From NCBI GenBank assembly GCA_023334545.1, contig JAADVB010000045.1:1-64000 (forward strand): 64,000 nucleotides of DNA. The letters run 5' to 3'. Below, one piece after another: positions 1-64,000 of this stretch (within the stretch, counting starts at the first letter, position 1; every line of letters starts with the position of its first letter). Source of the stretch: Salisapilia sapeloensis CBS 127946. Lineage: Eukaryota; Protista; Oomycota. A program made the translations under genes and the position numbers. The notes beneath the pieces are model-generated. The model saw nothing but the letters and a program-made list of their open reading frames with translations. It had not been told where the DNA came from and did not search any database.

Positions 1-1216
1 GAATAAAGCATGCTCGAAAGTGTCTAGTGGGCTGGTCTAGAGTGTCTACAAGTCGTTCCTTCATCTCTAAAATGATCAAAGTATATCTACGACCGTTCAA
101 GGTACACCGAGTGCTCGTAGGCTCGATCACTGTCCTAAATTGCCACGAGCGTGTAGCCATAGTACCGAGATCATCGATAAGTCGAAAAAGGAGGAAAACA
201 CTACAGCCGTACATGTTGCGCAAAGGACTGGATATGATGCAAAAGATTTGGGGGATGATGTCAAGAGATATGCAAAAACGACAGTTGAGATCGATTTCAA
301 AGTCTTTTGCGATTCGTGCTGCTATTGTGCTGGTATTGACATCTCCATTTCTGTCATCGTGTATTGTCCACTCCTGCGTCATGCTTTGGCGGGGAATAGC
401 GTCGAGTGTATTGTGGTTTCTAGTTGGAAGTCATCGAGGTTGAAGTTGCATTCGATTTAGTTGCAACATTGAACTCTTCACCATTTCAGTGGGACAGAGT
501 ACAGTATGAGTCACGATGCTTCCCAATTATTTCATCCACCACGGTACGTCGCCTGTTCCGAAATAATAGCGAAGAGGTCAATAGCGCAAGTAAAGTGAAG
601 AGCTCACCAAGTGAAGCGACTGTTTCGCGCGCATTTTCAAATGTGCACATTTCGAGCACCAGGCATGACTCGTAGTCTTCTCGAAGATCGTTTTCCCGTG
701 ATTGCATCAAAGACGAACGATCATTCGCTTGCATATTCCTTCTTTGAGAGGAAAGATATAGTGAGGTGCTACGCTAGGTTTCCAGCGACAAGTGGAAAAA
801 CAAAATCGGCCACTCCCACTGAATGTGAAATTGTCCGTTTTACTAGCATGAATAAAGGTGCAAAATGTGAATCCCCAATTTACAAAATCGATATCTAGCG
901 CGAACACGGCCTTTGAACTTCGGACTCGCATTTGATATAACCCTATGCAAATTCGATCCGGAAACTAACCATAAATGTATTCATCTTTTAATGAAATACC
1001 TCAAGATAAAAAAAGTATAGTTTCGATTAACCCTGCTACAAGGAGGTCCATGTCTTGCAACTCATGTCTATAATTTATTCATGTACGCAAATTACGTAGT
1101 ATAGTAAATGTACTCTTACTTGGTCATTTCGGAAAGTTTATAAAATGACACAATTTGCTGACCACGAGCTCTTCCTAGCGCAGTGACCGCTGCTGCATGC
1201 CAATAAGTTGAGATTG

Positions 1217-2215
1217 ATGAAACGAGCACCAGTACCTCTAGAACAAGTTGGCGACCTGATCTCATTGGGACTTGAAAAGTGCGCTAGCTCTCTTCCAAGA
1301 GTACTCATAGTCGGCGATGGCAACTTCTCATTCACTCGAGCATGGGTGCGTGCCAATCTGACGTCCATCCAGTCCAAGCAAATCGATGTCACTGCAACTT
1401 CTTTGGACACGAAAGAAGAGCTATTGGCAATGTACCCGAAATCAGAAACGATCCTGTCCGAATTACAGGATGACCATGTTCATGTCCTTCACGATGTTAA
1501 TGCGACCAAGTTACAGGATTATGCCTTTGCAAAGCAATCTTTCGACAGACTAGTCTTCAACTTCCCACATTACGCAGAGAACAAGAGTCGACATAATAAA
1601 ATCCATCGCCATCGACAATTGCTTCGAAACTTTTTCGCGAGTGCGAATGAGGTACTGGACGCCTCGGGACAGATCTGGGTGACTTTATGTGGAGGCCAAG
1701 GAGGCACTCCATCGGACATAAAGCAGCGAGAGTGGGGAGATCACTGGCAGATCGCCTCCATCGCTGCGTCCTACGGCTTTATCTTGCTGGATGCCCATCG
1801 ATGTCCAGTGGAAAAACTACAAGAACTGGGATACGGCAGTGTCGGCTACCAGCTACGCGAGCAAGCTTTCTGGACGCAGGATGCTATCACCCATGTCTTT
1901 TGTCGAGAGAGTACTGGCCAAGAGGCTCGATACCCTCTCGAATGGACTCGACATATGAGCTTTTGGGTGCACGAAGGGTTTACAGAGGAGAAACTGAAGC
2001 ATGTGATCCAGTCTCACTTCCCGTCACCCCTCGAGTGGGAAATCGAGCGAATCGATACGTACAATTGTCCCAAGACAGGTCGGACTGCTGTGACGTACAA
2101 GCTAGAGGCGTCGAGTCGGCATACGGCATTGTCGCGAGAAGATGTGAATAAACGAACGGAAGGTGCCTTGGTAGAGATAGAAAGCTCAGACTTTGCGAGT
2201 TCTCGAGACAAATAA
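1217..2215 (+). CDS. BMT5/DUF2431-type rRNA uridine-N3 methyltransferase domain fused to a C-terminal FDX-ACB domain (FDXACB1-like)
   Basis: VLIVGDGNFSF and FDRLVFNFPH motifs typical of DUF2431; C-terminal MSFWV..IERIDTYNCPKTGRTAVTYKL resembles the ferredoxin-fold anticodon-binding domain. First ATG at 1217; intronless. Confidence 0.85.
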   Translation: MKRAPVPLEQVGDLISLGLEKCASSLPRVLIVGDGNFSFTRAWVRANLTSIQSKQIDVTATSLDTKEELLAMYPKSETILSELQDDHVHVLHDVNATKLQDYAFAKQSFDRLVFNFPHYAENKSRHNKIHRHRQLLRNFFASANEVLDASGQIWVTLCGGQGGTPSDIKQREWGDHWQIASIAASYGFILLDAHRCPVEKLQELGYGSVGYQLREQAFWTQDAITHVFCRESTGQEARYPLEWTRHMSFWVHEGFTEEKLKHVIQSHFPSPLEWEIERIDTYNCPKTGRTAVTYKLEASSRHTALSREDVNKRTEGALVEIESSDFASSRDK

Positions 2216-2243
2216 AGCAAGATTTCGTGTTTCATAAGTGTCT

Positions 2244-2702
2244 TTAACTAGCTAGAGCGTTATACAGCATCAAGTTCGCAACGTTCCCGATGATATGCAT
2301 GGACCGATGCCAACTAGACGATTCGTCTTGATCGACAGACTTCCTCGCCCGGAAATAACAGTACCCCACTGCTGCCACGAGCACGAAGTAGAGCGATTGG
2401 TAGAATCCATCTTCACAAGAGAAACTGCGGTACGTGTGGTACAAGACGCAAACCGCGACGGCGGCTTGGTCCATCGTTCGACGCCAGCCCAAGCACGGTG
2501 CTCGCCAGTAGTTTATCGAAGTGATTAGTACCATTGCCGCGAGCAACGAACAGATCCACAAGTTGTTCATGTAGGCTCCATATACGGATGCAATTGTTGT
2601 CATGGACGATCGATAAAGTCGTAGCGCATACTTGGGCGGCAGTACTGCTTCGTGCCTTCCCATCTCTATAAATTCGACGAGAATGTGAAAAGGTGTTGAC
2701 AT
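2244..2702 (-). CDS. Small multi-pass membrane protein with CREST-like motifs (TSINYW, RRTMD, WHRSMH)
   Basis: 152-aa intronless ORF with several hydrophobic segments and a terminal HxxxH. Confidence 0.7.
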   Translation of the reverse strand: MSTPFHILVEFIEMGRHEAVLPPKYALRLYRSSMTTIASVYGAYMNNLWICSLLAAMVLITSINYWRAPCLGWRRTMDQAAVAVCVLYHTYRSFSCEDGFYQSLYFVLVAAVGYCYFRARKSVDQDESSSWHRSMHIIGNVANLMLYNALAS

Positions 2703-3064
2703 GTTGACGTCATCCGGATACTTCCACTAAATGCGCGCCGGAATATTTTTACCACATTCTCATTTCTCTTTCTAGAGTTCATGCATGCCATCTTCTTCCA
2801 TTTACATGAATTTATCATCATATAGAGCAGTGCTATCACCTATATTATGAGTCATAGATAAAATATTAAAAGGCACGCTTTATGTACGTCTGTAGACATG
2901 ATATACAGCTCTAAAGTAGGTTACTACGTCCATAATGGTCATAGGAAATGTCCGACGTTGATGGTGAAGGTTGTTACATATACAAAGTGAACAGATCGAT
3001 GCGATGCAACAATAACAAGAGCATGGCGGATCTTCATTTGCTTTCAATTTCCTATCGTCCTAGA

Positions 3065-4117
3065 TCAAGAAGCACGAACGTCGCGCTGCGTCTTCTTCGC
3101 TTCTTCCAAAATACGGATCTGAGGGATCACAGTCTTGGGGTCTACGAGCAGCTGCGCGTTACAGCGAATCGCCTCGGCGATATTCGTGTAGTAGATAAGG
3201 TAGGCACCACGTTCACTCGGGATCACCTTTTCGTTGCCGTCATTATCTTTAAAGGTGCCATACATGGCATCCGGTTCTTTTCCCCATCCATTATCCTCTC
3301 CATTTCCATCCGTCGGTCGCAATCCTTCTTTTAACCACTGCTCCTGCACATCCTCTCCACCCTTTTCAAACGTCCCTTCAGATCCCTTGACAATGTACTT
3401 TGGTCCGGCATCCTGTACGAGATTCCCAGCCGTCAAGATGACCTTGAGCTCCGGACGTTTCACGTACTTGAACTGCAGGCAGAAGTAGTCTTCACTCATC
3501 GCTCCTTCGCGCTGGATTTGCACGTCAGCATCCACGTCGTCCGGTTGTCCAAACAACTGCAGCGTTTGATCCACGAGGTGCGCACCCAGGTCGTACAAGG
3601 TGCCTCCGCCCATGTCAGCAGCATCCTTCCACGTGCCTTTTAGACTCGGTCTGTACCTGTCAAAGTGCGCTTCATAGTGGGTCACTTGCCCAAACGCACC
3701 GCTCTCAATCAGTTTTCGGACAGTTAAAAAGTCACTATCCCAACGACGGTTCTGGAAGACGGAGAAGAGGACACCTTGGCGATTCGCCAGATCCATGAGC
3801 TCCTGCGCCTGTGCAGTCGTTTGGCACAATGGCTTATCGACAATGACATGTCGCTTCGCGAGCATCGCTTGCTTCGCCTGTTCAAAGTGCAAAGACGTTG
3901 GTGTGGAGATGACCACTAGCTCGACGTTGGTGGCTAGCAATGCGTCCATGGATCGTACGATCTCCGGTGCAGGCGTGAGCACTTGGCTCCGACTCGCTGA
4001 TCGTTCTAGTACATGAGTAATTTCGAACCTCCGAGGTAAACTTTGGATCAAAGGTGCATGGAAGACACTAGAACCAAGGCCAAAGCCGACAAGCCCGACA
4101 CGAATGCGCTCCTCCAT
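3065..4117 (-). CDS. Gfo/Idh/MocA oxidoreductase, YdgJ/IolW (scyllo-inositol dehydrogenase)-like
   Basis: VGLVGFGLGSSVFHAPLI Rossmann start, HVIVDKP, FQNRRWDSDF, GGTLYDLGAHLVDQ; intronless 350 aa. Confidence 0.9.
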   Translation of the reverse strand: MEERIRVGLVGFGLGSSVFHAPLIQSLPRRFEITHVLERSASRSQVLTPAPEIVRSMDALLATNVELVVISTPTSLHFEQAKQAMLAKRHVIVDKPLCQTTAQAQELMDLANRQGVLFSVFQNRRWDSDFLTVRKLIESGAFGQVTHYEAHFDRYRPSLKGTWKDAADMGGGTLYDLGAHLVDQTLQLFGQPDDVDADVQIQREGAMSEDYFCLQFKYVKRPELKVILTAGNLVQDAGPKYIVKGSEGTFEKGGEDVQEQWLKEGLRPTDGNGEDNGWGKEPDAMYGTFKDNDGNEKVIPSERGAYLIYYTNIAEAIRCNAQLLVDPKTVIPQIRILEEAKKTQRDVRAS

Positions 4118-4270
4118 CCTGCGTCGATGGGGGCTGTTCTAAGAATGACCCAGTGACATGATGTCAAAAAATTAAATTCCCGATTTATTATGCATACTTG
4201 CTGGTTAGATAGGTTATCTGTATTGTGGGACTAGTCGCAATAAAAAGTGACAACAAACCATCAATTGAGC

Positions 4271-7200
4271 ATGGGGCGCAAGAAGGCTAAGAAGAGGAAG
4301 AATGGTGCGACTTGCTGCATTCAAATACTTTATTATAGTGACCCAAACTTTCTTACCTATCTGTTAATGCTAATTTTATATCCTATGTAGCTGGAGGTGA
4401 TGCTACAGGCGCTACTCCTCGATCCACGCCGGTGGTGGATGCCGAGACGCAGGCCGAGGCATTGGGATTACAGGAACAGGAAGTTGAAGTCTTACAAGCT
4501 ATCTTTGATTCGGATATGACCATGCATTCTTCTACTCCTGTCTATACGTACTTGTTCACAATTCGCTTGGCTTGCGAAACCACCGGTGGGCGAGGTGCAG
4601 CAGAAGTCTTGCTGCATTTCGACTTGAGCAAAGGATATCCTCTCGTCCAGCCACCCAATATTACTGTCGAAAACCAGCATGGCATTTCGAAAGATGAAAA
4701 GAAGAAGCTGACGAGCGAATTAGAAACTCAGGCAAAATCCAAAATCGGAGACGCGGTCATCTACGATCTCGTCGTCTCCGCCACCGAGTTCATACAGGAA
4801 CATCTAAAGGACCAGACATCGTTCTTTGATCAAATGGTACATCGACAGCATGAAATTGAATCTGCTGAAAAACGCGAACAGGACGAGTTATTAGAGCAGC
4901 AGGAGCAAGCAGAACTGGCAAAAGACCAGGAGTTACTAGCTCTCATTGATGCAGAGCGTCGTCGGAAGGAGGAGAAAGTGGAGGAAAACCGGAGGATGAA
5001 ACAGACGCGACAGAGAAGACGTCGGCATCGCTCTAGCATCGACGTGGACGAAGAGAGTTTCAGTCGAGGCGACGGGTACGACAGCTACGAGAGTGACACG
5101 CAGCCATCTAAGATCCCAGAAAACAGTGGCGACACGAAAGACTCGGAAGATAGTTCAGAAGAAGCAGACGATCTATCACTTGCGAGTAACGACGCCTTTC
5201 GCCACTCTCGCTACCACTCGGACTTTAAGGAGCTCGGTATCCTCGGTCGAGGTGGTGGTGGCGAAGTCGTGAAGGCTCAGAACCGACTCGATAGACAGCT
5301 GTACGCAGTTAAGAAGATCAAATTAGATGCTGAGGATCCAGCTATGAAGAAGAAGCTGCTCAGAGAAGTCAAGACGATTTCACGCATGCAGCATCGACAT
5401 ATTGTCCGGTACTTTCAAGCGTGGCTAGAGGACGAAAGCGGTCTCGGTAGTGACAGTGAGTCAGAGGAAGAGGACGAGAGTGCATCTAGTGCTTCTCGTA
5501 TAAATCAGAGGAAAGTGTCGACAGATGAAGAGTACGAAGATGACGATTGGCTTGGTACGATGAGTAAGAGCAATGGTCTATGGCAAAGCTCCCCGAGTGA
5601 TGACGATTGGGATGAAATGGAAGAAGCGCCGGAAGAGTATATACAGGATCAAGTGCTATCCAAGCCATCGGCCGTTGCATTAGGAGGACAGAATCGAACC
5701 TTGCGACGGAATGAACGTCTGTACATTCAGATGGAATACTGTGAAGGCAATGCTCTTCGAGAAGTGATTGATAAGAGTGGGCTGCATGCACATCCAGATA
5801 AGATCTGGACGTTATTTCGACAAATCCTTGAAGCCATGACTTACATCCACCGCCAAGGTGTCATCCATCGAGATATTAAACCGCCCAACATCTTTCTTGA
5901 TGCTGAAGGAGCTGTCAAACTAGGAGACTTTGGTCTTGCCGTGCGTCCACCGAAAGCTCTGGATGAAGAAGTGAATGACGAAACTGGCGTCGAGAACGCC
6001 CCAGTTGGATTCGATTCGGTCGGGTCTACTGCAGCTGAATTGTACGGGAAGCTCAAGACACTAAGTCTCGACAGCACGAGACACAACGTCCCATGGAGCG
6101 CTACGAGCACATCGCTAGGCAATGGAGTCGACATCACGGCAGGCGTCGGGACAACATTGTACCGAGCGCCAGAGCAAGAGCGAGAAGGTCAACGGTACGA
6201 TCAGAAAGCAGATTTATATTCCCTCGGCATCGTTTTCTTTGAAATGTGGTCACCACCTTTTGCAACGCAAATGGAGCGCTTCAATGCACTCATGGCACTA
6301 CGTGAAAACCATGAACTACCATCTACTTTTGACGTTCCGGAGAACGTCAAGGCATTGATCTTATGGCTCTGCAGTCGCGATCCAAAGGACCGACCGAACG
6401 CAGCAGATGTCCTACGCAGTAATCTTCTTCCAGCTAAAATGGAAGTAGAACAGTCGTACTTGCAAGAAGCGTTAGAGACACTAGCGAACCCGCAAGGACG
6501 TTTCTTCTCGCAATTCGTAGACGCTTTGCTAGCACATGATCCAGAAGCACATGCGCAATACACGTACGATCACTTGGAACCAAAGAAGCAGCGTACACAG
6601 CTCGCAGAGCTCCACACACGTGCGTTTGTCAAAGGCACTTTACAAAAGGTGTTGGAGAGACATGGAGCGACGGAGCATTCGACACCGCTCTTGCTACCAC
6701 GAGCACCAGCTCAGAACTTACCCAAGAATGCATTCACGCTACTAGATCGCAGCGGTGTGGCCGTTGCACTGCCTTTTGACCTGACGGAACGTATGGCGAG
6801 ATACGTTGGCCGACAGAATTTGTCTCGATGGAAAGGCTTTGAGTTCTCACGAGTGTATCGAGCTCATCCGGCTGGAGGTCACCCTCATGAGTTTCTCGAA
6901 GCTGAGCTTGCGATCGTTTGGAATGAAAAGAACCAGTTTCGTTGTGTCGAAATCGAAGCTTTGCAAGTCGTGGCAGAAGTCATGGATGCATTAAGTTCAT
7001 ACGTTGGTAGCTACTACCTTCGTGTGGCTGATGCTAGGCTTACGAAAGCTGTCTTGGAATTGTGTAATGTCCCAATAGGTTCGAGGCGAGAGGTATTGAG
7101 GCTCTTAGCAAGAGAGACGGCATCGAGAGTGCATCATGGTACGTCAAGTACCTCCATTCCAGCCATACAAAAAGGTGCGTGGAGATACATTACCAAGCGG

Positions 7201-8541
7201 ATGCAGCAACATGGCGTCTCGGAATGTGTCATGGAAGCTCTGCAGCCGTTCTTCCTCTTGCCAGAGGATCCACTCAGCTCTCTCGACCACACTGAGTCGG
7301 AGCTCAAGCAACTAGCAGCTAAACACAAGGAGAATAGTGATGCAGGACAGAAGACTGCAGTGCATATGCGTCGAATGCTCAAGGAAGCCAACGAAGCGAT
7401 TGCATCTCTCCGAGAGCTGCTGTCCATGCTTGACGCAGTGGGTCTCCAAGGCCCCACGTGCCTTCGACTTGACATTGGTCTAAGTCCACGACCAGAACGC
7501 TACACATCCGGACTGATCTTCCAAGCAGTCCTCATGCCTACATCGTCGAAGCAAAGCTTTAAGACGCAAGTGATCGCAGAAGGAGGACGATACGACTCGC
7601 TCGTCTCAAGTTTCCGTCTGCCATCCAAGTCCATTAAGGCAAGCCCCGTCGCTGCCATGAGCGTACGTGTATCGATCGATAAGATCTGTCCATGGGTCGT
7701 CACGACAGCCGAGACGAAACCTTCTAACACTGTAGCACCAATTGGCAAGCAGCATACAATCCTCGTATGCTCTGCAGGCAAAGGCAATGAACTTCCTCGC
7801 TTGAGACTCCAAGTCGCTATGATCCTATGGAGCCATAGTCTCGATGCCGAGTACTTGCATCCAGATGCTTTGCATCTCGAAGACTTGGAAACGTACTGTG
7901 TCGCGCAGCAGATACGATGGATGGTCGTCGTGCAAAAGCATTTGCTTGAAAAGAAACAAGTGAAAGTACGCGCAGTTCGTAATCCGAGTGAGCCGGACGT
8001 TGTCGTAAGCTGCAGCACCTTGGCCGAGTTCATGGCTGAACGACTGCATCTTCAGAACGCAAGTGCTGACTCGAGTGGTAATACATTCGACGCGACGACG
8101 AGTGACAATGCGCCGCAGCCAGTATTTGACGTCGTGGTCGTGGATAATAAGCAGCATGGCAAGGAAGGACGTGGAGGCAACAAGAATCATCAGATGGACT
8201 CGCAGAAAATCACGCGACGAGTGTCCAAGTGGATTAGCGCGAGTTTCTCTTCGAAAGGTGAAGAAGCGATGAAAGTCGTGTCTGTCGACCTACCCTTCGT
8301 GCTGCTTCGAGAATTGTCAACAGCCTTGATGGAATCTGGTGCGACTGGCGTCGATGACGTGTGTGCGCGTAATCCACGCTATCGGAAGCAAGTGCGCAAC
8401 ACATCTGATGAGATATTGGCGTTGCAACCGCAGAAAGGGCATGTGACGAGAGAACGCTACGTGCTGTTGCATAGCCTGGTAGACGACAGGTACGACATGA
8501 TGTCTCTAACTCAATCGAATAAGGATGGAGGGAAAAGATAG
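4271..8541 (+). CDS. GCN2: eIF2-alpha kinase GCN2 (RWD, kinase, HisRS-like and C-terminal domains)
   Basis: RWD (YPLVQPP), kinase (LGRGGGGEVVK, YAVKKI, HRDIKPPNIF, DFG, GTTLYRAPE), HisRS-like region (AEGGRYD). Short first exon 4271-4304 (MGRKKAKKRKN), intron 4305-4390 spliced in frame. Confidence 0.95.
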
Positions 8542-8671
8542 ATCGAGTGCATGTGCATAGCTTGAGAGACAAGGAAAAGCAAGTCTATTGGTCCTACCAC
8601 CACTACATGGCGTGATAAACAACTCGGACACGATGCCTAGTTCCTTTGATACCAAACTTCGTTGGAAATGT

Positions 8672-9885
8672 CTACTGCTCTTGCACCGGTAGCCCCATGT
8701 TCTTAAACCTGCATACTAGATGTTAGATGAAACAAGATGCTAGTGCTTTCGATAGAACGTACGCTTCTGCCTGTTTCGCATACATGGCTTCCACCTTAGT
8801 TCGGAACTCGTCGTTCTCTTGCGCAAACTTGTTCAGCGCGACCGTGAATTGCTGTAGTGAAGAGATTTAGTCGTGATCGGATAGTAGGAGGGCAGGATAC
8901 ATACGTCTTGCGTTAGGTTGTACGACTTCATGAGCTGCACAGCCATGAGCTGCACTTGTTCCAAGTAGATGGACTGGTACTCTTCCAACGCCTTGGCAGG
9001 GTCCGAGATACCCTCTTCCTTAGCATGTGCCAGCGTCTCCTTCATTGCCGTCACCATGCCGTTGATCAGGTTGTCGACCACCTCGAGCATCGTCTCTTGC
9101 GTCAGTCCTTCCGGAAGTTCGATTTCCTCTTGCGCTGGCAGCACACTACTCGAACATGATTAATTACAGGAGCTAGAAGAATCGATAGGGGAGACGTACG
9201 ACTGCATGATTTCAGCAATGCCCTGATTGATCTCCTGTACGTCTTGATCACCTCGGCAGCTGATCAAGGCCTGTTCAAAGTCACTTCGATCCCATCCACG
9301 CGATTCCAGAATCTACACCACCATTTATAAGCATCCTTCTCTTGTCAAATGTCTTTGAAGTGTCATACCTTTTGCTCGACACTTTCCATGAGCTGGAAAA
9401 TCTGTTCACCGAGAGCTTGTTGCAATTGCTCTTCCGTCAGATTCTCATTATTCTCCTTCATGTACTCTCGAACAGCCTTGTCCATCTCTGGAATTTGTTT
9501 CTACATGGAAAACTAGTGAGTGGATGGCATACGGATCATGAAAGATGATTCGTACGATGAGCTCCTGGAGACTCGCTTTCAAGTCGAGCAAGTAGCCTTT
9601 CACATCGTCCTTGCTGATATTGCTTTGCTTCGGAGCAGCTTGCGGAGCAGAAGCAGTCTTGGCTTTCGGCGCAGTCGAGGCAGACGCGTCATACCACATT
9701 TTGCCAACGCCGAGGACAGCACCGACGACTGCGACGCCAGCAAGCACTCCGGAGACGTCTCCTTTCTTATGGGGAGGCATGGAGCTTGCAGCTACGTTCG
9801 CAGTCGCATGGCGGGCCGACGGACGGGCCGAGGGGCATGCAGCTGCCTTGAAAGACGCGGATACTCGACGTGCGAAGGTTCTCAT
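8672..9885 (-). CDS. Hypothetical protein with mitochondrial-like presequence and one TM helix, multi-exon
   Basis: N-terminus MRTFARRVSASFKAA (Arg/Ala/Ser-rich, no acidic residues), TM segment VLAGVAVVGAVLGVG, several helical exons joined by GT-AG introns, ending FKNMGLPVQEQ* at 8672. Confidence 0.72.
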
Positions 9886-10246
9886 TTGTACTTGTGCAAA
9901 TTATCAAACGCCAATCGATCAGTGTCTTGAACAACAAATCATCTGACACTATCTTCAACCCACAGACGTGATGGGTGGCAATCTATGAAAGAACAGTTGT
10001 CCAGAGTCGACGACAACACCACAATGTCTCTACGCTCGTTTCTTCTTCCTTTACCTACCTTGCCTTCGACAAAACGAGTGAACGCTTTCATTGTTTATCC
10101 TTTCTCTTGACTAGTCGTCGCTTTCGTATACAAGTGCTGAAAACGGTCCACCCCTTGGAAAGAAAATCTGGTCGGCCATTCTTTCGCTGAGAGTCAGACG
10201 GTTGGCACGTCGCATACAATTTCCAAGTCCAGCCTCGTCCAATCGT

Positions 10247-10354
10247 ATGCGCCAGTTCGTCTTGTCGTCCACGCCTTTTCACCTTCCATTCAAAAAGCCA
10301 CAAGCACGCCATTACATAATTCGCGCAGGTCGGCACAAGCGGAATCCGATCTAA
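10247..10354 (+). other. Candidate upstream ORF (35 aa) in the leader of the bZIP gene
   Basis: ATG 10247 to TAA 10354, ending 56 nt before the bZIP ATG; the transcription start is unknown. Confidence 0.3.
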
Positions 10355-10410
10355 CCACGAGCACGACGTCGAGCGACGCGAGTCAAATACCTTCCGAAGC
10401 CCCGAACACC

Positions 10411-11736
10411 ATGTCTACGGGTTTACATTCGGCACGCGGGGAACTTGGTCTCCCGACCGTCTCCTCCGCTGCTTCTCCCACCTTTCTCAGCGCCGACGCG
10501 GCCAACAACAATGGCGCGAATGGCAACAACCAGAATCAGCCAAAACCGTTTGCATTAAGCCCACGGACGTTTAACAACATGGAAGACTTGTACCAGCCTC
10601 TCGGGTCCTTCCGAACGGGACTCACGCCACGCGTGTTTAGTACGGGACTCACCCCTCGATCCGGTCTTACGCCTCGATACTCGACAGGTTTCACCCCGCG
10701 CCTCGGTGCGCCACAGCAGACGTCGACGAACGATGCCTACTTTGGCCAGAAAATGCAGTCCACGGGGTATACTCCTAAGGATAATAAGATGCCGACGATG
10801 CGATACTCGCACGACCAGAACGGCATGAACCAGATGAAGCCCGAGCAGCCGTTCCAGCAACATGCGATGTCTCCGGAGCAGATGCAGCAGCAGGAAATCG
10901 CCGGCATGAACGCCATGGGCATGTACGAGTACTTAAACCGGGCGAACAGCATGCAGCAAGCAATGCAGCAGCCTGCACCGATGCAGCCGCCGCAGCGGTC
11001 GGACCAGCGACCGACCGTGACGCCGACGTCGAACGAGAAGGCGAACGAACCAGAAGACTTGGACGAGCGCCGTCGAATGAAGAACCGGGAGCGCGTGCGC
11101 AAGTGTCGGAAACGGAAGCAGGACCGATTAAACTTTTTGGAAGAGCGGACGACGGAATTGGAAAAGGAGAACAACTCGTTACGGACCAAGATGGCACGAA
11201 CGTCAAGTGGCAAGGTCGAGCGAACGGAGGAAGAGAAGCAGGCTATGAAAGAGCGACATGTCAACGTCCTTCATGCGTACGTGAACTGTTTGAACAATGC
11301 ACAGGAGATGGATTCGCAGGCGAAAGACATTTGGAGCAACCAGGTGCAGGTCACATCGGGTGCGTCGAGCATCCAAGGCGTCGAAGAGCTCGTATCTAGT
11401 CACAAACAGGCGACGACGTCGGTTTTCTCGTACTTGCAGATCTCGCACCAAACGATCGAATGGAAGAACTCGGAGGACCGATGTGTCTTCAAGTACCAGG
11501 TGAACGCACACCTTCGACCGGACGCCGAAAAGCAGGTGAAATTGACGGAGAAGATGGCTGTGTTGGCAGGCAAGACTGAGTCGATGACGTTCACGGTGCA
11601 TGCGCACGTGACGTTCCACGAGCACAAGATTGTGGATGAAGTTCGTTTGGTGGATTTGACGGACGTGACGAAACAAGTATTGGCGACGCACCCCGACATG
11701 GCTGGGGAGATCGTACACGAGCTCTTGGGCTTGTAA
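10411..11736 (+). CDS. bZIP transcription factor with N-terminal TG(L/F)TPR repeats, Gln/Met-rich region and C-terminal extension
   Basis: Basic region RRRMKNRERVRKCRKRKQ followed by leucine heptads (LNFLEERTTELEKENNSLR); intronless 441 aa. Confidence 0.9.
   Translation: MSTGLHSARGELGLPTVSSAASPTFLSADAANNNGANGNNQNQPKPFALSPRTFNNMEDLYQPLGSFRTGLTPRVFSTGLTPRSGLTPRYSTGFTPRLGAPQQTSTNDAYFGQKMQSTGYTPKDNKMPTMRYSHDQNGMNQMKPEQPFQQHAMSPEQMQQQEIAGMNAMGMYEYLNRANSMQQAMQQPAPMQPPQRSDQRPTVTPTSNEKANEPEDLDERRRMKNRERVRKCRKRKQDRLNFLEERTTELEKENNSLRTKMARTSSGKVERTEEEKQAMKERHVNVLHAYVNCLNNAQEMDSQAKDIWSNQVQVTSGASSIQGVEELVSSHKQATTSVFSYLQISHQTIEWKNSEDRCVFKYQVNAHLRPDAEKQVKLTEKMAVLAGKTESMTFTVHAHVTFHEHKIVDEVRLVDLTDVTKQVLATHPDMAGEIVHELLGL
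10615..10701 (+). repeat. Four degenerate TG[LF]TPR peptide repeats within the bZIP CDS
   Basis: TGLTPR-VFS-TGLTPR-SGLTPR-YS-TGFTPR; related TGYTPK further downstream and LSPR upstream. Confidence 0.75.
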
Positions 11737-11871
11737 AGAGCTACCGATTTTTTTCTACTTTAGTTTCTTTCGATTTTGTTGCCATTTTTTCGATGTAAAG
11801 TATACAAAGCCATCGACCTCTTTCTTCATGTATCGTTCATTTCGTTTATCTTGACCCGACGTCGCGACTTG

Positions 11872-12380
11872 TTAATCCTTGAGGACATCTAGACACACGT
11901 GAGCACGAGATAGACCACGAGGAAGGTCAATCATATACCTTTAAAAACCATACGAAGTGTCTGCAAATTGTTCTTTTCCAATAGCTCTTTCGGAACGTCA
12001 TTCAGCTCATTGTACTCCTACCAATCGTTTAGAAGACTAGACATGTGCTGCAGGACAAGAAGGACATACCTGTATCTGTTTGAACGAACCAATGTACTGG
12101 ACGTCGTTCCCGTCTTCTAGAAACACTTGGGGGTAGTTGCCTCGAATGCCGCTGATGGCGAAATAACGATCACGCTCGGCCTTGTTCTCCTCACGGCTGC
12201 AATCGACCTCGGTGTACAGCACGCGATTGCCGTCGAGCATCTGCTGCAGCTGCTTAATCTCCCCACGTTGCTCTGGGAACGACACCATCGAAGACGTGAG
12301 CACTACGCAACGCTTATTCTAGCATTTAGACAGTTAGGTGAAGCAGATACAGAGGTACTAGGACGTCATACCGAGCTCAT
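11872..12380 (-). CDS. SH3BGR/glutaredoxin-fold small protein lacking CxxC, multi-exon
   Basis: ATG 12380 (MSS|NKRCVVLTSSMV); QMLDGNRVLYTEVD..ERDRYFAISGIRGNYPQVF..YIGSF is SH3BGR-like; 3' end is either 11872 or 11931 depending on the last intron. Confidence 0.75.
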
Positions 12381-12798
12381 TTTCACCCTAGTTCAGTTTC
12401 TGCTGGTTCGGGCGCGTGACAAAGTGACGTTTCCAACTATTGTGTCCTCTGCCTCAGTTCAAGTGTGAAGAACACTGTGCGTGACATGACTTGAACTTTG
12501 GACACTTGGCCACTAAGTTCATGTCATGCACATCCATCGTACTGGGTATTCTACGGAGCATCTAGGAGAAATAGGATATGTCTCATGCTCTTAGCCTTCA
12601 TCAGGATGGCGAGGAGAAGGGTAGTCGCGATCACGTCAAACGAAAGCGCGTGGCTCTTCCTCAGACGTTTTTCATATAACAGACAATTGACACATAATCA
12701 TCGGATCCTACGATTGGCTGCATCGTCATGGCCGATAGCTTTCGCTTAATGTCTACTTTGACCAATAAATCGCATCAACAGGACACAAAGCAATTATC

Positions 12799-14517
12799 AT
12801 GGGTGTACGAACACGCTTACTAGTGTTCCTATCACTAGTAGTACTTGTATGTGCTCAGGAAGAAGCTGAGACTTCAGTTCCACAAGTCACGAATGCGCAA
12901 GGACTCGTCGAATGTGAAGAGTCGATCGATTGCTATCACATGGGACTCAAGCACAAGCTGTGTGAAGAAGGCGTGTGTGTTAATGAACGTCTCTTTCCAC
13001 TTTCCGATGCTGAAATGGCTGGAAGTATTGGTGCCTTCCTCGCCACTGTCATTGCTATTGGTATCCCATTCGTATTAAGTTGATATGATAGTCCAAATGA
13101 ACTTATACATGTCTAGGCTCTGGTCTCGGTGGTGGAGGACTACTCGTACCTCTGTACATTATCCTCATGGGTCTATCCTCCCATGAAGCTGTTCCGCTCT
13201 CCAAGGTTCCTACTTGTCTCTTATCAACTACAGAATCAATACACTAAACTCTACATCGCATCGTAGGCGACTATCTTTGGAGGTGCCATCGCTAGTTTTA
13301 TCATGAACGTCCGCAAGACCCACCCACTCGCTCGTGGACGTCCATTAATCGACTATGAAACCATGTTAATGATGGAACCAATGACACTCGCAGGCACTAT
13401 CATCGGTGTCAACATGAACGCCGTCTTCCCCGAGTGGCTCATCACGATCTGCATCGTCCTCCTTCTCACACAAACGAGTCTACGCACACTTCGTAAAGGC
13501 AAGAAAATATACAAAGAAGAGAGTCAAGCAGACACAAAACGGATGCAGCAGATTGTCGACTACTGGCGTCTCTTACCGTACGAAAGTCAGATGAAGAGCT
13601 TCCAACTCGTCGCCAACGCATACCTCAAGTGGAAACACTACAAGCGCGATGATTCTCAGGACCAATCTGTCCGTCTAAAGATCGTCCACCAAATGGACGA
13701 CTCGCTTAGCAACGTCGACACGACGGACTCGAGCTCAGAAGACGAAGGCGATGCTCTCATCCACAACCGTCCCAAGTCCTCGATCGTCCGAGGCGGCATC
13801 CTCACGCTCACGGAGCTTAAGACGCAGCGTCGGAAGATCCCGAAAGCCGACGTCGGCGTCCTCCTTCTCACTTGGATCGCACTCGTCCTCTTCTCCATGG
13901 CTAAAGGCGGGCACGGATCTCCGAGTATCATCGGCTTGACCTGTGGTAGCGCTGGCTACTGGCTCCTCGTCTCCATCGCCGTCCCGTTCTTCATCCTCAT
14001 CACGTTCTACTTTGGCATTAAAATCTTCCGAACACATACCATGCTACGTGCTTTAGGCTACGAGTACGCCAAAGGAGACGTCGTGTGGACAAAGGATGCT
14101 GTCATAAGGTACCCAGCACTCTGTACTGCTGCAGGCGTGGCGGCAGGGCTCTTGGGTATCGGTGGAGGCATGGTGAAAGGCCCATTGCTCCTGGAAATGG
14201 GTCTCCTTCCCCAAGTTTCCGCCGCGACTTCCTCCACAATGATCCTCTTCACGTCCTCGGCGACGACCGTCCAGTTCATCGTCTTAGGAACACTGTCCGT
14301 GGAGCATGCACTATGGCATGGTCTCGTCGGCTTTGTCGGTGGAGTCATCGGTCAAGTCGGCATGTCGTACTTGATCAAAAAGTACCGCAAGTCGGCCTTT
14401 GTTATCTTCCTCGTGGCTGCTGTCGTCGGTGTAAGTGGTATGATCATGGGTGTCTTAGGTATTGAACGCATTCGACAAGTCGGATTCACAGGCTTCCGAC
14501 CACTTTGTCAGACGTAG
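12799..14517 (+). CDS. TauE/SafE sulfite exporter family membrane protein
   Basis: GSGLGGGGLLVP, MEPMTLAGTIIGV and AGLLGIGGGMVKGPLLLEMG motifs; signal peptide and a small Cys motif at the N-terminus; two short introns near the 5' end. Confidence 0.9.
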
Positions 14518-14603
14518 GTAGCGAATAAAAAGATAAACAAAAGAGAATTGGAAAGCAACGTCCAGCCGTGTTTTGATTCTTAGTCTCGAAAGTCCTTGAC
14601 AAA

Positions 14604-15176
14604 TTACTTGCCAGCGAGGATACCGACCGTGCGGCCACGACGACCAGTCGTCTTGGTGTGCTGACCACGCACCTTGAGGCCCCACCAGTGACGGATACCA
14701 CGGTGCAAGTAGATCTTCTTCATGCGCTCAAGATCATCACGGAGCTTGCCCTGGAGGTTGTTGGCAACAGCCTGCGAGTGCTTGCCCGTCTTGTAGTCCT
14801 TCTTTCTGTTCAAGAACCAGACCGGGACCTTGAATTGCTGCGGGTTCTGGATGATCGCCACGAGACGCTCAATCTCGTCGTTCGTGAGCTCACCAGCACT
14901 AGGAGAACGTCAGCATTTTATAATAAGACTACCATGATTAAAAATATCATACCGCTTGGTGATGTCCACCTCGGCCTTTTTGCAGCACGTGATGGAGAAA
15001 CGGCGGCCGACACCCTGGATGGCCGTGAGGGCAACCCAGACCTTGCGGCGACCGTCGATGTTCGTATTCAAAATACGGAGGATGTGTTGGAAGTCCGGAC
15101 CGATGACGAGCGACTATAAAGGCATGGAGAATTAGAACGCTAGTGCATCATCATGAGCTCCCAAGGACGCTACCAT
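14604..15176 (-). CDS. RPS18: 40S ribosomal protein S18 (uS13)
   Basis: ATG followed directly by an intron, then [24 protein letters not shown] ... [28 protein letters not shown]. Confidence 0.97.
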
Positions 15177-16229
15177 TGCGACGGAGTTGCTAAGCTTTCG
15201 TAGAGTGAAACTTGGTGCCAAAGCCAGCAAATGACTGGCAGAGCATTACATCGAATTTTAGCCAATGAATAGGATAGAAATTCTTTTTGACGAATCAGAT
15301 CAGACGAACATATACACAGTACTGGAACGCCCTCTTGTTGCATTCGATGGTTGGCAAGTTCGTCTTTGTGCCGGTATCTGGTCTACCTTGGTCGAGTGTG
15401 CTTGTTAAGGACATGGCAGTTGGATATCGTTAGAGATAGGATGGAACAATTGATACGATAAATGGAAATGTGTTGGTCGAAAGTGTATTTGGAAGTCGTT
15501 CGATGGTCATGTACGACTTCGTCATCTATTCAACGCTTTATGTTTTTCATTCTACTTGCATATATGCTGGCAATTAACTATCATTTCTAGCTAGCTCGGC
15601 TGTGAATGGGTTCTTGAACATGAAACAGAAATTGAGATTATATCCAGCTTTTTGCTGCAAGGTCGAACTCAAAACGTTTGCATTTGCAAAAGAGAAGTGG
15701 TAATTCATTCCAGCGACGGCGATAGACACGATCCTCTTCATTTCGTTTCTATTCCTGAATCCACTGTGTGCTCTTCATACCTAAACGGCAAGCACAGACA
15801 ATTGCGAACCGCAATGCAGTGGCTACTCTGCCAGTGGTATTGTTTAGCTTACAAGTCAAAGCAAAGTCGATCATTTCATGTAACACCGAATGCTTTTGTA
15901 GTAAGTGCCCTCTTGTATCTTGCTGTCTTACATGTAGTTACACGACTAGCTACAACTAAAGTTCTTGTCCACAAAAAATTATTACGATGACGACAGCATT
16001 GGAAAAGTATAAGCTCGAAAGCTCGGCTATAGAAGTATTGATCGTGTAGTATACTTGAAAAAAGTAATAAATCTAAAGTATAATAAGTAATCAGCCACAG
16101 TTCCTCCTTTCTAAGACCCGGGCAAACTTGGTAATATAGGTCCTAAGAAAGATATATTGACTACTTGGATAGCTCGTGCTGCTCAACACCATACTATGCT
16201 TGTAGCATTCCTCGCATCAAGGCACTTTC

Positions 16230-16660
16230 TAGATTATATTCAGACATGATAAAGATACAGTTAGAGAATTGACAACGATGAGCATCGCAATCCAGTTAGC
16301 ACAAACGAAGACAGCGATACAATTGGGTACGGAGCGATCAGCAACTTGTAGGTTCCGAGCTCTGCCTGGCGTACTTCGGATGCGCCATCCATCCGGTCAC
16401 AGGCTCCATGCCATCTTTTCAGCGTAGAAATACTGCTCTATAAACTGTCCAGTCTGACGGCTCAGCACGTTGTAAAACTGATCTAGCATCTTTTCAACTG
16501 AAAAGCTGGATCAAAAGTAGAGTGGCCTCATTCGTTCAAGCGTACGATCGATGGATGAAAGCATTCACATGATCTTCAATTGGTGTTCCAGACTAGTAGC
16601 CGGAAGTTTGACACGTGAAAATCCCCATTCAATACACAGAGCAGAATAATCACTCAGTTA
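16230..16660 (-). pseudogene. Possible decayed gene remnant: protein-like frame interrupted by three in-frame TGA
   Basis: Single frame reads ..SLEHQLKIM*MLSSIDRTLERMRPLYF*SSFSVEKMLDQFYNVLSRQTGQFIEQYFYAEKMAWSL*PDGW..; TGA at 16565, 16511, 16397. No family recognised. Confidence 0.22.
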
Positions 16661-16893
16661 CCTTCAGCTATACTACACATACGTACATTTCTCCACTATG
16701 AAGAGTGAAGGAAGACGGCGATCACGGTCGAGATCTCTCCAAGACCAAGGCTTCAATCGCACTTCAAACCACATTTCAGCCAATCTCTTCTCTTCTACAT
16801 ATTTTCTACCAATCACCACCGTTGTTTCATATATAGAGGTATGATCCTATCGGCAACAAGATCTAATGGCAAAAGAAGAAAAGGAGATCGAGA

Positions 16894-18079
16894 ATGAGTG
16901 ACTTTAGACGGACGTTGCACGCCACGGGGGACAACTTCCCTGTCCAAGACCCATCGGAGGAACACGGGGGCTTCAACTTTGACAACTGCCGCCGCAACGA
17001 GCTCCTGCTCGGCCAAGGTGGCGCCAACGCCGCTCGCTTTAAAGCCACTAAAACTGGTACGACGATCGTCGGTGTAGTCTACAAGGTACGTCTCCATTTT
17101 GACGGTTGAGTTGCGTATGATAAAGAGACTTAGTTGAATGTAGGATGGTGTGGTGCTTGGAGCTGACACGCGTTCCACGGGTGGCTCAACGGTACGAATT
17201 CGACTTTAGCAGTCGCTACAATCGATATCGACTCAACCTCTACGACGTACATAGGTCATGGACAAGAACTGTGAAAAGATCCACTACATTGCACCTAACA
17301 TTTACTGCTGTGGTGCCGGCACGGCTGCCGACACGGAGAACTCGACCGGTACCTAGTCTTTATCCAGCTCCTTCCATCCCATCTAACGTTCACTCTATCT
17401 CCACAGCATTGATCTCTTCTAAGTTGGAGCTTCACCGTCTCGTACGATCACTCGTTTTACTTCTTACCAGTAAAATATACTTAAACATGTATTAGAACAC
17501 GAACACCGAGTCGCGTGTGGTGACGGCAATGACGATGCTCAAGCGCATGCTGTTCAAGTACCAGGGCTACGTATCGGCTGCCTTGGTGCTAGGAGGTGTC
17601 GACGTCTCTGGGCCGCACCTCTACACGGTGTACCCTCACGGCAGCACCGACAAGCTTCCGTTTGTGACCATGGGATCCGGTAGTCTCGCCGCCATGTCGG
17701 TCTTTGAGCAGGGCTATCATGACGATATGAGCGAAGACGAGGCGAAGAAGTTGGTGCAGAATGCTATTCTCGCCGGTATCTTCAACGACCTTGGCTCTGG
17801 TAGCAACGTGGACTTAACGACGATCAAGACGGTGAACGGCAAGGTCGAGGTCGAAAAGGACATCAACTGCATCCGACCGAATGACGTCGGACCGCTACGC
17901 GATCAGATCGACCGAGACTTTATTACTCACATTCCTCGCGGCGCCACCGGTACGTTCATTCTACTCCACACTAGTCATGTAATTTACTCATATCTATGTC
18001 TATAGAGGTGCTGCAATCGAGCTTTGAACCGTTGCGTTCGGAGATGGTGGTGGAAGAAGCAACGCCGATGGACTTGTAG
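16894..18079 (+). CDS. PSMB7: 20S proteasome subunit beta type-2 (PSMB7/PUP1)
   Basis: Propeptide, then KTG|[64 protein letters not shown]; several short introns. Confidence 0.95.
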
Positions 18080-19809
18080 ATCCATAAGAAGAATTAGGAC
18101 GAAATACAAGACGTCTTTTCGTTCTACTTTTCTTTTCTTCGACTCTTTCATATCAATCTACTTTACGACATCGAAAGTATTGTTCTTTATGATCAATTAA
18201 TAAAGAGCAAGTAGCTGCGGAAGAGATGTACGCATTGAAGCTCGTTCTTAAGCTTAGCAGTGACGCTTCAGGTAGGTTCCTATCTTTTTCCTATCTTTCG
18301 TATCTACAAGCTACGCGGGTAGAGAGATAAAGATACGACATGTGCACGACGTGACATGAAGCGTTCATATAGTAGATGCACAAATGTCAGCAGAGTAGCA
18401 TGGACATGACTGCCGTCCAATTGGAAACATAGAGCGATGCTCGATTTGCGATGTACTTCCCGGTGTCGAGACAAGGCAAGGAGACATGCTGATTGTTGTC
18501 GGTCGCAGGAGACCGTAAAAGCGATCACGTCACGTGCTCATCGGAGAAACGAACTGTAGGCTACTTGCTCGTTCAGACTCGCTCATGGGTCTCTACTTCG
18601 ACAGTCCAGTTGCATGCGTTTCTATTCATACGCGGAGACTCGATCGTGTCTGTAAAGGACGTGGATCTAAAGGCCATTGGAAACTGTCCCGAAAGACCCT
18701 GGCGTCACAGTTGTCTCATTAGGATACGTTGCCATCGGATGGTATGGCCGTATGCAATTGCCAAAATGAGAGGTCTCCAAGTATTCGCTGCTTGGCGTGG
18801 CATGGAGACTCGGACAGGATCCACGTGAATGTGCTCGACCAGTAACAGAAATTCCCGTACCGAGAAACAAGAAGTAGACACGTCGATATCTCTGATTCAT
18901 ACACTAGATGGGTACACTAGATGAAATGCACGGACAAAGAGTTGAAGTTGTGGCACTGGGCGCTTCTTTCATGCCATGCCTGAACTCGTGTAGGCAGAGA
19001 GAAGGCAAATGTATACGTGAATGAGTATTTGGAACGTTGCCGTAGGACTCGATGTGTTAAAAAAAAACTACGTAGTGGACGTCGTACAGTCACGAGATAG
19101 TTTCACATCAGCCTTTATCGGTTGAATGACAATCTTGTGCATCCATGGTTTCCTACTGCCTCCATATCTGTTGATAAGAACATGCCCTTTATAGAATCAA
19201 AAGCTGTTCGTAGACATTTTCTCGTACGTGTACAAGCCAATTGGCACATGCGAATGCTCGGCCGATGAAAATAGAACGAGGCTCGAAACAGCAGTACAGA
19301 ATCCTTTCCTGCTATCCACAAAGCATGCAACTCAGACATCTTATTCGCCCCATGCGGTGGAAGAGAAGCGACGAAGGCTAGTGAAAGCCTATGCTGTACG
19401 CAATTTAGGGAGCGGGACCAGGGCATTGAACTCGTGAAGCAGTAGCGGAAACCTAGGCACACTGGGTTTATTTTTACACACCTCCAACGTCCTGGTCTGG
19501 AACAGGTCATCTCAATCGCAGCACGTTAGTTTATCAATAGGCTCCAACCGTACTCCATGCCTTAGCTTGCGTCTTAAAATATCCAAGCACATCCTCCGTA
19601 CATCCGACTACGGCCTCCATACTTTCAAGTCCACGTCTTGGCAGCAGCCCTACTCCCTTCGTCGTCCAAATACAACGCGACGACGTTTGTAACCTGATCT
19701 TTGTAGCATCGAAGTCAAAGTCGCAAGTCTCAAGTATCAACCTCCTCTCGCTCTCGTTTCGACTGCCAGACCTGCTCATTCCGCAATTTGCATCGATCCA
19801 TTCACAAGT

Positions 19810-20472
19810 ATGAAAACCCAATCTGCACCGGACAGTCCCAACCGCATCCAAGTGCTCGCCAACGGTGACATTGTCGACTGCGCCTCGTTGCCAGCCAGTG
19901 CGAGACACTCGCTCTATAAGACCGAATTGTGCAAACATTACCGCGACACTGGCCACTGCCGCTACGGTCCCAAGTGCCAGTTTGCACACGGTGAGGATGA
20001 ACTCCGTGGCGTCTTGCGCCATCCCAAGTACAAAACGACTAAGTGCAAAGCTTTCCTCACCACTGGTCGCTGCACCTATGGCAGTCGCTGCCGCTTCATC
20101 CACCAGGATGCAGCTGGCAACTACTTCCCGTCCTCTGGCAGCGAGTCCGAGGACCAAGAGAAGAACAGTTGGATGTTCAACCCATACTCGGACTATAACG
20201 ACATGGACCTCTCTCGCCCCTTCTCCGGCCTCTCGCTTGGAAACTTTACGCAGCAATCGTCGTTCGGAAACGACTTCCCGTCCCTCGGCTCGTCTTTCCC
20301 CAAGCTCGATGCCACTGACCTCGAGTCTCTCACAAGCACTAGCAGCAGCAGCGGTGGTTCATCAGACGCTGGTCTCGAGCCTCTATCTCCACGCTCGGAC
20401 CCAGACTCGCTCGTGAGCTCCAAGTCCTCTCGACTTAGTGTCTTCCAACGCATCTGTCGTGAAGACATTTAA
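19810..20472 (+). CDS. Tandem CCCH zinc-finger protein, tristetraprolin/TIS11 family
   Basis: YKTELC-x8-C-x5-C-x3-H and KYKTTKC-x8-C-x5-C-x3-H with canonical lead-in motifs and spacing. Confidence 0.92.
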   Translation: MKTQSAPDSPNRIQVLANGDIVDCASLPASARHSLYKTELCKHYRDTGHCRYGPKCQFAHGEDELRGVLRHPKYKTTKCKAFLTTGRCTYGSRCRFIHQDAAGNYFPSSGSESEDQEKNSWMFNPYSDYNDMDLSRPFSGLSLGNFTQQSSFGNDFPSLGSSFPKLDATDLESLTSTSSSSGGSSDAGLEPLSPRSDPDSLVSSKSSRLSVFQRICREDI

Positions 20473-20655
20473 GCTTTGGACGCTTGCCTCCCAGTCAATT
20501 TTGTGACTATTTTGTTTTTCACCCGAGTCCATTTTATAAAGCGAGATCCATCAGGCTATTAGACAGACATGTACATGTCATCTAGATGCCATTAGAGTAC
20601 AATACACTGGATAATTTATCACCATTAAATCGTTTTTATTTTTATCATTATCTTT

Positions 20656-23338
20656 CTACACGTTTGGAAAATGATCGGAATAGGAAGCAATGAGTACATC
20701 ATGCGACTTGGAGGACAGTAGACTTGAGAAAATGTCATCTTGCAGAATACGCTTAAGACTCGGTCTCTCCATCGGATCGAAAGACAGCATCTGGAGCAAT
20801 AGGTCCTTGGCTCCTGGAAGTTGTCTCATGCGCGCTCGACAGCGTTGGAGAAGCGGATGACGGCCTGACGCGAGACTGAACTGCTTCCTGTCCATGTCAT
20901 ATTGACGTTGGACGCGGCTGGACCGATGGCCTGACGGTGGACACAGATGTCGTTGTAACAAATCGTACACGTCTGGCACTTGTCCAGCATTCGTATCTGG
21001 TAGACCTAGGAGTACAAGGAACCGATAGAGCGTATGATACAACAAGTCATCCGCATCATCTTCTGCTACACTCTTAATGACAGTAAAAGTCGACGTCTGT
21101 AAATCCTACAACATCCATTAGTACTATTCCATCGACTACGAATATAGATACCTACCGTCCATAGCTTCCGTAAGTCTTTCAACAGTGCCGACGGACACTT
21201 GACTTGACTCAAGATCTCTTCATAAGGAGAACTGCCGGTAAGTAAATGGAAGAAACATAGACCAAGCGAGAATGTATCGGAAGCAAACGACTGGATCGCA
21301 CAATCTCCTTCGAAGAGGTACTCGATCGGCGTATTCTCCAACGTCGTGAATTGATCCATCGTCACTCGTTTTCCAAGTGTCTCGGCATTCGATTCTGCTG
21401 TACCATAATCTGCAATCTTGACCCAATATGCATACTTGGATGGTAGTGTCAATACGTAGCGAGTATCCCCAAGATCATACGCAATATCCACTTGATCTTT
21501 CGTACATGTAAATCCACTTCGGTCAATATCTTTTAAAAAGAAATTCAAGAGCTACAAACACATCAGTTTCGAGATCGACAAGTAGCTAGGTGAAAAGACG
21601 TACTTTGACGTCACAATGGCGAAGACCAAAGTGTTCTCGAGCACAGTAGAGTCCAAAGACCATTTGGAAGAAGAATGGGACGACAGCATCGGAGACTGGT
21701 AGCACTTGCTCTGGCTGGAGACTAATAAAGTCTTCCATGTCGCCACCATCACAAAACTCCATGTGAATGTACTGATACAACTTGTCCATGTCACTCCCGA
21801 CAGGTCGAAAGTGGACGCTACTGTGCTTGCGTTGAGGAAGTAGCTCCACTGGCTTGCGATCTGTTGGACTACCCCAAGACTCGGCATCTGGACGTCCAGC
21901 AGACACAAAGACATCGTAGATGTGGACAAAGTTTGGACAAAAGCCACTGCTCACAAGCTCCGACAGCAACACCGAGTGCGCTACTTCTTGTCGAATCACG
22001 CGCTACAACAGATACATTAAGCGAAGAGACGAATACATGTATAAATACCAAGTACCTCGTTGCCAGTGCCTTCAATGGCGTGAATGTCCATGAGACTAAC
22101 TGCATCCACATGATCATTCGCACTCGAGTACACTTTGAAGATCTGCTTATAAGCGCCATCGGAGAGGTAATTACCACGTGGGTATCGGTCACATACTTCC
22201 TCAATATCCACATGATTCTCTCGTCTACATCAAACTTAGATACATGCACTTCTCTTATACATACATAAACGTACGTCTGATAGTCTGCTACAGCCCACGC
22301 CTGCGCTCTAATCAACCAAAGCATGAGTATCAATAGGTAGAGGAAGAAGTAGTTGACGTACGGTAGAGATAGCTTCCGCCATCGCTTGCTCACGTCTCGG
22401 ACACACGTGAGCAACTGCTGGAGACCGACGTATCCAGAGGAGAAGACGAGCGAGATTGCTTCATCTGATATGTTGTCTTGGTTCGTGGTATCCCATAGCT
22501 GACGACTGATGCTCTGTCGACGCACAACGTCGCTTGTCCAGTTCAATTCATCGTCCTTGATCGTAGCCCCCGTCGTCTGTGCAAGGGAAGGAGACAGCGT
22601 TAGACGCGAAAGGCGATCCATTCGAGAGAGTCGTCGAGCTCTCGTCTTATCTTTACGTCGAGATGGTTTCGCGAGCACTTCTTCCATCGCGTCTGCCACT
22701 TGTGCATGGCTCTTGGACGACAAGAGTCGATGGTGTTCTGACTGGGATACAAACTCTAGTTTTTCATGATCTAATCGTGCTAATTGATCCTTTATCTTCT
22801 CGATTTCGCTCTGCTGAGAGGAAGAGATCGTGTCTTCCGACAGAGGTTGAGAGATCGAATTTGTTCCGCCGGAAGCCTTGGATAATAGAGTACGCAGATG
22901 ACTACATCGATTCAAAGTCGTGCAATAGACTGATGTACCGAATATGAACTTCCAGTCGAATCCGAGACGTTGCATCCATCGACCAAATTGGTCCGTGTCG
23001 ATATTCGAGCTCGATGGAGCTTGCACGACGCTGCCATGGCTATCTCCAAAGCGTTCCAACGCTGTCGTTTGGACAGAATAATTCAACTGACTTGCCAAGT
23101 AAGCTGTAAAATTTGCTGGAGCTGATTCGATCTCTGCATCTAGATCAGGGCTCCAGTCATCCGATTCTCGATCGGTATGCACGGAATGGAGCTGCTGTAG
23201 CTTGCGTGCTGCTTTACGAGGCGCAACTTTTACACGTCTAGATGGCCGTCTCTTCACAGTTGCTTTCACAGGAGACTTTATGTCGTCATCCGATGACAGT
23301 GGTGAACGGCAAACGCTCCGCTTCGATCGAGATGCCAT
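20656..23338 (-). CDS. Atypical protein kinase with an F-box-like motif directly upstream of the catalytic domain, multi-exon
   Basis: F-box-like ISDEAISLVFS..LLTCVRDVSKRWRKL; kinase motifs LSDGAYKQIFKV, YIHMEFCDGGD, HCDVK|LLN, VKIADYG, DTFSLG, DLLLQMLSFDPMERP; in-frame splices reconstructed by hand. Confidence 0.85.
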
Positions 23339-23548
23339 GCTCCGAAGCGTTTTTGAATTATGGCGGGAGGCGTGTCAATACATTCTAGCCAATCGTTTGG
23401 AAGTATTTATAAATTTCAACCAATCAAAGTACGACTTTGGCTAGTAGAAATGAAGGGGAGAACTAGCTGATGATGACGGTTTCTCTACTGCCAAGGAACG
23501 CGACTAGTGTCCAGTAGTTGGCAGATATAGTTTTCATAGACGAAAGGA

Positions 23549-26026
23549 ATGAAAAGCCTTCTTTACTTTTTCGTTGCCGCTGCTATCGTGGATGGTGCAA
23601 AGGCACAAGCTCTCGAGTGCGGTCAGACAGTGGAAAGTCAAGTGACAATTGACCGATGGGAGCAGCAGAGCGCACTTACGTTGTCCAGAGACTGTATTTT
23701 ACATTGCAACTCTCACAATCGAATAGTTGACTCATGGAATTTGCTAGCTCATACGGCAGCCGTGTTTCAAGATTCCATCTACCTTGTTGGTGGAGTCTCT
23801 TCCCCATACTATACCAAACGACTAGAATACACGAATACCAGGTCCGATGTTGTATCTTCCAAAGACGGAGTGGACTGGGTCGAAGTTCTGGAGGAGGCCC
23901 CATTTCGAAGGCGATATGGTCACTCGCTCACAACCTTGAAAGATACCAGCGATGGCGAGGAGCGCCTCGTTCTTGCTGGAGGCTTCAGCCCTCTTCCTGC
24001 ATCAGACATTTGGACCACAGTAGATGGAGGTACATTCGTCTTCGTGTACTACAATATTAAAGTGTAACGAAAGAAACAGAGAATTGGGTGGAAAGTAGTG
24101 CGAATGTGCCGTGGACTGGCCGAGGTTACCACTGTGCTGTAGTCTTTGACGAAAAATATTGGATCCTTGGCGGAAGCCCATTCAACAATGAAGTATGGTC
24201 CACTTCTTCAATCATGCAAGGTTACCTTCTCAACTTGTCTATTATTGATGACAGCTATTGATACAGCCTAGGTGACTGGAAACGACATGATGACGCAAAG
24301 TGGAGTCCTCGTGCTGCTCATGGATGTGCCGCCCATAAAGTCATGATGAACTCGACTCTCGGAGATACATCCTTGACCGAATTTCTATATGTGACTGGCG
24401 GCTGGGACGGCACTTCTCTCCAAGACGTCTGGCGAATGGACAAAGCCGGAGAGTGGCAACGCATCGTTGAAGCTGCACCATGGAGCAAACGAGCGTGGCA
24501 CTCTTTAGTCTCATTCGACTCTCGCACCATGGCGGATGTACAGTATGGACCTCGTCTCTGGCTCATTGGTGGCGGTATCGTTGGCAATGGCATTGACCTC
24601 ATGCAGTCCTATTCCGACGCATGGTTTACATGGGATGGCATTCACTGGGAGAGCGCGACATCCGATGCATCCGGCGTGTCCACTGCAGAGTGGAGTATGG
24701 TCAGCGTGAATACGGAAGAAGTATGTGTAGGCAAGTGGGGTCACGCGGTGGTGTCATTCCATCAGCGAGTGCCCATTGCCTTCTATTGTGATGATTCATG
24801 CTCGAACGAAGAGAATACAGTTGGACTCGGTGGTCAACTTATTCCTGTGTGTGATCCGAAGAATTCGCTACCACAAGATCCGATGCTTCAAACGATTATC
24901 AAGGACAATAGTATCCGAACGGTGACACTCTACCCAGACGGATGTGGCCTTTGCTCCGGACCACGATACTACAATACAACGTACATCCCATCACTCTTTC
25001 TCATCGCTGGGAATGCTGGGGCACAAAAAGTGAACGATGTATTTGCAAATGCTGCTGGGAGTATACATTTCCGATTCTATAGTCGCTCGTACGACGGTTA
25101 CTTACGTCGATCTAGTGTTGTGCGAGAAGAATGGAGCGATTTGTGGTAATCAAGGCGTATGTACCCTTGGAGGGACATGCCTATGCAATACAGGAAAGAC
25201 TGGTCCATACTGCGAAGACGAGGCGGATTTCGTCATCGTGAACACGAGTATGTAATCTCCTTGTCCTTCGCACGGTATCTCATGTTGACGATTGTGTCCT
25301 ACAGCTAGCTGTTTTCCGGACTATGCAACCGTATATGATACATACGGCCAGGCGCTAAAGATTGGCGATGTGAAAGTTGGCGATAAGATCTTGGGAGTAA
25401 ATAAGCTTGGTGCGATCGTTCCGACGACCGTATACTATTTGCCCCATGAAGATCAGACGATCCTGCCAAAGCTTGACTACCTACGCATTACCCACATGCG
25501 TTTCGATAGTACAAAGGTATATTATTGACTCTCTACACTCTATCCACGGTCGGCACTGACACTTCGTGTGCACGTATAGCAAGAAATACTGGACATAACG
25601 CCGGAGCACTTAGTATACGTTGTGCAAGATGTCTCATTGAAGACAGTCGGTGCATTCACCCAAAAAGCAGCACGGGAGATCCATCCCGGCGATCTTTTGC
25701 TTGTCACATCCACAACGTCAAGCAGTATGCGACTTTCGCCGTCGCAAGTGCTTTCAATAGACAACGTCCGCCTCTCGAAGACGAAACCGACGACAGTGTA
25801 CACGACAACGGGCACGATGCTCGTCGAAAGCGTCTTGTGTAGTAACTTTGGCGACTTTTACCCAATGATCAACCAGTGGCGCGACGGTGTGCCATTCTAC
25901 TTGTTTGGACTGCACCGATTCACTTATGGTCTCCTACCGTATGGTGTCACAGCACGGATCTACAGTGCGCTTACAAAATCTTTGATACCAATTGTCAGAC
26001 GAATCGGGGAAGTGCTCACGAATTGA
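23549..26026 (+). CDS. Secreted Kelch-repeat/EGF protein with C-terminal Hedgehog-type Hint (Hog) autoprocessing domain
   Basis: Signal peptide MKSLLYFFVAAAIVDGAKA; Kelch repeats (APFRRRYGH, VPWTGRGYH, AKWSPRAAH, APWSKRAWH with GG dipeptides); EGF CEKNGAICGNQGVCTLGGTCLCNTGKTGPYCE; Hint S|CFP (Cys 25310), GDVKVGDKIL, LDITPEHLVYV, GTMLVESVLCSNF; helical tail. Confidence 0.9.
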
Positions 26027-26230
26027 CTTGAAAAGACTATGCTAAGTCGTCTAATTCAGATCATATTGTATGAAATGGCTCCGCCGTTCGTGGCTGGTCG
26101 GTCTTTACTTGAGTCCAGTATGCGTCTGAATCGTTGATTCGCTTCAAGCTGCTTTTCTGGATTTCTATCGCTCGATTTTCTGACTTGTCGCGACGTGCTC
26201 CATTTTTCGATTTATCTCCGATCCGTCACG

Positions 26231-26509
26231 ATGCTTGGCAAGAGAGACCACGCGTCGATGGAAGCCTACTTGACCGAGTTTTACCGTCAAGAATGCCTCC
26301 GATCGCTTTATACGACAAAGACAATTTGCACGGTAGAGAAGCGACGGAAGCACGTAAAAGGTGTCTCGTTCGCCGTAGCACCAGAGATCATCGGCGTGGC
26401 AGACGACTCCGTAGACCGTCGGCCAATTGACGTGTCCCCATTCTCCAAACTCGAAATCTTCGTCTTGCTCTCGGAAAGAAAGTTTCCAGCTGCCCAAGCA
26501 ACGGCATGA
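26231..26509 (+). CDS. Small hypothetical protein (92 aa)
   Basis: ATG 26231 in an open frame; KGVSFAVAPEIIGVADDSVDRRPIDV reads as protein-like; no family recognised with certainty. Confidence 0.55.
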   Translation: MLGKRDHASMEAYLTEFYRQECLRSLYTTKTICTVEKRRKHVKGVSFAVAPEIIGVADDSVDRRPIDVSPFSKLEIFVLLSERKFPAAQATA

Positions 26510-26778
26510 GACCAGCATGATCATGACGCGCAAGCGATGAGTCGTATAAGAGCGACACGACAGTATATACGTAACGATTATCAGTCCAGTTAGTGCAGTG
26601 CTAAAAGTACCAATAAATGAGCATGTCCTGAAACGCGTAAACTCCACTCTGGTTCAGTTCTACATTCAGAGTAGATGGATGGACACGTGTGCATCACAAT
26701 GGTATTATGTAGGAAACCGTCGTTGGACTAGTCGACACTTTTCCCCCGCGTTTTCTAGTGGGGGGACGCGACCTCAGT

Positions 26779-29700
26779 ATGGAACACACGACCCGGCACA
26801 ATGATAGCATTCCTAGTGGAGTTGCATTGGGCCTCTTTAGTAAGATCGCAGCGGCTCGGAAAGAATCGCTCACGTCTATTGTAAGGTTCACGACCAGATC
26901 TTTGTCACCCTGTCCTAATTCCGAGTGCTGTGTACCTTGTAGTCGCATTCAAATGGACCGCCTCGGTGGCATGATCCACAAAGCAATTCCGGAGGAACGC
27001 ATCGCTTTCCAGACATACACGACTCCCATACAGGTTCATAACGTATTTCCTCGGTGTGAAAACGCAAGCTTTCTCATGAGCTTCTTGATGCTAGATCTAT
27101 TTCAGCAGGATAGTGCGCTAAATGGCTCTAAAGCTCCAAAATTGGTAGTCCGGCCAGCATCCCGAGGCTCTCGACGACCGAAGGAGCCATTGAAAGCAGC
27201 AACGAGTCGTTCAAGGCGCGAATCCGAAGAATCGATGCTCCGTCCTAGTGTTGCCCAATTAGCTCGACCTCCTGGCGATTCCATCGATCAGCATCGACAC
27301 AGTCTCATACAGGTACACTTCTACCATGCTACAAGAGTTGCATAGTTATTTATTCCTTCGTTTCTAGTCTTCATCTCGAGGTTTCCACGAAATGCACGCA
27401 ACAGGACATTTTGATAACGGAAATCGTCCCGCAACTGCCGGAGAGGTATAGCTCTCGTGCTAGTCACCGCATCAATTGCAAGCGTTCATTACATTGGATA
27501 TAGATGTTCGGTGCATTGGATCCGCGACAAGTCAGGAATGACTCCCTTATGCCGGATGTGAAAGCTCATACAAGGTATGATGATCCGATTGAATTCATTC
27601 GACTACCACTCCTTACTCTTCTACTTTACCTACAGAAAGCTCGATGGACATTTCACGTCAGCATCTCAACCGATCAGCGTAAGCTGCACCTAGTTGATAG
27701 ATGTGCCATTCCTTACAGACGTTGAATCTGATAGAGTTCATATCGAGCTAGTTTGGATCTTACCAAACCAAGAACCAGCGATGGATCAAGGGTGCACACA
27801 TCAAGACCTATGCATCGTCCTCAAACATCGGATATTCCGACTGCTTCAAATGGATCGCTTCCACTGAAGCCACTAACAAAAGATAGTGAGGTAGGCTTTA
27901 TGTAGTATACAAACGTGTGGAGGAATAGTTACAAGGCTTGTTGATGAACAGATCTTCATTGCTGAAAATCCGGCCTACCCTGGCGTACCGATCCTGTCAA
28001 GAAACTCCAAAGTCTGTCTCTTATGCGTTTGATTGAATGCACCATGTCTAAGTATGCTTTAGTCAAAAGCAGCAAACCCCGAGCGACTCAACTTGGACCG
28101 GCGTAGTCTGGCAACCGTACCTGTCCTTGAAGCTGAAAGTATGCTTCGTCTTCTCAACCTTCAAAACAACGCCATTCGGCGGATTGAAAACCTAAGTGGC
28201 CTTGCAAATTTAATTTTTCTGGACTTGTACAACAACCGCATTGAGGTATCTACTCTTCCTTATACCATAAAGTACTTGTCATGACATGGACTTGAGTAGA
28301 AATTGGAAAACTTACATGCTGTTCCAAATCTTCGAGTACTGATGCTTGGAAGGAATCGGATACGCCAGATTGAAAACCTTGGTGTACTACGAAAGCTAGA
28401 TGTGTTGGATTTGCACAGGTATTTGCATAACTAATCGATATCATGGATGCACATCTAAAGTATACAATAGTAATGAGATCGACGAGATGAAGAACTTGAA
28501 TGATTTAAAAGAACTGCGAGTGCTCAATTTAGGTGGCAATGCAATCTCTGTAGTGGAAAACATTGAGGAGTTGCAACTACTGACAGAACTCAACTTGCGA
28601 CGAAATAAGATCGTTCGTGTGGGAACGATTGGTAACCTCCCATCTCTCCAACGACTCTTTCTATCAAACAACCAGATCGAAAGCATGGATGACATTTACA
28701 ATTTATTCCAGGTACTACCAATTCTATCAACAAGCTTATAAACGTGACTTATATCGCTCTAGGTCTCGACGATCTCAGAGCTGCGGTTAGATTCAAACCG
28801 AGTATGTGAGGTGAGCCCATTGGACTACCGGTCTCGAGTCATCCAAAACTTTCCAGCACTCAAGCACCTGGACCTCAAGTCGCTTAGTGAGGATGATCGA
28901 AAGGCTGCAATGCTCTATATGTCTCAAACAGAGCTCGAGCTGAAAGAGAAGAATGCATGGGAAAACAACCGGCGGACACAAGCGATTGATGCGGTAAAAG
29001 CGACTTGGATGCGACGGCAGAATGTCCAGAGCATTATGAAACCTCCGAGGTACACGACGGAATGGAATACGACGACGCATTGGGGAAGATCAAGTATTTT
29101 ATCGAATGAAGCAAGCGACGAAGACGAAGATGAACCAGAGCCGAGGCTTCGAGAAGACGCCATTGTCCATCGTAACTTAAGTGGATACTCGGAAGTGGAG
29201 GTGCATGGTGATTTGAGAGTACTAGTAATTTACGGTGACGCATTGGAAGCACTGGAGAGTACTAAAGTCCATGCGTCTGTAAATGTGATATCCTTTCGAT
29301 ACGTTCACATTGATAAGATCGCAAGTGCCGCTTCATCTGCCTCTGCATCGAACTTGAGACTTTTTGTCCGGTTGCGAAGGCTCGAATTTGTACACAATGG
29401 ACTGGCAGCGTTTGATCAGCTGCTCTGGCTATCGACTTCCGGGAATCGAGTCGAGGAGGTACTCGATCTACTTGTATCATATGTAGCATTCATTTCTTTA
29501 TCCACGTTCTAGCTCCACATCAAGTCCAATGCGGTCGGATCCAAGATGCTTCTTCGGCATTTCGTTGGCGCTCGACTCGATGTACGTGTTCAGAGGTGTT
29601 GTCTGTCTAGTGCTCTAACTAATGTACACCTAGCATGTGTCTCGATTAAATGGGAAGGAAGTATCGTCAAAGGAGCGGGAAGTTGGAAAGAAGCTCTTTC

Positions 29701-30089
29701 CAAAGAGTTCTCGTCCGAAGACGTTTGGCATCGCCTTGGAGCAACAGTCAAAAGTGAGAGAACGCGTGGGTTCCGGTAAGTGTGGGCCGAAGAAACCACC
29801 GGCATCGGCATCTACATCGAGTATGGCTGAAGAAATCGTCACAATAGCAGTGGACCGAGAGAAGAAGTCGAAGGTTTGCTACGCTCTATCGATTACTAAT
29901 TCTGGTGTCTAAGCACGTATATTGCAGGTGCTCGATCGTTCCTGGTCTGCACTTCTCACCTCTGTCGTCCGAGTAGGTTACTTCCGTGGGACCTATAAAT
30001 TATATACTGATCGAAAAGAAATGTAGGAAACGCTGCGAGATATGGAGCAACGGGATACGTGCGAAGCTGGCTGCCTAGCAGGCCTGTAA
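26779..30089 (+). CDS. Leucine-rich repeat protein, LRRC49-like (tubulin polyglutamylase complex/centriolar satellite), many introns
   Basis: NPERLNLDRRSL..LRLLNLQNNAI..LDLYNNRI..LRVLMLGRNRI..LDVLDLH..LRVLNLGGN..LTELNLRRN..LQRLFLSNN followed by an LRR cap (DYRSRVIQNFPALKHLD); 5' exons uncertain. Confidence 0.78.
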
Positions 30090-30114
30090 TGCTTCTATTT
30101 TGTCAAATAAAAGT

Positions 30115-30407
30115 CTATTCTGTCTCCATCTCCTCTCCTCGCTCACTCTCTTTCTTCTTCTCCTTCTCTCGCTGATTTCGCTGGATACGACGCAAGACTT
30201 TATTCGGCACCTTTTTCTCCGTACTGTTCTTACTGCTCTTGGCTTTCTTATCCTGCCTACGCTTCAGCTTCTCCCGTCGCTCCTTTTCCTTTGACAGCTA
30301 CAATTAAAGTCTTCGTAAGTAAGATATACATATACATATATTAAAAGTAGTCGTACGTCCAACTCATGCTGTGCCTTAGCCCTCGATTTACTGTTCTTCT
30401 TGGACAT
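30115..30407 (-). CDS. Small Lys/Arg/Glu-rich protein, two exons
   Basis: MSKKNSKSRAKAQHELD|LSKEKERREKLKRRQDKK..EEMETE*; clean GT-AG intron in frame. Confidence 0.65.
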
Positions 30408-30539
30408 GCTGCTGCTCCAAATGGCCGTTCACCACTCGTTGTCAACTTTCGTTGTCTAACGTATACAAAGATCAAGTCATTTAAGCTGATTTGTAAATCG
30501 CATCATCGAAGCTATCGAACGCATCCAATTCGCACCAGT

Positions 30540-31837
30540 ATGAGCGGCAGGCAGCTTCAGACGATGGATAGCAATGCTTCCCTCGTCGAAATACAACAAA
30601 TCGGAGACCAGTATACGGTGAAGAGAAATCAGTCCAAGTATGACTTTGTCAAAGTGCGTGTATGGGTCGGTGACCACTTCTACGTCCTTTCACGCTACCT
30701 CGTGTGCCGAGCGCTAGTGAGCACCAAGGTCCATTAGCTCTTTATATCTTGATACACAGCAGACTAAAGCTAGTGGATGCCTCAGATTAACTCGAAGGAT
30801 GCAGTCCAGATCTCACTAGATCTTAAACGCGTACAATCGACTGTAGATAGATCCTAAACAATTTCATTGAATAATCCGCTTGTGTAGACACTAGTAGACC
30901 TCGGTCTCACAGATATCGTCCAGGAGCAGTTCGAAGACTTTTTGTACAAGACGATGCTTGTCTTTGGCTATGGAGATGCCCACATCTCTCGATATCGGAT
31001 GATGTCGAGGTATTCTAGCTCCAATTATACGAATTATTCTTCATACTCATCTACTTTATAGCTTCCATCGTAACCGAACGCCTTTGCTCATCATCTTAGC
31101 TGGTACTGGTTGCATCGGAAAATCGACACTAGCCACCAAAGTAAGCCATTTACCCCGCATAATAGAAACAGAGCTAAATAGACGGGTAATAGCTAGCAGA
31201 TCGATTGAATCTCTCTAGTGTCCTCCAGACGGATGTGATTTTCGAACTCATGTGCAAGTTCTCAGGGTACGACACTAGGCAGCAATCCTAGCCACAAAAC
31301 TTATGCATGTATAGGAGGGAAGAGACTTCATACGCTACATTTTCATCTTCCTCTACGAACGACCTCATTGACCAATACACATCCGACTGTGCCCTCGTGC
31401 GTCAAGGAGTGAACTCAGACATTGACAAGTGTCTTAAAGAAGGCAAGTCACTCATTGTCGAAGGTCTACACATTGACCCTCGGTTGTACCAGAAGGAAGT
31501 CGCAGTGGAAGTGGACTCTTCCGAAGATAATAACAAGAGTGGCGGTAGCGATTTCTCCGGAATCGTCGTTCCTTTCTTGCTCGTGCTGGATGAAAAAGAT
31601 CATCTAGACTTTATGAAGGTATCGCCAGACCCAAGGTATCAAGCAGCTGAGACTGCCGTCGGACTAGAGACGCTGCAGGATTTGCAGAAATACCTTTTGA
31701 AACACAAGGAAGAGAAGGGCATGCTACCGTTTGCTGAGATCCCGATCAACATACACTCGTTCAATGAAACGCTCGACCATCTTCATGATATCGTGCTCAA
31801 ACGCATTGAAGATGTGTACCAGGCACTCCCGAAATAA
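30540..31837 (+). CDS. 2-phosphoglycerate-kinase-like P-loop NTPase (plant LPA1/At5g61450-like), multi-exon
   Basis: SKYDFVKVRVW..HFYVLSRYL, Walker A GTGCIGKST, LADRLNL..VLQTD, KSLIVEGLHIDP. Confidence 0.85.
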
Positions 31838-32334
31838 ATACAGCTTTGAATTCTTCTTGCTTTGCCTAGTCGAGGTGCTTGTCAAAGGCAATAGGTATAA
31901 CGCGGAAACTTGGAAAAATGACCCGTTAGCATTAGAGGAAGATGGCAGGTAGCTCTGCGTCGAACGCATAATGGCAAGTACAAACTACATGTCAATATAG
32001 AGTTAGGCAGAGACGCTTAAAAGGTTCCTTGATATCGACATGACCTCTTTATAGTAAAAGTTACTCCTTTCATAGTCAAGATACAGACAATGACTCCAAT
32101 TATAAACACAAATATTCCCTTCAATACTACTAATCGCTAGTACTTGAGTACTTGATAGATAGCTTGGCGTGAAAGAGTTTCTAGTATATGAGCTGTAGCA
32201 ATGACCTTGCTCTGGCATATCAGGTAACTGCACCGCTCTTTTCCAAGTCAATTTGTATTTTTCTGGTAATCGCACCTATAAAGTATCCGGTGAAATTACA
32301 CGAAAACAACGAATAGTGGACACAAGTCACAGCG

Positions 32335-33255
32335 ATGGTTATTAAACGCAATCGGAAGCGCATTCAGGACGCACTCTCCAAGTGTGGACTGGATGATGCT
32401 TTGCAATCCATTGCAAAGTCATCCTCAGTCACGCGCTTCCTTGGATTAGACATTAATACCAATAGCACCGGCTTTGCTGTTCTGAATGACCAAGGTGCGC
32501 ATGCCATTGCATATTACTCCTCTTAAACTCTTTATAATAGCAGCATCGCACCACTGCATTAAAATGTAGGTAAACTGCTGCAATGGGGCCATGTTGACAC
32601 GAAGAAAATTCCAAGTGAAGACGTCTTAGCTGCGTCGAATACCATCCAGCAAGAGCTCGTCGATACGCTCCAGCCAAACGCCCAGTCCAAGTCATGGCTA
32701 GTGGGCATTGAGGACTTCATGAGGCAGTACACTGCTGGCAAGTTCCAAACGCGTGGTCTATTCCACTTGGCTCAGATCAACGGTATCGTAGGATTCGCTT
32801 GCTGGCAGCGTTTCGGTCGTAAACCAGTGCACACCCATCCAACGGCAGCGCGCTCTGCCCTTGGCATTTCCAATGGCGGCGTCGTGAAAGAGCAAGTGTA
32901 CGACCTCGTAGCTCGGCAGGAACCAGAAGCTGTAGTCTCCCTCCCACGTACCAAAGCCGGGCGCTTAACCGACACGGCGTTCGACATGACAGACGCATAC
33001 GTGATCGCAGCCTACACTCGCTTCCTACATCTGCAGCAGGGTCTCGTAGATAGTCCAGAGCTAGTCGAATCTTTCCATACTACCTACTTCCAAATGAGTC
33101 AAGAGACCAAACTTCGATCGAATAAACCATCCGCTGAAGCACAGCAGCTACGTAGCATGACACCTACCGAACGAAAACAAGAGCTCTATCGACTATACTG
33201 CAGCGGCGTCGATGAATGGATGAAGAATAAGCTAAAGCAAGACTTGGGGTTGTAA
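32335..33255 (+). CDS. RuvC-family Holliday junction resolvase-like nuclease, one intron (32495-32569)
   Basis: Catalytic tetrad pattern: FLGLDINTNSTG, VGIEDF, FDMTDAYVIA (DxxD); also LAQINGIV, PTAARSALG, KEQV. Confidence 0.85.
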
Positions 33256-33302
33256 CTGTGAAACTAAACGGTATCATGTTGTTGTTGTGACTATTCTAGA
33301 GC

Positions 33303-36300
33303 TTAGTGGAACTCGTGGACGTCCGTCCATGCCTTCTCCTCCCGGTTCTCGCGCTCATAATAATCAAAGAGGCTGTCAGCCTCGAGACCAAGCAACGGCT
33401 GGTGCTTGTGGCGCTCCATCGAGTCGACAAAGAGCTTGACGAGACTGATGTTCGTCAGCAGCGGGATGGAAAAGTCCACGGCTGTTCGTCGGATCATGTA
33501 GTTGTTCTTGGTCTGCTTGCTCTCGCTGTTCGGGAGGTTGACGACGAGGTCAATCTCGCCATCCTTGATGTATCGCAAGACATTGTTGTCACTGTCATCA
33601 TCCGACGGGAAGTCGACCTTGGTGGACGGAATGTCGTACTTTTGCAAAAACTCGTGCGTCTTCTCCGTCGTGTACAAGTTGTATCCGAGCTCGGTCATCT
33701 TGAACGCAGCGTGAACAAAGTCATCCGTGAACTTGTCTTGCATCGACAGCAAGATGTTCTTCTTGGGCAATCGGACATTGGAAGAGATGAGTGCCTTGAG
33801 GAAGGCCTCGTGCTCGTTCTTGCCAAAGCACGCGACTTCACCAGTCGACGCCATCTCAACACCCAACAGCGGGTCGGCACCACCCAATCGGGTGTAACTG
33901 AACATGGGCGACTTGATACCAACAAAGCCTTCCGGACGCTTCGGACCGTACAGTTCCGGCAAGTTGTCCTGCTCCGTCGGCTCTCCGACCATGACCTTGG
34001 TGGCAGCGTTGATAAAGTCCGATCCAGTCGTCTTGGACGAGAACGGGAACGATCGAGACGCACGGAGGTTGCACTCAATGACACTGACGTCCGCTCCCTT
34101 GGCCAAGAACTGCGCATTGAACGGACCAGAGATGTTCAGAGCCGAAGCGATCTTCTCGGCGCACTTGCGGACTTCGTTCTGGTAGAACGAACTGGCCTGC
34201 ACAGGCGGGAGGATCATGGTCGCGTCACCAGAGTGGACACCAGCGTTCTCAATGTGCTCCGAGATGGCAGCAGCAATAACCTTGCCGTCCTTGGCAACAG
34301 CATCAAGCTCCAACTCCTTAGCACCTTCCACGAACTTGGTGATCACGACCGGGTGCTCCTTGGACACTTCCGCCGCTTCGCCAAGCACACGCTCCAAATC
34401 CTCGTGGTTGTGCGCAACGTTCATGGCAGCACCAGACAGCACGTAGGACGGACGGACGAGGCACGGGTAGCCAACGCGGTCGGCAAAGTCCCGCGCCTCC
34501 TGCATGCTCGTGAGCTCCTTCCACTCCGGCTGACGGACGCCAGCCTTGTCCATAAGCTGCGAGAACTTGTATCGGTCTTCCGCACTGTCAATCATCGTAG
34601 GGTGCGTGCCGAGGACGTGGACGCCAGATTTGTGCAGCGGAAGAGCGAGGTTGTTCGGGATTTGACCACCGACACTGACGACGACACCCTGCGGCTGCTC
34701 GACGTCGTTGACATCCATCACACGCTCCTTGGACAGCTCTTCAAAGTAGAGCTGGTCGCACTCGTCATAGTCCGTACTGACCGTCTCGGGGTTGTAGTTG
34801 AGCATCACCGATCGGTAGCCAAGCTTTCGAAGCGTACGGATGCAGCTCACAGCACACCAGTCGAACTCGACACTCGATCCGATACGGTACGCACCGCTAC
34901 CCAAGACCATGACACCATCGTTCTTCTCCTGCGCCTGGACATCGTTCTCCGCACCATTGTACGTCATGTAAAGGTAGTTGGTCTGAGCTGGGTACTCAGC
35001 CGCGAGCGTATCGATCTGCTTGACACTCGGGATGATACCCACCTCCTTTCGCTTCGCTCGCACATCATCGTCTGAGCATCCGAGCATACGCGAGAGCTGA
35101 CGGTCCGAGAAACCGACCTTCTTGGCTTCCATCAGCTCTTCGCGACTCACTTCCTGAATGCTCTTCCCCGTGAGGTTGACATCCAAGTCAGCAATACCCT
35201 GGAGACGACTCAACCACCACGTATCGATCTTGGTGATATCATGCACCTCGTCGATCGTCAGCATACCTTCCTTGAGCGCCTGTGCGATCTGGTAAATCCG
35301 ACGGTCCGTCGGACGGCTCAAAGCGCTCTTGAGCTCGTCCTTGGTCATACGGTCAAAGCGCGGCTCGAAGCCTTCGACGGCAGGGTCGACCATACGCATG
35401 GCCTTCTGGATACCTTCCTCGAAGTTTCTCGAGATAGCCATGACTTCCCCGACACTCTTCATGGCAGATCCGATCTCCGTGCTGACGTTCTCGAACTTGG
35501 CGAGATCCCAGCGAGGGATCTTGGTCACACAGTAGTCGAGACTCGGCTCAAAGCACGCCGTGGTGCTCTTCGTGACAGAGTTCTTGAGCTCCGGAAGCGT
35601 GATACCAAGGGCAAGTTTCGCAGCAACGAATGCGAGGGGGTAGCCCGTCGCCTTGGACGCCAAGGCACTCGAACGAGAGAGACGAGCGTTCACTTCGATG
35701 ATACAGTACTCTTCCGAGTGCGGGTTCAGAGCGTACTGGATGTTACACTCACCAACGATACCCAAGTGTCGAACGACCTTGAGCGCCGTCTCTCGCAGCA
35801 TGTGGTACTCTCGGTTCGACAGCGTCTGGGATGGCGCAATCACGATCGAGTCACCCGTGTGAATACCAAGCGGATCAAAGTTCTCCATGTTGCACACCGT
35901 CAGACAGTTGTCGGCACTGTCTCGCACGACTTCGTACTCGACTTCCTTCCATCCCTTCATACTTCGCTCCACAAGGATCTGAGGACTACCGGCAAACGCC
36001 TTCTTCGCCATTGATCGCAGCTCGGCTTCATCGTCGCATAGACCAGAGCCAAGACCTCCGAGAGCAAAGGCCGATCGGATCATGACAGGGAAACCAATCT
36101 CGTGGGCAGCAGTCACAGCATCGTCGACAGAGTTCACGGCGATACCCTTGGCAATACGTTCGTTGATCTCCTTGAGCTTCTCGTTAAACGAATCTCGGTC
36201 TTCCGTCGCTTCAATCACAGGGATCTGCGTACCAATGACTTCGACGCCGTACTTCTCCAAGACACCGTTCTTCGCGAGTTCGACACCACAGTTCAAAGCT

Positions 36301-37841
36301 GTCTGACCACCCATACTGATCAAGATACCATCCGGACGCTCACGCTTAATCACTTGCTCCACAAAGTCTGCGTTCACTGGTAAGTAGTACACGTTACTCG
36401 CCTGTGCTTCACTCGACTTGTCAATGTTCGTCTGGACGGAAGCGATGTTCGGGTTAATCAGAATTGTCTCAATCGCTTCTTCCTTGAGCGCCTTGATCGC
36501 TTGCGAACCAGAGTAGTCGAACTCACCAGCTTGACCAATGGATAGACCTCCAGATCCGAGAACCAAGACCTTTTTCACTTGCGGACGAACGACAGGTGGA
36601 CGCTGGACTAAGCTCGAGATCGGACCCTTCTCCTTTCGACGCACGGCGTCGAGGAAAACATCGAAGAGGAACTCCGTGTCCGTCGGTCCGCCAGAGTGCT
36701 CCGGATGGAACTGCGCCGTGAAGAACGGCTTGCTCTTGTGGATAATGCCTTCGTTCGTACCGTCGTTACCGTTGACAAAGAGCTCTTCCCACTCACTCGG
36801 CAATGTCTTGCCGTCGAGAGCATACCCGTGGTTCTGAGCAGTGATGTAGCTCTGACCGGTCTTGAGGTTGTTCACAGGCTGGTTCTGACCTCGGTTACCG
36901 AACGGAAGCTTGTACGTCTGCGCACCGGCCGCACGACCGAGCAATTGGTTACCAAAGCAAATACCAAAGATCGGCTTGACACCATCGCCTTCGACACTGA
37001 GCGCCTTCTTCAGCTGCTCCGTCGTCTCCGTGAGCACAGCCGGATCTCCCGGACCGTTACTGATGAACAGACCGTCGTACCAGTCGGCTTCCGACGCAAT
37101 GTCGTGGTTCCACGGCACGAGCTTGACCTCGGCTCCGCGCGACACGAGGGATCGGATAATATTGTATTTGATACCACAGTCGACTGCAAGGATCTTGAGC
37201 GGATTGCCAGCGCCAAACGTACGCACTTCCTTCGTGGACACGAGGGCAGACAGGTTGGTCGCGTTCGGGTCGATAAAGTCCGGCGTGTCACTACCTTCAA
37301 CGACGATTCGGCCGCTCATGGCGCCCTTGGCACGGATCTTTTTCGTAATAGCACGCGTGTCGATGCCAGCAATACCAGGGATACCTTCCCGAGCGAGCCA
37401 GTCGCTTAGGGAAGACGCAGCGTTCCAATGACTATGATGAGAAGAGTAATCTTGGACGATCATACCAGCGGCATGGATCCGGTCGGACTCGATGAACTTG
37501 TTCAGACCGAACTCATCGATGGCAGTCGTGTCCGGGACACCGTAGTTTCCGATCATGGGGAAGGTCATGTTCAAGATCTGACCTTTAAAGGAAGCATCCG
37601 TGAGAGCTTCCGGGTAGCCGACCATGCCGGTCGTGAAGACGACTTCACCAGCCATGGACTTGGGGGCACCGAACGAGACACCTTCAAAGCGAGAGCCGTC
37701 CTCGAACTCGAGGAAAGCTGGCGTCTGGAACTTGGGGGCATTTCGACGATCGACTTTCTCCCGAGCAGAGCCGAGGAGACGGCTACCACTGGACTTGTAA
37801 AGTGGTGTGCGTTTGCGAGCGGCGTTGGATAATCGAAGCAT
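33303..37841 (-). CDS. Mitochondrial carbamoyl-phosphate synthase, fused glutaminase and synthetase (CPS III/CPS1 type)
   Basis: 1512-aa intronless ORF; presequence MLRLSNAARKR; GATase GICFGNQ and QFHPE; two ATP-grasp domains (GSGGLSIGQAGEFDYSG, GSGAYRIGSSVEFD); MGS-like C-terminal domain. Confidence 0.98.
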   Translation of the reverse strand: MLRLSNAARKRTPLYKSSGSRLLGSAREKVDRRNAPKFQTPAFLEFEDGSRFEGVSFGAPKSMAGEVVFTTGMVGYPEALTDASFKGQILNMTFPMIGNYGVPDTTAIDEFGLNKFIESDRIHAAGMIVQDYSSHHSHWNAASSLSDWLAREGIPGIAGIDTRAITKKIRAKGAMSGRIVVEGSDTPDFIDPNATNLSALVSTKEVRTFGAGNPLKILAVDCGIKYNIIRSLVSRGAEVKLVPWNHDIASEADWYDGLFISNGPGDPAVLTETTEQLKKALSVEGDGVKPIFGICFGNQLLGRAAGAQTYKLPFGNRGQNQPVNNLKTGQSYITAQNHGYALDGKTLPSEWEELFVNGNDGTNEGIIHKSKPFFTAQFHPEHSGGPTDTEFLFDVFLDAVRRKEKGPISSLVQRPPVVRPQVKKVLVLGSGGLSIGQAGEFDYSGSQAIKALKEEAIETILINPNIASVQTNIDKSSEAQASNVYYLPVNADFVEQVIKRERPDGILISMGGQTALNCGVELAKNGVLEKYGVEVIGTQIPVIEATEDRDSFNEKLKEINERIAKGIAVNSVDDAVTAAHEIGFPVMIRSAFALGGLGSGLCDDEAELRSMAKKAFAGSPQILVERSMKGWKEVEYEVVRDSADNCLTVCNMENFDPLGIHTGDSIVIAPSQTLSNREYHMLRETALKVVRHLGIVGECNIQYALNPHSEEYCIIEVNARLSRSSALASKATGYPLAFVAAKLALGITLPELKNSVTKSTTACFEPSLDYCVTKIPRWDLAKFENVSTEIGSAMKSVGEVMAISRNFEEGIQKAMRMVDPAVEGFEPRFDRMTKDELKSALSRPTDRRIYQIAQALKEGMLTIDEVHDITKIDTWWLSRLQGIADLDVNLTGKSIQEVSREELMEAKKVGFSDRQLSRMLGCSDDDVRAKRKEVGIIPSVKQIDTLAAEYPAQTNYLYMTYNGAENDVQAQEKNDGVMVLGSGAYRIGSSVEFDWCAVSCIRTLRKLGYRSVMLNYNPETVSTDYDECDQLYFEELSKERVMDVNDVEQPQGVVVSVGGQIPNNLALPLHKSGVHVLGTHPTMIDSAEDRYKFSQLMDKAGVRQPEWKELTSMQEARDFADRVGYPCLVRPSYVLSGAAMNVAHNHEDLERVLGEAAEVSKEHPVVITKFVEGAKELELDAVAKDGKVIAAAISEHIENAGVHSGDATMILPPVQASSFYQNEVRKCAEKIASALNISGPFNAQFLAKGADVSVIECNLRASRSFPFSSKTTGSDFINAATKVMVGEPTEQDNLPELYGPKRPEGFVGIKSPMFSYTRLGGADPLLGVEMASTGEVACFGKNEHEAFLKALISSNVRLPKKNILLSMQDKFTDDFVHAAFKMTELGYNLYTTEKTHEFLQKYDIPSTKVDFPSDDDSDNNVLRYIKDGEIDLVVNLPNSESKQTKNNYMIRRTAVDFSIPLLTNISLVKLFVDSMERHKHQPLLGLEADSLFDYYERENREEKAWTDVHEFH

Positions 37842-37898
37842 CGTGGATTAAATGTTAAACAGAAGGTGAGGCGTGCCAGGAGGCAGCTCGAGATGGCC

Positions 37899-37914
37899 GC
37901 AAATTCAGAAGTGC
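37899..37914 (-). promoter_or_regulatory. Oomycete-type Initiator plus FPR core promoter motif upstream of CPS
   Basis: Minus strand reads GCACTTCTGAATTTGC, close to the YCAYTYY-N-AWTTTNC consensus, about 70 nt upstream of the CPS ATG. Confidence 0.5.
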
Positions 37915-38191
37915 CGGGAAGAAGGGAGGCGGATCTCAAGTCGGAGCCACTGGTGAGGGGCGGATAGGGCTACTATGAAACGGTTGAAGATCGCGTTAAC
38001 ATCACATACTTTCTTTTATATTAAATCTTGAACGGATGTATGGCGCAAACAAGTAGTTTGAAACGAGTGGCCCAAGCAGCTTCGAGGCCGTGGGATCGTT
38101 GTCTGGCCTTGCGCTGTTACCGCCAGCAGAACGTTCACCTGGCTCTCCTGATCTGTGTGGCATTAAGGCTGTTCAGACCATTTCTAGTAGG

Positions 38192-40195
38192 ATGTGGAAA
38201 AGAACACTACGGAGTCCGGTGAACGTGTCCAAGCGATGCCTGAGCACGACACCGCAGGCCGTATCCACGCGGCTCGCGCAGATCATGCAATCCAATGCTG
38301 ATATCCAGCGCTATCGGGAAGTGTACGGTGTCCCGGGAGTACGGCGTTCCACAGTAATTAAGATTGGCGGTGACGTCATTGAGCATGAGCTCGACACACT
38401 CGTCGACTCGCTTGTCTTTCTTAAGCATGCTGGTCTCTTCCCGATCCTAGTGCATGGCGCTGGTCCGCAGATGAATGCCGAGCTCGAACGTGCCGGCGTA
38501 GAGCCGCAGTACGTCCAAGGCAATCGCGTCACGGACATAGAGACGCTTACGATCGCCAAGCGCATCTTCCTCCAAGCCAATCGCAAGCTCGTCGATGCAC
38601 TTGCTGCTGTTGGTGCACCTGCTCGACCCATCACGAGCGGTGTCTTTGAAGCCAAATTCCGCGACATGGATACCTTTGGGTACGTGGGTGAGATTAATCA
38701 CATTCACAGCCAATTCGTCGAAGCAGCGCTCGACAGTGACCAGATCCCAGTCCTCTCATGTCTTGGTGAAACTGCGTCCGGCCAGACGCTCAACATCAAC
38801 GCTGATGTCGCGGCGAGGGAGCTTGCATTGAGCATGCAACCGGACAAGACAGTGTTTATCAACTCCAAAGGCGGATGGGTCGAAGACGATGGCACCAAGC
38901 TCAAGGAAATTAATATGAAACGAGACTACGCCGAGATGGCATCGAGAGACTACACTGGTCGTCAAGGCACGTTGCTTAAGCTAAACGAGATCAACGCTTT
39001 ACTGCAAGGACTGCCATCCACTGCCACAGTCGCCTTGACCTCTGCAAAGGAGCTGTCCAAGGAAATTCTGAGCAACTGCAGTACCGGAACGATCTGCCGT
39101 CGTGGAGAGTCCGCTCCTGTCTCCAACTCCACTACCAAGAAGCGTGTGGGTATCCTCGGCGCTCGAGGCTACGTCGGTCGAGAGGTCATCCGCTTAGTCG
39201 GTCAGCACCCAGAGCTAGAGCTCGTATGTGCTAGTTCCCGTGCGTTAGTCGGTCATAAAGTGTTGGACGTAGCCATGGCGCCTCCTGTGAACCCCCACAC
39301 GAACCAACCTGCAAAGGACGCTTCTCGCCACCCAAAGCTCCACATCTCCGAGGACCTCGAGTTCTGTGAACTTGGTCTTGACGACCTCCCGACGTCAGAA
39401 CTAGCTGAATCCGTCGACGTCTGGGTCCTCGCACTTCCCAACGGACATTGCCAGCAGTACGCATCTGTCCTCGACGGTCTCAAGAAGCAGAACAAGATCG
39501 TCGTGGACTTGAGTGCCGACCAGCGCTTCAACGACGACTGGGTGTACGGTCTGCCAGAGACGCCTGGCTGTCGTGATGCGCTCCACGGCGCCACGCACAT
39601 CTCCAACCCCGGCTGCTACGCTACTGGCGCTCAGATCGGTCTCTTGCCGTTGCTAGGAGGCAAGCCGGAGGTGAGTGGCAAGCTCATTGACGAGAGCATC
39701 CCGCCCCATATCTTTGGTGTCTCGGGATACAGCGGTGCTGGCACGACTGCATCCAACGCCAATAACTTAAAGGTGTTGCAGGACAATTTGCTCGCGTACA
39801 AGTCAGTCAAGCACGTGCATGAGTACGAGGTGTCGCATCAGCTACAGACGCCTGTGCGCTTCATGCCGCACGTCGCGCCGTACTTCCAAGGCATCCACTT
39901 GACCCTGTCGGCGCAACTAGAAGATTCTTCCATCAAGGCAGCCGACATCCAGGAACTGTACAATGAGTTTTATAGAGGCGAGAAACTCGCCAAGGTCGTG
40001 GATGGCATGCCCATGGTCAAGGACAATGCGTTCCAACACCACGTGAGCGTCGGTGGTTTCCAAATCGACGAAACGACCGGTCGACTCGTCATCGTCTCCA
40101 CCATCGACAACTTGCTCAAGGGTGCTGCAACCCAAGCCGTGCAGAACGTGAACGTTGCGCTCGGACTAGACGAATACACTGGTATCGACGCTTAA
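38192..40195 (+). CDS. Bifunctional acetylglutamate kinase (ArgB) / N-acetyl-gamma-glutamyl-phosphate reductase (ArgC), ARG5,6-like
   Basis: Presequence MWKRTLRSPV; VIKIGG, VHGAGPQ, GNRVTD, LNINAD (kinase); VGILGARGYVG, DLSADQRF, ISNPGCYATG, GVSGYSGAG, DNLLKGAATQA (reductase); intronless. Confidence 0.95.
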   Translation: MWKRTLRSPVNVSKRCLSTTPQAVSTRLAQIMQSNADIQRYREVYGVPGVRRSTVIKIGGDVIEHELDTLVDSLVFLKHAGLFPILVHGAGPQMNAELERAGVEPQYVQGNRVTDIETLTIAKRIFLQANRKLVDALAAVGAPARPITSGVFEAKFRDMDTFGYVGEINHIHSQFVEAALDSDQIPVLSCLGETASGQTLNINADVAARELALSMQPDKTVFINSKGGWVEDDGTKLKEINMKRDYAEMASRDYTGRQGTLLKLNEINALLQGLPSTATVALTSAKELSKEILSNCSTGTICRRGESAPVSNSTTKKRVGILGARGYVGREVIRLVGQHPELELVCASSRALVGHKVLDVAMAPPVNPHTNQPAKDASRHPKLHISEDLEFCELGLDDLPTSELAESVDVWVLALPNGHCQQYASVLDGLKKQNKIVVDLSADQRFNDDWVYGLPETPGCRDALHGATHISNPGCYATGAQIGLLPLLGGKPEVSGKLIDESIPPHIFGVSGYSGAGTTASNANNLKVLQDNLLAYKSVKHVHEYEVSHQLQTPVRFMPHVAPYFQGIHLTLSAQLEDSSIKAADIQELYNEFYRGEKLAKVVDGMPMVKDNAFQHHVSVGGFQIDETTGRLVIVSTIDNLLKGAATQAVQNVNVALGLDEYTGIDA

Positions 40196-40271
40196 GAAGT
40201 TCAATAAAAATACGTTTGTGGCTCGTTCGTTCTAGCGATAGCCCATGCAAAAATGCGTAATATTTCTTTTC

Positions 40272-41088
40272 TTAGTATTGCAGGATCGGATCCCCGACCT
40301 TGTCGATCATGGACACGGTGCATTTGAGGTCAAAGACTTTGCTTAAGACGACCTTGAAGAGTTTCTGGACATTGATCGAGTGAGACGCAGAGGTGAAGAT
40401 GAGTGGAGCTTTCATCGCTTTCGCAAACTTGCGTGCTTGCTTGGTAATGTCCTCCTGTTCTTTGGCTGAGAACTCGGTGAATTGATCGTACTTGGTTCCG
40501 ATCAAGAACGGAAACGCATTCTATAAGATACGTGAGCATGGTCGGTATAGTCGAGGTAGGACGAGTGTGACCTTGTTGATCGTCCGAACTTGGCGGTACC
40601 ATTCCTTAACACTCATGAGCGTCGCCTTCCGCGTGAGGTCGAACATGAAGAGGATGGCGACGGCATCGTTGCATACGAGTGGGAGCATGCTGATAAACTC
40701 CCGATGACCTGTCTCACGCGATTAGAATCATCTACTAGCGTCGAAAGATGTTAATGGATGCCAACCGCCAAGATCCCAAATGCTAAAGGTGATCTCGGTA
40801 TTCCGCAATGCAATCGTCTTCTCCATAAAATTTACACCTACGTGCCATAAGCCACTATCCTCTGTACAGTCTACAATGACACATACCTAGCGTGTGGATG
40901 TAGTCTTCATCAAACTTGCCTTCGACGTACTTGACCATGAGACTCGTCTTCCCGACCTGAGCATCCCCAACCATCCCGACTTTGACCACGACATTATTCC
41001 TCCCGCCTCGACCACTCGTCGCCTCCTTCTTATCCGTCACATCCTTCACCTCCTCTCCACTCGCACTCGCAGCAGCCTTCTCCTCCAT
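40272..41088 (-). CDS. SPG1: Septum-promoting/mitotic-exit GTPase Spg1/Tem1
   Basis: [34 protein letters not shown]|[36 protein letters not shown]. Confidence 0.93.
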
Positions 41089-41323
41089 CTCCACTCGGAA
41101 AATCTCTTTTGCAATTGAAAATTCTTTTTATTTCGCTTCTCAACTTGCAATTTCATCGATTAATCATACAATACCACTTCAACCCGACATGGCAACCATT
41201 ACTCACAACAAGCACATGCGCCAATCCGTGGGCAGGGGTCTGATATACAAAAAAATAGTCAGCCACAGCCGACCATACTCAAATTGAGACATTCTCACAT
41301 TCGCCTCCACTGACGTAAGGAGC

Positions 41324-44300
41324 ATGCGACTGCACTACGCGCTGCTCGTATCGGCCATCGCGGTACACGCCGCGGATGCTGCCACGCAATGCGCTTTCAA
41401 TCTACAGACAAAACTACTGTCGACGTTGCAGGACCCACCGACGGATGTCGTCGTCGAAGGAAGCAGTCAGAGTCTAGACGTCTTCGTCGGCTCCACATCC
41501 TTTGATGGCAGCGTTGGAGACTTGCTAGACCACTACGACGACGCCATTACCGCGTCTACATCTACCAGTGGATCTGGCTTGCTCACCAACGACTCCTCTC
41601 TGGATGGAGTAGACCTACCGAATATCTCGACGCCAGTGCCCGTCGACGGGAGCTTGGACTTGCTACCAGGCGAATCAGGTTCCAAGGCCAAAGACAAGGG
41701 AAGTGGCAGCAGCACGTCTGCACCCACTACTCTCATCCCTGACTCTGGCAGCTCTGGCAGCTCTGCCAAGTCGGAAAAGGAAGATAAAGGCGGTAAATCA
41801 GACAGTGGCAGCACCAACTCCCCCGCGCCGACCACTACGGCGCCGAGTCCCAGCCCCGACAGCAAAGGCTCGCTGGACGCTGCCGTCCCATTAGACGATC
41901 TAACGAGACGACTGCAAGTAAACGCTGGCAGCTTGGCTGGCCTCGAGAACGTCGCCGGTGTCGATCGCGTCGGAAGCACCATCGGCTCTGCTTCTGTGAG
42001 CGCAGACGTGTTGTCATCTGGAGGTAGTGGCTCTACTTCGGATGGGAACATGGCCTGTGATGAAGGTTTCTATGAGAAATGGAATACTCTCGGTATTAAG
42101 TGTCTCGGAGAAGACATCGACGTCGAGAAAGCAGTCGATGCAGCCGCTTGTGTAATCTACAGCGGTAACCTCGGCGTACTCTCCGGTCATTCCTGCGTCT
42201 CGATCTGTTCCTTCCCTGGTTGCACCAACGACGGATGGGACTATAGCGTTTCCAACGGCTTTGCTTCTCCCGTCTATCGTGACTATCAACTCTCGGACTT
42301 TATGTCCCCGGACATGACTGCTCGGATGTCGACGCAGAAGCAAGCGCCTACTATCATGTCCAACACGAGCATGACGAGCTCTCAACAGTGTTCCTACGAC
42401 GACGAAGACTCGTTCTCGTCGTGCGACTGCTCCAGTCTTCTCGTCTCTGGCACGGAAGAAGACGCGCAGAGAGATCGGATCAAGGACTGGGCACAAGGCA
42501 TCATCCCAGACGACGACACGAGTCTCACAGGCAAGATCCTCGCGCCAGTGTCCAAGAGTCTCGCCGGTGCAGCCGTCGCCATGAGCGGTATCGCCGTCGT
42601 CGCAAGTTCCGTCGTGAGCTCTGCTTCTGCCGCTGCTGGAGCTGCAGGTGCAGGCGCTGGGTCCGTCGGTATCTACACGATCGACATCTGTGGCTTTGGC
42701 GTCATGATCAATCAATTAGATCTCCAAGGTCGCTCAGCTGTCTTGACCAACTTTGGCGAGTCGCTTGCTCCTGCGACCTTTATCTTCATGCCGTTCGGTA
42801 AGATCCATGACGACGATAAGGACGAGGGTACGAGTGATGCGGATCGAACGACACGCCGACTTATGGACGGGAGTGAGACGCTACCAGACTCTGGTATCGC
42901 CAAGTACGCTCGTATCGCAGGCTTTCGAGAAGACATGCTTTTCGTCGTGACACTCGCAGGTGTCGTCGTGATTATGGCAGGTATCCTCGCAGCTTTCTTC
43001 GTCGCCTACTTGATTGCTGGCTTCTTCATGTCAAGAGAAACGTTCATGGATAAGTTTTTTGATAAAATGGTTAGTCTACAAGTACTTGTAGCTATCCTCT
43101 CGCAGTACACGATCGGTGTCACGGGAACTTATCAAATCTATCACTCGATCGAATCCAAGGGAGAGGTAGATGCCAAGTGCATCTTGGCGTTCGCAGCTAT
43201 CATCTTCCTTGCTCTTGGTATCATGGTCTTTGGTCTCGTGGTCATTAAACGCAATGAAGACAAGATCCAGGACGTCGGGCAGCCTTCGCATATCAACAAG
43301 TGGATTTGCAAACGCTACGGACCGCTCTATGACGAGTACACGTACGACAATCGATTCTTCTTTGCTTCGAAGATGCTCCTAGCTCTTGCGACTGGTGTCA
43401 TCACAGGCTTTGTCGGCCTTAGCTCGACACTCCAAGTGTCGCTCTTACTCGGTTGCCAAGTCATCTTCTTCTTCTACCTCGAATACAGGTCTCCGCATCA
43501 CTCCAAGTTCATCCAACGCGCCACGAGCTTTGTTAGTGTCATGAAGATCACCGTCCTTATCCTCACTTTCTTCCTCATCAGTGCTGCGACGGCGGATGGA
43601 CTCCCGAGTGACGTCCAGAACGGTATCTCTTTAGCCATCGTCGGTCTTAACGTCTTCGTCCTCCTCCTCATGCTCCTACGCTCCGTCTACAACTTCTGGA
43701 ACAAGTTCCAGATGCAGCGTAAGGGACAGGAGTATGAGAATGAGGCACAGAGCGCTCGAGATTACTTTAAGGATGAAACGCCGCAGAAGGAGACTTCACA
43801 GACAAATCAAGGTTCCTCCTACTTTGATACATCGGAGCCGGCGCCGGAAGGAGAAGACATTCGTCTACGCTCCGGCACGCATCTTAATGACTCGAATAAC
43901 TATGCCAACTACCAGCCACAGGCGAGCGGTGCTGGACAGACCGGGTCGTCTAGATACCTCGCGGATGATATTGGACAGCAAGGATATCGTCAGAATCCGT
44001 ACGACGTCGAGACATCCATGGAAGACGACGTGATGAATCCGTACCAACGAGCTGATAGCAATGATGCTTTCCGTCCGAATAACGCGACGCAGCCGCTGAA
44101 TCCGTACAACTCGAGTCAGTCGATGGATACGTACCAGCCGAGTCGACCGATGAAACCGAAGGACTTGAGCCAATCCACGAGTGGCTACGAGTCTTCTCGA
44201 CCGAATCCGTACACTGCACATGGATCAATGGATACCAGTCAAGGGTATCAGCAGACGGAAAGATATGGTGCTCCACCGGCACCGACAGAAACGCACATGC

Positions 44301-44374
44301 CACCGAACAATCGTCAGGCACGTGACAGTGTGAACGAGTACAACCAGCGTCGAGATGACGTGATTGAGCTTTAA
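41324..44374 (+). CDS. Large secretory-pathway multi-pass membrane protein: Ser/Thr-rich and Cys-rich ectodomain, TRP-like (FLC/PKD2-type) TM region, low-complexity tail
   Basis: Signal peptide; Ser/Gly/Thr stalk; Cys cluster; many hydrophobic helices with RYGPLYDEY motif; intronless 1016 aa. Confidence 0.75.
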   Translation: MRLHYALLVSAIAVHAADAATQCAFNLQTKLLSTLQDPPTDVVVEGSSQSLDVFVGSTSFDGSVGDLLDHYDDAITASTSTSGSGLLTNDSSLDGVDLPNISTPVPVDGSLDLLPGESGSKAKDKGSGSSTSAPTTLIPDSGSSGSSAKSEKEDKGGKSDSGSTNSPAPTTTAPSPSPDSKGSLDAAVPLDDLTRRLQVNAGSLAGLENVAGVDRVGSTIGSASVSADVLSSGGSGSTSDGNMACDEGFYEKWNTLGIKCLGEDIDVEKAVDAAACVIYSGNLGVLSGHSCVSICSFPGCTNDGWDYSVSNGFASPVYRDYQLSDFMSPDMTARMSTQKQAPTIMSNTSMTSSQQCSYDDEDSFSSCDCSSLLVSGTEEDAQRDRIKDWAQGIIPDDDTSLTGKILAPVSKSLAGAAVAMSGIAVVASSVVSSASAAAGAAGAGAGSVGIYTIDICGFGVMINQLDLQGRSAVLTNFGESLAPATFIFMPFGKIHDDDKDEGTSDADRTTRRLMDGSETLPDSGIAKYARIAGFREDMLFVVTLAGVVVIMAGILAAFFVAYLIAGFFMSRETFMDKFFDKMVSLQVLVAILSQYTIGVTGTYQIYHSIESKGEVDAKCILAFAAIIFLALGIMVFGLVVIKRNEDKIQDVGQPSHINKWICKRYGPLYDEYTYDNRFFFASKMLLALATGVITGFVGLSSTLQVSLLLGCQVIFFFYLEYRSPHHSKFIQRATSFVSVMKITVLILTFFLISAATADGLPSDVQNGISLAIVGLNVFVLLLMLLRSVYNFWNKFQMQRKGQEYENEAQSARDYFKDETPQKETSQTNQGSSYFDTSEPAPEGEDIRLRSGTHLNDSNNYANYQPQASGAGQTGSSRYLADDIGQQGYRQNPYDVETSMEDDVMNPYQRADSNDAFRPNNATQPLNPYNSSQSMDTYQPSRPMKPKDLSQSTSGYESSRPNPYTAHGSMDTSQGYQQTERYGAPPAPTETHMPPNNRQARDSVNEYNQRRDDVIEL

Positions 44375-44910
44375 GCTTTTTCGACACTGCCATCGACCGA
44401 GGTGGATTTCTTTGACAATTTATTTTCTTTTGCTTTCGGAACTAGACCTTCGGGCTAGTGCATTTGAACATACTAGTGGATCTTTTGTAAGCAATATACC
44501 ACTTACTATTGGAAGCTCTTTGTTTGTATTTGATATCCTCTTGGAGATGAGCAAGTAGCTGCTCGATGCAGCTTGATAGAGAATTTGGATAAGAATCTGA
44601 TTCTGATGATCAAGTCCTTGTAGAAGTGCAGATGCAATGGAATAGTGATGGAAGGAAGCTTCCAACCACGAAAGTGGATGTCTCTAGACAGCAATACGAG
44701 GTACGTGTATCCACGAAAGGCAGTCGAAGAATCCATGCAAGATCCATCGGCAGATGTGGAGGAAGGCTGCATACTTTACCCCAATAAAACTATTGTACCA
44801 ACGACGTAAATGGTACCATTGGGAGTGTACCACCCGGATAATCAGACGAAAATCCATTTGATCGAGCTCGATCCAAGTCATTCGATCGAGTCGCTACGTA
44901 CGTCTAGACG

Positions 44911-45447
44911 ATGGCGACGTCCGAGTTGACTCAAGGACTACTCGACTTGCAAGAACGACCGGATGACATCGGACGCCAAGTGACAAAACTGTATGCGTTA
45001 GACGAAGAACTACAAGCCGCCCATCAGAAAGCCAAACAAGACGATGAGCATGGCGAACAGGTCGTCGCACTGTACAGCGACTTTTTAACCGAGCGACAGA
45101 AACTCATCGATTTACTCCAAGCCGAAGGTATCGCTGTGCCATGGCAATTACGCATGCGTGTCGATGTCTTGGAGCGAACTGTACGCTACTTTATTCCTAC
45201 CATCCTCATGTATGTGAAGCTCATTCCTACGTAGATCCGAGAGAGAAAGAAAGCTGGGGAGCCGATTAAGCAAGTGCAAAAGCAACCGACAAAAGCTTCT
45301 CTGGAAGAAGAAGACAGGGCAGCGTTAGGACCTGTGTCGAGAAAAGAGCGCGTGGTCGTCACAAGTCTCATCAGTGCCATCGTCGTCGCCATTCTCGCCG
45401 TCCTCTACGTCATGTACTTTGGCTATACTCCTCCTTCCAACACATAA
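44911..45447 (+). CDS. Small coiled-coil tail-anchored membrane protein, two exons
   Basis: Helical N-terminal part; after an intron the frame ends VVVTSLISAIVVAILAVLYVMYFGYTPPSNT*. Confidence 0.68.
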
Positions 45448-45493
45448 CTCGAAAAAAGCGAAAAAAAGAAATGTTTAGTCATGAAAAAAGCAT

Positions 45494-46696
45494 CTACTCG
45501 ATCTGGAAGTAGTACGTCGTTGGTTTCTCCGCCATCATGCCCTCATCTTCACTCTCGTCATTACGCTTAAGCTGCAGATCGAAACGTACTTTCAACAACC
45601 TCTGGTTATCCTCACGTCTCGCAAGCGACATGTTGCCTTGGAAGACGTCGCCTTCGCACACTTGGACGCACGGATAGATAGGGAACGCCTGCTGCCCCCA
45701 GTGCGTCGGCTGGACGAATGGAGATGTCGTCAGCGTAATCTCATGGGACGCAGGACGATCTTCCGAGCCCTTGAAGTCGACATCAAACCATCCAGCAATA
45801 CCTCCGAGCCGAGAGGTCGCGACGATCTGGAATTGGAAGTCGCTCTTGACCGTCATGACATCCTCCAGCGTGCACGTCTTCAAGTCCCATCGCGCGACTT
45901 CCACTTCATCTCCGAGTAAATCACTCGTACTCAGCTCCACCCAGGAGGATGTTCTTAGCGAGTATTGATCCTGCTCTTTACGGAATGCATTCGTCAGACA
46001 GCTCATGTCGACACCCCACGACCGTTGCGTCGACTCGACAAACGTACGCCAACTGTCCATGGCGTTGGCAAATTCTGCATAGCGCTTCGTGCTGTCTCCT
46101 TCTAGGCACGCAGGAGCAACGTACATGGACGCGTGGGACGGGAAGAGCGCGCCATCGGTCTTGAGGTACTTGTCTCGAGCCACGAGGACCGAGTCGAGCA
46201 TCGATTCACGCAGGAGGAAGTAGCCCATCCACTCGGAGATGATCGTATCCACTTGCTCCGGCAAGTCCACATCCTCCACCTTACTCTGGATGACCGTCAC
46301 AATATCCTCCACGTTGTTCGCCTTGACCAACTTGCGAGCTTGTTGCGCAATATCCGTCGCCTACGTCCCTTGTTATTAATATATACATGATAATCATCAA
46401 TAATAAAGGAGAGCTACCTCGACAGCGTAAACCTTCTTCGCACCAGCCTGTGCAGCCCAGATCGCTAGGATACCGCTGCCAGTACCTACGTCGAGGACGA
46501 CCTTGTCTTTAAAGTGTCCGACGGCGTTATCAAAGATCGCGTCGTGGTAGTTTTGCATGCGCAAGTCATCACTGAGCATCTGCTTCTGATGGTAGATGTA
46601 GCCATAGGTAATAAAGTAGTTGGCAAAGTCCGAGCTACTCTCGAACGCTTTCTTTTGCTCCGGCGCGGCGTCCATCTTTGATCCACTAGTGTCCAT
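45494..46696 (-). CDS. Type I protein arginine methyltransferase, PRMT10-like
   Basis: DFANYFITYGYIYHQKQML, VVLDVGTGSGILAIWAAQAGA, IISEWMGYFLLRESMLDSV, THW loop (PTHWGQ); one intron. Confidence 0.92.
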
Positions 46697-46787
46697 CTTG
46701 GGGTGTCTCGAGACCGAAATGACTGGTGCTGAGTATTGCGCATGTGAAACGTCGTACACCAAGATACGTCATCACACGCATTTCATC

Positions 46788-47709
46788 ATGTTCCGTCGAT
46801 TCCTCCATTCCGGTCGAACGCCCGTGCGTCCTGGCAAAGTCAGTCCACGACGATCGGTGCCGTCACATATCCAGCATCCACACTATGCTCAGAATGGAGG
46901 CATGTCTCGCCCTCCACCGTTCATACCGCTACTAGACAAGGACGGACAGCAGCGTCTCACAGCCGCGTGTGCCGTCGCGAAAGAGATCCTGACATTCGCA
47001 GGCACACAGATCGAGGTTGGACGTCCGACGGATGACATTGACGCCGTCGTGCATGACGAGATCATCCGACGAGGAGCATACCCTTCGCCACTCAACTACG
47101 GCGGGTTCTCCAAGTCCCTCTGCTCGTCCGTGAACGAAGTGGTCGTTCACGGCATCCCCGATAGCCGTCCACTTGAAGACGGAGACATTGTCAACATCGA
47201 CATCTCCGTCTTCTACGACGGCTATCACGGCGACACGTCCGCTACCTTTATGGTCGGTGACGTGGACGACCGTGGCCAGGCGCTCATCCACCTCACGAAC
47301 GAAGCTTTACATGCCGCCATCACCGAATGCTGCTATCCTCGCAGTGACTTCACCTCCATCGGTGCGTTATGTGAGAAACTAGCTACTCGCCATGGCTTTA
47401 GCGTCGTGAGGGAGTACACTGGCCATGGCATCGGCCAGGAGTTCCATACCCTTCCGTACGTCCTCCACCACCGGAACAATGAGCGACAGGAGATGCTCCC
47501 AGGCATGGCTTTCACCGTCGAGCCTGCGATTTGTGAAGGAAGCGCAGAGGTATGTCCATAATTAGTGAAGAAGAGGTAGAAACTAAATGTCCATCTAGAT
47601 TGAGCATTGGGATGACAACTGGACGGTCGTGACGAAAGACGGAGGACGGAGTGCACAGGCAGAACATACTGTTCTCATCACAGACGATGGTGTCCAAGTC
47701 TTGACCTGA
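46788..47709 (+). CDS. Methionine aminopeptidase type I, mitochondrial (MAP1D-like)
   Basis: Presequence [10 protein letters not shown]; [43 protein letters not shown]|..DNWTVVT..AQAEHT. Confidence 0.92.
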
Positions 47710-47744
47710 TGAATACAATCTTGTCTTTGTTTTCCTTTCTTTTT

Positions 47745-49033
47745 CTATCGAAACGCTGGGATCTGTAGCTTGGTATCCAACGGCAAGAGCTCATCGTCAC
47801 TCGGATGCTGCGTCTGATTCGCAGCAATACTCAACCACGCGAGACTATAGTACGAATGCATCACATCCGGCACCGTGTCGGGGTACTTGCAGAAACCTCC
47901 ATAAGTAAATTGGCACGACAGGACAAAGTCTCGACAGCTTCCGACGTCTACAAGATGATGCTTCCCCATCAAATCCAACGTCGCGCCGTCCCAGAATGCA
48001 TAGCACGAGTCGGGGTCTTTGTTGCAACGACCTTGGAAGCCGTCATGCTGTCGATAGAGCAGCCATCGAACGAGGTCGGAGGGATCGCATTGGAGCTGGA
48101 GCATCCGTCCGGATAGAGCGAGGGATCCTATGGCACAGAAGATAGCTCCACCTTGTGATTCAGCTCCAGGCGAGATGCCAATACCTCCGTCAAAGCTCTA
48201 GTCGATCGTTAATTACTTGTTCTTGGGGGATGTAAGGGAGAATGTACCAAGCACGAGTTGATGTACTCCACAACGCCTGCGCCATCGACTCCGGACCAGT
48301 CGTTTAAGAGGTGGGAGATGGCACAGGCGCAGTAGACAAAGCGCATGTCTTGTTCCGAGCCGTATCGGACGGAGCAAAAGCTAGTATCGTCTTTAGTAGA
48401 CCTCTTAGACGCTCTTGATATACATAGCTACCTTCCTGTGTCTGGATTCTGAAGCTGACGTAAGGAACGGATGATAGCTGGTTTATTCACACGACCCAAG
48501 TCGTCTCCGAGTGTCTTGAGGATGCACAGCGCAGAGTACGTCGCGGCAATGTTGCTCGTATCAAATACCTGACTTTCATATTGATCCTACAAACTTCTAT
48601 GAGTTGCTATATTGGTAAAGATAATGTAATATAGCTTACGTGTGGAAGATGGAACTTGGTACCCATCCACGTCCCGCCTCGAAAGCCACAATCGCCGTCA
48701 TTCACAGCTACATCCCATGTCGTTAGAGCGTACGAGGATACTACGCAAGTAACATACATTTGTCGTTGCAATCTGGAGGGATCTGGAGAGCATAGACCCA
48801 GTCGATGACCTGCTTCTTATCCACGCGATCCAACTCGCCCAAGATCGCAAGGCCATGGACACAGAAGAATGCCTATTGAGCAGATTTTTACGTCGTATGA
48901 TGCATCTTTCTATTAGATGACATAAAAGACGTACGAGTACGACTCGATTGACATCTTGGGATGCGTATGGTTCTGGTAGCGACTGGAGGTTGTGCAGAAA
49001 GTAGCGCGTATGGAGCTCTCGCTCCAACTTCAT
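47745..49033 (-). CDS. PGGT1B: Geranylgeranyltransferase type-I beta subunit, multi-exon
   Basis: GFRGG, TYSALCILKTLGDDL, EQDMRFVYCACAI, GAESQGG, GFQGRCNKDPDSCYAFW, PDVMHSYY; exons splice in frame. Confidence 0.9.
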
Positions 49034-50228
49034 CTTTTGTGGGAAATGGGGTACTAGGACCGTATACAAAGCGCTAGTCAAATGCATGTCCTTGAAGTTA
49101 CTAGAAGAGCAGTTGGGTTGCTTTCTGATAGTCTCTTGCGAGGGTATCGATTAAGTATTTAAGCGTAAACGTCGGTCGACTATGCAATTCGAATGTGAGT
49201 AGATGCTTCTTTTACGAGGTCTGGGCTAGAATGGATATGGAGTGCACAGAATTGTAGGCTAGTTGATTGCTCTTCCTCGAGCAATTCGATGAGAATGACT
49301 CTGTAGCAATGGATGCGGTGTTGAGCCTTATGTTGGGCTGAAAAGCAAATATGCTTGTGATCCTACAGTCAGCCAAGTGCATATATTGACTATACTTTGC
49401 CATACATGTGTCTCTACTTTGAGAAGCTATGGAAGTGTACGAATGGAATGACGATGTGTAGCTAGAGTCAGCATGTATCATGACTTTCGCAGCATTGTTA
49501 TAAGAATGGAAGCACATGACAGTATACTGTGGTCACTTCGTATCCCTTGGACTAACTGCATACTTTACCCTCAAGCGATGAAGGTGTCTTCTTTGGAGTA
49601 TGCCTAAACCTTGCTCATTCTTACCTGTCCTAAGGACGCCAATGGTTCAAATTGATAAAGACCGATTGCTTTCTCCAGCCACGCTACGCACAATATGCAA
49701 ATACATTCGCTTCGTACAGCCAAAGTAGTCAAGGGAAGGTAGTAACTTCGGATCCAGATTGACACTCTTTTGCATGCAAATCTTAGGATGAAGCTACATG
49801 CTGCTAAACTAATATTATCTGCCACCACCTTCTTTGATATTAATCGCTCGCTACCATCTTCAAAGCTATCTAACGCCAAAGACGGACCTCCATTCCCCGA
49901 CTACTGCATCCGACGCTTCAAGATCCATCTCCCTCCAACACCTCAAAACTTTTCTCCACTTCATCTACCTCCTTTTATGCAGCATTATCCTCCACCCTAC
50001 TTATCTGGCTTCCAGTCCCTCCGTCCACCTCCAAACTTCCACAGACACTCGAACGCCATGTACACCAGTCGCGTCCTCTCGAAGTCACTTTGATTGGCCA
50101 ATATTCCAGTTCAGACACCATCGATCTTTACCAACACCAAGGCCTTTTTTCACTTGATTAAAGTATGTTGGTACAAATTCCTAGTCGACCCAAATCCAAA
50201 AACTCGGAGAAGAGAGGAATAGATCGAT

Positions 50229-53105
50229 ATGAAGGACGAGTCGGCGCCACTGGAGGTGCCCAAGACGGACGAACAGGAGAAGAAGGAGAATGAAGACATG
50301 GAGCCTGCATCTGCTGCGGGGGTCGTCCCAGCGAATGAAGATGAACCGGAAGAATTGGTACGTTAGTAGGATATTTTCTTCCAAAGGAATTGAAATCCTC
50401 ATCCTGCATCTATATTATCTAGTCGGAGGAAGACCAGAAACTCAAGGAAGACTTGGAGACTTCTGTCCAACGACTTATTAGTGACAGCGAAGATGAGGGC
50501 GTCAAGAAACTTGCGCTCGAAATGCTTCGTCGTGAAATCCGGACAGCCACGTCGTCCATGACGTCCGTCCCGAAGCCACTCAAATTCCTACGACCGTGGT
50601 ATGATAAGCTCACAGCTACTTTCCAGGTACCATCTACTCCATCAAACCACTCGAATCTTCCTAAAGTATACTTGATACGCCCATAGAACTGTCAGAACAG
50701 TCAGATCAAGGCCGAATTAGCCGACATTCTGGCTGTCTTGGCCATGACCATGGCCAAGGAAGAGTCTCGTGCCAGTCTCGGATTCAAGCTGCAGGGTCAT
50801 CGGACGGAACTTGGCGCGTGGGGCCACGAATTCGTCCGTTCGCTCGCTGGTGAAGTCGGCGAAGAATATAATGCTCGTTTTACGTCCGAGACGATCGATC
50901 CGGATGTGTCGGACCTCATGGAGCTCGTGGACGCCATCGTGCCATTCCACATGCAGCACAACGCCGAGCCGGAAGCCATTGACATTCTGATCGAAGTGCA
51001 GCAGCTCCATAAACTCCTCTCGTCACCGCATATTGACGATAAAAACTACCAACGCCTATGTCTCTACTTGCTCGCGTGTGCTGACTACATGTCCGACACG
51101 GAGGATCTCGTCAACGTACTCGATACTGCGTACGCGATTTTCCTACAAGTGCATCAGTACCCCGACGCTCTCCGCGTCGCCCTGCGTCTCAACAGCTCGG
51201 ACAAGGTCACGGAAGTCTTCCAAAAGTGCCAGACACCAGCCATTCGTAACCAACTGGCCTTCATCCTCGCTCGCCAGCGCTTCTTCCATGAAGAAGACAA
51301 TGACGACGACTTGAACGCCATCATCGGCAACGCGGATCTAAGCGACAAATTTCAGCTCCTCGCGAGAGAACTCGATGTCGTGGAAGCCAAGACACCTGAG
51401 GATATCTACAAGAGCCACTTGTCCGAGACCGGCAGCCTTGCGCGTAGTCGAGATGCTGGTCCTCCAGCCGACTCTGCGCGTCATAACCTCGCGTCGACGT
51501 TTGTCAATGCGTTCGTGAACGCTGGATACAATGACGATAAGCTCATGACAGACGAGAGCTCGACGTGGTTGTATAAGAACAAGAAGCATGGTATGATGAG
51601 TGCCGCGGCGTCGCTCGGGATGGTCATGATGTGGAACGTCGAGGAAGGCATCACGCAGATCGACAAGTACCTCTACTCTGGCGACGAGTACGTCAAGGCC
51701 GGTGCCATCCTCGGCGTCGGTGTCGTTAGCGCAGGCATCCGGAACGAGATCGATCCGGCCCTCGCACTCCTCTCCGAGCACATTGACTCGGGCAATTGCT
51801 CCATCCGATGCGCTTCTTGCCTCGGTCTCGGCATCGCATACGCTGGTTCGGCGAGAGAAGACGTGTCGGAGCTACTGCTGCCGGTGGCATCTCAGACGGA
51901 CGAGAACGCGGACATCCAGGAGGTTTCGTACGCGGCCTTGGCACTAGGTATGGTCGAGGTCGGCACGTGTGACGAAGAGGCCGGCAACGCCCTCATGCAA
52001 CGACTGATGGACAGCACCGAGACGGAGCTCGACTCTGCGTGTGCCAAGTTCCTCGCGCTTGGTCTTGGCCTGCTCTACCTCGGTCGGCAGGAGCAAGCTG
52101 ACGCGATGCTCGAGGCAGCTAAGACCATTGAGCACAAGATCGGACAGTACCTCACCTTGACGCTCGAGACGTGTGCGTACGCCGGCTCGGGCAACGTGCT
52201 CAAGATTCAGCAGCTCCTACGCACCTGTGCGGAACATATTGAAGACACGAACTCTGCGCGTCATCAAGGCGTCGCGGTGCTTGGTATCGCTCTCATTGCC
52301 ATGGGCGAAAGCGTCGGGAGTGACATGGCCATGCGATCCTTTGACCATCTCCTGCAGTACGGAGAAGTAGGTGTCCGTGCAGCTGTGCCACTCGCCTTGT
52401 CGCTGCTGAGTGTCTCGAACCCAGAGTTTGCTCTCGTGGACACGCTCTCTCGTCTGACGCATGACGTCGAAGCGAGTGTGGCACAGAGTGCGATCCTGGC
52501 ACTCGGACTGGCGTCGGCAGGGACGAACAACTCGCGTGTTGCAGGACTGTTGCGCCAGTTGTCCGAGTTTTATGCTAGGGAAGCGGATCACTTGTTCATG
52601 GTGCGTATCGCCCAGGGATTGCTGCACATGGGCAAGGGACTCATGACGCTCCATCCATACCACTCGGACCGACTGCTGCTATCTCCGGTGGCGTTGAGTG
52701 GTATCCTGACAGTCCTCCATGCTGGATTGGACTTGGAACATACGCTCTTGGATAGCTCCCACTATCTCTTGTATACTCTGGCGACGGCCATGCAGCCTCG
52801 TATGCTCATCACGCTCGATGAAGAGCTCAACCCGCTGCCAGTATCCGTCCGCGTCGGCCAAGCGGTATTTCTTTTTCTTTATTCTTTTCCTTTTCTTAGA
52901 TACTAAAGGTTGTCTGCAGGTGGATGTCGTCGGACAAGCAGGTCGACCTAAGACGATTACGGGTTTCCAGACGCACACGACGCCTGTGCTCTTAAACGTC
53001 AAGGACCGCGCAGAGCTCGCGAGTGACGAATACTTGCCACTCTCGAATGTGCTTGAAGGGCTGGTCATTCTAAGGAAAAATCCTGACTTTGAGCCAGAAA
53101 CTTAG
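50229..53105 (+). CDS. PSMD2: 26S proteasome regulatory subunit RPN1
   Basis: [27 protein letters not shown] repeats, [26 protein letters not shown]; several introns. Confidence 0.97.
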
Positions 53106-53230
53106 GATGATCGGGATAAGTTGAATACAAGGTTCGGATTCGACCCCACTCGGCATTTGGTCTCGTCTATCTGTTTCGAACTCCTTTTATAACACTTTTC
53201 AAACAAAGATCGAAACGACGAACAGGACGA

Positions 53231-54753
53231 ATGCAGCCAGGAGGTAGCTCTCGACGCGTACATGTCGACTACTAGAGCTAACGTTGCATGCACAAGTAGA
53301 TCAGTTTCATCAGGTGAACCAAGGGTTCCGACCTCCACAGCAGAGGCAACGACCCATGCAGCCTCGACCGCAGCAGCCTCCGTTCCCACCGCAGCAGCCT
53401 GGCTATAGCCCATTCCAGCAGCAACAACAGCCTCCAGCGCCGCAATTCCACCATCGACAGCCGCAGCATAGTCCTCCCAACAATGACTTTTACTCGCCCT
53501 CTCCCCAAGAGGTTCCTTCTGTCCTATGTCATATACATCCTTGTGCTTACATCGTCTAGTTCCAGCAGGGCTATCCGCCACAGCAAGGCTATCCGCCACA
53601 GCAGGCTCCTGGTCCATACGGCCAGCATCAGGGGTTCCAAGGACCTTCACCTCCGCGTAGCAACAACTCCCAGCAAGGCTATAACCAGCCGATGCAGCCT
53701 GACTTTATCAACCAGATCTCCCAGTACTATCCTCTTCTCTCCACTTCCTTCCTTCCAATACTCACTCTTGTCACATAGGAACCCGATGGCTGGTCTAGCG
53801 ATGAACCAAGCCCAGCAGTTCATCGACAACCAAAAGCAGCTATATCTACCTGGTGCCCAAGGCGTATGGGGTGGTCTCAAGTACTACTTCACAGTCAACA
53901 ACAGCTACGTCAAGAGTCGACTTAAAGTATATTCGCATCATCCTATCTCTTCCTCTTTTCCTAACACCAGAGTAGATGCTCCTGCTTCCATTCTGGCATC
54001 GAGACTGGAGACGTATCAGCTCTTCGGAACAAGATGAAGCCAAATCCGTACGTCAATCCTCTTCCTCTCGCGATAGAAACATCCTCATTGCCTTCCTAGA
54101 GTCGATACGCGCCTCCAACTCGAGACATCAACGCCCCGGACCTCTACATTCCACTCATGGGTTTCCTCACCTATATCCTCATCGTTGGCTACAGCAAAGG
54201 CGCTTCCAACCAGTACATTCCTTCCTCCTCTCCTCTCCTCTTCTTCTCTTTCTCATTCAAATCAATAGATTCAGTCCAGATGTGATCGGGAAAGACGCGA
54301 GCTACTGCCTCGTGCTGCAGCTAGTAGAGATCGGCGTCTTGGCGTCCTGCCTCTACCTACTTAACAGCTCCATCTCGTTCCTCGACCTCGCCTCCTTTTC
54401 CGGATACAAGTATGTTCCTCTGGTCGTGAACACGGTAGTCTTCCAGCTCCTAGGCTCTCTAGCCTACTACGCCTCTCTCCTCTACACTGGCGTCGCACTC
54501 TCCTTCTTCACCGTAAGACCCACTTGTCCACCTAGACAGACGATAAGCTAACACTCGACGTAGCTGAACTGCATGAAAGGAAGCGCTCCGGAACCGACGC
54601 CCGAGACGAGAACCTTTCGCAACTATCTCCTATTCAGGTACACTCCCTCCCTCTCTCTTCTTTCTGATCGAGACTGACAAGAAGCCTAGTGTGTCGTGCC
54701 TCCAACTCATCCTCGTGTCCTGGATCTCGTACACGACGGCGCCTCGAGAGTAA
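53231..54753 (+). CDS. YIF1: YIF1 family ER-Golgi trafficking protein with Gln/Pro-rich N-terminus, multi-exon
   Basis: LKYYFTVNNSYVKSRLK, DINAPDLYIPLMGFLTYIL, FLDLASFSGYKYV. Confidence 0.88.
53563..53605 (+). repeat. 18-bp tandem repeat encoding QQGYPP within YIF1
   Basis: cagcagggctatccgcca / cagcaaggctatccgcca / cagcagg. Confidence 0.8.
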
Positions 54754-54864
54754 GCAACATGAACAAACGCACCTGGTGTCCAACACCCTCGAGCTTCCAT
54801 TCCATCCTCCTTGCTCTTCCATCGGAGCAAGTCGCACTGCTCTATGATACACTCGCTCTCGTAC

Positions 54865-55944
54865 CTAGGTCATGACTGCCATAATCTCTTTCGTATCAAA
54901 CCGAAACGTCGAACTCTCATTTGCTTTCGCAGACTCTCGTCGAAGCATCTGCACTGGCACCTCAGGACGTTTGCCAAAGTCATTCGGATTCCCATCGTAC
55001 TCGAATTTCACACCTGTCAAACGCTCATTCACTTTGAACATCTCATCGACACTGAAACCTTTTGCGTCACCAAACGTCTCCGAGTTCACCACATCCGAAG
55101 ACGTGAACGTCTCTGCCTCTGTCCCAAAGTGTCCTCTCGTCCTCCGTCCACTCTGCGGTGTCGATGCAGAGGACGTCGGAGGTGTCTTCTTCGTCGGCGT
55201 GCTGTAAGCATCATTCTTCTTCTTTCGCTTCTCTGCCTTGCTCTTCTTCTGCTTGGTTAACCAACGACGGACTCGTGCCATGAACGGCAGGACGCACCAC
55301 GTCTTCTTCGGGAGATTGTCCACATCAAACCACTGGACGAGACTGATCTCCTTGCGTGTCTGTGGTGCAAAAGAAAAGTCCTCCGGCACACCTTTTGCGA
55401 GGAACATGCGCACACGCTGCTGCTTCTGCGCAAAGTCGAGGAAGAGACCGTCTTGGACATGGTCCTGGACGTCAAAGCCACATTCTTCCAAGACCTCTCG
55501 ACGAGCACACTCGCGATCAGTCTCGCCTTCATTCACTTTTCCACGAGGAAAACTCCAGGACGTACCTCGCCAGTTCCGGACGAGCAAGACTTTGGTCCCC
55601 GCAGCATTCGCCATGATACAGCCGACGACCGGTACTTGGCTCTGATATGCCTTAAAGTCCGCGAAAAGGTCTTGGCAGCGAGGAGCTAGTGGCTGGAGGA
55701 GTGGACAGTGCGCAAACATTCGGTCGGCAAACTCTGGGAGACGCAAATGAGGCAAATGGCCGTGCTCATCGGCGTAAAAGTCTTCATAGAACCAATAGCA
55801 CTGTTCGATTTGGAAGAAGAGACGGTCGCCAGAAGCAAATTCGGTAGCAGGGAGATTAACGAGGAAGCGACTCTGGAGTTCGTCCATCACTTCTTCGAGC
55901 GTAGGACCGGATACGGCCGTCGACTTCTTCTGGGAGCTCTTCAT
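54865..55944 (-). CDS. DCP2: mRNA-decapping enzyme DCP2
   Basis: Box A (LQSRFLVNLP..RLFFQIEQCYWFYEDF) plus Nudix box (WSFPRGKVNEGETDRECARREVLEECG). Confidence 0.93.
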   Translation of the reverse strand: MKSSQKKSTAVSGPTLEEVMDELQSRFLVNLPATEFASGDRLFFQIEQCYWFYEDFYADEHGHLPHLRLPEFADRMFAHCPLLQPLAPRCQDLFADFKAYQSQVPVVGCIMANAAGTKVLLVRNWRGTSWSFPRGKVNEGETDRECARREVLEECGFDVQDHVQDGLFLDFAQKQQRVRMFLAKGVPEDFSFAPQTRKEISLVQWFDVDNLPKKTWCVLPFMARVRRWLTKQKKSKAEKRKKKNDAYSTPTKKTPPTSSASTPQSGRRTRGHFGTEAETFTSSDVVNSETFGDAKGFSVDEMFKVNERLTGVKFEYDGNPNDFGKRPEVPVQMLRRESAKANESSTFRFDTKEIMAVMT

Positions 55945-56191
55945 GATCTTGGTACGTGGTGCGAGATTTTAGTATGGAAGAAGCTGGGAGAAAGTATGCT
56001 TCCGATCAAGTACGACTTCTATATTTACACCTGTAGAGGTTAAAAACACGCTTTTCTTATGATTTGTATTTATAGAGTAGGGAGAATGTAGCCAGTAGGG
56101 TGTGTATCTTTCTAAAAACGTCGTGTCCCAGATTTTAAAGTCGTGAGACGGTACCTCTGCATCCTTCGGACTACACGGAACGAAGGAAGAC

Positions 56192-57829
56192 ATGGCCGAG
56201 ACGTCAACTTCACGTTCGTCTAAGCGCAAGTCTCGCTTCAGTGATGCACCAGAACATACGCCATCCAATACTTCTTCTACCAATACTTCCAACGATACCA
56301 ATTATCCGAACAAAGCTGCCAAATTAGACCCAGCAGAGGCAGCCAAAGCTGCAGCGGCTAGACTACGATCGCAGACATCTGCACCGCCAAAGCAAGGCGA
56401 TGCGCTTCAGACGCGCATGAGTCAGCTCACAAAGTCGGTGCAGGAGCAGCTGAACTCGATCAAGGGCATCCAACGGCCGAATAAGTCGTTCCAGCCTGCT
56501 CCTCTTCTACTGGACGCCCAAGGTCGTCAGATCGATGAGCATGGGAATCCGATCGAGGACAAGTACAAGCCAAAGACAAAGAAGAACAAGGCAGCTAATC
56601 CCTACTTATCTCATCGTGTCGATGAACAGGATAAAGTCGACGGTCTAGATCCACGTCTAAAGCTCCCGAAGCGCGAGACGAGAGGCAAGAAGGGACTCCA
56701 CTTTGTTAAGCAAGGCACATTCGTTAAACAAGGCGCAGAGGTGCGTGCAAAGGAAGCTCAAAAAGTCCTCGACGGCTTCAAGTCTGGACGTAACCCTCGC
56801 GGCTATCACAAGGAAGAGATCGCTACAGTCGACGAGGAAGAGACGAAAGAACCAGCAGCTCCATCCGCCATCCAGGTCCCTCCGAAAGCTGATGCAGAGG
56901 ATCCTACGCCCGAGATTGAATGGTGGGACGTCGATCTCTTACCAAAGGACCAGAAGCCTCATTTCGACCGCTTTGGACATGTCAAAGCGCAGAGTCGGAA
57001 GCAAAATCCCGACTGGCGCGTCGACTTGACCGACCTCAAGCTCAAGCACTGCGGCACGGCTCATTTGATCGAACATCCGTCTCGAGTGAAGCTATATCGA
57101 AAGCAGGAGGAAGAGGTGGCGGTGCCTCTGATGCTGACGCCAGCCGAGCGGAAGAAGATGAATCGTCAGATCCGACTGGAACGAGAGAAGGAGAAGCAGA
57201 GTAATATCGCACTAGGTCTCCTCCCACCTCCAGAACCTAAAGTCAAGCTATCGAACATGATGCGTGTACTCTCTGAGCAAGCAGTCGCTGATCCATCGAC
57301 CATTGAAAAGAAAGTAAGGGAGCAAATGGCGCAACGAGAGCAGAACCACGAGATGCGGAACCTCGCACGGAAACTCACGCCGGAGGAACGACGAGAGAAG
57401 AAGCTGAGGAAGATAAAAGAGGATGCAGCCAAAGACATCCACGTAGCTGTCTTTAAAGTACCTGAACTAGAGAACCCGCAGCATAGGTTTAAAGTAGATG
57501 TAAATGCGCAGCAGCACCACTTGACTGGCGGCGCGTTGATCTGTAAGGATGCAGGGCTCAACCTCGTGGTGGTGGAAGGAGGTCCGAAGGCCGTGAGGAG
57601 CTATAAGAAGCTCATGATGCGTCGGATCAAGTGGAATGAGGAGGAGGAAGAGGAAGAGGAAGAGAAAGAAGGGAACGGATGCTTGCTGCTATGGGAAGGC
57701 ATCGTCCATAAGCGTGCTTTTAATAACTTTCGCTTCCAAGAGTGCCGATCTCCCGCCACGGCGAGGAAGGTCATGGCTGCGAAGGGAGTAGAGCAGTATT
57801 GGGATCTGTGTGAGAAAGCATCAATATAA
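56192..57829 (+). CDS. PRPF3: U4/U6 snRNP protein PRP3
   Basis: IEWWD, LIEHP, LMLTPAERKK, GLLPPPEPKVKLSNMMRVL, HRFKVDVNAQQHHLTG, VVEGGPKA, WEG. Confidence 0.95.
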   Translation: MAETSTSRSSKRKSRFSDAPEHTPSNTSSTNTSNDTNYPNKAAKLDPAEAAKAAAARLRSQTSAPPKQGDALQTRMSQLTKSVQEQLNSIKGIQRPNKSFQPAPLLLDAQGRQIDEHGNPIEDKYKPKTKKNKAANPYLSHRVDEQDKVDGLDPRLKLPKRETRGKKGLHFVKQGTFVKQGAEVRAKEAQKVLDGFKSGRNPRGYHKEEIATVDEEETKEPAAPSAIQVPPKADAEDPTPEIEWWDVDLLPKDQKPHFDRFGHVKAQSRKQNPDWRVDLTDLKLKHCGTAHLIEHPSRVKLYRKQEEEVAVPLMLTPAERKKMNRQIRLEREKEKQSNIALGLLPPPEPKVKLSNMMRVLSEQAVADPSTIEKKVREQMAQREQNHEMRNLARKLTPEERREKKLRKIKEDAAKDIHVAVFKVPELENPQHRFKVDVNAQQHHLTGGALICKDAGLNLVVVEGGPKAVRSYKKLMMRRIKWNEEEEEEEEEKEGNGCLLLWEGIVHKRAFNNFRFQECRSPATARKVMAAKGVEQYWDLCEKASI

Positions 57830-57928
57830 GCACTTTTGCTAGTACATGTTCGTTTTCTTATACGAGACTATCCTTCCGTCGACAAGAGAGACAGGAACAT
57901 CGACACTGGTCTAGAGGAGCATCTCGTC

Positions 57929-60018
57929 ATGGAAGAGACCGTCGAGACTGCTAGGAAGCAGGTGGACCGATCTCCGGAAGATCCCGAGGCGTATGTAGAG
58001 CTAGGGAAGGCGCTGCATGCTGCGGGACGTAGTGAAGATGCTGTCACGTGGTTTAAACGAGGTGATGTCGATGTTGCTTCTTCCTACATCCACGATCAAT
58101 AGCTGTGTTTCATAGGTTTGGAGAAGGCACCAGGGAACCAGGAGCTCGAGGCTGGACTTGGAGCTGCTCGCTTGACAGTGCTCGAAGCGCTGCTGGACGA
58201 GAGTGACGAGGACGAGGAGCCACCTCCGACAGCTACTAGGAAGAAGAGTAAACCACACTTACACCATCGTACATCTAGTGGAGTAGGCCCGCTCTTCCCA
58301 TCTACAGAGGAGTCGGAAGCGTATACTCTCTTTCCATCGAAATCCACTTCGTCCACGGACGTCCAGCGCATTGAGAGCAAAGCACTCGCGACGACGCAGC
58401 ACACGGAGCTGTCTGAATTCGATGAGCAGGTGAGTAAAATCTTTGAGCACTTGGATGTCCTCCAGCTCTTTCGACTCGGTGCAGTCCACTTGATCACCGA
58501 GATCGCTCGCGTACGCAAAGTCTCGCTCGGTCTCACTCTCTTTTCCCTCGGGCTCTTTGCCCATTGTGTTTCTCATCACCAAAAGCTCATGATATTATCT
58601 ATGGTTCTCCTCTGTTTCTATCGTTCTACCCTCTGGGTTAAAGCCCACAAGTACGTCCATGCATGGGCTGCGACGGCGGAAGACCGCTTTCACCTTTTAA
58701 AGTGGATCCCACGAGCCTTTGTCGCCGTCCCGATCGTCATGAAGATCGTGGGCGAAGTCAAGTTCACGCTCTTCCTCCTCCAAGACCATTCCTTGACCAT
58801 CGTCGTCTCCTGCTGCACCGGTGGTCTCGTTGCCATGGCCATGCAGGCAGAAGACACGAGTGCTAGGAAGCGATGGGCGAACGCCAAGCGCCTGAAAGTC
58901 GTCGCGTACGCAGTAACGATCCTGTACTGGGCCGTCCTCTGCGGCCACTGGGCAGACTGCTTCCGTCTGGTGGCGCCTGCACTCATGGACTCTGGGTCCA
59001 TGGTCCTTGGCTCGCTCACATCGGATGAAGTGCGGGAGGTGTGTCGACAGGCATGGCTAGACCTATACAAAGACGTGTGCGAAGGTATCCAGAAGGACGT
59101 GGATGTTGACGCTTGGTTTTTCCTAGGACTGAGTAACTGGGCGATCGAGTACTGGCAACAGCCCACGACTTTCTCCTTCTCCATGCTCCAGGCGATGCTC
59201 GTGGAAGGATTTGGTAACTTGGAGCAGATGACTGGCAACGTCCTTCGACCAGAGTTACGGCAGATGCGAAGGAAGATGCAGCACTTGGCACAGGACAGTA
59301 ACTTTGCCTTGCTGGTAGAGTACATCAAGCAGACAGCGAACGCCGTGCCTCCGTCCAAGAAAGTTGGAACTATCGGTACGATCTCTTCCATCTCTTGTCT
59401 GATGTAAAGACTAACGCTTAGGATACGGGCAGGTCTGGCAGCCAAGAAGTGTGCTTCTATGATCTCTTGTACCATCACCTTGCTCCTGTTCGCCAAGTTA
59501 CCACTGCCGTTACTTCCGTTTGCAGCACTGGAAGTCCAGGACGCCCAGTGGGTCTACCGCCTGCATACAGAAGGTGAGCTAGATAAGATGGACGATGGAC
59601 TAGACATCCTCTTGCTCGGCTCTCCGATGGTACGCGTGTGGCTCAACATCAAGGCAGCGCTCTACTGCCTCGAAGCGAGCATTACGGTTGGGAAGGCTGT
59701 TAACACAGGTGCCAACATCGCCAGGAACGCTGGTCGACTAGGTCGACTCGCAGCGTTCGCAGCCAAAGTACGTAGCCAAGGGTTTGCACCGAATGCGCAT
59801 GAAGTGCCAGAGCACATCACGAACGTTTTCTTAGCATCGAAAGACTCCAAGTATGTTTCTAGTTATATCTTTAAAGCATGATACTAATCGCTTGGACTAG
59901 TGCCATCGTGGAAGGAGTAAAGAGCGTAGTAGCGAGTCCACATCTCCAGGATGTGGCTCGGACGGTCGGATCGTGGTGGAAAGGCACCAAGCATCATGGT
60001 CCGCAGTCGACTAGCTAA
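57929..60018 (+). CDS. Hypothetical protein with N-terminal TPR and multiple TM helices, multi-exon
   Basis: PEDPEAYVELGKALHAAGRSEDAVTWFKRG|LEKAPGN is TPR-like; several hydrophobic segments follow; GT-AG introns join the ORFs. Confidence 0.7.
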
Positions 60019-60088
60019 ACTTTTACTTAATATAAAAACGACATGGACTATTAATATCTCCTTTTATCTTCTTCACGGACAAGTCGAT

Positions 60089-60758
60089 ATGTCTGCCAAG
60101 AAAGGAAAGAAGGGGAAGAAAGGAAAAGATGCCAAGACCAAAGGTACGTTTACTCATGCTAGATGACGTATTCCTGACATAATGTCGAGTGTCCACAGAC
60201 GATGGTGCGGAGACTGGAGGACCTTTAACGCCAGAGGATCAGCTCAAGCTCTTTGCATCTGCAAACAAGTCGTTGCAGATGCAGCTAGCAGAACGTCAGG
60301 AGCTGACGATGCAGGCGATGGAGTCCAAGCGGGAGCTGCAGGGCAAGGTAGCGGATCTCCAACGAGACTTTGAACGTGAGCGGCAGGAGACTGTCGGCAT
60401 CACACAGGACATGACGCGTCAGTACAAGAGTATGCAGGAAGAGCTGCTGAATCGTATAAGTACGTTGGAGACAGCTAATAGCGACTTACGAGATCAATTG
60501 GAAGTTGGGCGTGTGCGGTATGAGGAGATGACAAAGGATAAGGACCGACAGCTTGCTGTGAAAGACGTTGAGATCCAACGCCTGCAGGTCAAGATGGAGG
60601 AAATGGCAGTTGAGTTCGGTGACATGCTACGGGAGACGCTGGACAAGATGCGAGAGCGTATCGAGATCACGAGCACGAGCTTTGATAATGACGGAGGCAT
60701 GCCCATGATGCGGAGGCTGGAGGAATTTAATCTAGGCACAACAACCGAGACCAAGTAA
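60089..60758 (+). CDS. Coiled-coil protein, CCDC153/DRC12-like (flagellar)
   Basis: MSAKKGKKGKKGK exon; DMTRQYKSMQEELL..LE and EFGDML..TL motifs. Confidence 0.72.
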
Positions 60759-60856
60759 ATATAAAACACGTTTCTTAGTAAGCTTATTACAGTCGTAAAA
60801 GGATGACTTTCAAACTGTTTGTGGTGAACTGTGGCAGTATACAGTCGTGACGTTAT

Positions 60857-61822
60857 TTAAATGGAGCTCAAGGTCGTGTACTCGACCTTTTGGTCGCCTA
60901 AGCACCACGTACACTGCCAATGGTGGACTGTATACGTCTTGTTCGTATACTTCCTATGCGGATACTTGTCTACCCGAGCACAAGCTTCCTTTGCAGCCTT
61001 ATCTTTCCTGCTTTTAGAGGTCTTTTGGAAAGCTGCTATGTTCCGTGTCGCTATCTCTGGGTAAAAGTGCCTTGACGGAAGCACATGCACACTCACGTTT
61101 ATTTCCATGTCGTACATCTCCTTCACGACTCTCGGACCTGTAAAGGACACTAGGTCCAAGTTACCACATTTGTGCTTAAACTTGTGTGCGATGCGATCAA
61201 GGACGTGGATATAATACGCAAACTGCGTCTTGGACATCATGATGGCGTTACAGAGAGGAGTATCATGAGAGCTTCCAAACAAAATGTACACAAAAAGTTC
61301 CAGTGCTAGGAACGCGTTATAGAAGGATGAAAGCAAAGGACGGAAACTCTGGGCGGCTTCGACATCCACGTCGGCATAGACACCGCCAATGAGATGCAGC
61401 AAAGTATACTACGCCATGCCAGCGCGGGCGATTTTTCCAACGGGTGCTGCTACATTCAAGTGCTGAGAGTAGCCATACTCGAAGAAACATAAGCTGTCGA
61501 CATCAGTCCAAAAGACGCACTGATGCGTCGGATGTCGTTTCATCTAGGACTGCATCCACGGCACCAGATGAGGAGGAATATTATCCGTCGACTTCCACGA
61601 TTGATAAGTGATACATGAAAATCTGCTTCCCAAGCATAACAAATCATCCTGTTGATCTACCGTGAACATGACGAATGTATCCGCTATCTCATCCATCGGA
61701 TCATTTCGTAACGCCTGTAGATCGTTCCCTCGTGCGAACATCACAAGTAAGCTCACGGTGCATATAATCGTCAATGGACCTAGCATATACACCATTTGTC
61801 TCGTCCACCTTCCCGAACGCAT
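60857..61822 (-). pseudogene. GT32 (DXD mannosyltransferase-like) glycosyltransferase with two in-frame TAG stops
   Basis: 966 bp (322 codons) in one frame: TM anchor, YQSWK, PWMQS*MKRHP..FWTD, IARAGMA*YTLLHLIGGVYADVD, CNAIMMS, TGP, HHWQCTW; TAG at 61544-61546 and 61409-61411. Confidence 0.8.
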
Positions 61823-62069
61823 CCTCCTCTTTCTTGGCTAGTAGCGCATCAAGTTGTTTCCATGTGGTCTGTATCTCAATTACCAAATCTTCCATGGCTA
61901 CTTTTGATATTACTCTTCCAAAGCCGAGCATCCTATGAATTCCGAGGTGAAGCTGAGAAAATAAATCACCAGGTGCTCCATCGGCCTCGCTCGACCGCAC
62001 TCGTGCATCCCCACGTCCGTCCTCCATCTTGATCACGATCGTCGATCCACACTGGCGAACGAAAGCAAC

Positions 62070-63383
62070 ATGGCCGATCTCAAAGGTAGTATTAACAGTT
62101 TTACATGTCACCTCGGAGTACTGACCTAGTGCGCTTTGGCATTCGACTCTAGCGCCACCGCTCTCGGCGTTCTTCCGACCGGAGGAAGAGCACTTGGTTA
62201 CGCAAGGCCTAGCTGACGTCAATGGCATCCCAATGTTCCACTCGCTCTATGAAGTCGGCGACCTTATCGGACGGTACGTCCAGTCGACATTTATACCGCG
62301 ATCATGTTTAAACCTCATCTAGCGGCGCCTTCTCCATGGTCTATTTGTGCCGGAGGAAGACGACGCAGCAGGTCTTTGCCGTCAAAGTCATTGACAAGCG
62401 TCTGTGCGTCAAGAAGAAGACATTGAGAGACGAAATTACCGTCCTCGCGCGTATTAAACACCCGAACATCATCTCTCTCGAAGAAATCTACGAAGGTGAC
62501 CAAGAGCTCCTACTCATCATGGAGAGGTACGCCCATCCAGTCCATCACACATTCAGAGTCTTATCTAGTAACTAGAGTGACTGGGGGTGAGCTCTTCGAC
62601 CGGATCGCACAAGTCGGCGTGTACTCGGAGCGTCAGGCAGCTGCGATCGTTGGCAACGTCCTCCAGGCGCTGCACTACCTTCACTCGTGCCACATCCTCC
62701 ATCGAGACATTAAGCCAGAGAACATCTTGCTCGCATCTCATAACAGCACGGACGTCAAGCTAAGTGACTTTGGTATCGCCAAGATCATCGATGACGATGG
62801 AGAAGACTCGTTACGTCGAGGAAGAGCTTACACGAGCTGTGGGACGGACTATTACGTCGGTAGGATCTTTTATCTATACTCCTAGTAGGTATATGCGTCG
62901 CTAAAGGGTATCGATAGCTCCTGAAGTGCTGAATGGCAATGGATACGACAGCAAAGTGGACCTCTGGAGCCTCGGCGTCGTCGTCTACATCATGTACGTC
63001 TCTAGTATATCAAGCAGCCACTCGTATCCTCATCCTGTACGTAGGCTCTGTGGCTTTCCGCCGTTCGTCGAGGACGAGACAGGCATGGACTCGGTCTACC
63101 TCAAGATCCGGTCGGGAGTCATCGAGTTCCCCCACCCGTACTGGACGAACATCTCAGACGCTGGTATCATCCTTGCTCTTTCTATTCCATCCAGACACTC
63201 ACCCTCTGTCTAGCCAAGGACTTGATCTGCAATCTCTTAAACCTCGTTCCGACCGAGAGGTTCAGTGCGGCCGAAGCACTGGAACATCCATGGATCAAGG
63301 GTCAAGTGACTCCAAGTGAAGAGCCGCTGACGTCTGCGATTCATGAGATGAAGCGATTCAACTACAAGCGTCGTTTGAACTAA
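62070..63383 (+). CDS. CAMK-group Ser/Thr kinase (CaMKI-like), multi-exon
   Basis: IG|RGAFSMV, FAVKVIDK, HPNII, TGGELFDRI, HRDIKPENILL, DFG, CGTDYYVAPEV, DLWSLGV, LCGFPPF, HPWI. Confidence 0.9.
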
Positions 63384-63535
63384 CTCGTGTCACGTTCCTC
63401 CCCACGTCTCCTTTTCTCTTTTTTCTTATGCATGTCCACATGGAGCAAGTAGGAACATGAGTTGTATAGATCAGACAAGGAAACAAATACAAATTGCACG
63501 TTGGAAAAGAAAGATTTGGTGGATATATGGGGGTC

Positions 63536-64000
63536 TTAGAGACTAGTAGCAAAGGTGATGAGCACGAGAGACACGCCAGAGAGTGTGAAGGTCAGGTAGA
63601 GCCAAGCAGAGCTCGAGAATGGACTGGCGTATGGATTGTGGACACGCAGCTCTCGCTTCTCCTTTGCGGCGAGACGCTCTTCGTCACGTAGACGCTGGCG
63701 GAGGGAGTAGACGAGGCATGCGGGGACGAGCCACTACAAGACACGTGAGTACGAGCTAGATAGGAGAGAAGGACAAGAGGTACCTGGATGCCGAGACCGG
63801 CGTAGGAACCGGTGTACCCGACGAGCATGGACACGTCTTCAGTGAAGAAGGCGACTGTTAAAGGGGGCATGATGGCAAATAGGGCGTATGAGTGTCGCTT
63901 GATGAACGCCAGGACGGAAGAGGAGCTGTAGGAACTGTCTACAGGAGCAGTGCCACGCCCGTGGATGTTGCTCGCCAACGTCTTCAAGTTCTCTCGGAGC
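63536..64000 (-). CDS. TMEM104-like amino acid transporter family protein, 3' part only (runs off the window)
   Basis: NLKTL..FAIMPPLTVAFFTEDVSMLVGYTGSYAGLGIQ|WLVPACLVY..HNPYASPF..W. Confidence 0.8.

Follow-up and report, generated by a model that had tools for sequence, protein, structure and literature searches.

The gene described here, from the oomycete Salisapilia sapeloensis, probably encodes a secreted Kelch-EGF protein that ends in a complete, ordinary Hog domain of the protist type with N-terminal autoprocessing activity, as judged from profile comparisons and the structural model of a homologue. It lies in a 64,000-nucleotide stretch of DNA that was analysed as a whole and is called the window below. 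A preliminary description had read the domain as a hybrid of Hog and intein or BIL chemistry on account of two residues, a His where Hedgehog (Hh) has Asp46 and an Asn where Hedgehog has Cys143 and inteins have their terminal Asn. Throughout the oomycete family, His46 together with Asn143 is what is normally found.

Results

Gene model and domain organization

The predicted order of domains is a signal peptide, a Kelch propeller, an EGF-like domain and a Hog domain composed of Hint and a helical tail (Table 1). The gene is collinear with the Pythium insidiosum protein P0001 in tblastn, the Kelch part sharing 54–65% identity with Pythium insidiosum and P0007, and the Kelch-Hog gene order also occurs in Pythium and in a metagenomic eukaryote contig. 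Exon 1 is based on the open reading frame list and weak Kelch Pfam matches, with 54% tblastn identity to P0001 residues 7–137, and exon 3 aligns with residues 134–448 at 56% identity; its open reading frame 24343–25149 gives Kelch_1 and Kelch_3 matches that stay under the Pfam cut-offs. The EGF-like domain of exon 4 matches Pfam EGF_2 (PF07974) with 23.5 bits (cut-off 22.1). Splice sites were read by eye for exon 1 (GT donor at 24030) and exon 2 (acceptor AG at 24078–24079, donor GT at 24221–24222), while the exon 3 donor at 25061 was picked by eye to restore the frame. Among the sequencing runs searched, the sole matching one yielded four 151-base contigs of a relative that is 92–98% identical; all four lie within the Kelch part, so that none covers the Hint exons, and none bears on the splicing of the predicted gene. 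No second Hog copy in the window was indicated by tblastn.

The preliminary description gave the range 25310–25849 of the forward strand. The residues in this range are as it stated, but the frame is interrupted by a predicted intron; homology resumes on both flanks, and the two stop codons appear in frame in the translation. On account of this intron, counting from Cys1 along the spliced protein makes the Asn residue 158 and not residue 143; the label Asn143 used here denotes the equivalent of Hedgehog residue 143 by alignment.

Table 1. Features of the Kelch-EGF-Hog gene (positions in the window)
Feature	Position	Strand	Content
Whole gene	23549–26026	+	
Exon 1	23549–24029	+	Start codon, signal-peptide-like N-terminus MKSLLYFFVAAAIVDGAKA (judged by eye), first Kelch repeats
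Exon 2	24080–24220	+	Kelch repeat; collinear with P0001 and P0007
Exon 3	24272–25060	+	Rest of Kelch propeller and Cys-rich linker; 3' end approximate
Exon 4	25116–25247	+	EGF-like domain CEKNGAICGNQGVCTLGGTCLCNTGKTGPYCE; 5' end approximate; GTATGT donor at 25248
Exon 5	25305–25516	+	T-S linker, scissile bond Ser|Cys1, N-terminal half of Hint
Cys1	25310–25312	+	tgt, directly after T-S
Residue 46 from Cys1	25445–25447	+	His, cat
Residue 47	25448–25450	+	Glu
Intron in Hint	25517–25579	+	63 nt, GT..AG, in frame, two stop codons
Exon 6, part 1	25580–25846	+	C-terminal half of Hint, TPEH motif, last strand SVLCSN
TPEH (TXXH)	25598–25609	+	Thr 25598–25600, His 25607–25609
End of last strand	25838–25846	+	Cys 25838–25840, Ser 25841–25843, Asn (aac) 25844–25846
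Exon 6, part 2	25847–26026	+	Phe+1 (ttt, 25847–25849), F-G-D-F-Y-P segment, 58-residue SRR/ARR-like tail; stop codon 26024–26026

Membership in the Hog domain

When the two Hint exons were scored separately against the Pfam Hint profile (PF01079), exon A scored 22.6 bits over profile positions 13–62 and exon B 32.8 bits, above the cut-off of 29.7, over positions 77–161. In phmmer the C-terminal half of Hint aligns to the Drosophila Hh-C structures 1AT0 and 6TYY. The profile of the oomycete family matches Hh-C structures with E values from 4.5e-16 to 2.6e-14, and 6TYY and 1AT0 are the best of these (4.5e-16 and 2.2e-15). An exhaustive search recovered this oomycete family; word matching of the 148 aa of exon B against proteins of 81–259 aa had missed it and gave no match.

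Of the residues used in catalysis, Cys1 and the TXXH motif are in place. The −1 residue is Ser and not Gly, and neither of the features of Hedgehog proper, Asp46 and Cys143, is present. The +1 nucleophile (Cys, Ser or Thr), which BIL-type cleavage does not require, is also absent, being replaced by a Phe that, as the preliminary description had rightly argued, cannot support splicing. The penultimate residue before the Asn is Ser rather than His, as in 26/26 members of the oomycete family. By hand comparison with intein motifs, the place of intein block F would fall in Y-T-T-T-G, which contains no His.

Structure of the Pythium homologue and the position of the Asn

The protein folded was the Pythium homologue, which is 36% identical to the window protein (AlphaFold model, pLDDT 80.5). 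VIA-align superimposes the model on 6TYY, the D46H variant of Drosophila Hh-C and its best match, with a Z score of 20.3 and an rmsd of 1.6 Å for 146/146 residues, and on the wild-type 1AT0 with a Z score of 20.0 and an rmsd of 1.6 Å over the whole chain (145–146 residues). Inteins reach Z scores of 13–17.7 and BIL domains no more than 15.5 (C. thermocellum 14.7, Tetrahymena BIL2 15.5). As modelled, the HINT fold of the Pythium homologue resembles Hedgehog C-terminal domains more closely than it does any of the inteins or BIL domains compared. The assignment to a Hint/Hog domain in the preliminary description is thus borne out by Pfam Hint matches on both exons and by the fold of the homologue.

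In the superposition, model residues 1–174 pair with Hh 258–403, which places the family Asn (model residue 171) on Hh C400, that is, C143. The same model residue pairs with the last residue, in the intein's own numbering, of many inteins, among them Mtu RecA (440), Mxe GyrA (198), Ssp DnaE (159) and Npu DnaE (137); these VIA-align pairings of the Asn were derived from the two ends of each aligned range and not residue by residue. The model therefore supports the earlier placement of the Asn of SVLCSN|F at the position of Hedgehog C143 and of the terminal Asn of many inteins.

His46 as the counterpart of Hedgehog Asp46

G24-D25, G34 and V41 lie at the same distances from Cys1 as in Hedgehog. 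An hhalign comparison with a large protist Hog family (probability 99.3%) sets His46 against a His that is invariant in that family, and profile comparison shows that this invariant His occupies the Hh D46 column. Such alignments support His46 as the natural counterpart of Hedgehog Asp46, in agreement with the preliminary description. HMMER against wild-type Hh prefers to equate D/E47 with D46 by opening a gap of one residue, at a low posterior probability. We read this pairing as a probable alignment artefact and set it aside because Cys1 and V41 are equally far apart in both families and because the His persists in the protist family with no acidic residue beside it. Identity to 6TYY and to 1AT0 is 26 versus 25% in Foldseek and 27 versus 28% in VIA-align, values that are rounded and come from different alignments; they favour neither His46 nor Glu47. 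D46H Hedgehog is fully active, and a review bears out the literature on this swap as the preliminary description stated it, with sterolysis kept and substrate tolerance broadened.

Conservation in the oomycete family and in other protist Hogs

Lineages of the oomycete family share just 33–47% identity with the Pythium Hog. Among members that cover the respective sites, Cys1 is kept in 8/8, both named residues of TXXH (Thr and His) in 22/22 and His46 in 11/11, the last within the motif YY[ILVM]PH[DE] (11/11). Residue 143 is Asn in 24/26 and Ser in 2/26, and the Cys two residues before it is invariant (26/26), a place taken by Ala in the broad protist family.

For a wider comparison we used 120 other protist Hogs from a large marine-protist family (P0029–P0149). 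These were chosen by similarity to His-bearing queries, so the residue frequencies that follow describe the sample and not all Hogs. The D46 column is His in 117/117 scorable non-Hedgehog members; residue 143 is Ser in 61, Asn in 45, Cys in 6 and Thr in 5. His46 and Asn143 occur together in 45/120, and the tree of this family requires at least 12 switches between Asn and Ser at residue 143. Since His is found in 117/117 and Cys in only 6/120, Asp46 and Cys143 mark animal Hedgehog and not Hogs at large. Published alignments also print ASNY for Trichinella Hh and zebrafish Dhh, which are bona fide Hedgehogs. A string "CSNF" in the Burglin supplement was rejected as a relative, as it belongs to an unrelated Tetrahymena VWA-Vint protein.

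The oomycete Hog family occurs in Phytophthora and Pythium too. One paper describes Phytophthora and Pythium as being without Hedgehog-related genes, and in one paper Hog genes are called absent from oomycetes. Both genera are sterol auxotrophs that make no sterols.

The tail after the Asn

The 58-residue tail is conserved in every member of the oomycete family that covers it. Near-invariant positions after the Asn are F, D, Y, D, F, H, R, P, T and P, and Phe+1 is invariant (26/26). Helices are predicted at residues 186–229 in the model of the Pythium homologue. The alignment of the family HMM extends into helix 1 of the Shh SRR, the family HR standing opposite Shh FR, and structural matching in Atlas aligns model residues 498–742 with Hedgehog. 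The SRR part of the Pfam profile has no match, exon B ending at profile position 161 of 213.

Discussion

As an ordinary Hog, the domain would work as follows. Cys1, aided by TPEH, would form a thioester from the peptide bond Ser|Cys1. This thioester would then be attacked, with His46 as the general base, by a nucleophile that the tail holds in place and that may be a sterol, another lipid or water, and the Kelch-EGF part would be set free, possibly bearing a lipid. At the C143 place non-animal Hogs use small polar residues interchangeably (Ser, Asn, Thr, Cys), and the Asn here is one of these; it most likely serves for positioning or hydrogen bonding and not for cyclisation. In human Sonic hedgehog both C143A and C143D abolish processing, and a Hog with Asn here must therefore work differently from Hedgehog, or slower.

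The same two mutations could also mean that the Hog is dead. Without Asp46, Cys143 and Gly-1, three Hedgehog hallmark residues that all differ here, there would be no autoprocessing, and the domain would be a merely structural or membrane-anchoring C-terminal module. We give this reading the least credence of all. D46H Hedgehog is fully active, and the retention of Cys1, TXXH and His46 among lineages that have otherwise diverged so far fits selection on catalysis. Hardly more probable is the proposal that the Hog cuts at both ends, releasing the Kelch-EGF part through the Cys1 thioester and His46 and then shedding the 58-residue tail by Asn cyclisation. It draws on the end points of the structural alignment, which put the Asn at the intein terminal-Asn place, on the conservation of this Asn in all but two members of the oomycete family, and on the likeness of the C-S-N end to the A-S-N end of the Npu DnaE intein. 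The Npu DnaE intein works without a penultimate His and, to go by the title of a structure paper, the Ssp DnaE intein reportedly does not need one either. Against the proposal, the window Hog has no penultimate His, and by our hand comparison with intein motifs the block-F His is missing as well. Ser cannot cyclise; as it replaces Asn in two oomycete members and swaps with it repeatedly in the sister protist family, Asn cyclisation is not a shared function at residue 143. An ASN end is also found in bona fide Hedgehogs, and Hh-C is structurally closer than any intein or BIL domain. Finally, the near-invariant Phe+1, F.D.YP segment and SRR-like tail suggest a functional portion of the enzyme and not a discarded extein, and cutting the tail off would remove a part that Hedgehog needs for adduct transfer. 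Cleavage at the C-terminus by Asn cyclisation, as put forward in the preliminary description, is not supported in view of the Ser swaps, the lack of a helper His and the conserved tail.

Somewhat likelier than cutting at both ends, though still improbable, is that the Cys two residues before the Asn takes over the role of C143 as the site of the branched thioester, as the displaced Cys of class 3 inteins does. A branched intermediate on C143 has been reported for Hedgehog. The relocated Cys is invariant in the oomycete family (L-C-S-N versus Hedgehog A-S-C) where the broad protist family has Ala, and in the model it lies on a predicted strand (167–170) together with the residue before the Asn, positions i and i+2 of a strand facing the same side. 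Against this, Ala at this place with Ser or Asn at 143 suffices in the large protist family, which means that a second Cys is no general requirement, and the Cys might have a structural role or be part of a disulfide instead. An ordinary protist-type Hog is the probable reading.

Taken by itself, the gene proves for the most part less remarkable than had been proposed. Its two unusual residues are standard in the family and do not make a singular hybrid; with both common in protist Hogs, the window Hog is the typical protist version and not a rare cross with an intein, and the co-occurrence of His46 and the terminal Asn, which the preliminary description proposed to survey, is no rarity. In recent papers Asp46 and Cys143 are described as both conserved and essential; the non-animal Hogs sampled here, in contrast, universally have His46 and seldom Cys143. 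Natural "D46H" Hogs with Ser or Asn at 143 are common and can therefore be used to test how general the branched intermediate is and which adducts His-type Hogs form. The presence of the family in Phytophthora and Pythium, which are without sterols of their own, raises the question of what, if anything, gets attached. By analogy with engineered D46H the domain may accept unusual sterols; use in bioconjugation is speculative.

Among known systems, Drosophila Hh-C (1AT0, and 6TYY with D46H) is matched in Cys1, GD.VL, TXXH, the last strand G-T-x-x-V-x-S-V-x-x-S and a helical tail after Hint. With 6TYY the domain also shares the His at 46, which is natural here and engineered there. Unlike Drosophila Hh, the cargo is Kelch and EGF and not a Hedge domain, Ser-1 replaces Gly-1, Asn replaces C143 with a Cys two residues earlier, and the loops are longer.

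The protist Hogs offer a closer parallel. Burglin 2008 (PMC2362128) described protist Hogs in which the motif-J Cys is replaced by Ser, Thr or Asp, and like these and the P0029–P0149 Hogs the window protein has a secreted N-terminal part followed by a Hog with the motif-J Cys replaced. The P0029–P0149 Hogs share the His in the D46 column and have Ser or Asn at 143. The oomycete family differs from them in its C-S-N-F end (A-S-[SN]-Y in theirs), in a hairpin before the His that is four residues longer, in the acidic residue right after the His, in its Kelch-EGF cargo and in its tail; several P0029–P0149 Hogs have a hydrophobic C-terminal continuation or a trypsin domain as fusion partner.

With the Npu and Ssp DnaE inteins and with bacterial and ciliate BIL domains, the window Hog has in common the HINT fold, Cys1, TXXH and an Asn that ends the last strand. 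It is unlike them in the invariant Phe+1, the absence of a penultimate His and of any insertion in a host protein, and the conserved SRR-like tail after the Asn, and its family is nearer to Hedgehog in sequence and structure. GIN1 of Glomeromycota, an AIG1 GTPase-Hog described by Burglin (PMC2362128), is likewise a non-animal protein in which an unrelated N-terminal domain is fused to a bona fide Hog, and its Atlas structural match has a TM score of 0.65 over residues 498–733; unlike the window protein, GIN1 has no signal peptide and carries a GTPase as its cargo.

Gene structure and domain organization

Reading 25310–25849 in frame gives CFPDYATVY...VYYLPHEDQ..., two stops and ...ITPEHLVYV...TGTMLVESVLCSNF. 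Since the segment around the stops starts with GT, ends with AG and preserves the frame, we took it to be an intron separating two Hint-coding pieces, exon A and exon B. Its modelled length (63 nt) and that of a second intron at 24221–24271 (51 nt) are multiples of three, and tblastn therefore passes through both, which can be missed when only the frame is followed. No RNA support for the splice sites was found in public sequencing runs. Four 151-base contigs from one such run match positions 23799–25055, in the Kelch part only; they are 92–98% identical, so an organism closely related to the source has been sampled elsewhere.

Features of the Hog gene, with residues numbered from Cys1, the first Hint/Hog residue
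Feature	Position	Strand	Remark
Predicted gene	23549–26026	+	about 730 residues; splice model drawn by hand
Signal-peptide-like start	23549	+	judged by eye
Putative intron, GTATGT...CAG	25248–25304	+	links ...VNT to T-S-Cys1
Cys1	25310–25312	+	sequence
His46, codon cat	25445–25447	+	sequence
Putative intron, 63 nt, GT...AG	25517–25579	+	both in-frame stops inside; frame kept
Asn, codon aac	25844–25846	+	sequence
Phe (+1 after Asn), codon ttt	25847–25849	+	sequence

Kelch repeats and then an EGF_2 domain lie upstream of the Hog domain on the same strand. The whole gene is collinear with Pythium insidiosum GLD91495.1 (749 aa; P0001 among the relatives recovered by our searches), and the Kelch cargo (23582–25050) is closer to the Pythium protein, with 54–56% identity in the propeller, than is the EGF-Hog part (25109–26005; 36%). 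The opposite pattern of cargo and Hog conservation was described for haptophyte Hog proteins (Burglin 2008, PMC2362128). The exons were used separately in searches: against Pfam Hint (PF01079; cut-off 29.7) exon A scored 22.6 bits over profile positions 13–62 and exon B 32.8 bits over positions 77–161. For structure prediction the Pythium homologue stood in.

An oomycete Hog family

An exhaustive HMMER search of 1.84 billion representatives with exon B yielded 19 true relatives (E values 1e-19 to 1e-6), and a profile word search added six. All named members are oomycetes, and Kelch-EGF-Hog proteins are present in Pythium insidiosum, Phytophthora nicotianae (P0004) and P. kernoviae (P0010); the Kelch-then-Hint order recurs in one metagenomic member. 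Hedgehog-related genes were stated to be absent from oomycetes (PMC8530017, 2021), a claim that this family contradicts. The deposited P. nicotianae model, KUF97778.1 (594 aa, source name 'Ubiquitin-conjugating enzyme E2 2'), looks chimeric: a membrane-protein-like N-terminus is fused to the Kelch end and Hog, and the EGF is skipped.

Counting the window sequence, His46 is followed by Asp or Glu in 11/11 members and TXXH is present in 22/22. The last strand reads [VA][LV]-C-S-N-F in 24 and -C-S-S-F in two, such that Cys at -2, Ser at -1 and Phe at +1 of the Asn position are invariant. Among the best-conserved parts of the protein are the stretch that follows the Asn, F-x-[DN]-x-Y with Pro next in most cases, and a tail of ~50 residues, RD..PF.LF..HR..F.L.P...TA..LR..MD..LP.LR.

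Positions of His46 and the terminal Asn

The family profile matched Hedgehog C-domains with E values of 4.5e-16 (6TYY, the Drosophila D46H mutant), 7e-16 (7E2I, human Shh) and 2e-15 (1AT0, wild type). From Cys1 through G24-D25-x-V-L, G34 and V41 the spacing is identical in the family and Hedgehog. HMMER matched the two His46 residues when the family was aligned to 6TYY; with wild-type Hedgehog the pairing slipped by one residue and put Asp/Glu47 on Asp46, at low posterior probability. The tie was broken by hhalign (probability 99.3%), which pairs the oomycete His with the invariant His of a large sister protist family (P0029–P0149), a residue usually lacking an acidic neighbor that shares its column with Asp46 of a Hedgehog-type sequence (F-G-H versus F-M-D). 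These sequence comparisons point to His46 as the counterpart of Asp46, as the preliminary description had proposed.

The Asn is residue 158 of the predicted spliced protein and corresponds to Hedgehog residue 143 by alignment only. The Pythium Hog domain, modelled with AlphaFold (pLDDT 80.5), was superposed on 6TYY (Z 20.3) and 1AT0 (Z 20.0) with an rmsd of 1.6 Å over every chain residue. Model residues 1–174 pair with Hedgehog 258–403, which places the family Asn (model 171) on C400, that is C143; residue 171 also ends many intein alignments at the last intein residue (RecA 440, GyrA 198, Ssp DnaE 159, Npu DnaE 137). These pairings, read from the residues at which each alignment starts and stops, bear out the proposed equivalence of the Asn with C143 and the intein terminal Asn. 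Functionally, C143 has been equated with the intein +1 Cys, not the terminal Asn (Faris et al. 2025, PMC12054796).

His46 and Asn143 in other protist Hogs

A search with a profile built from three more distant Hog proteins returned 266 relatives. The best 120 of these, mostly marine metagenome with one MMETSP entry (organism name starting 'Thala...'), were aligned to one model. The D46 column is His in 117/117 scorable non-Hedgehog sequences, and the C143 column (120 non-Hedgehog sequences) holds Ser in 61, Asn in 45, Cys in 6, Thr in 5, Val in 2 and Gly in 1. His and Asn occur together in 45, so the rarity implied by the preliminary description does not hold, although a sample biased to relatives of His-bearing queries shows that the pair is common and not its true frequency among all Hogs. 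On a FastTree of sister-family domains built without the residue-143 column, that residue underwent at least 24 changes of state, of which at least 12 exchanged Asn and Ser.

Fusions to trypsin (PF00089) or additional matches to Hint_2 (PF13403) occur in several sister-family members, and the three sequences read (P0029, P0030, P0032) carry a hydrophobic, membrane-anchor-like C-terminal tail. Replacement of the motif-J Cys by Ser, Thr or Asp was reported in mosses, red algae and other protists (Burglin 2008, PMC2362128). In the alignments supplementing that study the motif is given as ASNY in Trichinella Hh and zebrafish Dhh, and as ASSY in a pufferfish Hh and in Monosiga hoglet; the printed Hedgehogs contrast with the description of C143 as highly conserved and essential (PMC12054796).

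Proposed mechanism

With the first-step residues, Cys1 and the Thr and His of TXXH, intact and conserved, the domain would most likely form a thioester at Ser|Cys1. His46 is plausibly the general base, as the D46H form of Hedgehog works both in vitro and in cells (PMC12054796 and a review). The tail is helical in the Pythium model (186–229), has SRR helix 1 of Shh as its counterpart in the profile alignment and lies within the Atlas structural match to Hedgehog. Its probable role is to present the attacking nucleophile. Phytophthora and Pythium, both with family members, are sterol auxotrophs.

The position of the Asn had suggested intein-like cyclization that cuts before the tail. We regard this as very improbable: two oomycete members carry Ser in place of the Asn and the sister family shows this replacement many times over, Ser is also the penultimate residue, and cutting there would remove a tail that is strongly conserved and looks functional. 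In a hand comparison with intein motifs, Thr instead of His falls at block F. The invariant Cys at -2 is particular to the oomycete family, other Hogs having Ala; that it is a relocated second catalytic Cys seems unlikely, and it could be structural.

Comparison with known systems

Of the earlier interpretation the residue equivalences stand, and the hybrid Hog/intein chemistry is not supported. No discussion of a His46/non-Cys143 Hog variant was found in the literature surveyed, and recent Hedgehog papers (including PMC12054796) still present Asp46 and Cys143 as conserved residues; the family-level pattern could supply Hedgehog biochemists with natural test cases. The window gene is ordinary for its family. 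Its Hog domain shows the Pfam score, Hedgehog-like fold (in the Pythium model), Cys1 and TXXH of a Hog, the tail being less certain. It lacks both Asp46 and Cys143 of animal Hedgehog proper and, apart from the terminal-Asn position, most defining features of inteins and BIL domains, and is best filed as a protist-type Hog variant.
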